Virus record (IMG/VR): IMGVR_UViG_3300037400_001181
Location: 1-39,253 of that record
Direction: 5' to 3' (one strand)
Origin: a virus
DNA: 39,253 nt
Shown here: positions 1 to 39,253 of the stretch, piece after piece
Numbering within the stretch: the stretch's first letter is position 1
Layout: the number at the start of each line of letters is the position of its first letter
Notes under the pieces: generated by a model
Seen by the model: only the letters and a program-made list of their open reading frames with translations
What the model was told of the DNA's origin: nothing
Database searches by the model: none
Program-made: the position numbers and the translations under genes

Positions 1-127
1 TCAAATTCAGCTGCATACTGCAATCCTCCTGATGTAATTTGAGCCGCGCATCAGCCGGTAGACTTCGCGGTCAGAGAGTCCGGCGTGGTGACAGTGTCGA
101 AGAAGGTAGACACGTTGGCCTTGTCCG
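1..127. repeat. Terminal overlap, left copy (identical to 39127-39253)
   Basis: tcaaattcagctgcatactgcaatcctcctg... was read identically at both ends. It spans the chaperone start codon and the 3' end of the major tail gene. Confidence 0.9.
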
Positions 128-656
128 CTTCCAAGTCAACATTCATCGCCTTCGCCCGCTTACCGGTCTTGGTGAACTTGTGGGTGGTAGAAATGCCAGT
201 GTAGGTGATCTCCTGGCCGTTTGCGTCGGTGCCGTCATCCTCGGTCGCATGAGTGGAATCCGGAATAGAGAACTGGCCCTTGTAACGCCACACATAGACT
301 TCCTTGCCGTTGGTCTTCTTCGCCTTGTAACCCAGGGCGAAATACTTGGTCTCCCGTTCGCCCTCGATGAGGACACCCAGATTGCTGTCATACTGCTGAC
401 CGGTGATCTCCGCTAGAACTTCCAGCGGAATCGCGGAGACAGTGCAGGTCACCTCATCGGAGCCAGTGGAACTGACCACGACGGCGGGCACATTGTCATA
501 GTAGTGCGGCTCGGAGCTGGTCTCCGTTGTCCGGCCGATCTCTGCCACGCCCGCCAGCTGCTTGACCGTGCCTGTAGTATAGCTTTCGTCATCATCGGCA
601 GTGACTTCGGCATACACCAGACCTTCCACGCCACGATATTCAAAAATTTCAGCCAT
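51..656 (-). CDS. Major tail protein
   Basis: Internal ATG at 656 (MAEIFEYRGVEGLVYAEV...) lies 6 nt after GGAGG. It sits after the tail terminator and before the chaperone genes across the junction. N-terminus resembles TP901-1/phi13-type major tail proteins. Confidence 0.8.
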   Translation of the reverse strand: MAEIFEYRGVEGLVYAEVTADDDESYTTGTVKQLAGVAEIGRTTETSSEPHYYDNVPAVVVSSTGSDEVTCTVSAIPLEVLAEITGQQYDSNLGVLIEGERETKYFALGYKAKKTNGKEVYVWRYKGQFSIPDSTHATEDDGTDANGQEITYTGISTTHKFTKTGKRAKAMNVDLEADKANVSTFFDTVTTPDSLTAKSTG

Positions 657-666
657 AATAAACCTC

Positions 667-1014
667 CTAGTTGATTTCCAAGAACAAAACATTGACCCCC
701 CTGCCGGTGTGGGTCGGCTCATCGGCCTCCGCGTCAAAGCCTTTCCCCGGCACGATGAAGCGCTTTGCTTTTAGTGCGTTTATCGCATTTTCCAGCACTC
801 GAAATGTGTTGGCAGGGTCGATGGAATAGAAAAACACGTTAAAATCCCAGACACAGGAACGAGCCTGATTGTCGTAATGGGAGCCGTCCGTTGTCTCCAC
901 ATTCCAGTAGGTGAAGAAGTGGTCTGGATACGGCTCATCCTCTGTGAAGGAACCTTGCCGGTAGACGGGATATCCCAGGCTCTCCAGCGTAGAAATCAGC
1001 AGATCGACTACCAT
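667..1014 (-). CDS. Tail terminator / tail completion protein (SPP1 gp17-like position)
   Basis: About 115 aa between the HK97 gp10-like gene and the major tail gene. ATG at 1014 follows GAAGGGTGG; the GTG at 1023 has no usable spacing. Confidence 0.55.
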   Translation of the reverse strand: MVVDLLISTLESLGYPVYRQGSFTEDEPYPDHFFTYWNVETTDGSHYDNQARSCVWDFNVFFYSIDPANTFRVLENAINALKAKRFIVPGKGFDAEADEPTHTGRGVNVLFLEIN

Positions 1015-1015
1015 A

Positions 1016-1456
1016 TCAACCACCCTTCATCCGCCGCCCGATTTCTTCTGTCAATGCGTCAGAGATTTCTTTCATCAATCCGGCACAGTATTTCTTCCTC
1101 GCGTAAATCGTCTCCAACTTGTGATCCGGCTTCATCCTGGGCGTCCCCGTGATCAGGAACCCGCCCGCGCCCGGCTTGGCATAGTCAAAACCGATCGGCA
1201 GGGAGCCGATGTTTCCTGTCCAGGACACCTTGGGGTTCCGGATGATGGATTTCTCCGTATCGCCCTGCGAGTATTTGCCTCCGGCGGGGAGGTTGCTGGC
1301 TCGCACTGCCTCCAGCGTGTCCTCCCCTACCGTCTCTCCAATCTGTTCCAGCTGATCGGTGAAGAACGCTTGTAGGTCACCACCCAGCCCGTCAAATCTT
1401 GCGGCAAGGTCTTCAAAGCCTTTGGTATCGAACCCGAACTTGATGCGTCTGCCCAT
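1016..1456 (-). CDS. HK97 gp10-family tail-completion protein
   Basis: 146 aa, MGRRIKFGFDTKGFEDLAARFDGLG... resembles the gp10 family. TAATG overlap with the upstream gene. Confidence 0.75.
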   Translation of the reverse strand: MGRRIKFGFDTKGFEDLAARFDGLGGDLQAFFTDQLEQIGETVGEDTLEAVRASNLPAGGKYSQGDTEKSIIRNPKVSWTGNIGSLPIGFDYAKPGAGGFLITGTPRMKPDHKLETIYARKKYCAGLMKEISDALTEEIGRRMKGG

Positions 1457-1803
1457 TATGCCTGCCCCTTTACTCGCTGCACCTTGAATTTGCAGAACTG
1501 ATTCCGCATATTGATGTTTTCCGGTTCGCCCAGCACCTCATATACGGCGCCGGTGGTCAAAACTTTAATGCGGCAATCACTGCCCAGATCCGGGTGGAAC
1601 CAGGTCTCTACGTTGGCAGTGTCGATCACGGCATACACATCGTTGTCATTCCGCTCCGTCCCGCCGTAGGTCTTGAAACTGCAATCCAGTCGGACGCCCG
1701 TCTCCGGGAAAACCTTCACCCGGACGCCCTTGACCGTCTTGTAAGTAGGAATCAACAGCTCGATTGGCGTCGCATACGGAAACGCCGGTTTAAATCCTGC
1801 CAT
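1456..1803 (-). CDS. Head closure / head-tail adaptor protein (SPP1 gp16-like)
   Basis: 115 aa with a GAGGAGG RBS. The ...YEVLGEPENINMRNQFCKFKVQRV C-terminus is typical of head-closure proteins. Gene order supports the call. Confidence 0.75.
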   Translation of the reverse strand: MAGFKPAFPYATPIELLIPTYKTVKGVRVKVFPETGVRLDCSFKTYGGTERNDNDVYAVIDTANVETWFHPDLGSDCRIKVLTTGAVYEVLGEPENINMRNQFCKFKVQRVKGQA

Positions 1804-1817
1804 CGTCGCACACCTCC

Positions 1818-2060
1818 TCAGTCCTGTGCCTGATACGCCAGCTGAGCGGCGCGCTGGAGGAAATACTCCGAAAAGCCAGCGTCGCCGCTCCCATAATTCC
1901 AGAGGTCAGAGACCCCACGGGCAACAATGCCGGGCGTAATGTCCGCATTGTCAACGCCTGAATCCACCAAGAACGCCGTGACTTCTTCGATATACCCGTT
2001 GATTGTCGCATCCTGATAATCGCCCTGGATGCCCAGTAAGGCTTTCACACGCTCTAGCAT
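1818..2060 (-). CDS. Head-tail connector (gp6/gp15-like)
   Basis: About 80 aa, MLERVKALLGIQGDYQDATINGYIEEV.... ATG at 2060 is 9 nt after GGAAGGAGG. It lies downstream of the capsid gene. Confidence 0.7.
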   Translation of the reverse strand: MLERVKALLGIQGDYQDATINGYIEEVTAFLVDSGVDNADITPGIVARGVSDLWNYGSGDAGFSEYFLQRAAQLAYQAQD

Positions 2061-2081
2061 CGTCACCCGCCTCCTTCCTCA

Positions 2082-2219
2082 TCAGCTGCCGCTTGTAGGA
2101 TAATGATCCGCCATGAACTGGAGGACCTCTGCGATGGTGTCGCCAGTGACAGCGTCTGCGCTGGCTGCGCAACCCAGCTTGACCGCCAGGTTCTTGAGCG
2201 CGATTACGGTGTTGCCCAT
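2082..2219 (-). CDS. Small hypothetical protein (45 aa)
   Basis: ATG at 2219 is 6 nt after GGAGG, directly behind the capsid gene. The longer 68-aa ORF start lacks an RBS. Confidence 0.4.
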   Translation of the reverse strand: MGNTVIALKNLAVKLGCAASADAVTGDTIAEVLQFMADHYPTSGS

Positions 2220-2230
2220 GATAATCCTCC

Positions 2231-3511
2231 TTACTTCTTCAGGATGAACACGCCGTTGACGTCCAGGAGCTTGCCATCCATGATGCACAGACCCTTGTTG
2301 ACGTAGCGGTTCTTGTCATCGTCAAACCAGCGCTTGAAGCCGATCTGCAGGTTGGAGTTGATCGCATAGTCGGTAGGCTTCAGATAGATTGCCCAGGCGT
2401 CCCCAGTGGAAGCGGTGTCAAAATCCTTGAGGATGTCCGGTTCCACCAGGATGACCTCACGACCGCCGAAGCGGCAGGTCAGATTGCCGTTGGTCGGGTC
2501 GTAGGTCTCCACATACAGGGGACGGTTATTGTCATCCTTCATGGTCATGATGTAGCTCTCCCAGGTCGCGGGCGTCATCACGAAGAGACCCTCACCGCGA
2601 TAGGCCAGGGGAATCTTGGCGAACAGCTTGGTTCTCCACTTCGTCCAGTCTGCCAGCTCGGCAGAGGTAAAGGTGATCTTGTGCGCGGCCGCCACTCTGG
2701 TGTCGGTCAGAATACCGGTAGGCTGGCCGGAGCCGGTGCCGTTGATGATGATGCGGTCAAATTCCTTCACGAAGGCTTCCGCCAGCAGTCTGGCAATTTC
2801 GGATTCCAGAATGTCCAGGGTGACCACCTGGGAGAGCAGGGACTGGGCAATTCTCGCCTCGCAGATGTGATAGCCGAAGGACACAGAGGTCTTCAGTTCC
2901 GGTGCCTTCTGGGTGTCAGATACGGTGGTCTCGGTAATCCAGCTCACAGTGGGGACCAGGGATTCAATGGGAAATTCCACGCCGCCCTTGACGTTCAGTT
3001 TCCGCACCCGGTTATACAGGTTGCCATAGACCTTCAGGTCCTTGATGAACTCCTGCATGATGGTGTTGGGGATGATCTTGCCAACATCGGTAGTAATCAG
3101 AGTAGCATCCGCACGGGATTCCAGCGCGGCGAACTGGGATTCGTCACCAGTTCTCACGTAGGCGGCAAAGGCGTTCCGGTATTCCATGGTGTCCAGGATG
3201 CTGCAGGCACGCTGGGCAGGCGCACGATGCTGGCCATAGGCTGCCAGCGGGTTGCCGCCTCTGAACTCTGCACCAGCGGGAGCCCGTTCCCGTTCATCGG
3301 GTGCGGGAGCGGGTTCTTTTTCCTCGCCCTTATCTTCCTCGGCGGCGTCCAGCTGTTCCTTCGCGTCGGACAGCTCATCCAGGACGGCCTGGAGAGTCTC
3401 GCCCAGGGAACGCACTTCATCAGCAGTGTCTGCCTGTTTGATTAGCTTGCGCAGCTCCGCCGCACGGGCTTCCTTGGCTGCGATAACCTTCTTCAAATAG
3501 TCTTTGAACAT
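2231..3511 (-). CDS. Major capsid protein, HK97 family
   Basis: 426 aa with an N-terminal coiled-coil/acidic delta-like region followed by an HK97-like body. It follows the prohead protease. RBS AGGAGG. Confidence 0.9.
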   Translation of the reverse strand: MFKDYLKKVIAAKEARAAELRKLIKQADTADEVRSLGETLQAVLDELSDAKEQLDAAEEDKGEEKEPAPAPDERERAPAGAEFRGGNPLAAYGQHRAPAQRACSILDTMEYRNAFAAYVRTGDESQFAALESRADATLITTDVGKIIPNTIMQEFIKDLKVYGNLYNRVRKLNVKGGVEFPIESLVPTVSWITETTVSDTQKAPELKTSVSFGYHICEARIAQSLLSQVVTLDILESEIARLLAEAFVKEFDRIIINGTGSGQPTGILTDTRVAAAHKITFTSAELADWTKWRTKLFAKIPLAYRGEGLFVMTPATWESYIMTMKDDNNRPLYVETYDPTNGNLTCRFGGREVILVEPDILKDFDTASTGDAWAIYLKPTDYAINSNLQIGFKRWFDDDKNRYVNKGLCIMDGKLLDVNGVFILKK

Positions 3512-3522
3512 CGGTAAACCTC

Positions 3523-4158
3523 CTAAATGTCATAGAGATAGTGTGCTTTTAATCTTTCCAACGCAAGGTCAGTGTCCACCGACCGTTCCCGCTTCTGCCT
3601 CGCAGTCTCCACCGCTTGACGGGCATTCTCCAACGCCGTCTTTCCACGGGCATTGATCTCAGTGCTGTCGTAGGCGGGGAATGTCACCGCGCTCACTTCC
3701 ACCACTGTGCCAATCGCTTTGATATGTCTGGTGGGATAATCCGAATCCAAGTTCTCCCACTCTTCCTCTCGCACCGAAAACATGAAGGACATACCTGATA
3801 CGTCCCCACGTTTCACGGCGCTATACAGATTCCGGGCGTCCGTATTGTTCTCTGTGTCCAAGTTCACCCGGATTTCCATGCCGTCCTTGTCCACGGATAA
3901 CTGCATGGTGGAGTTTTTCGTATTCTTGCGGCTTCGGGCCAGGGGGATTTTACTGAAGTCGTGGTTCACCAGGAACCGCACATCGCGCAGGTCAGTCTCA
4001 TCCAACGCTCCCTGCTCGATGACCTCAGCACAATAGCCCAGGTCAGTCACTTTGTCATAGACGATGGGACGACCTGTAATGATGCTTCCAGTATTATTCT
4101 CCTCCGCCCGAATATCAAAATGATACTGTCGCTGCTCTAGCGGCTTCTTATCCTTCAT
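3523..4158 (-). CDS. Prohead maturation protease, HK97 family
   Basis: ATG at 4158 is 8 nt after GGAGG. YHFDIRAEENNTGSIITGRPIVYD...FLVNHD resembles HK97 proteases. It lies between portal and capsid. Confidence 0.85.
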   Translation of the reverse strand: MKDKKPLEQRQYHFDIRAEENNTGSIITGRPIVYDKVTDLGYCAEVIEQGALDETDLRDVRFLVNHDFSKIPLARSRKNTKNSTMQLSVDKDGMEIRVNLDTENNTDARNLYSAVKRGDVSGMSFMFSVREEEWENLDSDYPTRHIKAIGTVVEVSAVTFPAYDSTEINARGKTALENARQAVETARQKRERSVDTDLALERLKAHYLYDI

Positions 4159-5389
4159 CCTGTCCACCTCCATTATCGTTGGACTGTTCACCTGTTTGAT
4201 ATTGCGCGGCCAAATTTACATTGACGTAGTTGAGGCTCATCATACGCACACCTTCCAATTCAGGCAACGGGCGCAAACCAAATGCAGTACGCTTTTCGTT
4301 TTCATACAGCGCCCCGCTGTCACCCAGCAGCCGAATCATTTCCAGCGTCTGGTCAACAGACATAAAAATTAAATCCTTGGGGTACAAGACAACCTTGTTC
4401 CCATAGGCCCGCTCCCGGTCGGTGAACAGCGTCCGGGTGAACGCCTGTCCGATGGAGATGATGAGCGGTTCCAGCGTCTTCTGATAAAACGCCTCATACT
4501 GGGCCTTGGTGTAGTCCCCAGTCAGGATGCAGAGGGGGACGCCGAATTGACGGAGAATTTTTGTGTCGATGAACTCCAGCGTCTTCTCATCCACCAGTTG
4601 GATTTCTTTCTTGATGGGGACGAATTCCGACTTCAAGTCCAAGGGCAGGAAACCGCTTTCCGACTTTTGCAGCTTTGTCTCCAGCTCCTTCAGCGCTGCT
4701 TCCGTCTTGCCCCCATCCAGCAGCGTGTTGAACCGCACAACGCCATTGATTGCAAAGCTGGATCGCATCCCCTTGGAGATGCCCGTCAGCAAATCCTTAT
4801 TGAGCTGCAAGACCTCCAGCAACGCCCGGTGGTCAGGCTGTCCGTTCTCATCACCGCCCATGTACTCACTGACCGAGTAGTCGTAGCGGATGTGAATAAT
4901 GTCGCTGTATCGGATGGCCGTTTCATAGTTGTTCGCAAACTTCAAGTTGACGTAGAGCGTGCCGCTGGCGTCCTGGATGAAGTCAACCTGCGTCGGTGCC
5001 AGCGGGTAGAGACCGGTATACTGCCGCCGCTCTGCGCCCTTCTCATCCTTCCAGACATAATAGGTGGGCAGTACAAAGCAGTTGTAGTTGAAAAATAATT
5101 GCCACACGATCTTCTCGAGAAAATCGCTGGTGGTCATGATCTCATTGGGCTTGTCCAAGATGGTTTGGATGTTCCCCCTGACTGCAATCTTGTCTGACCC
5201 GTTTTCCCGGATGTGCGTCGGTTTCAGCTTCTTCATCTCCTGGACGATGCAGCGTATCGCCTGCTGCACCACGTCGGAGGCATAGATGTTATCCCCGAAC
5301 TGGGAGAAAATCGGAGTGAACCCGTTCAGCATATCCGCATACGTTGTATTCTGCGGCTTTTTCCGCCGCAGCTTATCCAGCCAGCTCAA
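4148..5389 (-). CDS. Portal protein, HK97 family
   Basis: 413 aa, TTG start after GAGAGGTG, immediately downstream of terL. Size and position are typical of portal proteins. Confidence 0.85.
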   Translation of the reverse strand: MSWLDKLRRKKPQNTTYADMLNGFTPIFSQFGDNIYASDVVQQAIRCIVQEMKKLKPTHIRENGSDKIAVRGNIQTILDKPNEIMTTSDFLEKIVWQLFFNYNCFVLPTYYVWKDEKGAERRQYTGLYPLAPTQVDFIQDASGTLYVNLKFANNYETAIRYSDIIHIRYDYSVSEYMGGDENGQPDHRALLEVLQLNKDLLTGISKGMRSSFAINGVVRFNTLLDGGKTEAALKELETKLQKSESGFLPLDLKSEFVPIKKEIQLVDEKTLEFIDTKILRQFGVPLCILTGDYTKAQYEAFYQKTLEPLIISIGQAFTRTLFTDRERAYGNKVVLYPKDLIFMSVDQTLEMIRLLGDSGALYENEKRTAFGLRPLPELEGVRMMSLNYVNVNLAAQYQTGEQSNDNGGGQDEG

Positions 5390-5394
5390 TCACA

Positions 5395-7107
5395 TCACCT
5401 CTCTAGCAACTGCTTAAATTCTGTCCGATAGCGCCGGTACATCTCGTACAGGATGATGAGGGTCACAGCGCCGTCAATCCGCTTTTGCGGCTCCAGTTTG
5501 ACCGCCATGCAGCGGCCTACGCTGTCCACGTCGATACCGGCATTTTTCAGGTTCCATTTGTCCACTGGGTTGTCGTTATAGTTGATGAGTTGGTGGGCAA
5601 AATCAGCCTCGCACAGCTTCATGGCATTACTCAACGTCTCCCGGTTCTGCAAGATCAGGATCAGGTCATCGTTGGCCTTCTGCCAGCCGTAAAACTCCAT
5701 CTGGTTGAGCCAGTCTTTTGAGAAGCGCTGGTCATAACCGCACTTCCACAGCTTGATGTCATAGGACACATACAGCTGGTAGAACCAGTCCGCCACCAGG
5801 GCAAGGTCGATGTCATTGCCCTCTGATACGGTGATGTATCCGGCCTTCGCCCATTCTGCGTATTCGGCGCCAGCGTTCTTGTCGTCGGATTCCGTCAACT
5901 TCCGCTCCGGAATGAAATACATCGTGTAGATGTACTTTGTATTGTCACCAGGCTTCATTAGCAGGATTTTGGCGCAGGTCAAGTCGGTGGTCTCCGACAT
6001 ATCCACTGCCCCCAGGCAGATGCAGCCCCGGAAGTCTTCCAGGTCGTAGACGGCCTGATAGTCATAGTCCTCCAGGGTCAGCCACGCCTGTCCGCCGTTC
6101 TGCTTGATGTTGAAATCCTTGGCCAGAACAAAGATTCTGTCCGCCTTGCTCGTCCTGGCCATGTCCACCTGTTCCTCTAAGTACTCCCACTTTTTAACGA
6201 TGCCCAAGGTGGGATTGCTCTTCATCCACAGCCGGTTCTCACGGTCACCCTGCCACACCTCCAGTTCGCTGTCCTGGGTGTAGAGCCACGGCAGCAGACG
6301 TTCCCCTGCTATGCCGGTGTCCTCCCGGTGGATGACCGCACGGGCCTTTTTCAGCTCCTCATCCAGGTATCCGTCCACCACGAAACCTTCCGTCGTGATA
6401 TTGATAAACTTCGGGTTATCTTTCAAGGACTGGGACTGCTCAACAGACTTGCCGATGACATTCTCTTTCATCTCATGGGTCTCGTCCACAATCGCGAAGT
6501 CGATGTTCCGTCCCTCTTTATTTTTCGTCCGGTCGGACATCTTGAACACTTTGGTATTGGTGACCTTGTTCAAAATGAAGCGCTGGTTCCGCTTGGTGTC
6601 CAGGTCGTTTGGGTCAATGAGCATCCGCATGGTGTCGATCGCATCATAGACCAGACTGGCCTGGGTGTCATCGTTGGAGCTGCAACAAATATCTGCACCC
6701 TCGTTCCCCGTGATAAACTCAGACAGCCCCAGCGCCGATGAAGTTTCGCTCTTCGTATTCTTCCGGGCAATCAATAGGATGGTCTTTTTGAACCGGTCAA
6801 AGCCGGTATCGGCCATTTTGAACGAGTAGAGCGCTTCAATCCACGCCTTCTGCCAGAGCATGAGGACCATGGGTTGATTGTAGAACGGCGACTTTGTCAG
6901 CCGCACGCAATGCTCCATGAAGTCCATGCGCAGGTTGGCGGTATCGGTGTTGTAGAAATAGCGGTCGTTGTGGAAATCCTCATACAAGTTCTCTAGCTCC
7001 TGCCACAGCTCTTGCCCAATGATAATCTCCCCACTCTCAGCCCGTGCCCGGTATTCCAGCAGGAATGAGTTATCAGGCGTCCAAAGCGTTTTTTCACGTA
7101 TAATCAC
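5395..7107 (-). CDS. terL: Terminase large subunit
   Basis: 570 aa, GTG start overlapping the upstream stop (GTGA). ATPase N-terminal half and nuclease C-terminal half by similarity. It precedes the portal gene. Confidence 0.9.
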   Translation of the reverse strand: MIIREKTLWTPDNSFLLEYRARAESGEIIIGQELWQELENLYEDFHNDRYFYNTDTANLRMDFMEHCVRLTKSPFYNQPMVLMLWQKAWIEALYSFKMADTGFDRFKKTILLIARKNTKSETSSALGLSEFITGNEGADICCSSNDDTQASLVYDAIDTMRMLIDPNDLDTKRNQRFILNKVTNTKVFKMSDRTKNKEGRNIDFAIVDETHEMKENVIGKSVEQSQSLKDNPKFINITTEGFVVDGYLDEELKKARAVIHREDTGIAGERLLPWLYTQDSELEVWQGDRENRLWMKSNPTLGIVKKWEYLEEQVDMARTSKADRIFVLAKDFNIKQNGGQAWLTLEDYDYQAVYDLEDFRGCICLGAVDMSETTDLTCAKILLMKPGDNTKYIYTMYFIPERKLTESDDKNAGAEYAEWAKAGYITVSEGNDIDLALVADWFYQLYVSYDIKLWKCGYDQRFSKDWLNQMEFYGWQKANDDLILILQNRETLSNAMKLCEADFAHQLINYNDNPVDKWNLKNAGIDVDSVGRCMAVKLEPQKRIDGAVTLIILYEMYRRYRTEFKQLLER

Positions 7108-7331
7108 AATGGCCTTAACCCTCTGCCGCTTACAATATCGTCCATTACACTGTTCTTTACCACATTGTTTACCACCCGGACATTGGAGGATTTTCCCTCT
7201 CTATTCGTAACTACGTTAAATTCAGCCGGGAGGATTAGAAACCCATTTTCCTTAATCTGCGCATTGAACATTTCAACATATTTATTAAACTGTTCATCGC
7301 TTAACAGCTTGTTACATCTAATTACCAGCAT
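7104..7331 (-). CDS. Hypothetical protein (75 aa), AT-rich insert between terS and terL
   Basis: ORF with overlapping stop/start junctions on both sides. No recognisable motif. Confidence 0.45.
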   Translation of the reverse strand: MLVIRCNKLLSDEQFNKYVEMFNAQIKENGFLILPAEFNVVTNREGKSSNVRVVNNVVKNSVMDDIVSGRGLRPL

Positions 7332-7810
7332 GACTTTTCACCCAACTCCGCATTCTCCACGGCATACGCACGATTCGTTGTGTGGAAGCACACCGTCTGG
7401 CAAGATGCCCCCTTTTTGCAGCTTACATTTTTGACCGGGTCGCAGATATAGCACTCTCCCTCGGGAGGAGGTGGGATTACTGGTTGAGCTGTGGTTTCTA
7501 TCCGGTTCAGAGTTGGTTGATTTTTCACCCAACTCCGCAACGGACTTTCTTCCTCTACTTCGATTTTGCCGGACAGCCGCGCCAGCGTCCGGATATTAGC
7601 GTTGTACTGCGCCATCAGGGACACATACATCCGGCTGGCCGGTGTTGCTTTCTGAATCTCCGGGTTGTGCGGGTGAACCCGGAGGAACGGCAGCTTCCGC
7701 AGCTCTGTGAGCCGCTGTTCTAAGAACACCACCTCATCCACCATAGGTTCAATCATCGCCCCATTGTCCTTGCCGCCCAGATATTTCAGCAGTTCATCCC
7801 GCCGACTCAT
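7322..7810 (-). CDS. terS: Terminase small subunit, P27 family
   Basis: Start at the internal ATG 7810 (GAGG 7 nt upstream; ATGA overlap with the holin stop). LRKLPFLRVHPHNPEIQKATPASRMYVSLMAQYNANIRTL is P27-like. Cys-rich C-terminal tail. Confidence 0.75.
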   Translation of the reverse strand: MSRRDELLKYLGGKDNGAMIEPMVDEVVFLEQRLTELRKLPFLRVHPHNPEIQKATPASRMYVSLMAQYNANIRTLARLSGKIEVEEESPLRSWVKNQPTLNRIETTAQPVIPPPPEGECYICDPVKNVSCKKGASCQTVCFHTTNRAYAVENAELGEKSCW

Positions 7811-8004
7811 TCGTCTGCCTCGGGGATCCCCTTGATGATACTGGTCAGCACGCTCAAAATGCCAGCCAGGGCGGTCGTGTTGAGCACCAGCAGCCAGTCT
7901 ACGCCGGTCAGCACGGTGGTCGTGCCGATGGTCGCAAGGGCGGTCTGGGCTACCGTGCGCAGGGCACGCCAGCCTGCTGCTTTCCACCAATTTTTATTCT
8001 TCAT
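7807..8004 (-). CDS. Holin (LL-H-like)
   Basis: 65 aa from ATG 8004: MKNKNWWKAAGWRALRTVAQTALATIG... with hydrophobic helices and a charged ...GIPEADE end. Confidence 0.65.
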   Translation of the reverse strand: MKNKNWWKAAGWRALRTVAQTALATIGTTTVLTGVDWLLVLNTTALAGILSVLTSIIKGIPEADE

Positions 8005-8260
8005 GGCTATGTTCCTTTCTACGTTCCAGGTCGTCAATCCGGTGGTTGGCGACTTTCATTTTTTCTTCCAACACCGGCACACGTTTTGCAAAATTATTGT
8101 GGTCTCTGACCTCGCGGGTCAGCTCTACAATTTTGGTATCCGTGACAGCCTGGGCGATTTCCAACTGCTGCTGCAATTTCTTTCCGTTGCTTCGGCTGGT
8201 GATGATGACGCCGATCAGCGACAGGCCGCCGGTGATCAGCGCTACGACGATACTCTCCAT
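7994..8260 (-). CDS. N-terminally membrane-anchored coiled-coil protein (lysis-associated?)
   Basis: 88 aa with a GAGGAGG RBS. TM segment MESIVVALITGGLSLIGVIIT, then a charged helix. It sits directly upstream of the holin. Confidence 0.55.
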   Translation of the reverse strand: MESIVVALITGGLSLIGVIITSRSNGKKLQQQLEIAQAVTDTKIVELTREVRDHNNFAKRVPVLEEKMKVANHRIDDLERRKEHSHEE

Positions 8261-8269
8261 ATGGCCTCC

Positions 8270-9157
8270 TCATGTAAATTCGAGCACAAAGTTTTCCGGC
8301 GTCACCACCACCGGCGTATTGTTTTTTGTGTTATAGGCGCTTGCCGCTTTAATGCCAACAGTCACCCCATTTTCATAAGGCACGCAGGAGGGAGTTCCCA
8401 AAGAGCTGACTGTTGCATTCTGTGCAATATACCCGCCTTCGATTTTGCGTCCTGTGATAATAGCCGTACTGTGGTTGGTGATTGTTACTCCAGTCACCCC
8501 CACGAGGGGGCGAGCCAACGGAAGATAAAAATATAGGTTCGTTCCACCGCCGGTGACACCACCGGCGCAATACATCCGCGTGATAGTCATCGTGTCTCCT
8601 GGACGTAGCGCATAATCGGTACCGGCAGGACCTTGCGGACCAGCGGGGCCTTGTGCTCCTACATCGCCCTTATCTCCCTTGGCACCGGTTGCCCCCTGCG
8701 GGATTTCAAATTCCAGCACGACATCCTGCTCGTCCCCAGAGTTGTACACGTTCGCAGCGCTGCCCGCCGGGAGCGTCGTCGTGCCGCCCACTTTCACGCT
8801 CACTGTGGTGGCAGCGCCAGTTCCCGCCAGGCTCAAGATGTAGACATAAGCAGATGTCTGCTTCAAGATTAGGTTGCCGTCATCGCTGGCCACCTTTGAC
8901 ACCTGGAAGTACTCCCCCAGCTTCTCGTCATCCACCACCCGGAACTGCAAAATCCCAGACCCGACATAGTCGGCACTGGGGATTGCGTAGCTAAAATTGG
9001 TCTGGTCGATGTCGATAGAGCTTCCTGCAATCTCCAATGTAGGATGCAGCGCCGTGTCAGCATGGATGTCCAGCACAACCTGGTTCGTGCCGTCGTTGAG
9101 ATTGCTCATCAGATCACACAAACCGCTCGCTGCATCGATATGTAGGATGTTTTTCAC
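8270..9157 (-). CDS. Collagen-like repeat tail-fibre-type protein
   Basis: 295 aa, GTG start after AAGGGGGG. Gly-X-Y run GATGAKGDKGDVGAQGPAGPQGPAG, followed by a globular C-terminal domain. Confidence 0.7.
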   Translation of the reverse strand: MKNILHIDAASGLCDLMSNLNDGTNQVVLDIHADTALHPTLEIAGSSIDIDQTNFSYAIPSADYVGSGILQFRVVDDEKLGEYFQVSKVASDDGNLILKQTSAYVYILSLAGTGAATTVSVKVGGTTTLPAGSAANVYNSGDEQDVVLEFEIPQGATGAKGDKGDVGAQGPAGPQGPAGTDYALRPGDTMTITRMYCAGGVTGGGTNLYFYLPLARPLVGVTGVTITNHSTAIITGRKIEGGYIAQNATVSSLGTPSCVPYENGVTVGIKAASAYNTKNNTPVVVTPENFVLEFT

Positions 9158-9321
9158 GCAAGGACACCCCCCTTATTTTCCACTTTTTGCATTTTATTAA
9201 AAACGTTCTGAATTTTCCTCATTTTTCGCAGATAAAATAACCTTTTTGGGCAATTCTGCGCGAAAGACCCTCACTTCTACAGTTTCTCTCATAGGAAATT
9301 TTTCCTCCACCTGGGGGGGGA

Positions 9322-10005
9322 CTATTTCCCGGATTTCCGCCACCAATCGTCGATATATTTTCGCCATTCACCGACGTCACGGCCATCCCTGCAATTCTTG
9401 AGCCTTGCAAGACATTCCGCCTGGCTGGACTCCACGTAAACCTCTCTAGCACCTAAGCTCCGCATCAGTCGTTCCCGCTCATTGACCAGCGGATAACCGC
9501 CGACCACGTAGGCGTTGCACCAGGAACCGCACCGATGCCGCACCATGTCCAGCAGCGTGTCACGGATGCCGAACACAACCGGCTTCAACCTGGCTGGCTT
9601 CTCGTATCGCTCCCGACCAGAGACGCATTGCCATATGCTGTCCACGTCTACGATGAGGTCACCCCATACAGCGACCTCATCCACGTATGTGCTCTTGCCG
9701 GACAGCGGACTGCCCCACACAAGATAGACCTGCCTGGTGATATGCCCCAGCTTGTTGTGTATCCGGTTGTGACACACATGGTGTACCAACACCACATTGT
9801 CCGGGTTCAGGGCAACAGCAGCGTCATTCACGTTGCGCTCAGTCAGCGCCGTCACATGATGCCCGATGCAGTCATACTTCCGAGTGATAGGCTCCCCGCA
9901 ATGAGCACAAATGATTTCCCCCTGCTCATTGACTCGCTCCATCTTGAGCGTTGCCAGCAGAGCACGCCACTCTTTTGACTGGTAGAAGTTATTGAGCGTG
10001 TACAT
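9322..10005 (-). CDS. HNH endonuclease fused to a P-loop NTPase/kinase-like domain
   Basis: HNH motifs CAHCGEPI...GHHV...NVVLVHHVCHNRIH, then Walker A GSPLSGKST. ATG at 10005 in a TGATG overlap with the upstream stop. Confidence 0.75.
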   Translation of the reverse strand: MYTLNNFYQSKEWRALLATLKMERVNEQGEIICAHCGEPITRKYDCIGHHVTALTERNVNDAAVALNPDNVVLVHHVCHNRIHNKLGHITRQVYLVWGSPLSGKSTYVDEVAVWGDLIVDVDSIWQCVSGRERYEKPARLKPVVFGIRDTLLDMVRHRCGSWCNAYVVGGYPLVNERERLMRSLGAREVYVESSQAECLARLKNCRDGRDVGEWRKYIDDWWRKSGK

Positions 10006-10355
10006 CACTTGACCTTCATGAATACAATTCTGATATCCAGATTACCGTCAGTCTTGTATCTCACATAATCCACCCTGATTGCACTATCATCCTTCGCGAC
10101 GGTCACGAAATTATGATCGGCCAGCCTGCCGGCCCCGTGAGTGTACGGGTATCTGAGTGTGGCATTTCCACGAACCATGTGGCTAATAAGTACATAATTT
10201 GCAAAGCTATCTATCCCCAATTCTTTTGCGGTCACAGTAAATGACCCCTCCACATTTGCCTGCAAATTCTTGACCGTTCTATCAATAACGACAAAATCAT
10301 TTTTGCTGACAACTTCCTTCAAGCACTTATTCTCGCCAATACCATACACAGCCAT
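10005..10355 (-). CDS. Hypothetical protein (116 aa)
   Basis: Clean ORF between the HTH protein and the HNH gene. Looks AT-richer than its neighbours. No motif recognised. Confidence 0.5.
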   Translation of the reverse strand: MAVYGIGENKCLKEVVSKNDFVVIDRTVKNLQANVEGSFTVTAKELGIDSFANYVLISHMVRGNATLRYPYTHGAGRLADHNFVTVAKDDSAIRVDYVRYKTDGNLDIRIVFMKVK

Positions 10356-10358
10356 AAA

Positions 10359-10877
10359 TCACCACTGTCCTTCCTCAATCTGTTTTTTCTTCAATTCCAA
10401 TTCTTCACGTTTCAGATCATATGCTGCCGGGTCATTCCACCAATTCCCTTTGTCGTAGTTCTTCAGCGCCAGGTTGATAGCGGCCACATCAGGCGCCATC
10501 TGTTTCCGATGCACCTCCGTCCGCACGACCCTAGACGTTGCAATCTCTTCTGGCTCGAAGCCGGCTTCCAGCAGCGCATCATACATCTCTTTCGGCCAGG
10601 TCACTTCCTCGCTGGTAACCTTCGATTCGGTGTATTCGTAACCCTTCGCCTTCCGGATGAGCGCCGACCTCAGGTCAGCTACTAAGCATTGCCGCCCCCT
10701 TTTAAGGGTTTCAGCCAATTCCGGATGCTTGTTCTTGTAATCGCACCATGTGCTGACACTGACCCCCAGAGACTTCGCGATTTGCTCCTCAGTCATCGTC
10801 TGACACATCTGCTCAATCCAGTTCAGGTGCGGCTTGATGTGCGTATCATATTTACTTTTTCGACCCGCTCTAGCCAT
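10359..10877 (-). CDS. HTH DNA-binding protein resembling gp3-type small terminase/packaging proteins
   Basis: Internal ATG at 10877: MARAGRKSKYDTHIKPHLNWIEQMCQTMTEEQIAKSLGVSVSTWCDYKNKHPE.... First gene after the terminator at 11059-11092. Confidence 0.5.
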   Translation of the reverse strand: MARAGRKSKYDTHIKPHLNWIEQMCQTMTEEQIAKSLGVSVSTWCDYKNKHPELAETLKRGRQCLVADLRSALIRKAKGYEYTESKVTSEEVTWPKEMYDALLEAGFEPEEIATSRVVRTEVHRKQMAPDVAAINLALKNYDKGNWWNDPAAYDLKREELELKKKQIEEGQW

Positions 10878-11058
10878 AGCAATCACCGCCTTTCGTAAGT
10901 GGAGTACCGCCGCAAAAACGATATGCGAGCGGTCAAGAAGAACTGCACTATCCCCTCTTGGCTCAACTTTGAAGCAGAAAAGGCGGGCGTCAATTTTTCC
11001 GCCGTCCTGCAAGCTGCGCTGAAATCCGCGTTGCACATCGCCGATAGACCTTGAAATC

Positions 11059-11092
11059 AAAACAGCTCTCGGAACAATCCGGGAGCTGTTTT
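11059..11092. terminator. Bidirectional intrinsic terminator-like hairpin
   Basis: aaaacagctc / gagctgtttt arms with an inner cgg/ccg pairing. A-run on one side and T-run on the other, so a U tract follows on either strand. Confidence 0.55.
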
Positions 11093-11257
11093 CTTATTTT
11101 CGTTCCCCTGTTTCGGCCGAGGATCGCCGCTTTGTGGCTGTTTTTGTTTGTTTGTCTCAACCCCCGCGCCCTCCCACTCTGGGGTGAGAGGGCGCGACAA
11201 CAGAAAAGAAAGGAGGAGCCACCACAGCGGTCGTCCGTTACCCGCTATGGGATGATA

Positions 11258-11728
11258 CTATTTTCTCACAGGTTTTGGGCTCTGTTGAGTGAACTTTTTT
11301 GTCCACTTCTTTTTGCGCACCTCATGCCTGGGCAAATAGCCCATGTAGAATGCGACCAAACGGATGAACTCTTGATGGAATTCCCGCGCCCGGTCATAGC
11401 TATACCCCACGTCCAGCGCGGCGCCTTGCAGCGTCCGCGTCCGCCGCCAGTATACCAGGTCGATGATTGCAAGCCTTGCGTCGCCCGTCCCCATCCTGGC
11501 TGTCTCCCGCACTGCGTCCGAAATCGCCCTGTAAACGGCGCAATCTCCGTCAGAGAGTCGTTCCATAGCCAACCGCTCCGCCGGCCGTCCTGCGCCGCCA
11601 CAGGACGTCTGGGCGGTATATTGCGCCGTCAGCCGGTTATCAGGCGTGCCATATCGCTGCCTCAGCTCCGGATACAGGCGGAGCGCCGCCTGTATAGCGC
11701 CCCACCACCAGTGCCCCCGTTTGCTCAT
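11258..11728 (-). CDS. RinA/ArpU-like late transcriptional activator
   Basis: ATG at 11728 follows GGGAGG. 156 aa with LYPELRQRY... and ...LAIIDLVYWRRTRTLQGAALDVGYSYDRAREFHQEFIRLVA (sigma region-4-like HTH). Position just before the packaging genes. Confidence 0.5.
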   Translation of the reverse strand: MSKRGHWWWGAIQAALRLYPELRQRYGTPDNRLTAQYTAQTSCGGAGRPAERLAMERLSDGDCAVYRAISDAVRETARMGTGDARLAIIDLVYWRRTRTLQGAALDVGYSYDRAREFHQEFIRLVAFYMGYLPRHEVRKKKWTKKFTQQSPKPVRK

Positions 11729-11942
11729 CGCGTGGTTCCTCCCTTCCGCTTTCGGTGCTCCCGCACGGTGCAGCCAGGGCCCGGCAGGCAAGGCCGCCGA
11801 TGCCCAACATCCAGGATGTAATGGCAACACTTCTGCGTGCCCACGGTAGATACCGTCCTGAAATGCACGCACTCTGCACAATATCGAGCCAAGCCCCGCC
11901 TGAAATAGATCGACTTCACTCCGCTCAAAACATCGCACCTCC

Positions 11943-14435
11943 TCAGACCACATCAAAGAGGCTAATATTATCCATGCTGGTATCCTCTTCCGCTGTCAGG
12001 TACCCAACGGCGTCCCGGTAATAGTCCGGGTTCAGTTCCGTCATGCAGCCCTGCCGCCCCATCCGGATTGCCACCAAGGGGACAGTCCCGATGCCGCCAA
12101 AGGGGTCATAAACCAAGTCCCCGGGGTTGGTATACCGGTTGATGAGCCGTTCCACCGTGTCCAGCTGTAACGGACAGACGTGCATCTGCTTCCGGCGGCG
12201 GCTCTGCTCCGTGTTCAGCGTGCGCATCCGGTTGATGTCGTCCCAGACGTCCATGTTCCAGCTGCCGGGCGCCACCACCATGAAGGTCGCTGGCAGACGC
12301 CCCTCTTCATCCAGCTTTTTTGCCAGGGCGACGTGTTCGGCATAGTCGTACACCGTGCCACGGCTGTGCTCCCGATAGGCCTTTTGCAGATTGCTCACCG
12401 GGATAGTCTCCAGCTCTTCTTTACTCACCAGCCTGTCGCCGCTGCTGCGCCAGTACCCATGGGCGTCCAGCTGCCACTGGGCACGAGTGTAGTCCTCTTT
12501 GGACTTGCGTACCGGATCATCTGCATACGCTTTCGAGCGGTTAGTGGGCAACTTCCGGAACAGCAGCACATATTCCGGGCAGCCCACGCCCATTTTTGTG
12601 CCGTCCTTGCACTGCTCCGTCCACCCCAGCCGGTAGGTCTGATTATTCTCCCGCACCACGTCGGTGATGATGGTGATCATGCCGAAGTAGGCGAACCCAT
12701 GCTTCATATAGTGCTGAATACACTGGGCGTGGAACGGCTCCATGGTAGGCATCCCCATGCCGGTCACGCTGCCGAACAGCACCCGGTCTTTGACGTGGAC
12801 GGCCATGACCCGCCCCGGCTTGAGGGTGCGCAGCAGGTGAGGTGTCAGGTAGTCCATCTGCTGGAAAAATCGGTTTGTGTCCTCGTTGTGCCCAAAATCG
12901 TTGTAGCTGGGTGTGTATTCGTAGTGATTGGAAAATGGGATAGATGTCAAGATCATATCCAGACTGTTCTCGCCCATCTTTGCGGTCTCCTCCACGCAGT
13001 CACCGTGAATGGCCGTCCAGTTCGTCCCTCGCTGTATCACGCTATCAACTCCTATGCTCCGCAGCATGGCCTGTTCCGCCGGAACACCGCCAATGCCGTA
13101 CTGCTTCAAAATCCCCTGCATCTTCTCCAGCAGGTATTCATGTTGCTTCCACTTTTCCATCAGCACCAGGTAGATGGCACTCTCTGCCTCCGTGTAGATC
13201 AGGTCGATGATGACCCGCTCCGTCTGCAAGAACCGGTAAATGCGGTGAATGGCCTGGATGAAGTCGTTGAACTCGTAGCTGATTCCTACGAAGATTGCCC
13301 GATGACAGTGGCGCTGGAAGTTACACCCGGAGCCGCTGAGGCTCTTCTTTGTGGCAAACAACCGGCATTCACCGTTGGCAAACTGCAACACCCGCTGTTC
13401 TCGCTTGTCGTAATCCATGGAACCGTAAATGTCCACCACACCGGGGATTGCCTTCTTGAGCGCGTGCCGTTCCGCCTCCAGGTCATGCCAGAGAATGAAA
13501 TGGGCATCTGGGTCGCTGGACACGATCTCCGCTGCCTTCGCTACTCTGGCGTCGATGCTCTCCCGCTTCTCCCGTGCTGCTTCCTTCAAGCTCATGGCCG
13601 TGTCACGATCCACCATGCGCTGACCGTCCGCTTCTTCCACCTGGTTATAATCGTGATAGATCACGTGAGTGCGGACTTCCAGTGGCGGCAGGTCATATCC
13701 CGCATCGTCATAGCCCAGGTCAGACGGTTTGGTGATGAACAACGCCCAGGTGCTCACCCACAGCCAAAATTCTTCTTCCTTGTGGGGATAAATCGTCAAG
13801 TTATTGGCTTTGGTGCTGTCGCGCTGGAAAAACCGGGTCAGTGCCTGTCCCGTGTCCATGATCTCCAGGTACCCAGCGTAGTGGATCAACTCTTTGTAGC
13901 GATTTGGGGACGGCGTGGCCGTGGAAACCAGCTTATACTTCACACCGCTGAACTTCTCCAGGAAGGTCTGATAGGTCTTGCTCCCAAACTCACGCAGCAC
14001 AGACGCTTCATCCAAGCTGGTGCAGCAGAAATACTGCGGGTCAATATCGCCGTCCCGCACCCGCTCATAGTTGGTCATCACCAGCGGCGCGCTGCACGCT
14101 TTGACTTCCGCCATGGTGCGCACATATACCGGCGGATCCATATGCAGCAGATCCTGAGCGTCTCGCACGAACTCCTGCCGGACGCCCAGCGGCAGCACCA
14201 GCAACGCCTGTCCACCCTCGTGACGCACTACCTGACGGCAAAATTCCAGCTCCTGCACTGTCTTGCCCAGGCCGAAGCTCTCAAACAGTGCCCGGCGTCC
14301 ACCATTCAGCGCCCAGCGAACAGCGTCTCTCTGGTGCGGCTTTAGAGCCGGGGATAAATCCTCGTCGGCGACCTCAAAGCCGCTGACCGGCGCTGTGACC
14401 ACCTTCGAGCGGAGGAAATCGAGATAGTCACCCAT
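11943..14435 (-). CDS. SNF2/SF2 helicase-like ATPase fused to a beta-class N6A/N4C DNA methyltransferase
   Basis: 830 aa. N-terminal half has FGLGKT (Walker A) and LDEAS (motif II). C-terminal half has TSIPF (motif IV) before DPFGGIGT (motif I). Confidence 0.85.
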   Translation of the reverse strand: MGDYLDFLRSKVVTAPVSGFEVADEDLSPALKPHQRDAVRWALNGGRRALFESFGLGKTVQELEFCRQVVRHEGGQALLVLPLGVRQEFVRDAQDLLHMDPPVYVRTMAEVKACSAPLVMTNYERVRDGDIDPQYFCCTSLDEASVLREFGSKTYQTFLEKFSGVKYKLVSTATPSPNRYKELIHYAGYLEIMDTGQALTRFFQRDSTKANNLTIYPHKEEEFWLWVSTWALFITKPSDLGYDDAGYDLPPLEVRTHVIYHDYNQVEEADGQRMVDRDTAMSLKEAAREKRESIDARVAKAAEIVSSDPDAHFILWHDLEAERHALKKAIPGVVDIYGSMDYDKREQRVLQFANGECRLFATKKSLSGSGCNFQRHCHRAIFVGISYEFNDFIQAIHRIYRFLQTERVIIDLIYTEAESAIYLVLMEKWKQHEYLLEKMQGILKQYGIGGVPAEQAMLRSIGVDSVIQRGTNWTAIHGDCVEETAKMGENSLDMILTSIPFSNHYEYTPSYNDFGHNEDTNRFFQQMDYLTPHLLRTLKPGRVMAVHVKDRVLFGSVTGMGMPTMEPFHAQCIQHYMKHGFAYFGMITIITDVVRENNQTYRLGWTEQCKDGTKMGVGCPEYVLLFRKLPTNRSKAYADDPVRKSKEDYTRAQWQLDAHGYWRSSGDRLVSKEELETIPVSNLQKAYREHSRGTVYDYAEHVALAKKLDEEGRLPATFMVVAPGSWNMDVWDDINRMRTLNTEQSRRRKQMHVCPLQLDTVERLINRYTNPGDLVYDPFGGIGTVPLVAIRMGRQGCMTELNPDYYRDAVGYLTAEEDTSMDNISLFDVV

Positions 14436-14772
14436 GCAGCGCTCCCCCCATCAGCTCCCGTGCGAAATTCAGCACCCGGTTCATCTTTTGTTCCCCGCGA
14501 TGGATGTTCCGGCAGATAGTGGACACGTTGATGTGCAGGCTCTGGCTGATCTGCTCATAGGTATATCCTTGCACGAAGTACAGTTCCAGACACTCAGCTT
14601 CCCGCTGGGTCACCTCCTGCCGCATCACACGGATGATGGTTCGCTGAACTCGACTCAGCATGAAATCCTTCTGCGCATCGGCCAGAGCGGGGATGTAATC
14701 CCCCAGCTCTGTCACATAAGCTGCGCTACGGCGGTATCTCGCGCCGTTCGTCCTTTTCTCGTTCTTCGCCAT
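14428..14772 (-). CDS. Sigma-70 region-4-like HTH protein
   Basis: 114 aa. REAECLELYFVQGYTYEQISQSLHINVSTICRNIHRGEQKM is typical of sigma-70 r4/ECF-type HTH. Confidence 0.6.
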   Translation of the reverse strand: MAKNEKRTNGARYRRSAAYVTELGDYIPALADAQKDFMLSRVQRTIIRVMRQEVTQREAECLELYFVQGYTYEQISQSLHINVSTICRNIHRGEQKMNRVLNFARELMGGALHG

Positions 14773-15221
14773 TATGTCTCCTCCTGTTCCATACTGTTCA
14801 ACGGCCGGATTTGGACAAAGATCCCTGGGATGTCCGCCCAGAACTTCTCCGCGACCTCGCTGGCCACTTGCGCGTCATCAAGCCAGAATCCCGTGACGGT
14901 CATGCAGTCCTTGAGCAGCTTCTGCAAGTTATCCGTGTCCGGCTTGGATGTCTTGTACTCTCCATCCCGGTGCCGTCCGCCCTTGTCTAACGGGAAGCAC
15001 CACTTGCATACCAGCTGCAATGCACCTTCCAAAGGCTCCACCGGCTTGTACTTGTCTAGGCGTCCCATCAGCTTCGCTCGTGCCGCCTTCAGCGCTGCCG
15101 GTTCGTAGAAGACCGGCTTGCCTTTGATCACCCTCACCTGCTTCTCCTGGTGCGTCGCCGTGGGTGGCACCATCGCCAGGAAAAATTGCACCATCGCCAT
15201 CGCAATCACCTCGACTTTCAT
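14772..15221 (-). CDS. rusA: RusA-family Holliday junction resolvase
   Basis: 149 aa. KPDTDNLQKLLKDCMTVTGFWLDDAQV matches the RusA catalytic-region pattern. GAGG RBS. Confidence 0.8.
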   Translation of the reverse strand: MKVEVIAMAMVQFFLAMVPPTATHQEKQVRVIKGKPVFYEPAALKAARAKLMGRLDKYKPVEPLEGALQLVCKWCFPLDKGGRHRDGEYKTSKPDTDNLQKLLKDCMTVTGFWLDDAQVASEVAEKFWADIPGIFVQIRPLNSMEQEET

Positions 15222-15239
15222 GTTCTTTACCTCACTAAA

Positions 15240-15500
15240 GTATCTTGTTCTCGGGAAATTTTGCTTTAGTCACGGACAGGGGAAGGAAGGACGGCGGCCT
15301 GCTTTCAGCCGCCTTTCTTTCCCCCGTGACCGTCAGGGAAGAAAACTTGTTTTACCCCCCTTTAGGGGGGTACTTTTTTCTTCCCTCGGAAAAAAGGGCG
15401 TTTTCCCCTTTTTTCTTTCCTGCAAAACCGAGGGAAAATAGGAGTCGTTTTTCCTTCCCTCCCTGGGAAAAATGAAAGTTTTCCTTCATTTTTCCCTCTC
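15240..15500. other. Non-coding hairpin/iteron-rich region (candidate replication origin)
   Basis: 62-nt imperfect hairpin at 15269-15330. Perfect inverted repeats at 15390-15414 and 15465-15496. Repeated GGGAAA(A)/TTTTCCC motifs. Lies between the primase-helicase and rusA genes. Confidence 0.4.
15353..15380 (+). terminator. Plus-strand intrinsic terminator-like hairpin
   Basis: tacccccc-ttta-ggggggta followed by cttttttc. The U tract exists only on the plus strand, although all flanking genes are on the minus strand. Confidence 0.5.
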
Positions 15501-17708
15501 TGTATCGGTTTCTCCTTGAAAAACACGTCCGCCTTCTGTGCGAAAAACACCACTTTCTTTTATGTAGTTCCGCACTGTTTTTTCGCTGACATCCATATAT
15601 TCAGCCAGCGCTTCCACGGTAACGCCATCCCCCATATCGCAGTATCCGAAGGCTGTTTCAAGCGCCTCTTTCCGTGCGCTCCGGCGATCTCTTTTGTTCC
15701 CGGCGCGCTTCCCAGACTTGGCAAAATTCCGCTTCCAACTAGGCAAATCCTCATCCGGATTCAGGTCACCCAGCACGCCAGAAAAGTCAACTTTATGAAC
15801 CGGATATTCAAACCAGATATTCAGCGCGGGGAACTTGGGGAACTCTCTCAACGTGCCCTCGATGCGCCAGCCGGTGACGGCGTCTGTCCGCTGTTCTGTC
15901 TGCTCCACTTCCGTCAAAAGCTCGTTGTATGCCCTGGTCGGTAAGTAGTCCGCGCAAGCATCCAGCGCCGCCCGGCGGGAGCACAGATCATCCTGCCCCA
16001 CCTTATCCAGCTGGTCATATCGCTTGAGCCATTGGCCGCAGAGCTGCCCCACAGCGTTGTTCTTCCGCTGCTCTCGCAGCTCGTCTGTCAGTTCCAATTC
16101 AATCATATCCAGGAGAGCATCTGGGTCTCGCGCGAACACGCCGGAGCCGCTGGCTCTGTCCATGCTGCGCTTGCCGCCCTGGGCACCTTTTGAGTGATGG
16201 TGGCAGTAGATGACGGCACAGCCCAACTCGGTACAGACCTTATCAAACTGGTTGCAGAAGGCGGCCATTTGGTCGGCGCTATTCTCATCGCCAGTGATGA
16301 CCTTATAGATGGGGTCGATGATGATGGCAATGTAGCTCTGCTTCGCCGCTCGACGGATGAGTTTCGGAGCCAGCTTGTCCATGGGGACGGAGTGGCCACG
16401 CAGGTTCCAGATGCTGACGCCATGCTGGGACGGCGCTCCCATGGCCTGTCTCACGTCCCGGAACCGGTGCAGGCAGGACGCACGGTCCAGCTCCAGATTG
16501 ACATACATGACCTTGCCCTGAGCGCACTTGAATCCCATCCAGGGCAATCCCTCCGCGATGCAGATGGCCAGCTCGATGAGGGCGAAGGACTTGCCCGCCT
16601 TGCTGGGGCCAGCCAGCAGCATCTTGTGTCCCTGCCGCAAAATGCCCTCAATGAGCGGCGGGGACAGCTCCGGCAGGTTGTCGGTCAGGTCGTCCTCTAC
16701 GTCCGGCAGGTCATCGTTGGCGCCCTCGATCCAGTCACGCCATTCCGCCCAGCTGCTCTTGCCCACATTCACCGCCAGCAGGCTCTGCTGTATGCCCTTC
16801 CGGGTCACCCCGGGCATTCGGGACAACCGGGACGGGTTCCGGTTCTGCTGGTCCACCGCAAGGCCGTTCTTCTTGCAGACGGTATAGAGGTAGTCCACTC
16901 GACTGCGGTATTCCCGGTAATCCGGCGCGTCCACCTTCACGATGGCGTGGAGGCTTTTCCCGCCGCTATGTACCAGGCAGGCGATGGGCAGCTCCAGCGC
17001 TTTCAGAGTAGCATACTGCTCCTCTATGGGCATCTCATCCGACTCCACCAGGGCGTAGTTGTAGGCGGTGACATTCTCATTTCGGACGCCGTTGCCGTCC
17101 AGTGGGTTGAACCGGATCCACGCCCCTGCATCCGGGTTCCAGTCCTGCACCACCCGACCAAGGTCGCCGTCGCAGATGGACAGATCTTCGATGAGTTCTC
17201 CTGCCGTCTGGTCATAGCGGCCTTTCTGGGGCATATATCGCCCATCCCGTTCCCACGCCTTTGTGACATAGCCCACCAGGTCAGAGCTGTCAAAGAGGGT
17301 CTCCAGGTAGGTGGTCAGCTGCTGCACCGGGCTGCCCAGCGGGAGGGGCAGCTCCTGCCCCTCCAACCAGTTCTTGTCTACCACCACTAGGTCATCGCGC
17401 TCGGCGGAAATGACATCGTCCCAGCCAATCTCTGCCCCCAGCCCGTTGGGCACCCAGCCATGATCCTTCGCCATGGCCACGATGGTGCCGCCGGTGACAG
17501 GAGAGGCTGTGGCAGCATGGAAGCTCTGCCACTTCTTCTCGCAGTTCCCCGGTCTGTATCGACTGTCCGGGCGGCTCCAATCGTCCCACACCTGCCAGCC
17601 AAAGCCCTCCAGCTTCAGCGCCATACCCACGTTGCACCACTCCTGATAGTTTGTGCTGGCCACTGGGATGGCGTTCAGGGCGTCTAAAATGTACGTTTTG
17701 GATTCCAT
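15486..17708 (-). CDS. Primase-polymerase / RecA-fold helicase fusion with C-terminal HTH
   Basis: 740 aa. PriCT-2-like N-terminus (WCNVGMALK...WDDWS...CEKKWQSF), AEP-like HSGGKSLHAIV, Walker A GPSKAGKS, and a C-terminal VSEKTVRNYIKESG. Confidence 0.85.
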   Translation of the reverse strand: MESKTYILDALNAIPVASTNYQEWCNVGMALKLEGFGWQVWDDWSRPDSRYRPGNCEKKWQSFHAATASPVTGGTIVAMAKDHGWVPNGLGAEIGWDDVISAERDDLVVVDKNWLEGQELPLPLGSPVQQLTTYLETLFDSSDLVGYVTKAWERDGRYMPQKGRYDQTAGELIEDLSICDGDLGRVVQDWNPDAGAWIRFNPLDGNGVRNENVTAYNYALVESDEMPIEEQYATLKALELPIACLVHSGGKSLHAIVKVDAPDYREYRSRVDYLYTVCKKNGLAVDQQNRNPSRLSRMPGVTRKGIQQSLLAVNVGKSSWAEWRDWIEGANDDLPDVEDDLTDNLPELSPPLIEGILRQGHKMLLAGPSKAGKSFALIELAICIAEGLPWMGFKCAQGKVMYVNLELDRASCLHRFRDVRQAMGAPSQHGVSIWNLRGHSVPMDKLAPKLIRRAAKQSYIAIIIDPIYKVITGDENSADQMAAFCNQFDKVCTELGCAVIYCHHHSKGAQGGKRSMDRASGSGVFARDPDALLDMIELELTDELREQRKNNAVGQLCGQWLKRYDQLDKVGQDDLCSRRAALDACADYLPTRAYNELLTEVEQTEQRTDAVTGWRIEGTLREFPKFPALNIWFEYPVHKVDFSGVLGDLNPDEDLPSWKRNFAKSGKRAGNKRDRRSARKEALETAFGYCDMGDGVTVEALAEYMDVSEKTVRNYIKESGVFRTEGGRVFQGETDTEREK

Positions 17709-17714
17709 CTTTCG

Positions 17715-19307
17715 TTACCTTTCCGGGCGGAACTCTTTGGGCGTGACGCCCCTGGGTACCCGCCAGCGATTGGAGGCAATGCGGTCGATCATATTCTTCG
17801 CCCCATCGAACGACCAGGTCCCCACATTAGAAAAGCCATATCGCTCTAGGCAACGAATCTGCTTGGGCGTTGATAAGCCGTCCATCCGGCGCTTCCGGAT
17901 CCGATCCAGCAACAGACTGGCCTTTCCGGCGTTGTCGATCTGGTCAGGGAGAATCCCAGCTCGTTCCAATTCCTTGCACTGGGCGTCGCTGGGCGGCATC
18001 ATCTCCCATCCGAAGGACGGAATGTACCCTGCCAAATCCTCTGCCTGAATGGACATCTCGAACTGCAACGGGTCCACCAAGCGCCGCTTGCGCTTGCGCA
18101 TATCCTCCAGCTGCTGCGCCAGGGCTTCCTCTCGCTGGGCGATGACATCCTGGTTGGCTTTCTGCTCCGCCTCATCTATATCCACGGCGCACCCCGCCAC
18201 ATCCTCCAGGTTCTCCGTCATCTTCTGGGCTACCTCATCGCTCTCACAGATGAGGCTGGCCGGGTGGCACAGCTCATGCCGTGCCGTGTGCCAGAGGAAG
18301 TCCAGCAATAACAGGTGGTCTTTGCCCGGGTGGAGTCGAGTTCCACGCCCCACCATCTGACTGTAAAGACTCCGCACTTTGGTCGGCCGCAGTACCACCA
18401 CACAATCCACGCTGGGGCAGTCCCAGCCCTCCGTCAGCAGCATGGAGTTGCAGAGGACGTTGTATTCTCCCCGGTCAAAGGCTTCCAACACCTCTGCCCG
18501 GTCGGGGCTGTTGCCGTTGACCTCGGCGGCCAGGAAGCCATGGGCGTTCAGGATGTCCCGGAACTTCTGGCTCGTCTTGACCAGGGGCAGGAACACCACC
18601 GTCTTGCGTGTTTTGCAGACCTTCTCCATCTCTGTGGCGATCTGCTCTAGATAAGGGTCTAAGGCCGTGCTGATCTCCGCTGCCTTAAAATCCCCTGCCT
18701 GCACGCTGACGCCGGACAGATCCAGAGACAGCGGGATGGTCAGGGCTTTGATGGGCACCAGATAGCCCTCCCGGATGGCTTTCGGCATGGTGTACTCATA
18801 GGCCAGGCTCTCAAAGACCTTGCCCAGGTTCCGCATATCCCCCCGGTCCGGGGTTGCGGTGACCCCCAGCACTTTGGCCGACGAGAAGTGTTCCAGCACC
18901 CGCTGATAGCTGTCAGACACGGCGTGATGTGCCTCGTCGATGACGATGGTCTGGAAATAGTCCTTGCCGAACTGACTCAGCCGCTTTTCCCGCATCATGG
19001 TCTGCACGGAGCCAACCACCACTCGATACCAGGTGCCCAGGCAGCTTTGGCCTGCCTTCTCCACCGCACAGCCCAGGCCAACGGCCTTCTGCATCTTGTC
19101 CGCCGCCTGGTCCAGCAGCTCCCCCCGGTGGGCTAAGATCAGGACTCGTTCCCCGTTGCGCACCATATCCTCGACGATCTTCACAAAGACGATGGTCTTG
19201 CCGCAGCCGGTGGGGAGCACCAGCAGCGTCCGGCCAATGCCCCGCTGCCACTGCTCCTCCACTGCTTCCCGCGCCGCCTGCTGATAAGGGCGCAGCTCAA
19301 CCCCCAT
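17715..19307 (-). CDS. DEAD/DEAH-box SF2 helicase
   Basis: 530 aa. LPTGCGKT (motif I) and IDEAHH (motif II). TGATG overlap with the upstream gene. Confidence 0.85.
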   Translation of the reverse strand: MGVELRPYQQAAREAVEEQWQRGIGRTLLVLPTGCGKTIVFVKIVEDMVRNGERVLILAHRGELLDQAADKMQKAVGLGCAVEKAGQSCLGTWYRVVVGSVQTMMREKRLSQFGKDYFQTIVIDEAHHAVSDSYQRVLEHFSSAKVLGVTATPDRGDMRNLGKVFESLAYEYTMPKAIREGYLVPIKALTIPLSLDLSGVSVQAGDFKAAEISTALDPYLEQIATEMEKVCKTRKTVVFLPLVKTSQKFRDILNAHGFLAAEVNGNSPDRAEVLEAFDRGEYNVLCNSMLLTEGWDCPSVDCVVVLRPTKVRSLYSQMVGRGTRLHPGKDHLLLLDFLWHTARHELCHPASLICESDEVAQKMTENLEDVAGCAVDIDEAEQKANQDVIAQREEALAQQLEDMRKRKRRLVDPLQFEMSIQAEDLAGYIPSFGWEMMPPSDAQCKELERAGILPDQIDNAGKASLLLDRIRKRRMDGLSTPKQIRCLERYGFSNVGTWSFDGAKNMIDRIASNRWRVPRGVTPKEFRPER

Positions 19308-19843
19308 CAGAACGTCCCCGCCTGCCAGTGGCCGGGTGCGGGATACCCGGCCATGCTCTGCTGCTGGCCGTATGCCGGGTTAGGGGCAGGCTGTGCCGGT
19401 GCCGCCGGCGGCATCTGCTGGCCGGGCGCCGGTTCTAAGTAGGACTTCACTTTGTTGGCCTGGCCGGTGTCTCCATTGTTTTTCGTCCAGGTGCGCACGC
19501 CGATCTCGCAGCGCCCACGAGCTCCGACGATGGCATTCCAGTTCACCCGGCATGGCACGCCAGGCCGCTTCATACCGATACCAATGAGGAACTGGCTCAG
19601 ACGCCATTCTGCCTTGCGGTTCATGAACAAGGTGTCCCGGACGGTCGTGCCGCCCGCCTCCAGGGACAGTTCTACCTTATTGCAGGCGCACATCTTGGCG
19701 CCGCCGGGGTAGCGGCCACGTTCGAACTTGCTGACCACAAAGTCATACTGACCCGGCTCCAGCAGCACGAACGAACTCTCTTCGGCGATCTCATCGTCCC
19801 AACCGATCTCTGCGCCCATGTTGTCGTTGATATAGTCACTCAT
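19307..19843 (-). CDS. DUF669-like protein (ssDNA-binding-type accessory of Sak4 recombinases)
   Basis: 178 aa directly after the Sak4-like ATPase, with a Pro/Gln-rich tail ending in ...WQAGTF. Family call is from gene order and recollection of DUF669, not from a search. Confidence 0.55.
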   Translation of the reverse strand: MSDYINDNMGAEIGWDDEIAEESSFVLLEPGQYDFVVSKFERGRYPGGAKMCACNKVELSLEAGGTTVRDTLFMNRKAEWRLSQFLIGIGMKRPGVPCRVNWNAIVGARGRCEIGVRTWTKNNGDTGQANKVKSYLEPAPGQQMPPAAPAQPAPNPAYGQQQSMAGYPAPGHWQAGTF

Positions 19844-19860
19844 GATGTATCCTCCTTAAT

Positions 19861-20994
19861 TTAGAACGGCAGCTCTGCTCTGTCTGCCTTGACTGCTTCA
19901 AACACCTGGGGCCACGCCGCGATCAGGCAGCCCTCAATGAACTCCTGTGGATAATCCTGCACCGGCATGTCCAGCGGGAAGTACCCCTTCCCCCCTACCA
20001 CCAGTCTAATCTCAGACGGCGTGACCTGATTTTCTCGCAGCAGGTCCGCCAGCGGCGGATAGATCCCTTTCAAGCTGTTGGAGAACGTGAAGGGCGGCAC
20101 ATCGTCATCCGTAGACGCATCCTGCGCAGTAGCAGGAGCTGCGGAAGCGGGAGCAGCCGGGGCCACGTTTGTAGCCGCAGGGGTAGGGTTTTCCGGCATT
20201 ATCTGCGCCGCTGAGACAGCGGGCGGCTCCGGCGCCACAGTGGGCGGCACGGGTGCCGGGGTCGGCGGTGTCTGTACCGCAGGTGCGAAGATGTGGGCGA
20301 TCTGGCCGTAGTCCATTGGCATCTCGTCGGGGAGACCGTGGCGGTTTTTGGCCACGAACGCCGGGCGGGTCGCTGCGTACATCGTGCGCTGGCCGCCCTG
20401 CCCCTTCCCTTTCTGGCCTTTGTTGTCGGTGGAAATGACCATCACCTTATAATTGCAAAACAGAATCATATCTGCCCATTCCATCGTCAGCGCAGTGATT
20501 TTGGGGTCACACTTTAAAGACCACTGGTCATATTTTCCGAACTGGTCAGGCTGTTCCACGTGCTTCAGCACACTGTGGGCAGTCAGGACAACGTGAACTC
20601 CCTTGGATGTGAGCAAGTCCAGCAGGTCCAGCAATCTGCCGTACTCCTCCGCTGCGTAGGTATATCCCTTCCCGTAGTCGAAATCTTCAATGCCTTGCTT
20701 CCCTACACGCTGCGCCACCGCAGTATTGCACTGTTTCGCCGCCCAGTCCGCCGTGTCAATGACCAGCGTTCCCAGTTCGCCGGGGTGGTCGATTGCATAC
20801 TGCACCTCGCTTTTGAGCATCTCCCAGCTGGACGGCGCGGGGAATCGAGCCACATCAAAGTTCCGCGTACTCCCCTCCGTGTCAATGAATACGGCATTGG
20901 GGAACTGCGCCGCCAGTGTCGTTTTCCCAATGCCAGGGACACCATAGATGATGACCTTCTGCCCGCAAGGGATACGGCCTCTTGTGATTTCCAT
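19861..20994 (-). CDS. Sak4-like RecA-type AAA ATPase (AAA_24-like) with Pro/Ala linker and extra C-terminal domain
   Basis: ATG at 20994 is 7 nt after AAAGGAG (the GTG at 21015 has no RBS). Walker A YGVPGIGKTT. Confidence 0.8.
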   Translation of the reverse strand: MEITRGRIPCGQKVIIYGVPGIGKTTLAAQFPNAVFIDTEGSTRNFDVARFPAPSSWEMLKSEVQYAIDHPGELGTLVIDTADWAAKQCNTAVAQRVGKQGIEDFDYGKGYTYAAEEYGRLLDLLDLLTSKGVHVVLTAHSVLKHVEQPDQFGKYDQWSLKCDPKITALTMEWADMILFCNYKVMVISTDNKGQKGKGQGGQRTMYAATRPAFVAKNRHGLPDEMPMDYGQIAHIFAPAVQTPPTPAPVPPTVAPEPPAVSAAQIMPENPTPAATNVAPAAPASAAPATAQDASTDDDVPPFTFSNSLKGIYPPLADLLRENQVTPSEIRLVVGGKGYFPLDMPVQDYPQEFIEGCLIAAWPQVFEAVKADRAELPF

Positions 20995-22271
20995 CAAAAT
21001 ACTCCTTTCTGCCACTGCTGTGCAGGCGGGGCAAATTCAGGCTCTGGAGCCTTTACCAGCCCATCTTCAATGATGATGCTGCACTCTCCGCCGGTGCTGA
21101 CCCTAGTGGCGATGGCCTGCAAGCCCTCCTGTTCCAGCCATACGCCGAACTCCCGGAGGGTGGCCAAGTCCATCTGCTCCAGCTTGTCCAGCAGGACAAA
21201 GGCGCAGTTTGGGTTCAGCCGCCGGACAATGGCGGTGGCTACTCTCAGCTGGTCAGACCCGGACATATTGCCCCACGGCTGGCCATGATAGAGCAGCTTG
21301 CCGTTTTCTACCGACAGCCCAGGCAAGGGCAGGTCGGCCTGGGTCAGAAGTTCCGTCCGCTGACGGCGGATGCTGCCAATCTCCTCTGTCAGCGCCCGAT
21401 ATTCCGCGTCCAGGGCTTCTGCCGCCTGCATGGCGTTGGCCTTCGCCTGGTTCGTCCGCACCTGCTGATTGATCTGGTCGATGCGTTGGAGGTCAGCCTC
21501 CAGCTGTGTGGTGGACTCGTCCACCAGCCCCACCGTGGCCTGTTCCGCCGCCACGATGTCACTTGATACCCGCTCATACTGTTCCCGCAGCATATCCAGC
21601 TGTTCCGCCAGACTGCGCTGTTCCGCTTTCAGCTGGGACAGGTTTTCCCGCTTGCGCCGGTTCTCCTCGTTGCGCCACAAGATCTCCTGCTGCCGCTGGA
21701 TCAGCTCCAGGGCTGACACCTCCTGCGCTGGAGCGCCCTTCACCTCCGGCAGCTCGTCCGCATACTTCCGCTTCTGCTGGTACTGCTGGCCGATGTAGCG
21801 CCGCTTGTTATACGCTTCTGCCTCCTGGCGGTCCATGGTCACGAGCTGGTCTCCTACGCCGATGATGCGCAGCAGGGTGTCTGCCTTCTCTTTGTCGGAC
21901 GCCTGCATAAATTTGGGCAGATTGAGGGCCAGCTCTTCCACAAAGCTGTTCAAGAGCTGCTGACCGGCTCGCTTGCCGGTGGGGTCTGTGACCTTCAGGG
22001 TGGCGTTTTTCCCGCTCCGCTCCACGACACAGCCGTTGGAGAGGGTGACGCGCAGCCGGGGCGGCGTGTTTGCACCCTCCCGCATGGGGTTGTCTGGCCG
22101 GAAGCGCTCACCGCCCAGCGCCCAGGCGATGGCGTCTAATACCGACGTCTTGCCCTGGTTGTTGTTGCCGCCGATGACCGTCAGGCCAGTCTCCGCCGGT
22201 GTGATAGTCACCGCTCGCACACGCTTGGTGTTCTCGATCTCAAGCTGGTTGATATGTGCGCCTTGCTTCAT
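20994..22271 (-). CDS. SMC/Rad50/SbcC-like ATPase
   Basis: 425 aa. Walker A GGNNNQGKTS, a long central coiled coil, signature-like SGSDQL, and Walker B FVLLDKLE. Confidence 0.8.
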   Translation of the reverse strand: MKQGAHINQLEIENTKRVRAVTITPAETGLTVIGGNNNQGKTSVLDAIAWALGGERFRPDNPMREGANTPPRLRVTLSNGCVVERSGKNATLKVTDPTGKRAGQQLLNSFVEELALNLPKFMQASDKEKADTLLRIIGVGDQLVTMDRQEAEAYNKRRYIGQQYQQKRKYADELPEVKGAPAQEVSALELIQRQQEILWRNEENRRKRENLSQLKAEQRSLAEQLDMLREQYERVSSDIVAAEQATVGLVDESTTQLEADLQRIDQINQQVRTNQAKANAMQAAEALDAEYRALTEEIGSIRRQRTELLTQADLPLPGLSVENGKLLYHGQPWGNMSGSDQLRVATAIVRRLNPNCAFVLLDKLEQMDLATLREFGVWLEQEGLQAIATRVSTGGECSIIIEDGLVKAPEPEFAPPAQQWQKGVF

Positions 22272-22354
22272 TGATTTTCTGCCTCCTTTGGTTTATACTG
22301 TAATTGGTCTTTTGCCTTTGCCGTCGTCGGAGTTGCCCCTCCGGCGGCGGCTTT

Positions 22355-23002
22355 TTACGTTCTGTGCGCCTCCAGCTCTGGCAGCACTGCGCAGAGCTTG
22401 TCCCAGTTTGCCTTGACCGCACCGGTCTCCCATAGCGATACAGTCGCCTGGGTCACTCCGACTATAGCTGCAAGCCCACTCTGGGTCATACCCTGGGCTT
22501 TGCGCGCCAGCGCAATGCATTTCTGCCCGGCGGCGACCTTGTCCTTGTTCGCCTCGTAGTACGCCTTCTGCCGGGCGGCGATCTTGTCCTTGTTCGCCTC
22601 GTACCACGCCTTCTGCTGGGCGGCGATCTTGTCCTTGTTCGCCTCGCGGTACGCCTTCTGCCGGGCGGCGATCTTGTCCTTGTTCGCCTCGTAGTACGCC
22701 TTCTGCCCGGCGGCGACCTTGTCCTTGTTCGCCTCGTAGTACGCCTTCTGCCGGGCGGCGATCTTGTCCTTGTTCGCCTCGCGCCACGCCTTCTGCCGGG
22801 CGGCGACCTTGTCCTTGTTCGCCTCGCGCCACGCCTTCTGCCGGGCGGCGACTGCTTTTTGTTTTGTCGTCTTTGGGTTGATGATGTCCTTGTCGATGAC
22901 GTCGAGCTCTTTGTGCTCATCCCATGTCAGAGCCGCCTCCAGGCACTCATCCGGCACATCGGGATAGGGGCACTCCAGGCAGTTGTAGTTGCACTCGATC
23001 AT
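22355..23002 (-). CDS. Cys-cluster + 7x 15-aa repeat + XRE-type HTH protein
   Basis: Start at ATG 23002 (8 nt after AGGAG); 23008 is also possible. MIECNYNCLECPYPD..., then repeats AARQKA[WY][RY]EANKDK[VI], then HTH MTQSGLAAIVGVTQATVSLWETG. Confidence 0.7.
   Translation of the reverse strand: MIECNYNCLECPYPDVPDECLEAALTWDEHKELDVIDKDIINPKTTKQKAVAARQKAWREANKDKVAARQKAWREANKDKIAARQKAYYEANKDKVAAGQKAYYEANKDKIAARQKAYREANKDKIAAQQKAWYEANKDKIAARQKAYYEANKDKVAAGQKCIALARKAQGMTQSGLAAIVGVTQATVSLWETGAVKANWDKLCAVLPELEAHRT
22520..22851. repeat. 45-bp tandem repeat, about 7.4 copies, in frame within the CDS
   Basis: Unit cttctgccgggcggcgatcttgtccttgttcgcctcg..acgc recurs at 22565, 22610, 22655, 22700, 22745, 22790 and 22835. 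Confidence 0.95.
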
Positions 23003-23013
23003 GTCCATCTCTC

Positions 23014-23322
23014 CTATCTTTGCGTAAGCTTGCTTGTCCTGCGGCGTCGCACGCTCCGGCACTGGCTGATGTTGTTGACATCATTGGCTATCCGCTCGCC
23101 CTCGCTGACCCTGGCCACCGCGATGAGCTTGGCGTACACCGCATAATGGGTGCAACTATCGTGGCAGGTGGCCGTCCTGCCGGTATCTGGCGTACAGCCC
23201 CAGCACGGTGCTGCCACCCGTCCCAGTCGATAGCAGACCGGACACAGCTCCGCCGCGCCGACCGTCACCAGGGTTTGGGTGTTCCATAGGCGCTGGCAGT
23301 GGGCGCAGGGTCTGCGGCTCAC
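23014..23322 (-). CDS. Cys-rich (CxxC pairs) small protein
   Basis: 102 aa with a GTG start in a GTGA overlap. CAHC, CPVC, CWGC and CHDSC motifs suggest a zinc ribbon. Confidence 0.4.
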   Translation of the reverse strand: MSRRPCAHCQRLWNTQTLVTVGAAELCPVCYRLGRVAAPCWGCTPDTGRTATCHDSCTHYAVYAKLIAVARVSEGERIANDVNNISQCRSVRRRRTSKLTQR

Positions 23323-23525
23323 CGCTTGAGCCTCCGCGCCAGCATCCGATCAAAGGCCGTCTCGGACACCGACATCATCCAGGCGGCGGCGCACATGGTA
23401 ATGCTAGCAGGCAGCCAGTTGCCCAGCAGCGCCATGTGTCCGGCAGTCGCCCAGGCCGCTACGCCCATTACAGCGCCAGCGATGCCAACGACCAGCTGGC
23501 AGGTGCATTTTGTTCTCTGCGTCAT
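23319..23525 (-). CDS. Small membrane protein (68 aa)
   Basis: AAGGAGGGG RBS. Two hydrophobic segments (LVVGIAGAVMGVAAWA and WLPASITMCAAAWMM). Confidence 0.5.
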   Translation of the reverse strand: MTQRTKCTCQLVVGIAGAVMGVAAWATAGHMALLGNWLPASITMCAAAWMMSVSETAFDRMLARRLKR

Positions 23526-23538
23526 GTTGTTCCCCTCC

Positions 23539-23892
23539 TTATACCCGCTTGGTTACGTCCTTGATAATCGCCAGATAGCTGTCCGCAGTGACATCAATTT
23601 CCCGCTTGCCGCCGTGGTCATACCGCGCGATCACATACTCACGATCCTGGTCTCCGTACAGCTCACAGGACACCACGCCGCACCGAGTCTGGCTCAGCAG
23701 CCACCCCAGGTTGCGCACAAACAGACGCCGGTCGTCGTCCCACAGCTGTTCTGCTCGCGTCTCGTCTGCTGGGGTAGGAGACACGTCAGCACTGGGCTCC
23801 AGCTCGTACCCGGCAAGGTAGTCTTCGAGTTTCGCATTAAGCTCCTTGGCACGCTCCACAGCCTTAGCCAGGGCGTCATCGATGATTGTCAT
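23539..23892 (-). CDS. Hypothetical protein (117 aa)
   Basis: ORF in the early operon with an ATGA overlap with the upstream gene. Confidence 0.5.
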   Translation of the reverse strand: MTIIDDALAKAVERAKELNAKLEDYLAGYELEPSADVSPTPADETRAEQLWDDDRRLFVRNLGWLLSQTRCGVVSCELYGDQDREYVIARYDHGGKREIDVTADSYLAIIKDVTKRV

Positions 23893-24071
23893 TTGTCATA
23901 CCTCCTCAGCTGTCTCGTCTGCACCCGCCGACCCCAAGCGTCCGCCAGCATCCCGTATGTAATCCACTCCGGGCACCACCGCCGCTGGTAGTCCAGCAGG
24001 CCCTTGCAGCGGCGCTGGCGGTATAGGCGGCATTTCGCGCATTTGGGGCAGGTGCTGGGGTAGTTAGCCAT
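23889..24071 (-). CDS. Hypothetical Cys/Arg-rich protein (60 aa)
   Basis: CPKCAKC motif. Overlapping gene junctions on both sides. Confidence 0.4.
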   Translation of the reverse strand: MANYPSTCPKCAKCRLYRQRRCKGLLDYQRRWCPEWITYGMLADAWGRRVQTRQLRRYDK

Positions 24072-24255
24072 CGGTGTTGTGGCAATCTGCGCAAGCCATC
24101 ATCGCCTTGAGTGCCATAACAATCGCCTCCCGCTCGTAGCACCAGGCGTGCAGCAGTTCTTCGTCCGGTTCAGCCGCAGCCGCTTCGATAGCTTCGGCCT
24201 CCTCGGTCTTCTCAAGTTCCCGCTCAAAATAGCGGATTGCTTCTTCGATTTTCAT
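24064..24255 (-). CDS. Hypothetical acidic protein (63 aa)
   Basis: AAAGGAG RBS 6 nt upstream of the ATG. Confidence 0.45.
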   Translation of the reverse strand: MKIEEAIRYFERELEKTEEAEAIEAAAAEPDEELLHAWCYEREAIVMALKAMMACADCHNTDG

Positions 24256-24354
24256 TTCGTAGTCTCCTTTCCGACTGCCGACACTGCGATAACGTCCCAG
24301 GTCGGATGGTCCTCTTTGGCCTTGGTGTACGCAGGCGCATATTGACTGCTAATT

Positions 24355-24669
24355 TCATGCTGGTTCCCCTTTCTTGATTTCTGTCCGATTGATGGACTGC
24401 TCGTATGCCCATTCGGACAACGCCCGGCGGCTGATTTTCGTGCAGGAGCCGACCCGGTAGTTGGGTACATAGCCGCAGCGTGCCCACTCCCGCAGGGTAG
24501 TTTCTGACACGTCTACTAGCTTTGCCGCTTCCTTGCAGCTGACCGCGATCTTCTTCTCACCGTCCTCTGCAATGGCCTGGATCCTTGCCAGCTGGGCGGT
24601 CAGCGCGTCCAACTTCTCAGGCAGCGCCAGGAGCGCTGCGAACACTTCGCTCATCGTAGGTTCGTTCAT
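24355..24669 (-). CDS. Excisionase/MerR-type HTH DNA-binding protein
   Basis: 104 aa. VSCKEAAKLVDVSETTLREWARCGYVPNYRVG resembles Xis-family HTH. The RBS is an A7G9 homopolymer tract. Confidence 0.55.
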   Translation of the reverse strand: MNEPTMSEVFAALLALPEKLDALTAQLARIQAIAEDGEKKIAVSCKEAAKLVDVSETTLREWARCGYVPNYRVGSCTKISRRALSEWAYEQSINRTEIKKGEPA

Positions 24670-24714
24670 TTAGGTTCACCCCCCCCCTTTTTTTCTCATT
24701 GACGCGGGCAGTGT

Positions 24715-25479
24715 TCAGCTGGCCAGCCCCTGGCACAGCAGGCGGAAGGTCTCTCTGCCCTTCGGCGTGACCAGCGTCTGGACGCCTGCCCACTGGGTTC
24801 TTTCGTTGACACATTCTTTCAACTCAAACAGGCCGTTGTTCTTGTTCTCGTAGGCCAGCAGCTTGCCTTTCTTATCCCGGTACAGGTACTTGTGCTCGAT
24901 GAGCCAGTTGACAAACTTCTTGGGCGGGATACCCAGCTGCTTTGCCGTCTCTCTGAAATTGGTCAGCAGGCCACGTTCAACCAGCTCATCGAAGTAGTCC
25001 GCCTTAGGCTGCAGGATTGCCTTGTCTACCGTCAGAGTGGCGTTGACGACCTCCAGCGCCTTGCGCTTATCCGTTTCTTCCTTCAAGGCAGTCACCACTT
25101 GAAGCAGGTAGTCCGGGTTGAGAATGGCCGCCTCCAACGTCTCCTGCGTCATGTAGGCTCCGGTCTTGCGGATGGACGGGATGACGTCATGCGTAATCCA
25201 GTGCTTAAACTCCTTCGCCCCAGGCAGTTTGCTGGAGAGGATAAGACAGTACAGGCCGGACTCGTTGATGATGGTCATATTGGGGTTGCCACGATTACCG
25301 TCGGGATTCACGACGGTATTCTTATCCTCCTTTTCGACATGGCGGTCGAGCGCGTCCCGGGTGTTGCTATACCCCAGCGCTTCCGCCACGTCCTTTCCAA
25401 CAAAACAAGGCTCGTTGTCGATCTCAATAGTTCTCACCTGACCAAAGGTCGGGTTCTCAAATACTTTCAGTTCGTTCAA
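24715..25479 (-). CDS. Antirepressor (Bro-N + KilA-C/ANT domains)
   Basis: 254 aa, TTG start 7 nt after AAGGAGG. FENPTFGQVRTIEIDNEPCFVGKDVAEALGY is Bro-N-like. The C-terminal half is KilAC-like. Confidence 0.85.
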   Translation of the reverse strand: MNELKVFENPTFGQVRTIEIDNEPCFVGKDVAEALGYSNTRDALDRHVEKEDKNTVVNPDGNRGNPNMTIINESGLYCLILSSKLPGAKEFKHWITHDVIPSIRKTGAYMTQETLEAAILNPDYLLQVVTALKEETDKRKALEVVNATLTVDKAILQPKADYFDELVERGLLTNFRETAKQLGIPPKKFVNWLIEHKYLYRDKKGKLLAYENKNNGLFELKECVNERTQWAGVQTLVTPKGRETFRLLCQGLAS

Positions 25480-25504
25480 TTATGTTCCTCCTTTTAATTC
25501 TCAG

Positions 25505-25885
25505 TGGACTTTCGCTCAATTTTGAGTGAAAGTCTAGTTAGCTACTTCGTCCGGATTTCGGACGAAGGATACCAAGGGGTCACGGAAACGGTGACTCCTA
25601 GGGGTCGTGAAACGCGACCCCATCTCAACCCGCTCAAGGGGTGTCCATTTCAGACCCCCTACCGTCGCGTTTCACGACGGTAGTCATAGCAACCCACTTA
25701 GAATCGAGCCAAAGCTCAGGGTCAAAATGCCCCGGAGTTTGGGCACACGACTCCTATGGGGTCACGAATCGTTACCCCACCCCAACCCGCTCAATTTTGA
25801 GAGAAAGCCTAGTCAGCTGCTTCGGACGGATTTCGGACGCACAAACTCTGTAGATACCAAGCGTACGAATTTCGTTCGGCTGGGT
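25505..25885. other. Hairpin-dense, repeat-containing non-coding region (candidate structured RNA or operator array)
   Basis: At least 7 hairpins: 25507-34, 25545-67, 25576-98, 25601-21, 25638-58, 25659-83, 25758-78. Direct repeats 25513-25576 and 25788-25861. 15-nt inverted repeat 25604-18 / 25664-78. No convincing ORF. Confidence 0.6.
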
Positions 25886-25889
25886 TAGA

Positions 25890-26183
25890 TCACACCTCCA
25901 GATATAGGCCCACATTCACCTCAACACGAATCTTCGCATCGGGTCTGTCTTGCTGAATCTTCTCAATCCATTTTGACGCAGTTTCATATTTAGACCCAGG
26001 AGACAGTTTGATAATGAATACGACTGGGCGCAGGTGCGGTGCTGGGGTGCAACTCTTCGGGAGTTCACTAAACCTCTCGACTTCTTTCTTGGGCATCAGG
26101 ATTTTATATGGCGGGTCCGGAATCGGAATGCGTGCATCTCTTTTTATCACACGTCTCACCTCCAAACTTGTTTGCCCCTTCAT
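25890..26183 (-). CDS. Doubtful hypothetical ORF (97 aa)
   Basis: Open frame only. Neither Met candidate has a Shine-Dalgarno sequence, unlike nearly all other genes here. Confidence 0.25.
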   Translation of the reverse strand: MKGQTSLEVRRVIKRDARIPIPDPPYKILMPKKEVERFSELPKSCTPAPHLRPVVFIIKLSPGSKYETASKWIEKIQQDRPDAKIRVEVNVGLYLEV

Positions 26184-26230
26184 TCCGTGGTAGGATATAG
26201 GATGATAATAGAAGAAAGGGGTGTTTTATT

Positions 26231-26626
26231 TTGGAATTATCTACACTGTCTATTTGCATCAGCGTCGCTGTTGCTTTTGCCGCGATCATCTCACCCATCA
26301 TCGTCACGATCTTAAATAATCGCCATCAACTCAAACTAAAAAAACTCGAATTAGAGCAGCAGCACTTTGAGCGGACTACTATGCACAAGCGTGAGCTCGT
26401 CGAGAATTACCTCCGTGCTACGGGCGCTCTTTTGGCTTGTCAAGATGTTTCGACGGGAAAGGAATATGGGAACTATTACTTCAAGACCCTTCTGTATGTT
26501 GGTGGTGACACTAGAGCTTGGATGGAAAATGTGAACACATATATTGATCTGGGCAATTTTGAAGCCGCTGCCACTCAACTTGGAAAAGCTATTCCAGAGA
26601 TAGAACGGTTCGTACAAAGACTGTGA
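26231..26626 (+). CDS. N-terminally membrane-anchored protein (131 aa), plus-strand moron
   Basis: TTG start after GAAAGGGG. TM segment LSICISVAVAFAAIISPIIVTIL, then a helical soluble part. AT-richer sequence. Confidence 0.55.
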   Translation: MELSTLSICISVAVAFAAIISPIIVTILNNRHQLKLKKLELEQQHFERTTMHKRELVENYLRATGALLACQDVSTGKEYGNYYFKTLLYVGGDTRAWMENVNTYIDLGNFEAAATQLGKAIPEIERFVQRL

Positions 26627-26759
26627 GCGCCACACACACGACAAAGACATATACAACGTAAATTACAGCACCTTCAGGCGCTATTTTCGCCATAATCCCA
26701 ATGCATACGATTCCCACAAGGTAAAACGCCAAAAGGACGATTGTCCAGCAAAGGCTCAC
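26589..26759 (-). CDS. Unlisted small two-TM protein (56 aa)
   Basis: GTG at 26759 is 6 nt after AGGAGG. My translation is MSLCWTIVLLAFYLVGIVCIGIMAKIAPEGAVIYVVYVFVVCVALTVFVRTVLSLE. It is below the 60-aa ORF-track cutoff. Confidence 0.4.
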   Translation of the reverse strand: MSLCWTIVLLAFYLVGIVCIGIMAKIAPEGAVIYVVYVFVVCVALTVFVRTVLSLE

Positions 26760-26779
26760 ACCTCTCGCCTCCTCTCAAC

Positions 26780-26953
26780 TCACTTAATGTGCAGAACCTT
26801 CCTCCACACGAATTCAGTAGCTGACTTCATCTCTTCATCAGATGGAGTCAGTTCTCTTTTTGACAGGATGTACGCCAGCGAATGGGCCCGGACATAATAG
26901 TCCAACCATTTCAGGGCACAGACCGCCGTGGTAATCGCCAATAGAATCGTCAT
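26780..26953 (-). CDS. Small membrane protein (57 aa)
   Basis: ATG at 26953 is 8 nt after GAGGAGG. MTILLAITTAVCALKWL... is an N-terminal TM segment. Confidence 0.5.
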   Translation of the reverse strand: MTILLAITTAVCALKWLDYYVRAHSLAYILSKRELTPSDEEMKSATEFVWRKVLHIK

Positions 26954-26972
26954 TTTTCTCACCTCCTCGCAA

Positions 26973-26987
26973 GTGATTATAAATCAC
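26973..26987. promoter_or_regulatory. Distal operator-like palindrome GTGATT-ata-AATCAC
   Basis: Perfect 15-bp palindrome with the same half-sites as the one at 27218-27232. It overlaps the cro-like stop codon. Confidence 0.45.
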
Positions 26988-27193
26988 TCTCTGTTGAAAA
27001 AAATTTGGCCTGTCTCCACATCAGTAAGGCGAAGTAACTGCTTGAGCTTGGCAATCTCGGACGCCTTAAACTCACTCTCGTTTGTCATTTTCAAGAAAAG
27101 CCCATTCCGACTCAATCCGAGATACTCTGCAACCCAAGACAGCTTAATACCCTGTTCTGCAATGAGTTCTTTCAGGCGCAATGTGTCTGTCAT
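26984..27193 (-). CDS. Cro-like HTH regulator
   Basis: 69 aa from the internal ATG at 27193, MTDTLRLKELIAEQGIKLSWVAEYLGLSRNGLFLKM.... Divergent from the repressor gene. Confidence 0.65.
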   Translation of the reverse strand: MTDTLRLKELIAEQGIKLSWVAEYLGLSRNGLFLKMTNESEFKASEIAKLKQLLRLTDVETGQIFFNRE

Positions 27194-27217
27194 ACTCACA
27201 CCCCCTTTGGTTTGATA

Positions 27218-27232
27218 GTGATTCTCAATCAC
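27218..27232. promoter_or_regulatory. Operator palindrome GTGATT-ctc-AATCAC
   Basis: Perfect inverted repeat just downstream of the minus-strand -10 element. Extra half-sites GTGATT at 27253 and AATCAC at 27305 lie inside the two promoter spacers. Confidence 0.55.
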
Positions 27233-27238
27233 ACCCAT

Positions 27239-27267
27239 ATAATAGCACGATGGTGATTCTGTGTCAA
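27239..27267 (-). promoter_or_regulatory. Early lytic promoter (cro side)
   Basis: On the minus strand: TTGACA, 17-nt spacer, TATTAT. Confidence 0.65.
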
Positions 27268-27295
27268 CCCCCAGGGACAAAAACGAAAGAAATAG

Positions 27296-27324
27296 TTGAC
27301 ATACAATCACGCGCGCAATATAAT
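27296..27324 (+). promoter_or_regulatory. Repressor-gene promoter
   Basis: TTGACA (27296-27301), 17-nt spacer, TATAAT (27319-27324), followed by an AAAGGAG RBS and the ATG at 27351. Confidence 0.7.
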
Positions 27325-27350
27325 GGTGGCAGTTAAAGGAGATTGCCACT

Positions 27351-28142
27351 ATGACATTATATGAACGAATTAGACATCGCCGCGAGCAGCTAGGCATATC
27401 CCAAGGGCAACTGGCAGAAGAACTAGGCTATACAAATCGCTCCACCATCGCAAAAATCGAATCGGGGAAGAACGACATTACCCAGTCAAAGATTGTTGCT
27501 TTTGCACACGCGCTATCTACGACCCCGCAGTATCTGATGGGCTGGACAGACGACCCCTACGACTACGACAACGACCCTAACGGGGTGCTGGCCAGTATAC
27601 CAAGCAACGTCCGCAAAGAACTGACCAAACTTCATCCGGATGACCCGGAGGCTGTTTGGCACGCCTGGGAAGCTATTATAAACGACCATGATGCGGGAGA
27701 CACATCCACCCCCACACCTCCTGAATACCGCTACGACAACATCTTCCCCATCACGACCAAGCGTGTGCCCTTTCTGGGCAGTATCGCCTGTGGCGAACCT
27801 GTTTTCGCAAACGAGGAACACGAGCTATATGTAGAGGTCGGCACCAATGTCCACGCCGATTTTTGTTTACAAGCTGCCGGTGACTCAATGATTGGGGCAA
27901 GGATACATGACGGCGACATCGTGTTCATCCGGAAGCAGGATATGGTGGACAACGGCGAAATCGCCGCCGTGATTATAGAGGACGAGGCAACCCTAAAACG
28001 TGTGAATTATTACCCTGACAAGAACCTGCTCATCCTACACGCCGAGAATCCCAGCTACAAAGACCTCATCTATACGGACGCTGAGCTTGACCAGATTGTC
28101 ATACTTGGCAAGGCGGTGGCGTTTCAAAGTGATGTGAGATAA
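27351..28142 (+). CDS. cI/LexA-type repressor (XRE HTH + S24 peptidase)
   Basis: 263 aa. HTH LGISQGQLAEELGYTNRSTIAKIESG; S24 motifs AAGDSM (Ser) and ATLKRV (Lys). Confidence 0.9.
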   Translation: MTLYERIRHRREQLGISQGQLAEELGYTNRSTIAKIESGKNDITQSKIVAFAHALSTTPQYLMGWTDDPYDYDNDPNGVLASIPSNVRKELTKLHPDDPEAVWHAWEAIINDHDAGDTSTPTPPEYRYDNIFPITTKRVPFLGSIACGEPVFANEEHELYVEVGTNVHADFCLQAAGDSMIGARIHDGDIVFIRKQDMVDNGEIAAVIIEDEATLKRVNYYPDKNLLILHAENPSYKDLIYTDAELDQIVILGKAVAFQSDVR

Positions 28143-28195
28143 TAATGTCACCCATTATGGGTGTGGGTTGAAATTGAAAGAAAGAGGATAAAAGT

Positions 28196-28573
28196 ATGAT
28201 TGATTTTGGCAAGTCCGCAGTCTTTAAGCTGACGCTAGACAAAAAACCTGATTTGAGCTTGGTAAATGACATTCTAGTTTCTGGTGAAGAGGTATACCAA
28301 ACGTATACGACCGTTCGAGACAAAGTGATCTTCACAAATAAGCGTGTTATCGCCATCAATATTCAGGGGCTCATTGGCACCAAGAAAGACTTCACGTCTC
28401 TCCCGTATTCCAAGATTCAGGCATTCTCAGTTGAAACCGCCGGAACGTTTGACCTGGACGCCGAACTCGACCTTTGGTTTTCTTCGGTCGGAAAAGTTCG
28501 GTTTGAGTTCAGCAAGAATAGCAACGTAGGCGAGCTAAATCGTGCTATCAGCGAATATGTGTTGAACAATTAA
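28196..28573 (+). CDS. Bacterial PH-domain protein (YokE-like)
   Basis: 125 aa. VIFTNKRVIAINIQGLIGTKKDFTSLPYSKIQAFSVETAG fits the bPH pattern. Confidence 0.65.
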   Translation: MIDFGKSAVFKLTLDKKPDLSLVNDILVSGEEVYQTYTTVRDKVIFTNKRVIAINIQGLIGTKKDFTSLPYSKIQAFSVETAGTFDLDAELDLWFSSVGKVRFEFSKNSNVGELNRAISEYVLNN

Positions 28574-28597
28574 ATCAACCCACACCGGAAACATCGG

Positions 28598-28626
28598 TTG
28601 AAACATTTTCCTGTATCGTGTAATAT
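28598..28626 (+). promoter_or_regulatory. Sigma-70-like promoter
   Basis: TTGAAA, 17-nt spacer, TAATAT, upstream of the gene starting at 28684. Confidence 0.4.
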
Positions 28627-28683
28627 GTCATTAGATGCCGTAAATTGACGAAATGCGGTAAATTTAACATGAGAAGGAGATAA

Positions 28684-29559
28684 ATGTTTATGGCTACGTT
28701 CGGTACATTATTGATTTTGCTGAGCTTGCTAGGGTTCGTGGTCTGCATCGTTCTGCTGATTCGAGCCCTCATCAAGAAAGAGGATAGGAAGAAGTGGACG
28801 CTCGGCCTGCTGATCTGCTTTGTTTTGGTCATCGTGAGCGCTATCATGATTTCGGCGGGAGGTTCTTCCAATGGCACTTCGGCATCCTCTGGCAGCGCTT
28901 CCGCATCGTCCAGCATTTCCGATGCTTCCATCAGTTCCGCAAGCACGTCCGCAGAACCGGCGGAAGAAGACCCGGAACCCAACACTTCGGCCATGGTCGA
29001 TTCCATCGCTCGGCAGGCAAAAGCTGACGCGGAGAACGCTTCCGACGCTGACTTGAAAAAAGCCTACGCCTACATCAAGGCCAACTACAAAGACTGCTTC
29101 GGTGACAACGAAACTATGGAGCAGATGATGTACAATGGCTGGCTGCTGGAGTACGCCTATGACGGCAACGAGTCTATGCGGGACTACTACAATCTCGGCA
29201 TGGACGCAGAGCAGTTGGTCAAGTACGTCTACCGTGGCGCTGAGACGAAGGATGACCAGAGCACCCAGGAGAATATCAAGCAGATTGAGGAGTCTATCCA
29301 GAAGATCGAACCAAAGACCGAGAAGAAAGAAACCAAAAAGCAGACCAAAACCGCACCTGCTGAGACAAAGCAGCCGGAGCAAACACCGGTAGAAACGCCG
29401 CAGGAAGCCCAGGACACCGAGGAACGTGTGTGGATCCCGACAAACGGCGGGAGCAAGTATCACTCCAATCCGGGTTGCAGCAAGATGAAGAATCCGCAGG
29501 AAGTGACGATCTCCCAGGCGAAAAGCCGCGGGTTTACCGCTTGCAAGAGATGCTACTGA
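28684..29559 (+). CDS. Two-TM membrane protein with Ser-rich and Lys/Glu/Thr/Pro-rich linkers and a C-terminal Cys/His motif domain
   Basis: 291 aa with an AAGGAG RBS. TM segments near residues 5-28 and 38-58. C-terminus is GGSKYHSNPGCSKMKNPQEVTISQAKSRGFTACKRCY. Confidence 0.7.
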   Translation: MFMATFGTLLILLSLLGFVVCIVLLIRALIKKEDRKKWTLGLLICFVLVIVSAIMISAGGSSNGTSASSGSASASSSISDASISSASTSAEPAEEDPEPNTSAMVDSIARQAKADAENASDADLKKAYAYIKANYKDCFGDNETMEQMMYNGWLLEYAYDGNESMRDYYNLGMDAEQLVKYVYRGAETKDDQSTQENIKQIEESIQKIEPKTEKKETKKQTKTAPAETKQPEQTPVETPQEAQDTEERVWIPTNGGSKYHSNPGCSKMKNPQEVTISQAKSRGFTACKRCY

Positions 29560-29698
29560 CAAAAGATGCTACTGAGTAACATCACCCCGCCGGAATTACT
29601 ATCATTTCGGCGGGGTTGCCAAAATGATGATGAATGGCAAAAAACCGCCCCGGAGCCGGAACGCCAGGGCGGTTAAAAATAGAAAGGAGAAGGATAAA

Positions 29699-30871
29699 AT
29701 GGCAAAAAGAAAAGCCCCCAACGGGGCTGGGAGCATACGGAAGCGGTCAGATGGTCGCTGGGAGGGTCGGTACACTGCCGGATACGACGGCGGTACAGGG
29801 AAGCCCATCCGGCGCACGGTCTATGGCAGAACCCAGAAGGAAGTCAGGCAAAAGCTGACCGACGTCTCTCGGGCGTTGGACACCGGCACCTACCAAGAGC
29901 CGTCCTCTCTGACCGTGGCAGAATGGCTGGAAGAGTGGCTGACCGTATTCTGCGTGAACAAGGTAAAGCCCCTCACGATGACCAGCTATCGGGGTATCGC
30001 CAAGAACCACATCAATCCCAGGATTGGAGCCGTGCGGCTCCAGGACGTGCGGGGGACGCAGATACAAAGGCTGTACAACGATATGCTCCAGAATGGGTCA
30101 AGCCCCAAGACGATCAAGAATGTTGGAGCTGTCCTGCACAAGGCGTTCGCCGTGGCTCGAAAACAAGGCTATATCCAAATCAACCCCTGCGACAATGCGG
30201 AGCTGCCTAAGGTCGAGCGAAAAGAGATCAAGCCGCTGACCGAAGCTGACATCCCGCTGTTTCTCCGCGCCTGCTCTGGGTCGCCGATGGGCAACGCCTA
30301 TGCGCTCTGCCTGCTGGCTGGGTTGCGTGAGGGGGAGTGCATGGGGCTGGCCTGGGACGACGTAGACTTCGAGCGGGGACTCATCACCGTCCGCCAGCAG
30401 CTGCAAAAGCAGAAAGAGCGAGGCGGCACGTATTACATAGCGCCAACGAAGAGCAGTAAAATCCGTGTCGTCGCCCCACCCCCTATCGCCTTTGACTATC
30501 TCCGACTCGAGTGGGCAAAGCAAGCGCAAAACCAACTCAAGCACGGGGACGTTTGGGACAACCCATGGAACCTGGTGTTCACAAATGAAATCGGTGAGCA
30601 CTACAAAACTTTCACCTTCTACAGGCGCTTCAAGGCCATTGCCCAGGCGATTGGCAGGCCAGACGCCAGGCCACATGACCTGCGGCACACGGCGGCGACT
30701 GTGGCGATCGCGAACGGAGTTGATATTAAGAGCGTCCAGTCTATGCTAGGCCATGCGACGGCCTCCTTCACCTTGGATGTTTACGCCCATACTTCCCAAA
30801 AGATGATGGAAGCCAGCGCCGCAAAGGTGCAAGGCTTCTATGACAAGCTCAAAAATCAGAAAAGCGGCTAA
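29699..30871 (+). CDS. int: Tyrosine integrase with N-terminal arm-binding domain
   Basis: ATG at 29699 follows AAAGGAGAAGG. GSIRKRSDGRWEGRY is an arm-type DNA-binding domain. HDLRHTAAT and LGH...LDVYAH are catalytic motifs. Confidence 0.9.
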   Translation: MAKRKAPNGAGSIRKRSDGRWEGRYTAGYDGGTGKPIRRTVYGRTQKEVRQKLTDVSRALDTGTYQEPSSLTVAEWLEEWLTVFCVNKVKPLTMTSYRGIAKNHINPRIGAVRLQDVRGTQIQRLYNDMLQNGSSPKTIKNVGAVLHKAFAVARKQGYIQINPCDNAELPKVERKEIKPLTEADIPLFLRACSGSPMGNAYALCLLAGLREGECMGLAWDDVDFERGLITVRQQLQKQKERGGTYYIAPTKSSKIRVVAPPPIAFDYLRLEWAKQAQNQLKHGDVWDNPWNLVFTNEIGEHYKTFTFYRRFKAIAQAIGRPDARPHDLRHTAATVAIANGVDIKSVQSMLGHATASFTLDVYAHTSQKMMEASAAKVQGFYDKLKNQKSG

Positions 30872-30892
30872 TTGGGGTCAGCGTTGGGGTCA
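30872..30892 (+). repeat. Two direct TTGGGGTCA repeats (candidate integrase arm-type sites, P arm)
   Basis: TTGGGGTCAgcgTTGGGGTCA with 12-bp phasing, starting right after the int stop codon. Confidence 0.55.
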
Positions 30893-30942
30893 ACTCTCAA
30901 AAGCCGTAACTTTTTGCGTCAAAACCCGTTAAAGACAAAGAA

Positions 30943-30976
30943 AAAACGACCAAAATCAGAAGATTTCAGTCGTTTT
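30943..30976. terminator. Bidirectional terminator hairpin abutting the tRNA-like end
   Basis: aaaacgac / gtcgtttt outer stem with an aaatc / gattt inner stem. On the minus strand it starts 2 nt after ...CCA and is followed by a T-rich run. On the plus strand it follows int. Confidence 0.55.
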
Positions 30977-30978
30977 CT

Positions 30979-31001
30979 TGGCGGAGAAGGAGGGATTTGA
31001 A
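30979..31001 (-). other. attP core: 3'-terminal 23 nt of a tRNA (T-loop, T-stem 3' strand, acceptor 3' strand, discriminator G, CCA)
   Basis: Minus strand reads TTCAAATCCCTCCTTCTCCGCCA. No D or anticodon arms lie upstream, so it is a fragment. Acceptor GGAGAAG with G73 would fit tRNA-Ser, but that assignment is tentative. Confidence 0.65.
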
Positions 31002-31115
31002 TTCTAAATTTGATAACTATATATCGCAAGTATCATCAATTCTATGATATTTTTGCTTATTCCCGCAACTTTTACTACTGATTTTACGCTATGTCCTCAT
31101 GCCTTATTAAGCTAG

Positions 31116-31136
31116 TTGGGGTCAAAATTGGGGTCA
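31116..31136 (+). repeat. Two direct TTGGGGTCA repeats (candidate arm-type sites, P' arm)
   Basis: TTGGGGTCAaaaTTGGGGTCA, with the same 12-bp phasing and orientation as the pair at 30872-30892. Confidence 0.55.
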
Positions 31137-31139
31137 GAC

Positions 31140-31170
31140 AAAGCGCCTGGAGCATTGCCCCAGGCGCTTT
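31140..31170. terminator. Terminator hairpin downstream of the endolysin gene
   Basis: aaagcgcctgg / ccaggcgcttt 11-bp stem with T-rich flanks (tttgtttcg on the plus strand, tttgtctg on the minus strand). Confidence 0.6.
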
Positions 31171-31182
31171 GTTTCGTTCTAT

Positions 31183-32484
31183 TTATACCTTCGCCCGCAC
31201 CAGATAATAGACCGGCTCTGTCCGGTCGTAGTACGGCGCGATGGGGCCGATGTCGGTGTAGCGCCCATCCTTGGTATTGGCCTGGAACGGCCCGCCGGCG
31301 TCATACCACTTACCGCCGCCTGCGTAGATCGCCAGGTTACTATCCCACACGCACACGTCACCAGGCCGCAGATCGGGGAGCTTGTCCCAGGTCTTGCCCC
31401 CTGCCTGGATGACCTGACAGCCCAGCAGGTTGCCGGCGCCAGTGACCTTGCCGTTGTCGTGGCCGATGCGTTTGCCTGCCGTCAGCAAGCCTACGTCCTG
31501 CAAGACCCAGGACACAAAGTGAGAGCAGCTAGAGCCAGGCTTGCTCAACGCCTTGGTGGCCGCCCAGGTGTCCTTTGCTTTGTATGTTGTGTCCTTATAG
31601 TGCCACTTGTGCTTGACCATGTACGCACCCATTTCGGCGGCTCTGGCCAGGATTGCGTCACGGATGAGTGCCGCCTTGGTTTTTGCGCCTACGATACCGT
31701 CCACAGTCAGCCCAGAACGGTACTGGTACCCCCTCACTGCGGAGTCCGTCTGCACACCCCAGATGCTGTCCTCTGTGAGCTGCCAGCCCAGGAGGTTCAG
31801 ACGATGCTGGAGCAGCTTGACGTCGTCGCCCCTGTCGCCCTTGCGGATCAGGTCGGTGTTGCCAGTCTGGGGCTGCGCAAAATACCCGTGATTGCAGTCC
31901 ACGTTGCCCTTGATGCCGTTCACCCGCCCTTTGCTGGTGTACTGCCACGCCCAGACTTTGCCAGTGTAGTGGAGTTTGGAGCCGTATTCAGCCAGCCAGA
32001 ACGGATAGGCGGTCAGGCGATTTGCTTGGAGTTTGGTGGTGATAAAGTTGGTGGAGCTGTACAGGCCGACCTTGCGGCCAACCCCTTTGACCGTCTCCAA
32101 AAACTTTAACACGATGTCCGTCCGTGTCTTGTTGCTCAAGGCCAGGATGGATTTTTCATACTCTTGGTCGAAGAAGATGGGGAGCTCGAAGCATTTGCCT
32201 TCCAGCACTTTCAGACAGGTTCTTGCCTCCTGCTCGCCACGCTCCACGCTGTTTGCGTAGCTGTACCAGTACGCCCCCACCTTGATACCGGCAGCTTTCG
32301 CACCGGCGTAATTGCGCTCAAACTGCTTGTCCTTCTGACTCAGCTCTCGGCCATAACCGGCTCGGAGGACGGCGAACTGCACGCCATCCTTAGCCACCTT
32401 CGCCCAGTCGATGACGCCCTGATGCTCGGATACGTCGATACCTTTCGTAATTTTAACTACACCTTTCGTAATTTCAACTGCCAT
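31183..32484 (-). CDS. Endolysin: GH25 muramidase + PG_binding_1 + C-terminal Cys-containing (NlpC/P60-like?) domain
   Basis: 433 aa. GIDVSEHQGVIDWAKVAKDGVQFAVLRAGYG is GH25-like. GDRGDDVKLLQHRLNLLGW...GIVGAKTKAAL is a peptidoglycan-binding domain. The call on the C-terminal ...SSCSHFVSWVL... domain is tentative. Confidence 0.85.
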   Translation of the reverse strand: MAVEITKGVVKITKGIDVSEHQGVIDWAKVAKDGVQFAVLRAGYGRELSQKDKQFERNYAGAKAAGIKVGAYWYSYANSVERGEQEARTCLKVLEGKCFELPIFFDQEYEKSILALSNKTRTDIVLKFLETVKGVGRKVGLYSSTNFITTKLQANRLTAYPFWLAEYGSKLHYTGKVWAWQYTSKGRVNGIKGNVDCNHGYFAQPQTGNTDLIRKGDRGDDVKLLQHRLNLLGWQLTEDSIWGVQTDSAVRGYQYRSGLTVDGIVGAKTKAALIRDAILARAAEMGAYMVKHKWHYKDTTYKAKDTWAATKALSKPGSSCSHFVSWVLQDVGLLTAGKRIGHDNGKVTGAGNLLGCQVIQAGGKTWDKLPDLRPGDVCVWDSNLAIYAGGGKWYDAGGPFQANTKDGRYTDIGPIAPYYDRTEPVYYLVRAKV

Positions 32485-32497
32485 GTTCTACCTCCAA

Positions 32498-33409
32498 TTA
32501 AGCCGTCTGCTGTCCGATCTTAGATTTCAGTACTCGGAACTCGATTACGTTATTCCCGTCAATGGCTTTCGTGAGCGTCATTTTCGCCCCTGTGCCCGTC
32601 CCGCTGATGGAGTAGTCCGTACCCTCCACCAGTGCAATGCCGTTCAGATTCGCAATCAGGATGTCTGTGGTGGGCACATACTGGCTGATACCAATACTGA
32701 CCTGAGTGGTGCTAGTGGTAACGCTGACGGTGTTCCGGTGCTCCTGGATGTAGGTATTCACCTGCAGTTGTCCAGTCAGGGTGGAAAACCAGGAATCAAA
32801 TGCCGCTTCCTGCTGCGTCTGCCACGCCTGCATTTGGGCGTAAAACTCCGCATAGGCCGTCTGCCACTGGAGGAAGAGCTGGCTGGTATCCACCTGCTGC
32901 ACCAGGCCAGTCACCCAGCCGCAGACGGTATTGTCCGGTCTGGTATCGGTAATGGCACTCTGGGTGATGGTCGTGACGCCCTTCCCTACATACACATACG
33001 CAAGGCAATACTCCATGATCGCACTGGTCCGGGTCATAGCCGGTTTGGTGGGGGCGGTCGCGTTTGCGCCGTCCACGGCCACGATGCTGATATTCCGATT
33101 GGTGCAATCCAGCCGCATGACAATGGCCGTATACCGGTTCAAGGTCACGTGCGCAGCGTTTAGGACGATGTCCAGGACAGCGTCATTGTCCAACCACTGG
33201 CAGTTGTCGCCCAGGATTGCCCGGCCGGTCTGCACCTGCACCGTCATGCCGGTCCCCGCTCTGACCTGCAATCCGCCGCCGACAGATTCGTAGACGCCGG
33301 GAGATACCAGGCCATTGAAATACCGGGACATCTGTTCCGCGTTGTATACCCTGTCATATGTGCCATCTGTCTGCTTTACGGCGTTAAAAAATCCATATTC
33401 AAGCGCCAT
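32498..33409 (-). CDS. Tail fibre / receptor-binding protein candidate
   Basis: 303 aa and the last structural gene before the endolysin. MALEYGFFNAV...YDRVYNAEQMSRYFNGLVSPGV resembles the N-terminus of siphovirus fibre proteins. Confidence 0.55.
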   Translation of the reverse strand: MALEYGFFNAVKQTDGTYDRVYNAEQMSRYFNGLVSPGVYESVGGGLQVRAGTGMTVQVQTGRAILGDNCQWLDNDAVLDIVLNAAHVTLNRYTAIVMRLDCTNRNISIVAVDGANATAPTKPAMTRTSAIMEYCLAYVYVGKGVTTITQSAITDTRPDNTVCGWVTGLVQQVDTSQLFLQWQTAYAEFYAQMQAWQTQQEAAFDSWFSTLTGQLQVNTYIQEHRNTVSVTTSTTQVSIGISQYVPTTDILIANLNGIALVEGTDYSISGTGTGAKMTLTKAIDGNNVIEFRVLKSKIGQQTA

Positions 33410-33412
33410 CTA

Positions 33413-34474
33413 TCATACCTCCCATGTGCTGAATGTGGGGATGATGCTCCTGCCGGTGTCGTCATCCGCGTCGATGATCTCCACAATCCTGGGGCTGGCT
33501 TCAATCCCGTATTCGTTGATGACCGCTACCACATCTCCCAGGAAATAATCCTTGCCTAGGATATAGTTGGAGCTGACCTCAATTTCTCCTTCAAAGCGCT
33601 CCGTTGCGCCCAGCTCGGAGAGCTTTTCTGCGCCCTTTTCGGATAACATCGCTTTGTATTGCTCATCGGCAATCTCGCCTTCGTTGCTGCTGATGTCCCG
33701 CGCGTCCACATAGACCTCGTAGCGCTGTAGTCCGCTATAAGCCCCGACCACCTCACGGCGGCGGTCGATGCCCTCCCCTTCCCCGGCAACAAGCGCCGTA
33801 TTCTTGTATTTCTCTTTTGAGTAGGCATAGTCGCTTCTGATGAGGTTGTCGTATTCTGGGCTGAACACGACATAGGGGTTGGTCGTCTGGCCGTAGGAGC
33901 GGTCTGTGCCTTTGTATAGCTCAAACACGAAGGCGTGCCCCCGAACCCACACATCCCAGCCCATTCCGCATGGCGTGCAGGCCTCTTGCAAGAAGGCGGC
34001 GATTTCGTCCCCGGTGGCCTGGATCTCAATTCGGTCTGTAAATCCTTTGCTCTCGCCAAGGGTGAAATTGCTGATCGCCCGTTCGCTCACGGCCGGGGCA
34101 ATGACGTTTTCTGTCAGAATTTTGCGGATGCCCAGCTCCAGCTTGCCGTTGATGCTGGTTTGATTCCAGATGATACGGCGGGACAGGATGGATTTCAGGC
34201 AATGCCCCGTGACCGTCAGGGAATTGCCATCTTCCACGTCCGTCTTTGGGTTGACTGTTTCGATTACCATCACATTTTTGTAGGTGTCTCCGTCAATATC
34301 ATCCGCTCGGCACAGGTAATAGTCCTCTCGCAGCAGTGTGATCATGGCGTCAGTGGCTGGCAGATACAGCTCGAAATCGCCAGGCGCATAATATCGAGTC
34401 GTCCAGATAAGTGAGGTGTACGAATCTACGATGCCCACCATATCAAAGGCTGTGTCAAATACGTAAATATCCAC
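33413..34474 (-). CDS. Siphovirus Gp37-like baseplate/tail tip protein
   Basis: 353 aa with a GTG start. MDIYVFDTAFDMVGIVDSYTSLIWTTRYYAPGDFELYLPAT matches the ReqiPepy6 Gp37-like N-terminal pattern. Confidence 0.65.
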   Translation of the reverse strand: MDIYVFDTAFDMVGIVDSYTSLIWTTRYYAPGDFELYLPATDAMITLLREDYYLCRADDIDGDTYKNVMVIETVNPKTDVEDGNSLTVTGHCLKSILSRRIIWNQTSINGKLELGIRKILTENVIAPAVSERAISNFTLGESKGFTDRIEIQATGDEIAAFLQEACTPCGMGWDVWVRGHAFVFELYKGTDRSYGQTTNPYVVFSPEYDNLIRSDYAYSKEKYKNTALVAGEGEGIDRRREVVGAYSGLQRYEVYVDARDISSNEGEIADEQYKAMLSEKGAEKLSELGATERFEGEIEVSSNYILGKDYFLGDVVAVINEYGIEASPRIVEIIDADDDTGRSIIPTFSTWEV

Positions 34475-34476
34475 GG

Positions 34477-35328
34477 CTACACCCCCTCATACTTGTCGGT
34501 ATGTCGGAAGGTGACAGTCAAATTGGTGGTCAGGTCATCCGCTACCGTGTAAGTGAATGTGTTTTCGCCGCTGGCAATCTGGAACCACGAAGACCCTCGA
34601 ACCAGTCGGTTGATGATGTTGGTTGTCACGCCGCCCCGATTCAGTAGAATGGATTTCTGCCCCTTGTTGGTGTTGATGGTGACGGTATCCCCGTCCTGCA
34701 TGGCCAGGGTCAGCCCCAGCGACTCTCTGGTGTCCACGTTGTACAGCACCGGATTGGACACCGGACCGGCGGCGTGGAGAGTGATCAGTACGCCGCTTTC
34801 CACGTCACCGCCGTTGATGATAACCTTGCTGACGTTGGTCTCCTGCTCGGCGAATGGGATGCCCGCATCTGGCGCCGCAAACGGAAAGTGAAACAGAGGC
34901 GTCACACTCCGGAAATCGACCGTCCGCTCCGTCAGGGCCTGGAAGAACGGGTCAGGGCAGATGACACTGATTTGTGCCGTTTGCCGGTTGTCGAACAGGG
35001 AGATCTCAAATGTCTCGACATACCCTCCAATGGAGACATCCCTGGATGCAGTCTTGTAATACAGCTTGCACGGCTTCTTCGGTCTGAAATACTGGTAGAG
35101 CTTGATCCGGTTCCGCTCGATCTCGTTCTCGATGACGATGGTGAGTACAAGATTCCTCTCGCTCATCCGGCTGCTGTTGAAGCGGGATCCGTCAAAGGAC
35201 GCCACGACCGCCGTGTTGATGGTCGCCTTGGGCGGATTCAGCCCCTCCACATTGGTGACCGTATAGTCGTTGCTGTGAGTCAGTTCCAGCTGATCTCCCC
35301 GCTCGTTCTCCACTTTCAGCGTGTACAT
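34477..35328 (-). CDS. Distal tail protein (Dit)
   Basis: 283 aa immediately after the tape measure gene. YTLKVENERGDQLELT...VTNVEGLNPP is typical of Dit/phage tail family proteins. Confidence 0.75.
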   Translation of the reverse strand: MYTLKVENERGDQLELTHSNDYTVTNVEGLNPPKATINTAVVASFDGSRFNSSRMSERNLVLTIVIENEIERNRIKLYQYFRPKKPCKLYYKTASRDVSIGGYVETFEISLFDNRQTAQISVICPDPFFQALTERTVDFRSVTPLFHFPFAAPDAGIPFAEQETNVSKVIINGGDVESGVLITLHAAGPVSNPVLYNVDTRESLGLTLAMQDGDTVTINTNKGQKSILLNRGGVTTNIINRLVRGSSWFQIASGENTFTYTVADDLTTNLTVTFRHTDKYEGV

Positions 35329-35330
35329 GG

Positions 35331-38300
35331 TCAGACCCCCTTTGCAAACGCCAGCTGATTTTTCGTCTGACGGTAGATTTCCAGGCGGGAGAGCGCTTTC
35401 GGGCTGGTGTTATACTGGTAAAAGTTTTGGACAACTCCACCCCGTGTGGCCTGGGTTCCGCCGCCAGCGGAATGGGCGCTGATGGGACTTCCCACCACAA
35501 TGCCGCCAGATTCCGCCAGCAGGCTACTGCTGAGTTTGCGCATGGCCTTCTGCGCTACTTTGGTGTTCTTCTCAATGCCTTCGGCAATGCCCGGCGGCAG
35601 CCATTTGCCCACCTGGTCTCGCATGACTTTGGACGGAGAGTTGATGCCAAAAGCTTTTTTGAAGCCTTTGATGATACCGTTGCCGAACCCCATGATCTTA
35701 TCCTTGAGCCACCCAGCGGCCCCCTTGATACCGTTCCACAAGCCGTGTACAATGTCGCTGCCGATAGACAGAAGTTTTCCGGGCAAGCTCTTGATGCCGT
35801 TCACCACGGCGTTAAACATATTCTTCGCGCCCTCTTTGCCCTTCTTCCCCATATTCGACGCCCAACTTTTTACGTTGGAAATGATATTTTTTAGGAAGCC
35901 CATAACCCTACTGGGCAACGACTTAATACCATTGACAACATTGTTCAAAAAGTTCCGTCCAGCTTCCACGGCCTTGTTCTTCATGTTGATCGCCCAACTC
36001 GCCACGTTGCTAATGGCGTTTTTCAAGAAATTATAAATTTTCCCGGGAAGCTGCTTGAAGAAGTTGACCACGTTGGTGATGAAGTTTTTACCGGTTTCCT
36101 TCGCCTTTTGTTTCATGTTGCCAGCCCAGGCGGCAACATTGGTAATGGCGTTTTTTAAGAAATTATAAATTTTCCCTGGAAGCTGTTTGAAGAAGTTGAC
36201 AACGTTGGTGATGAAGTTTTTACCGGTTTCCTTCGCCTTGGTCCACATATCGACCGCCCATCGGGCAACCGTACCAATGGCAAAACCTAGCGCAAAACCA
36301 ATATTTTCAGGCAGGTTCTGAAAGAATGTACTAATGCCATCTAGGAAGTTTTTACCTGTCTCCACAGCCTTATCGCGCATATTGATCGCCCACTCACCGA
36401 TACCGGTTAGCACATTACCAATAAACTCACCAATACGCCCAGGGAGTTGCTGGAACCACTCGATCACACCGGAAACAAAGCCGCCCACAGCCTCTCTTGC
36501 GCTATTGAACGCGCCCGGAATGGTAACCGTAAAGAAGTTCACAATGCCGTTCCACACAGCAGAAAAAGCACCGCTGACCGTCTCCCACAACCCTATCCAG
36601 AAGTTGCGGAACGCTTCGGACTTGTTCCACAAAGTCACAAATGCGGCTACCAAACCAGCAATCGCCGCAACAATCAAGCCGATAGGGTTCAAACTCATTA
36701 CCGCATTTAAGGCGAGCTGCGCCACCTTCATCAGTTTTAGCGCTATCTCGCCGCTTTTGATTGCTGCTATAAAAGCTTGGATTTTCCCGACAGCAAAATA
36801 TGTCGCCATCGCTGTACCAATGCCAACAAACAACGGGATCCACGCTCGGAGCTTATCGGCCACCTCAGAAATAGCTTCTTTGATCGCCGGGATTTTCTCC
36901 ACAAACGCCTTCGCGAAATTCGCGATTGCAGGTGTAACCTGATCGACCAGCGGTTGCAAGAATTCAGCCTGCAACGCTCTGCCGATGGAGGAAATGGAGC
37001 TGCCAACGTCGGCGTATTTCACGTCATTCAGCTGTTTCATGGCGTCCGTGGTCGTTGCTGCTTCACCAGAAACATCCGTGAGTGCCTTGACACCGTCAAC
37101 GCCCAAGTCTTCCCACATGGTGCCAAATAAGTCTACCCCCGCCTGGTTCTGCTTGACCTGGTCGTCCATGCTGAATAGTGCTTTCAGCACTTTCTGTGTC
37201 GCATCCTGGGCAGTGTCACCGCCAGCAGCAAAGTCTTTTCGCATTTGGTCGGCGTTGAGCCCCAACAGTTGGAATCCCTCATCGGTGCTTTTCGCCATAT
37301 CCTTCGTACTGATGCCATATTCCTTCATGGCGTCGCCCAATTTATCGACGGAGAAAGTGCCTGACGCAGAGCCATTGATGAGGGAATTATAGAACTCATC
37401 AGCGGTATAGCCCTGCTGTTTGTAATGCACAGAATACTCGTTGATGGTATCCAGTAGGTCACCGTTCTTGTCCAGGCCATTCTGGGCACCTTTGACCACC
37501 AGGTTAAACGCCTGGTCAGACGTGATGCCGAACTGCTGCATGAGCATATTGACTGCCCGCATAGACTCGTTCAGGTCGAATCCGAAGGTGTCCCGCAAGG
37601 CAATACCATTCTCTGTCATCTTCTCCAGCTTTGACGGGTCGATCTCGCCGGTCTGCTGCTTCACTTGGGCCATCGCCTCGGCCACGTCCTGCATGGACTC
37701 GCCGAAGTTGTGGGAGTAGACCCGCTCGATGGAGTCAGAGAACTTCTCCATCTCTTTTGCGCTTGCCCCGGTCTGGGCCTGGAAGTTGGCGTTCGCCTCG
37801 GAGGACGCTGTTGCCAGGTCCTTGAATGCGTCCACGGCAGCTTTGATCCCGTTCGACACCAGCTCTGCAAGTGCGCCCTTCATGACGGTAAAGCCGCCGC
37901 TCGCATCCTCGGCGGCGTCGCCCACATCGTTCAGACTCTGGTCGAACTTATCCGCCGCACCCTCGGCGTCGCTCAGCTTGGACTGATTGTCCGCTAAGTC
38001 ACGAGACAGGGACGCGATCTCTTTTGCCAGCGTCCGGGCTTCCTTGGACGTCTCTCCCTGCTCCAGGACGACCTGGGCATACTGCGCCTTGAGCTTGGAC
38101 AGCTGTGCCTCCTGTCCGCCGATGACAGTTTGCAGGCTTTCCAGGGCGTTCTCCTCTTTCTGGGCAGATTTCGCCGCTTCCGCTTCCGCAGTCTGTACCT
38201 CGGCCAGGCGCGCGGAGTAATGCCGCATCTGCGCTTCTGTCTTCCCAATCTCACCCTTCAGGTTGTTGATACGGATGTACAGGTCTTGTGCGCCCTTGGA

Positions 38301-38558
38301 GTTCTCCCCCTCAGCGGCAACAACTTTGTCATACTCCGCTGTCAGCAGCGCCAGCTTCGCCTTTTGGGCGTCTTCCGTCGCATTCAACTGCTTGAGCTTG
38401 GCGCTCAAGCCCTCAGCAGATTCCGCCCACCGGTCCATGCCGCCGGTCGCCGCCTTAAATTCCGACGTGGCCACCTTCATGAGCTGGTTGGCCTGCTGCA
38501 TCCCCTTCTTCAGGTCAGTAATATCTACGCTAAATTTGGAAGTAAATTCTTCGGCCAC
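35331..38558 (-). CDS. Tape measure protein
   Basis: 1075 aa, GTG start 7 nt after AAGGTGG. Coiled-coil N-terminus, TM-like central segment, and 44-aa internal repeats. It follows the G/GT chaperone genes. Confidence 0.9.
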   Translation of the reverse strand: MAEEFTSKFSVDITDLKKGMQQANQLMKVATSEFKAATGGMDRWAESAEGLSAKLKQLNATEDAQKAKLALLTAEYDKVVAAEGENSKGAQDLYIRINNLKGEIGKTEAQMRHYSARLAEVQTAEAEAAKSAQKEENALESLQTVIGGQEAQLSKLKAQYAQVVLEQGETSKEARTLAKEIASLSRDLADNQSKLSDAEGAADKFDQSLNDVGDAAEDASGGFTVMKGALAELVSNGIKAAVDAFKDLATASSEANANFQAQTGASAKEMEKFSDSIERVYSHNFGESMQDVAEAMAQVKQQTGEIDPSKLEKMTENGIALRDTFGFDLNESMRAVNMLMQQFGITSDQAFNLVVKGAQNGLDKNGDLLDTINEYSVHYKQQGYTADEFYNSLINGSASGTFSVDKLGDAMKEYGISTKDMAKSTDEGFQLLGLNADQMRKDFAAGGDTAQDATQKVLKALFSMDDQVKQNQAGVDLFGTMWEDLGVDGVKALTDVSGEAATTTDAMKQLNDVKYADVGSSISSIGRALQAEFLQPLVDQVTPAIANFAKAFVEKIPAIKEAISEVADKLRAWIPLFVGIGTAMATYFAVGKIQAFIAAIKSGEIALKLMKVAQLALNAVMSLNPIGLIVAAIAGLVAAFVTLWNKSEAFRNFWIGLWETVSGAFSAVWNGIVNFFTVTIPGAFNSAREAVGGFVSGVIEWFQQLPGRIGEFIGNVLTGIGEWAINMRDKAVETGKNFLDGISTFFQNLPENIGFALGFAIGTVARWAVDMWTKAKETGKNFITNVVNFFKQLPGKIYNFLKNAITNVAAWAGNMKQKAKETGKNFITNVVNFFKQLPGKIYNFLKNAISNVASWAINMKNKAVEAGRNFLNNVVNGIKSLPSRVMGFLKNIISNVKSWASNMGKKGKEGAKNMFNAVVNGIKSLPGKLLSIGSDIVHGLWNGIKGAAGWLKDKIMGFGNGIIKGFKKAFGINSPSKVMRDQVGKWLPPGIAEGIEKNTKVAQKAMRKLSSSLLAESGGIVVGSPISAHSAGGGTQATRGGVVQNFYQYNTSPKALSRLEIYRQTKNQLAFAKGV
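36016..36240. repeat. 132-bp tandem duplication inside the tape measure gene
   Basis: Segments starting at 36016 and 36148 differ at about 4 positions over about 92 nt. They encode KETGKNFITNVVNFFKQLPGKIYNFLKNAI[TS]NVA[AS]WA. More diverged copies flank the pair. Confidence 0.85.
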
Positions 38559-38570
38559 AGTTTCACCACC

Positions 38571-39142
38571 TTAAAACCAATCGTCACCAGCTGGCCGTCT
38601 GATCACTCTGCCCTTCTTCGTATTCTGCGTTTTCTTCGCCTGCCGGGCTCCATGTTCGTTCAACCGTTTGACCAGCAGGAACACCTCCCGCACTGGCAAA
38701 CGCCTGATTGCCGTGGGTGTGTAGGCCGGGAAACGTTCGCATAGAGACACGGTAATGTCGAACAGCACCGCATAAAGAGAAAGGGGGGTATCATCCCCCC
38801 CGCTCAGTTTTTTGCGCTGCTGGCTCCCTTCATGTTGATGAACCCGTACTTGAGCACGTTGACCAGGATATTCACCACATCCCTCATCCTCACCCGCTTC
38901 AACTCTTCATCGGTCACGTTCGGGAAGATCTCCTTCAGCAGAGACCGGACGGAGCCGATGCCGCCCTTGAGCAGTGCGGCAACCGCACCGACGAAATCGG
39001 CGTCCGTCTTGCCACCGGTCAGACTGTCCACGTCGATGAGGTTGACCAAGTCTTCCACCGTGCCGAACATGATGTCATATTCATCAGCGGTGTAGACTTT
39101 TTCCACCTCACGTCCTCTATAGATGTTCAAATTCAGCTGCAT
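38571..39142 (-). CDS. Tail assembly chaperone GT fusion (via -1 frameshift at 38813-38807)
   Basis: The -1 frame after A_AAA_AAC reads KKLSGGDDTPLSLYAVLFDITVSLCERF... with no stop, straight into the 38571-38768 ORF. I checked the register: (38807-38768) is divisible by 3. Confidence 0.6.
38783..38813 (-). promoter_or_regulatory. Programmed -1 frameshift signal: slippery heptamer plus downstream GC hairpin
   Basis: A AAA AAC at 38813-38807 sits immediately before the G stop codon. After a 5-nt spacer comes G7-ATGATA-C6 at 38801-38783. Confidence 0.6.
38804..39142 (-). CDS. Tail assembly chaperone G
   Basis: 112 aa, AGGAGG RBS 8 nt upstream. It lies between the major tail gene (across the junction) and the tape measure gene. 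Confidence 0.75.
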   Translation of the reverse strand: MQLNLNIYRGREVEKVYTADEYDIMFGTVEDLVNLIDVDSLTGGKTDADFVGAVAALLKGGIGSVRSLLKEIFPNVTDEELKRVRMRDVVNILVNVLKYGFINMKGASSAKN

Positions 39143-39253
39143 ACTGCAATCCTCCTGATGTAATTTGAGCCGCGCATCAGCCGGTAGACTTCGCGGTCAG
39201 AGAGTCCGGCGTGGTGACAGTGTCGAAGAAGGTAGACACGTTGGCCTTGTCCG
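39127..39253. repeat. Terminal overlap, right copy (identical to 1-127)
   Basis: Same 127 bases as the window start. Confidence 0.9.

Follow-up and report, generated by a model that had tools for sequence, protein, structure and literature searches.

TALE units are 33–35-residue two-helix hairpins that carry the repeat-variable di-residue (RVD) in a loop and wind as a superhelix around DNA; PUF repeats use Tyr, Arg and His as stacking residues, and XRE-type helix–turn–helix (HTH) proteins normally work as dimers. A pentadecad periodicity has been reported for right-handed coiled coils (PMC4786415), and direct DNA repeats can lie inside the gene of a DNA-binding protein near replication genes, for example lambda ori in gene O (PMC6022878). 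The gene analysed here comes from IMG/VR record IMGVR_UViG_3300037400_001181, whose 39,253 nucleotides form the window, and its repeat array invites comparison with such systems. It occupies 22355..23002 on the minus strand (215 codons plus stop, from the ORF list and translation) and encodes a Cys4 knuckle, a repeat array and an XRE HTH. Its product is probably a DNA-binding protein from the early operon of a temperate siphovirus with a gut Oscillospiraceae host, and in it one long α-helix, stiff and strongly basic, would connect an acidic Cys4 metal knuckle to the XRE HTH.

The ATG at 23002 is the correct start, because 120 of 120 orthologues begin with MIEC or MVEC. The Cys cluster named in the original prediction is present as C4, C8, C11 and C20 of a knuckle, C-x3-C-x2-C-P-Y-P-D-x4-C (residues 1–20; 22943..23002, minus strand), and these cysteines, together with P12, Y13, P14 and D15, are invariant across 35 aligned sequences. 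The motif C-[ND]-x-[DN]-C-x2-C-x-[YF]-x-D-C recurs in four distant HTH-type relatives (P0137, P0165, P0177 and P0245). The knuckle matches no Pfam family and is modelled at an AF2 pLDDT below 50; its sequence pattern is that of an element that presumably binds a metal. An acidic helical segment follows (residues 21–44, LEAALTWDEHKELDVIDKDIINPK; 22871..22942, minus strand), near-invariant among orthologues and modelled by AF2 as a helix over residues 27–41, and the first 44 residues together carry a calculated net charge of −9. Seven complete 45-bp/15-residue units (22535..22849, minus strand) and a partial eighth, AAGQK (22520..22534, minus strand), then lead directly into the first HTH helix, across a junction, AA[QRW]QK[SC]IALARK, that is common to all orthologues.

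The C-terminal XRE/Cro-type HTH (residues 162–215; 22358..22519, minus strand), likewise anticipated, is backed by Pfam HTH_3 (PF01381, E = 1.6e-7, 31.6 bits against a 23-bit cut-off, residues 163–194). Foldseek with the AF2 HTH matched C.BclI, C.AhdI, HipB, P22 C2 and 434 Cro (target-normalised TM-scores 0.6–0.75, RMSD 1.4–2 Å), consistent with a predicted five-helix Cro/cI-like fold. When the whole model was searched against the PDB with Foldseek, the HTH was the sole part matched; a PDB sequence search gave weak HTH matches only, its colicin and uL10 matches to the repeat being spurious. Pfam, NCBIfam and PHROG searches with the full protein yielded HTH models and spurious low-complexity matches (Glutenin_hmw, TolA, COA8). 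Membership of the MqsA antitoxins was considered and rejected (TIGR03830, 30.2 versus 61.8 bits; PF15731, 16.1 versus 30 bits), the alignment spanning only the HTH and linker.

TRF places the array at 22521–22851 with a 45-bp period, 7.4 copies, 92% matches and a score of 536, and translation of the minus strand returns exactly the seven 15-residue units and partial AAGQK that had been listed from the sequence. Seven is the count in this assembly, in which the 331-bp array exceeds typical short reads. The unit consensus is A-A-[RGQ]-Q-K-A-[WY]-[RY]-E-A-N-K-D-K-[VI], and an 18-nt core, GAGGCGAACAAGGACAAG, occurs seven times, always within the array (shuffles average 0.09). The seven units differ at four codons only, with no synonymous differences: codon 3 is CGG, GGG or CAG, codon 7 TGG or TAC, codon 8 CGC or TAC and codon 15 GTC or ATC. 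This agrees with the minor changes at positions 3 and 15 and the uniform synonymous sites noted earlier. The change across codons 7 and 8 amounts to a single contiguous 4-nt block, T[GG/AC][TA/CG]C.

These two codons had been proposed as a single variable di-residue, and orthologues bear this out in part. Over 447 units from the query and 120 orthologues, positions 3, 4, 7 and 8 have entropies of 1.61, 1.07, 1.04 and 1.11 bits, respectively; positions 14 and 15 vary as well. Positions 7 and 8 are indeed variable, but confinement to them fails, positions 3 and 4 being equally variable; the variation is concentrated, on 3, 4, 7 and 8 rather than on 7–8 alone. Orthologue lengths of 140, 155, 170, 185, 200 and 215 residues rise in 15-residue steps, which we read as 1–7 copies, with extremes of nine units at locus L011 and one at L014. 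Prophages whose flanks are 96–98% identical to those here carry three or four copies, against seven in the window. Codons 7 and 8 are tightly linked (Cramér V 0.86), the remaining variable sites are near-independent (V ≤ 0.22), and this pattern is what within-unit crossovers, that is, shuffling, would produce. Because the 45-bp units are near-identical, out-of-register recombination or replication slippage would be expected to keep them homogenised; the same process could alter copy number in frame (from 1 to 9 among near-identical prophages) and reshuffle a few pre-existing alleles at positions 3, 4, 7/8, 14 and 15. Two other candidates were rejected: compensation between W3 and W7, giving one Trp per unit, shows a weak association (Cramér V 0.14), and for mutagenesis of the DGR type the substitutions lack adenine specificity and the annotated genes include no reverse transcriptase.

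Searching with the array alone shows how widely the unit is dispersed, with 12,026 cluster representatives (50%-identity clusters) matched at E ≤ 1e-3, 1,882 at E ≤ 1e-10 and 40 at E ≤ 1e-30. The unit K-A-[YW]-[RY]-E-A-N-K-[DE]-K-[IV] belongs, as a single lineage, to a very large family of repeats, and in most other carriers that family links a zinc ribbon to a nuclease domain of the HNH, EndoVII or GIY-YIG type. PHROG families covering the repeat are annotated as unknown or HNH; they include PHROG 7091 and PHROG 17714, and PHROG matches have E = 4.8e-9 and 2.7e-8. Among the best 150 of the 12,026 matches the commonest partner domains are HNH (27), HNH_5 (23), Endonuclease_7 (9), HNH_4 (7), GIY-YIG (6) and HTH_3 (6), and proteins from Staphylococcus, Flavobacterium and Vibrio phages hold a zinc ribbon, repeats and a nuclease domain in one chain. 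Here the effector is an HTH instead of a nuclease, as in 6 of those best 150, which places the protein in a minority HTH branch of the family. A double CxxC lies just upstream of the array in 48 of 142 family members, and four have, ahead of the array, the C-x3-C-x2-C type seen here.

Family-wide, the exact 15-residue period is kept with conserved K/R5, Y/W7, E9, N11, K12 (K/R), E/D13 and I/V/L15. Positions 7 and 8 ([YW][RY]) are among the more constrained, with 1–4, 6, 10, 14 and 15 varying more, and R (322) and Y (319) occur about equally at the dimorphic position 8. Variation between units of the same array, taken over 14 independently homogenised arrays, is 0.60 at position 4, 0.50 at position 8 (nearly always Y or R) and 0.38 at position 3, and at most 0.20 elsewhere, so the idea of repeat-variable positions on an otherwise constant unit extends beyond this locus. 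The family is large, and our literature searches (repeat motif, HNH/zinc ribbon, homing endonucleases, phage intragenic repeats) returned no description of, or experiment on, the repeat; a phylogenomics paper on GIY-YIG does not mention it. It has no curated model in Pfam or NCBIfam, no covering Pfam model in three repeat-bearing phage HNH proteins, and no solved structure in PDB searches.

AF2 predicts a near-unbroken helix over residues 46–159 (pLDDT 83–90), in a monomer model that cannot separate a single helix from a coiled coil; seven units would make it some 105 residues and about 16 nm long. The array has a calculated net charge of +15 and is weakly amphipathic (hydrophobic moment 0.115 at 96°), and on a helical wheel positions 3, 4, 7 and 8 share one face with the invariant N11 and K12. 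One face would present a conserved K5-E9-[DE]13 ladder, spaced i to i+4 and probably helix-stabilising, and on another the variable positions 3, 4 and 8 would lie beside the conserved aromatic-7, Asn-11, Lys-12 and Ile/Val-15. A nucleic-acid-related role is plausible because the repeat accompanies HNH, EndoVII and GIY-YIG enzymes and is strongly basic. The original prediction of a nucleic-acid-reading array accordingly divides, its nucleic-acid side being plausible from partners and charge but its modular code finding no structural support. We give roughly an even chance to a reading in which the array is a recombination-prone, basic helical arm or spacer of adjustable length, probably a nucleic-acid binder that follows no per-repeat code. 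Contact would most likely be electrostatic and not one base per repeat, and the HTH would supply sequence specificity. A pure electrostatic spacer leaves unexplained the Y/R dimorphism at position 8 and the recurrence of variable positions 3, 4 and 8, and it is likely that a ligand selectively reads out these residues to some degree.

The same helix could instead be one strand of a right-handed pentadecad (15/4) coiled-coil stalk that di- or trimerises the protein around a partly polar core formed by the seam 4-7-8-11-15, the copy number setting how far the paired HTH heads lie from the paired Cys knuckles. The period of exactly 15 residues, equivalent to 3.75 per turn, fits this well, as do the usual dimeric state of XRE HTH proteins and the annotation 'coil containing protein' carried by Vibrio phage relatives. 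With a at position 4, the wheel maps positions 4, 7, 8, 11 and 15 to a/d/e/h/l. Coiled coils with polar cores exist (PMC13580157); however, only two of the five seam positions are hydrophobic here (Tyr/Trp-7 and Ile/Val-15), the hydrophobic moment is as low as given above, positions 4 and 8 are often K/R, so that in a parallel homodimer facing arginines would clash, and a charge of +15 per chain would repel the partner unless a polyanion were bound. We regard a stalk as unlikely. A modular reader akin to TALE or PUF proteins, each unit contacting a base or short step with specificity encoded at positions 3, 4, 7 and 8, draws on the clustering of these positions in this lineage on the face with N11 and K12, on within-array variation at 3, 4 and 8 in the 14 homogenised arrays with its near-binary Y/R choice at 8, on the 101 distinct arrays found among 120 proteins, and on the fusion of the repeat to nucleases that have no other recognisable DNA-binding domain. 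Tyr and Arg are also PUF stacking residues, which is a lead and not a test. The proposed TALE-like logic nevertheless does not fit the predicted structure: nothing in the 15-residue unit would break a helix, AF2 returns an uninterrupted helix without a turn and not a helix–loop–helix solenoid, and a rise of ~22.5 Å per unit cannot track the DNA groove. Each variable site draws on a very small alphabet (Y/R; W/Y; Q/R/W; Q/K/R), copy numbers of 1–9 in near-identical phages are a poor fit with a fixed target, positions 7 and 8 are better conserved family-wide than most, and the linkage among sites fits neutral shuffling. A per-repeat reader is accordingly very unlikely in our estimate.

That linkage, taken with the contingencies of assembly, could also describe a neutral VNTR, a tolerated low-complexity linker whose copy and residue variation is mutational noise and whose copy number may in part reflect misassembly. 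The exact seven-copy protein does not occur in a collection of 15 billion proteins, one Oscillospiraceae MAG assembly breaks within the array and leaves the gene on two contig ends, and the array outruns typical short reads. Yet at least one unit is present in every orthologue and the array persists in a diverged paralogue, the same residues are conserved over more than 12,000 clusters, variation falls at the same positions with the Y/R dimorphism in independent lineages, and identical multi-copy proteins were recovered on 14 and 18 independent contigs; we hold neutrality to be unlikely.

A last reading places the function in the DNA, with the 45-bp repeats as iterons of the phage origin, or another array of DNA sites, inside the gene of their own binding protein. 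Near-identical direct repeats lying just upstream of recombination and replication genes, with no synonymous differences among them, would suit such a site, but the array shows no link to an origin. The same gene and array precede five unrelated modules in different prophages (YqaJ/RecT/DnaB_2; AAA_23/Sak4/primase; Gp157/HNHc_6/IstB-like; Dam/PolA; AAA_23/RecT), and homology ends right after the gene, BLAST alignments to four related prophages (L004, L008, L024 and L025) stopping at window positions 22274–22319. The gene had been thought to open the replication module; given this break in homology just downstream, it is instead the last gene of the upstream conserved block. Per same-residue codon, loci diverge synonymously by 0.095 in the repeats and 0.073 in the flanks, giving no excess conservation; the L009 paralogue has the protein's architecture although its repeats are degenerate and non-identical; the peptide repeat is shared by thousands of unrelated proteins; and 45 bp is 4.3 helical turns, which sets the sites out of phase. 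Scans of the window found no inverted repeats, no Rfam match and no copies of the core beyond the array. An origin function, raised as an alternative at the outset, is thus highly improbable, and the basic helical arm remains the reading that we prefer.

Immediately 3′ of the gene lies a G+C-rich hairpin followed by a T-run (22320..22351, plus strand; a 13-pair stem with 10 G-C pairs, from a terminator-like scan), at or beside the end of homology to the related prophages. The upstream neighbour, a Cys-rich 102-residue ORF (23014..23322, minus strand), is conserved next to the gene: an ORF of 102–105 residues stands directly upstream at eight loci (L004–L008 and L024–L026), and 23 contigs carry this exact sequence. 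Pfam and PHROG searches assign it to no family.

The repeat occupies the place where homing-type nucleases normally hold DNA-binding or distance-setting modules, and knowing its function would allow thousands of proteins from phages and mobile elements to be annotated. A bolder possibility, which we judge quite unlikely, is that it forms an unrecognised, very widespread modular nucleic-acid-recognition helix in which positions 3, 4 and 8 (and 7 here) set target preference or register; if so, phages and homing nucleases could retarget by recombining units. With 1–9 units and 101 arrays in 120 proteins on a near-constant background, these orthologues offer a natural series in which to test whether the helix works as ruler, DNA clamp or reader. 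Short-read assemblies break or collapse at the array, which could also mark strains among gut Oscillospiraceae prophages.

Set against described systems, the unit matches most closely that of phage and mobile-element nucleases built as a zinc ribbon, n copies of K-x-Y-[RY]-E-x-N-K-E-K-I and an HNH, EndoVII or GIY-YIG domain (PHROG 7091 'HNH endonuclease', PHROG 17714, Staphylococcus phage f2b1 QIA28523.1 and Flavobacterium phage QMP84897.1). Shared with these are K5, Y/W7, R/Y8, E9, N11, K12, E/D13 and I/V15, an N-terminal Cys4 element, a variable copy number and the position of the array before a C-terminal effector; the Cys element here is a C-x3-C-x2-C-P-Y-P-D...C knuckle whereas theirs is a CxxC...CxxC ribbon, and the units here are far more homogenised. 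MqsA-type antitoxins and XRE regulators likewise place a linker between an N-terminal Cys4 module and a C-terminal XRE HTH, but the present protein has neither the CxxCG motif nor an adjacent toxin gene, and its linker is a 105-residue repeat helix. Iteron arrays in initiator genes (lambda ori in gene O) resemble the array in being direct repeats within a DNA-binding-protein gene, whereas the array here is tied to no single replication module and is conserved as peptide. TALE repeats share the near-identical tandem units, the few fixed variable positions and a unit number and order that differ between close relatives; the units here, in contrast, are 15 residues within one predicted helix, vary at four to six positions and not two, and have no sequence similarity to TALE repeats in a Pfam search. 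Pentadecad coiled coils, as in the stalks of trimeric autotransporter adhesins, have the exact 15-residue period in common with the array, and their seam (i, i+3, i+4, i+7, i+11) here carries both conserved and variable residues, but the array differs in its weak hydrophobic moment, mostly polar or basic seam and high net charge. The K5-E9-D13 stripe, ~47% charged residues, ~30% Ala and the confident AF2 helix are compatible with a single α-helix (SAH) domain, a charge-rich helix held by i to i+4 ion pairs and stable as a monomer, but unlike typical SAHs the array is strongly net-positive.

The repeat gene (22355–23002, minus strand) encodes a 215-aa product with a Cys cluster, seven complete 15-aa units (22535–22849, minus strand, by translation) and a partial eighth, AAGQK. 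Tandem Repeats Finder places a 45-bp period at 22521–22851 of the window (7.4 copies, 92% matches) and, with the translation, confirms the originally listed units, Cys cluster and partial unit exactly. The ATG at 23002 is the start codon, as all orthologues begin MIEC or MVEC. Among the seven units only codons 3 (CGG/GGG/CAG), 7 (TGG/TAC), 8 (CGC/TAC) and 15 (GTC/ATC) vary; codon comparison found no synonymous difference between them, bearing out the near-identity claimed for the DNA units at synonymous sites. The codon 7–8 switch is a single contiguous 4-nt block, T[GG/AC][TA/CG]C, and the array order at these positions (WR, WR, YY, YY, YR, WY, YY) includes unusually many rare types. An 18-nt core occurs seven times in the window, always inside the array (shuffled sequence mean 0.09). 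The repeat feature is real, well defined and was rightly described. Two alternative-frame ORFs through the array (22293–22832, 179 aa, and 22486–22920, 144 aa, both minus strand), with RRP/GRR-rich translations, are by-products of the repeat and not genes.

The array separates two domains of different charge (computed: residues 1–44, −9; array, +15; HTH, +2). Pfam HTH_3 matches aa 163–194 at 31.6 bits against a cut-off of 23, and the AF2 C-terminal domain resembles C.BclI, C.AhdI, HipB, P22 C2 and 434 Cro (target-normalised TM-scores 0.6–0.75), both upholding the XRE-type assignment. The N-terminal C-x3-C-x2-C-P-Y-P-D-x4-C element shows no variation across orthologues and takes the form C-[ND]-x-[DN]-C-x2-C-x-[YF]-x-D-C in distant HTH-type relatives; Pfam and NCBIfam searches matched no family model to it, AF2 pLDDT over it is below 50, and we infer that this Cys4 knuckle binds metal. 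Directly upstream of the gene lies a Cys-rich 102-aa ORF (23014–23322, minus strand; 102–105 aa in related prophages) with several CxxC pairs, matching no Pfam or PHROG family and present in exact form on 23 public contigs; its product is a possible partner for the repeat protein.

Against 5.8 billion protein clusters the query gave 1,131 matches. The best 120 of these are mainly 140, 155, 170, 185 or 200 aa long (query, 215 aa) and, with the query, hold one to seven copies per protein (mode 4); IMG/VR loci widen the range to nine (L011) and one (L014). The N- and C-terminal domains are nearly invariant across orthologues, and two loci with flanks 96–98% identical to the window carry three (L025) and four (L024) copies against its seven. 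The exact 7-copy protein was not found in the public protein collection searched. In the Oscillospiraceae MAG HGM13152 the orthologous gene is split over two contig ends, both inside the array (L027 and L029; CAADUV010000210 and CAADUV010000338), a short-read assembly break due to the repeat; because of it, the window's count of seven is provisional.

Entropy over 447 units (the query plus 120 orthologues) is highest at positions 3 (Q/R/W, 1.61 bits), 8 (Y/R, 1.11), 4 (Q/K/R, 1.07) and 7 (Y/W, 1.04), lower at 15 (0.72) and 14 (0.64), and at most 0.2 bits at each remaining position. Positions 7 and 8 thus do vary as proposed, but not as a single variable di-residue: this profile gives four to six variable positions. 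The YR (205) and WY (199) haplotypes dominate at 7–8, with YY (30) and WR (6) rare. In 440 units from the 120 orthologues, tight linkage is confined to positions 7/8 (Cramér V 0.86), the remaining pairs of variable sites being near-independent (V ≤ 0.22), and the 120 proteins carry 101 distinct arrays.

Prophage units share codons and alternative alleles with the window. When loci are compared, codons for the same residue show 0.095 synonymous differences each in the repeats and 0.073 in the flanking domains, so the repeats have no extra DNA-level conservation; non-synonymous differences are 0.20 and 0.048, the repeat figures coming from all unit pairs and therefore including paralogous-unit differences. 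The gene family is simply young and its arrays are homogenised. Codon, divergence and copy-number data together fit out-of-register recombination or slippage, which would homogenise units, alter copy number in frame and create chimeric units by reshuffling a few old alleles. Linkage decays with distance (adjacent codons linked, sites at least 8 nt apart unlinked) roughly as such a process predicts, a pattern not rigorously separable from selection.

The window is the genome of a temperate siphovirus, with an integrase (29624–30871, plus strand), a CI/S24 repressor (27351–28142, plus strand), Ant (24715–25479, minus strand), an HTH_17 protein, several small ORFs, the Cys-rich ORF, the repeat gene, an AAA_23/SbcC-like ATPase, Sak4, helicases, primase, terminase large subunit (TerL), major head protein, tape-measure protein and endolysin. 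Among cultured phages the nearest relative is Faecalibacterium phage FP_Lugh, which matches at 74% nucleotide identity and solely across the primase. Human gut metagenomes and Oscillospiraceae MAGs are the sources of the related loci. An 830-aa ORF (11943–14435, minus strand) matches SNF2/DEAD-type helicase PHROG families along its length, has a C-terminal N6_N4 DNA methyltransferase domain and looks like a helicase–methylase fusion in the replication module. The tape-measure ORF (35331–38558, minus strand) contains a further in-frame intragenic repeat, a 132-bp (44-aa) tandem duplication at 35980–36269 (2.0 copies, 87–89% matches).

Other prophages keep the block of 117-aa, 68-aa and Cys-rich 102–105-aa ORFs followed by the repeat gene. 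Downstream of it stand unrelated modules (YqaJ/RecT/SSB/DnaB_2; a truncated AAA_23 then Gp157/HNHc_6/SSB/IstB-like; Dam...PolA; AAA_23/RecT), and BLAST homology to the window ends at 22274–22319, just 3′ of the gene. At this mosaic junction, beyond which the related prophages no longer resemble the window, a strong G+C-rich hairpin (22320–22351, plus strand, antisense to the early operon; 13 pairs, then TTTTT) is found. In one related locus (L005, 7170–7979) small ORFs of 101, 69 and 105 aa, resembling those that normally precede the repeat gene, recur on its downstream side, beyond a truncated AAA_23 gene of 156 aa, an arrangement that points to a local duplication or a scar of recombination at the junction. 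A prophage with a 3-copy orthologue also holds a diverged 215-aa paralogue (L009, 7901–8548; also L010, 2139–2786) with the same CNHDCFNCPYPDVPSEC knuckle, the same HTH and about seven degenerate, non-identical repeats; this paralogue shows the array to be an old protein-level feature. That the 45-bp repeats are iterons of an origin inside the gene, an alternative offered with the original prediction, is rejected as highly improbable on the varying downstream modules, the end of homology after the gene, the degenerate-repeat paralogue and the synonymous-site result, together with the out-of-phase 45-bp spacing and the lack, within the window, of further array-core copies or inverted repeats. 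No Rfam family matched.

With the array alone as query, 12,026 of 1.84 billion cluster representatives matched at E ≤ 1e-3 (1,882 at E ≤ 1e-10, 40 at E ≤ 1e-30). Most Pfam domains in the top 150 matches belong to nucleases (HNH 27, HNH_5 23, Endonuclease_7 9, HNH_4 7, GIY-YIG 6, T5orf172 2, MUG113 2), beside HTH_3 (6), HTH_31 (6) and one Helitron-like protein; these 150 are the most query-like, which biases the counts to Ala/Lys-rich units. In 48 of 142 members the array is closely preceded by a double CxxC zinc ribbon, and the larger flank is C-terminal in 100 of 142. Phage GenBank examples run zinc ribbon, n × K-x-Y-R-E-x-N-K-E-K-I, HNH; certain relatives from Vibrio phages bear the annotation ‘coil containing protein’. 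The repeat has no Pfam model, a sequence search found no relative in the PDB, and its motif strings were not found in the literature searched. Period 15 dominates 767 family units, which conserve N11 (the search anchor in these statistics), K/R5, Y/W/H7, E9, K/R12 and E/D13 and vary most at 1–4, 6, 10, 14 and 15. Position 8 shows a dimorphism of R (322) and Y (319); by these figures positions 7 and 8 are constrained family-wide, not hypervariable.

Homogenised arrays in 14 wide-family proteins have differing consensus units (for example, AEKQRAY[YR]EANKDEI, AAEQRRY[YR]EANKDRI, AAYKKQY[YR]EENRESI and RAKKQDY[YR]xKNKDTI). Within-array differences nevertheless recur at positions 4 (0.60), 8 (0.50) and 3 (0.38; others ≤ 0.20), extending the repeat-variable idea beyond the query, and position 8 is nearly always Y or R. 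Since variability recurs at the same positions with a near-binary residue choice, these arrays suggest that a ligand reads the variable face. Such recurrence in independent lineages is hard to ascribe to drift alone; a neutral VNTR, possibly with assembly artefact, would suit the break at the MAG array and the missing public 7-copy protein, and we consider it unlikely. On a helical wheel (96 or 100 degrees per residue), 3, 4, 7, 8, 14, 15 and the invariant N11 and K12 fall in one half, cleanly separated from A1, A2, K5, A6, E9, A10 and D13 in the other; K5, E9 and [DE]13 line up as a stripe of i to i+4 ion pairs.

AF2 (monomer model, 35-sequence alignment) predicts a nearly unbroken helix over aa 46–159 (pLDDT 83–90, pTM 0.36). 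This helix, the absence of Gly/Pro breakers save an occasional G3 and the weak hydrophobic moment (0.115 for 3.75 residues per turn) speak for a helix that is stiff, strongly basic and for the most part monomeric, a reading to which we give an even chance. As modelled, it would extend about 22.5 Å per unit (roughly 16 nm with seven), run between the acidic Cys4 knuckle and the HTH, linking the two, and bind nucleic acid through electrostatic attraction, with contacts through the aromatic/Asn/Lys face and reach set by copy number. Its main rival, a right-handed pentadecad coiled coil, shares the 15/4 periodicity (PMC4786415) and would place positions 4, 7, 8, 11 and 15 at a/d/e/h/l; we hold it to be a possibility, though a minor one. 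A true per-unit code of TALE or PUF type is improbable: a continuous helix, as predicted, could not track a groove, the residue alphabets are tiny and near-identical phages carry one to nine copies, so the TALE-like logic first proposed was an over-interpretation. The importance of the array would be much greater if its variable face set nucleic-acid specificity. Because a eukaryote-like Helitron_like_N protein (P0136, 1204 aa) contains over 20 copies of a 15-aa repeat related to this one (RQAQYNDAHRETIAE / RQTTYNEENREAINQ), eukaryotic rolling-circle transposons also carry the module; the query is an extremely homogenised, copy-number-polymorphic HTH branch of this repeat module, which is widespread and uncharacterised and typically belongs to phage nucleases.

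Follow-up and report, generated by a model that had tools for sequence, protein, structure and literature searches.

The window (the whole stretch of phage DNA analysed here, 39,253 nt) carries on its minus strand the antirepressor-like gene ant, whose product combines a Bro-N domain with a KilAC/ANT domain, as anticipated by an earlier note on this DNA that had placed a non-coding region next to an antirepressor. The gene stands in the context of a cI-like S24 repressor gene with a divergent promoter pair, and a replication module (AAA_23, AAA_24, a helicase and a PriCT_2 primase-helicase) lies downstream of the leader that precedes ant. The features of the locus are the following.

24715–25479, minus strand: ant, antirepressor-like gene (Bro-N + KilAC/ANT).
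25283–25318, minus strand: palindrome inside ant, TACCGTCG-TGAATCC-CGACGGTA plus 3′ flank, codons about 54–61; predicted pairing target of hairpin H5 (below) and site of a loop-flip polymorphism.
25480–25889, minus strand: ant leader, untranslated, in the interval that separates ORF97 from the gene; composed of a patchwork of palindromic cassettes.
25890–26183, minus strand: ORF97, upstream gene of ant's operon, with no family assignment.
27239–27267, minus strand: promoter-like site of the early lytic operon (11/12 match, with TG).

The hairpin-packed stretch at 25480–25889 is the untranslated leader of ant inside the early lytic operon and has no gene of its own. It is probably transcribed on the minus strand within that operon, where the promoter-like site at 27239–27267 would drive transcription through it. 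Scans of both strands of 25480–25889 gave 0 promoter-like and 0 terminator-like sites, in keeping with the note's remark that no U tract follows the hairpins. Its statement that the region lacks a credible open reading frame also held: the mechanical ORFs on the plus strand (59–93 aa) had no Pfam match, and gene callers called nothing at the leader in more than ten homologous contigs. A tRNA/tmRNA scan of the leader returned nothing either. We considered a pseudogene or decayed copy of ant and rejected it, as a six-frame Pfam scan found no Bro-N or ANT match at E ≤ 10 and the sole match of an ant-family HMM was to 16 residues encoded by the palindrome (7.4 bits); the palindrome itself best accounts for the 7.4-bit likeness of the plus-strand reading 'GVTETVTPRGRET' to the C-terminus of KilAC. 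Blastx gave weak matches to the leader in several frames. Loose terminator fits were confined to the palindrome inside ant (plus strand, 25296–25318) and to one cassette of the relative L102, which is followed by T6. As a terminator of an antisense RNA, the palindrome inside ant was rejected: its T-rich tail consists of conserved E-D-K codons, no antisense promoter was found for it, and an AntA-type example is without a T-run.

The density of hairpins that the note had reported was confirmed quantitatively. With a criterion of at least eight Watson-Crick pairs and at most one mismatch, the 410 nt contain six hairpins (25507–25534, 25543–25569, 25575–25599, 25601–25621, 25659–25683 and 25757–25779), whereas 300 dinucleotide shuffles had 0.18 on average and never more than 2, and 410-nt tiles across the window averaged 0.4. 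Fold z-scores for the whole region were −8.5 for the plus strand and −5.8 for the minus strand. The bracketing direct repeat seen by eye corresponds to D1 (25513–25564 and 25788–25839; 52 nt, 88% identical), whose second copy indeed has disrupted hairpins. The second repeat, noted at about 25594 and about 25750, corresponds to D2 (25601–25637 and 25758–25794; 37 nt, 81% identical), both copies of which are preceded, at 25593 and 25749, by GACTCCTA(T)GGGG. The 15-nt core reported in both orientations is a perfect inverted repeat (25604–25618 with 25664–25678). Tandem Repeats Finder detected no tandem repeats in the leader, and neither iterons of one sequence nor an AT-rich stretch was found there. 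Many of the leader palindromes have 7–9-bp arms and a 7-nt centre. The components of the leader are listed below.

25507–25534: hairpin GACTTTCGCTCA-ATTT-TGAGTGAAAGTC, 11 bp plus one G-T pair; copy of an AntA-like internal palindrome.
25513–25564: D1a, of the two 52-nt direct repeats the one nearer to ant, with two intact hairpins; sole D1 copy in short-form relatives.
25545–25567: hairpin CTTCGTCCG-GATTT-CGGACGAAG, 9 bp; copy of an ORF6N-type internal palindrome.
25565–25787: 223-nt segment, which together with one D1 copy makes up the 275 nt absent from short-form relatives.
25575–25599: hairpin H3, GGGGTCAC-GGAAACG-GTGACTCC; no close source allele found.
25601–25637: D2a with hairpin H4, GGGGTCG-TGAAACG-CGACCCC; minus strand reads DGVAFHDP; matches an L068-type Bro-N loop cassette.
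25638–25658: weak hairpin GGGGT...ACCCC, 5 bp; plus strand reads GVSISDP; weak blastx similarity only.
25660–25695: hairpin H5 and 13 nt of flanking sequence; copies ant codons 54–65 in inverted orientation.
25749–25794: D2b, hairpin GGGGTCACG-AAT-CGTTACCCC; minus strand reads GVTIRDPIG; matches an L019-type Bro-N loop cassette.
25788–25839: D1b, the distal D1 copy, with degenerate hairpins; recombination joint at 25839/25840.
25840–25889, minus strand: spacer after the ORF97 stop codon, common to short-form relatives; weak palindrome CGAACGAAATTCGTACG.

Most of the well-formed leader hairpins proved to be near-copies (81–100% identity across 23–38 nt) of a palindrome internal to antirepressor genes, located in a hypervariable loop-coding segment about 150–185 nt after the start codon. 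Blastn matches of the leader on ant homologues were confined to nucleotides about 148–197, and 21 of 26 weak matches in 2.3 Gb of phage records fell inside annotated antirepressor or Bro-N genes. For instance, D2a (H4) is identical to nucleotides 158–183 of the L068 ant gene at 24 of 26 positions and recurs, inverted, in the leaders of other Bro-N genes; D2b matches the L019 ant gene at 25 of 27 positions and also Bro-N genes of S. pneumoniae phages. The D1b version at 25827–25853 shares 96% of its 27 nt with TGTGCGTCCG-AAATC-CGGACGCACA in the ORF6N gene of L102, and the hairpin at 25507–25534 agrees at 26 of 30 positions with antirepressor codons 49–59 of Streptococcus phage Javan116, a single weak match (E = 8). 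The H5 palindrome, read as a direct copy of the one in the resident ant, is identical to it at 21 of 23 positions, whereas the segment 25660–25695 matches allele P0009 in inverted orientation (31/36). One array cassette equals the sister allele P0013 over 28 of 28 nt, and L102 carries an inverted partial copy of H3 at 5525–5542. Thus, the leader is a mosaic of 20–40-nt palindromic cassettes, mostly direct or flipped copies of the antirepressor-gene palindrome.

The leader region had no blastn match among INPHARED phages at E ≤ 0.01, and the D1 and D2 patterns had none in IMG/VR; nine GTDB genomes from unrelated phyla matched the D2 pattern, but only the pattern and in about the number expected by chance. 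Most exact matches to the H3 and H4 motifs in IMG/VR belonged to an unrelated gene family (the H3 exact matches were unrelated), and the only relevant ones were L148, L158, L162 and L161; L148 and L162 hint at an independent recurrence of such arrays. Among 80 IMG/VR ant homologues, the upstream regions contained no comparable array and no gene had a second copy of its own palindrome within 3 kb. Elsewhere in the window, the only further copy of a leader palindrome is the one inside ant.

The source palindrome is itself a recurrent feature of antirepressor genes. Stems of at least 8 bp were present at its site in 64% of 36 unique alleles and in 1.2% of control segments, an excess of paired stems with a Mann-Whitney p of 2e-15, and third-codon-position identity was highest there. 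It occurs in three N-terminal domain families, Bro-N, ORF6N and AntA-type, the AntA-type match being weak. We relied on the count of paired stems against control segments in place of a synonymous-shuffle MFE test, which had a mixed outcome (mean z = −1.0; z under −2 for 31% of the alleles); peptides rich in G, D and P fold well whatever the codon choice. In the literature searched, palindromes inside Bro-N or antirepressor genes are nowhere described.

The window and its relatives carry leaders of different lengths in front of the same ant, namely 135, 410 and about 1060 nt. Ten ORF97 contigs were recovered, nine of which extend into the leader; in these nine and in L103, position 25788 is joined directly to 25564, so that D1 is present once and the leader measures 135 nt, and L119 and L120 have this short form with a 98%-identical ant. 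The 223-nt segment is accordingly absent from L082–L091, L103 and L119/L120 and present in L092, L110, L102 and L107–L116. L102 and L107–L116 contain the whole region plus more array at 97.6–99.6% identity, and an array extended to about 650 nt was present in at least ten other metagenome contigs; in L117b, the distal array occurs alone. Homology to L102 stops at 25839 and that to the ORF97-type relatives resumes from 25840. These results show that the 410-nt leader is a recombinant, formed inside the 52-nt D1 from a parent with the ~650-nt array and a parent with the 135-nt post-ORF97 leader, and that about 275 nt of the leader are dispensable in nature. The array comes from no fewer than 12 independent samples and from three backbones, and the same array occurs in phages with different repressors (L102 and the window). 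Its conservation says little on selection, because the array-carrying contigs are nearly clonal (ant 96–100% identical). Divergence was lower in the array than in ant and the xis-like gene (2/360 against 34/1149 differences, p = 0.005), partly owing to a recombination patch of 13 differences in ant. In L128, whose array has diverged, there are indels and cassette replacement. In one relative, L123, an IS200-like gene lies nearby; a Y1 transposase link is absent from the window.

The alleles and arrays bear marks of template switching. Allele P0009/L129 has the loop of the ant-internal palindrome inverted, which changes three to four residues at once (NTVVNPDG to NTVGIHDG), and loop flips also occur in array elements 7 and 5, the latter accompanied by a compensatory T-A to C-G change. 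One palindrome consists of ant codons 10–13 and their own inverted copy, and across the arrays of L107, L117b and L128 the stems are intact or compensated. We infer that the palindromes fold back during replication and cause template switching, which would flip loops, correct stems and copy short hairpin-centred patches of ant into the leader. Mutational correction of this kind can maintain stems without selection.

One cassette has an apparent target on its own transcript. The segment 25660–25695 is complementary to codons 54–65 of the ant mRNA, on the same strand and the same transcript as ant; the ribosome-binding site is not targeted. The predicted helix of about 33 bp has an energy of −54.8 kcal/mol, compared with −33.7 for both local hairpins and with an average of −23 (sd 4) for shuffled-control duplexes, and the long-range duplex appeared in both the MFE and the centroid folds when the leader and the 5′ coding sequence (521 nt in all) were folded together. 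Such a helix would enclose the ribosome-binding site and the 5′ coding region. This long-range helix is predicted from folding energies, and ribosomes translating the message would melt it.

We favour, with a probability of about 0.5, the reading that the region is a dispensable cis leader, built by template switching, that may damp the expression of ant. Any effect of the leader would be exerted in cis on the ant mRNA, and the remaining cassettes would contribute stable local structure. The weakest step is the one by which the helix might lower ant expression, through cleavage of double-stranded RNA or a block to translation. Such regulation must be optional, because natural short-form phages are without the cassette, and most cassettes have no obvious cis target because they match non-resident alleles. 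A more ambitious version, which we consider doubtful, is that the internal palindrome of the Bro-N/ORF6N/AntA hypervariable loop is a specificity and diversification device, flipping and swapped as a cassette, and the leader array a functional multi-allelic library. If so, RNA copies of the cassettes could act as antisense RNAs or decoys for the matching hairpins of ant mRNAs, in cis for the phage's own ant and in trans for those of competitors, giving polyvalent immI-type immunity or anti-immunity; alternatively, the cassettes could be donors that re-programme the Ant loop.

A strong rival to the cis leader, which we hold to be quite possible if less probable, is a neutral recombination scar, functionless junk left by fork stalling and template switching or by illegitimate recombination among co-replicating phages with different antirepressor alleles, and persisting only because the lineage is young. 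Length polymorphism in front of one and the same ant fits this explanation, as do the joining of short patches of many alleles, in both orientations, by few nucleotides, the broken hairpins of the degenerate D1b, the near-clonality of the carriers and the indels and cassette replacement in L128. It accounts less easily for 400–650 nt of non-coding DNA in a compact phage genome, for the spread of the array over at least 12 independent samples and three backbones, and for the retention of hairpin-centred pieces only, with stems intact or compensated in L107, L117b and L128. Also against it, the ORF6N cassette gained new matching outer stem bases in the leader, where the outer stem is CTTCGTCCG/CGGACGAAG, compared with TGTGCGTCCG/CGGACGCACA in the source gene. 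We regard as unlikely that the palindromes work as DNA, either as sites for a recombinase or structure-specific nuclease or, as the note had proposed, as operators for a dimeric DNA-binding protein; one form of this idea has an inversion between 25283–25318 and 25660–25695 switching ant on and off, or cassette conversion of the Bro-N loop. Hairpin stability unbiased by strand, both for the internal hairpin in 33 alleles (Wilcoxon p = 0.45) and in the arrays, would suit a DNA-level element, and the loop flips show DNA folding back or recombining at the palindromes. A 36-nt inverted repeat (29/36 identical) flanks the 5′ end of ant, the array holds partial copies of sister-allele variable segments as silent-cassette loci do, and arms of 7–9 bp around a 7-nt centre are common. 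However, the only candidates nearby are the prophage integrase and an HTH_17 gene, with no invertase gene; more than 25 contigs contain no inverted or converted variants except one pure loop flip; and the cassettes measure 25–40 nt, whereas about 100–150 nt are swapped between alleles. Operators in particular are improbable: one sequence-specific protein cannot bind the palindromes because all of them differ, they match antirepressor genes of unrelated phages, and the same array stands beside different repressors.

The note's preferred interpretation, one or several plus-strand small RNAs pairing with the ant mRNA of the phage itself or of its competitors in the manner of P22 sar, stood as far as it described a hairpin-dense, non-coding, non-terminator region tied to ant; the plus-strand antisense RNA itself is very improbable. 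Four of the six hairpins in the 390-bp part are more stable as plus-strand RNA, the plus strand has the lower fold z-score (−8.5 against −5.8), cassettes copying ant segments in direct orientation would yield antisense from that strand, and one L102 cassette is followed there by T6. Plus-strand G-T pairs, on which the note had based its hint, are present in the hairpins at 25507 and 25575 and in the inner pairs of that at 25601, but the hairpin at 25659 is more stable on the minus strand, and the asymmetry is lost over the full array (summed hairpin energies in L107 of −134.5 kcal/mol ant-sense and −137.1 antisense) and reversed in L128, whose energies favour the ant-sense strand. Neither in the window nor in L107 is there a plus-strand promoter-like site in or next to the region, the sole long-form promoter on that strand faces away from the array, and the window copy is without a terminator. 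No Rfam family was recognized: the window gave no gathering-score match (best E-values in the region 6–10), and positions 1200–2600 of L107 gave nothing at E ≤ 5. A replication origin, or another essential cis site for packaging or partition, might be suggested by repeat- and palindrome-rich non-coding DNA in the early region upstream of a replication module. We give this almost no credence, since close relatives with the same flanking genes are missing the region, it travels with ant and not with the replication genes, and it has no iterons, AT-rich stretch or tandem repeats.

Antirepressors decide the awakening of prophages and can act across co-resident prophages; to our knowledge, outside P22, P1 and N15, the control of their expression and specificity in Firmicutes phages has been little described. 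We met with no earlier account of a palindrome conserved in structure and variable in sequence, at the same spot in three antirepressor domain families and with the signatures of loop flipping and reduced synonymous change, nor of a gut-phage lineage that has piled up multi-allele copies of it in the ant leader. If functional, the leader would offer a testable handle on antirepressor regulation and on phage–phage competition in polylysogens, and natural variants of 135, 410 and 1060 nt with the same gene already exist. If not, it documents cleanly, in nature, how hairpins drive template switching in phage genomes, and it warns against taking every hairpin cluster as an RNA gene.

Regulators of the c4 type are known from phages P1, P7 and N15. 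In P1, c4 precedes ant on one and the same transcript and is a discrete small RNA released by RNase P; in the antirepressor control of P1 and P22, as here, specificity types differ between related phages. The leader resembles c4 of P1/P7 (immI) and sar of P22 in being an element next to ant with complementarity to the ant mRNA, and 25660–25695 shares with c4 a position ahead of ant, with the transcript and the strand in common. Thus, of the analogy drawn in the note, a c4-like logic is plausible for one cassette, whereas the sar part failed, as sar has its own opposite-strand promoter and overlaps the ant ribosome-binding site and the leader has no promoter-like site. The leader also differs from both in that its target is codons 54–65 and not the ribosome-binding region, in being optional in relatives, in that most hairpins match foreign alleles, and in having no sequence or Rfam relationship to them; neither a promoter or terminator of its own nor a signal for RNase P-type processing turned up.

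REP/BIME elements are clustered imperfect palindromes of 20–40 nt, in both orientations, in transcribed intergenic regions, with strain-variable copy number. The leader shares the clustering, the two orientations, the setting between genes of an operon and the varying copy number, but nearly every palindrome differs and derives from the coding sequence of one gene class; further copies, apart from the one inside ant, are not dispersed over the window, and the window ORFs that were scanned include no RAYT/Y1_Tnp gene. Hairpin-associated minute inversions and quasi-palindrome template-switch mutations are known from chloroplast non-coding DNA and as Ripley-type mutations. They likewise leave loops in both orientations in near-identical sequences, with co-corrected arms; here, however, the events lie inside a protein-coding loop and are coupled to cassette copying into the leader. 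The leaders of pLS20-family conjugation operons, zipper-type attenuators conserved across the family and ending in an intrinsic terminator, are similar as several-hundred-nucleotide leaders of a Firmicutes mobile element with distant complementary segments that can lengthen a helix and shift the fold from one conformation to another (PMC13401043), but the present leader has no terminator and is not conserved in relatives. The two-copy degenerate repeats, without tandem repeats, do not resemble a CRISPR array or RNA anti-CRISPR repeats, in which units of constant sequence, 28–37 nt long, take turns with variable spacers, and the heterogeneous cassettes without tandem repeats do not resemble type III toxin–antitoxin (ToxI-like) arrays, whose near-identical tandem units of about 36 nt precede the toxin gene. 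Silent-cassette loci (Neisseria pilS/pilE, Borrelia vls) offer a likeness in that partial copies of a variable segment from multiple alleles adjoin an expressed gene in both orientations; here the cassettes are only 25–40 nt long with almost no flanking homology, and the arrangement is restricted to one lineage. None of the expressed alleles was a mosaic of cassettes: in 16 aligned close alleles, the hairpin type keeps its ~100-nt flanks, and the only local change is the loop flip.

The window is a prophage with its early lytic operon on the minus strand, and the 410 nt under study (25480-25889) separate ORF97 from ant, which is followed by an HTH_17 gene. The principal elements of the locus are as follows.

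29624-30871: tyrosine integrase
27351-28142, plus strand: cI-like repressor (HTH_3 + Peptidase_S24), facing a promoter pair at 27239-27324
25890-26183: ORF97, no family
24715-25479: ant, Bro-N + KilAC/ANT antirepressor-like
15486-22271, minus strand: replication genes (AAA_23, AAA_24, helicase, PriCT_2 primase-helicase)

Because a strong promoter-like site lies at 27267-27239 on the minus strand and no terminator was found before ant, the region is expected to be transcribed as minus-strand RNA. The hairpins and repeats described in the earlier note were all present, and, as it stated, the hairpins lack U-tracts. Counting hairpins with 8 or more Watson-Crick pairs and no more than one mismatch gave six (dinucleotide shuffles: mean 0.18, maximum 2), and the fold z-scores are -8.5 (plus strand) and -5.8 (minus strand). 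Direct repeat D1 (52 nt, 88%) occurs at 25513 and 25788, direct repeat D2 (37 nt, 81%) at 25601 and 25758, and a perfect 15-nt inverted repeat pairs 25604 with 25664. Searches of the region for promoter-like sites, tandem repeats and tRNA found none, and the Rfam scan that had been proposed matched no family. The absence of a credible ORF also held: mechanical plus-strand ORFs have no Pfam match and are uncalled in homologous contigs. A decayed gene was rejected, as none of the reading frames resembles one.

Comparison of the region with 80 IMG/VR loci encoding ant homologues (L001-L080) revealed similarities only within the ant genes, always at nt ~148-197. The alleles carry a palindrome there, with unrelated sequences and differing codon phases: TACCGTCG-TGAATCC-CGACGGTA in the window (25283-25318, ant codons ~54-65), GGGGTGAACG-AAA-CGTTCACCCC in L032 and CTCAGTCCCA-ATT-TGGGATTGAG in L037. 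At least 8 paired bases were found at this site in 64% of 36 unique alleles, versus 1.2% of 433 segments of these genes used as controls (Mann-Whitney p = 2e-15). The palindrome sits in a hypervariable segment between conserved E-D-K and I-N-E-S-G motifs, and near-identical alleles have swapped a central cassette of ~100-150 nt that includes it. Like palindromes occupy the equivalent position in the ORF6N-domain gene of contig L102 (3470-3500; TGTGCGTCCG-AAATC-CGGACGCACA) and in the AntA-like antirepressor of Streptococcus phage Javan116; the sites that bear such a palindrome include L105 1201-1230. A 7-12-bp palindrome in the hypervariable loop-coding segment is common to three N-terminal domain families, Bro-N, ORF6N and AntA-like, its structure kept and its sequence not. 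When an Acinetobacter phage is compared with gut-phage alleles at residues that are identical, agreement at the third codon position peaks at the palindrome (0.91-1.0, versus 0.46-0.50 gene-wide), reflecting either constraint on the nucleotide sequence or a recent transfer of the cassette. Sense and antisense stabilities of the hairpin showed no bias. We did not find a literature description of this internal palindrome or of such cassette arrays.

Judged by their matches, the leader hairpins are copies of these antirepressor-internal palindromes, save H3 (25575-25599) and the weak hairpin at 25638-25658, for which no close source allele was found. Each retains the palindrome plus 0-13 flanking bases.

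Matches of leader cassettes to antirepressor-internal palindromes
25507-25534: Javan116-type palindrome, 26/30 (weak match, E=8)
25545-25567 and its twin in D1b: ORF6N palindrome, 27 nt at 96%
25601-25626: L068-type cassette (DGVAFHDP), 24/26
25660-25682: the window's own ant palindrome, 21/23
25660-25695, inverted: ant allele P0009 including its 13-nt flank, 31/36
25753-25779: L019-type cassette (GVTIRDPIG), 25/27

A search of the longer array of relatives with a permissive cut-off against phage records totalling 2.3 Gb placed 21 of 26 matches inside genes annotated as antirepressor or Bro-N, in phages of Streptococcus, Staphylococcus, Lactobacillus, Enterococcus and Acinetobacter, and one cassette equals sister allele P0013 at 28/28 nt. 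The palindrome GGGGTCGTGAAACGCGACCCC turns up again in other settings (L148 11654-11684, L162 7844-7874, L161 2761-2787): as a DGVAFHDPM cassette in inverted orientation, ~200 nt ahead of unrelated Bro-N genes (47% identical), and next to where a repressor gene ends. Such recurrences hint that leader cassettes also occur beyond the window's lineage.

Allele P0009 (contig L129) differs from the window's ant solely by an inverted hairpin loop, TGAATCC to GGATTCA (NTVVNPDG to NTVGIHDG), ant being otherwise 98-99% identical; this single contig (350-372 aligned to 25296-25318) begins exactly within the H5 palindrome (part of 25660-25695), so an assembly or library artefact is possible. The loop of array element 7 reads TGATCCC in L107 and GGAATCA in L128. 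Comparing L102 with L117b, element 5 shows a compensatory change (T-A to C-G) and an altered loop; the L117b version reads LTRRFGGS, the loop peptide of P0013. In one array palindrome, ant codons 10-13 are joined to their own inverted copy. Loop flips, compensatory change and self-inverted copy are marks of fold-back, template-switch replication at palindromes. Such switching would diversify the Ant loop and also seed the leader with copied patches centred on hairpins. One relative has, 0.8 kb from ant, a gene for an IS200-like Y1 transposase, of the hairpin-dependent single-strand type (L123 1212-1688; Pfam Y1_Tnp, E = 4e-39); none was found in the window.

Exact ORF97 occurs in ten metagenome contigs, nine of which reach into the leader. 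These nine and L103 jump from window 25788 directly to 25564, leaving a 135-nt leader with a single D1; L119 and L120 are also short-form, and their ant is 98% identical. L102 and at least 10 others (L107-L116) hold the whole region at 97.6-99.6% identity, with more cassettes past D1b (a ~650 nt array in a ~1060-nt gap after a 72-aa HTH gene). L117b has the distal array only, ahead of a different Bro-N gene, and the diverged array of L128 has one cassette exchanged for another palindrome. Since both forms exist, the window, L092 and L110 are recombinants, joined inside D1b at 25839/25840 from an array-ant module and an ORF97-D1-ant phage. D1 is portable homology, and 275 nt, most of the region, is dispensable. 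L117 (2365-5555) carries two tandem antirepressor-type genes in the order ant, HTH gene, array, Bro-N-only gene, so the HTH-array-Bro-N unit acts as a movable module. Within the long form's 'gene-free' gap lies a 56-aa Cys-rich (zinc-ribbon-like) ORF, not called as a gene, on the strand opposite to ant (L102 ~5843-6013, plus; L107 ~1450-1690, antisense); its promoter is of the extended -10 type (TGTGGTATAAT) and its ribosome-binding site is strong. A possible 56-aa sense ORF (MGEQVYRRF...) overlaps distal cassettes.

In a minus-strand transcript, the segment 25660-25695 would be complementary to ant codons 54-65, with a predicted duplex of ~33 bp at -54.8 kcal/mol, against -33.7 for the two local hairpins together and -23 (sd 4) for shuffled controls. 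In the modelled 521-nt leader plus 5' CDS this duplex belongs to the minimum-free-energy and centroid structures, and it encloses the ribosome-binding site. The predicted arrangement is c4-like, on the same strand, and could lower ant expression. We give a probability of about one half to a cis leader built by template switching that possibly damps ant. Against damping, short-form phages lack the 25660-25695 cassette, and for most of the other cassettes the resident genome offers no matching target; a neutral scar is the second most likely reading and a strong rival.

The nearest analogues of the region are P1 c4, REP/BIME clusters, hairpin-associated minute inversions and silent-cassette loci. 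A DNA-level switch, donor or operator is unlikely. The earlier note, sound as observation and supported only in part as interpretation, proposed a plus-strand antisense RNA from G-U pairs. That argument applies to three of the hairpins in the 390-bp part and fails for the whole array, where both strands have equal summed energies (-134.5 vs -137.1 kcal/mol) and the strand bias is gone; L128 favours the sense strand in summed hairpin energy, and no plus-strand promoter was found. We consider such an RNA improbable, and a replication origin the most remote of these readings.

Elsewhere in the window, a 131-aa gene of unknown function (26231-26626, plus), conserved in the relatives L081, L092, L110 and L119, lies on the opposite strand within the early operon. 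The protein called repeat-HTH in the earlier note (235 aa; 22355-23062, minus) has ~9 tandem 10-residue units (QKAWREANKDKxAAR-like), then a C-terminal HTH_3. Three strong T-run hairpins at 15353-15496, e.g. GAAAAAAGGG-CGTTTTC-CCCTTTTTTC, adjoin the primase-helicase start (15486-17708, minus strand) and look like ordinary terminators, possibly bidirectional.
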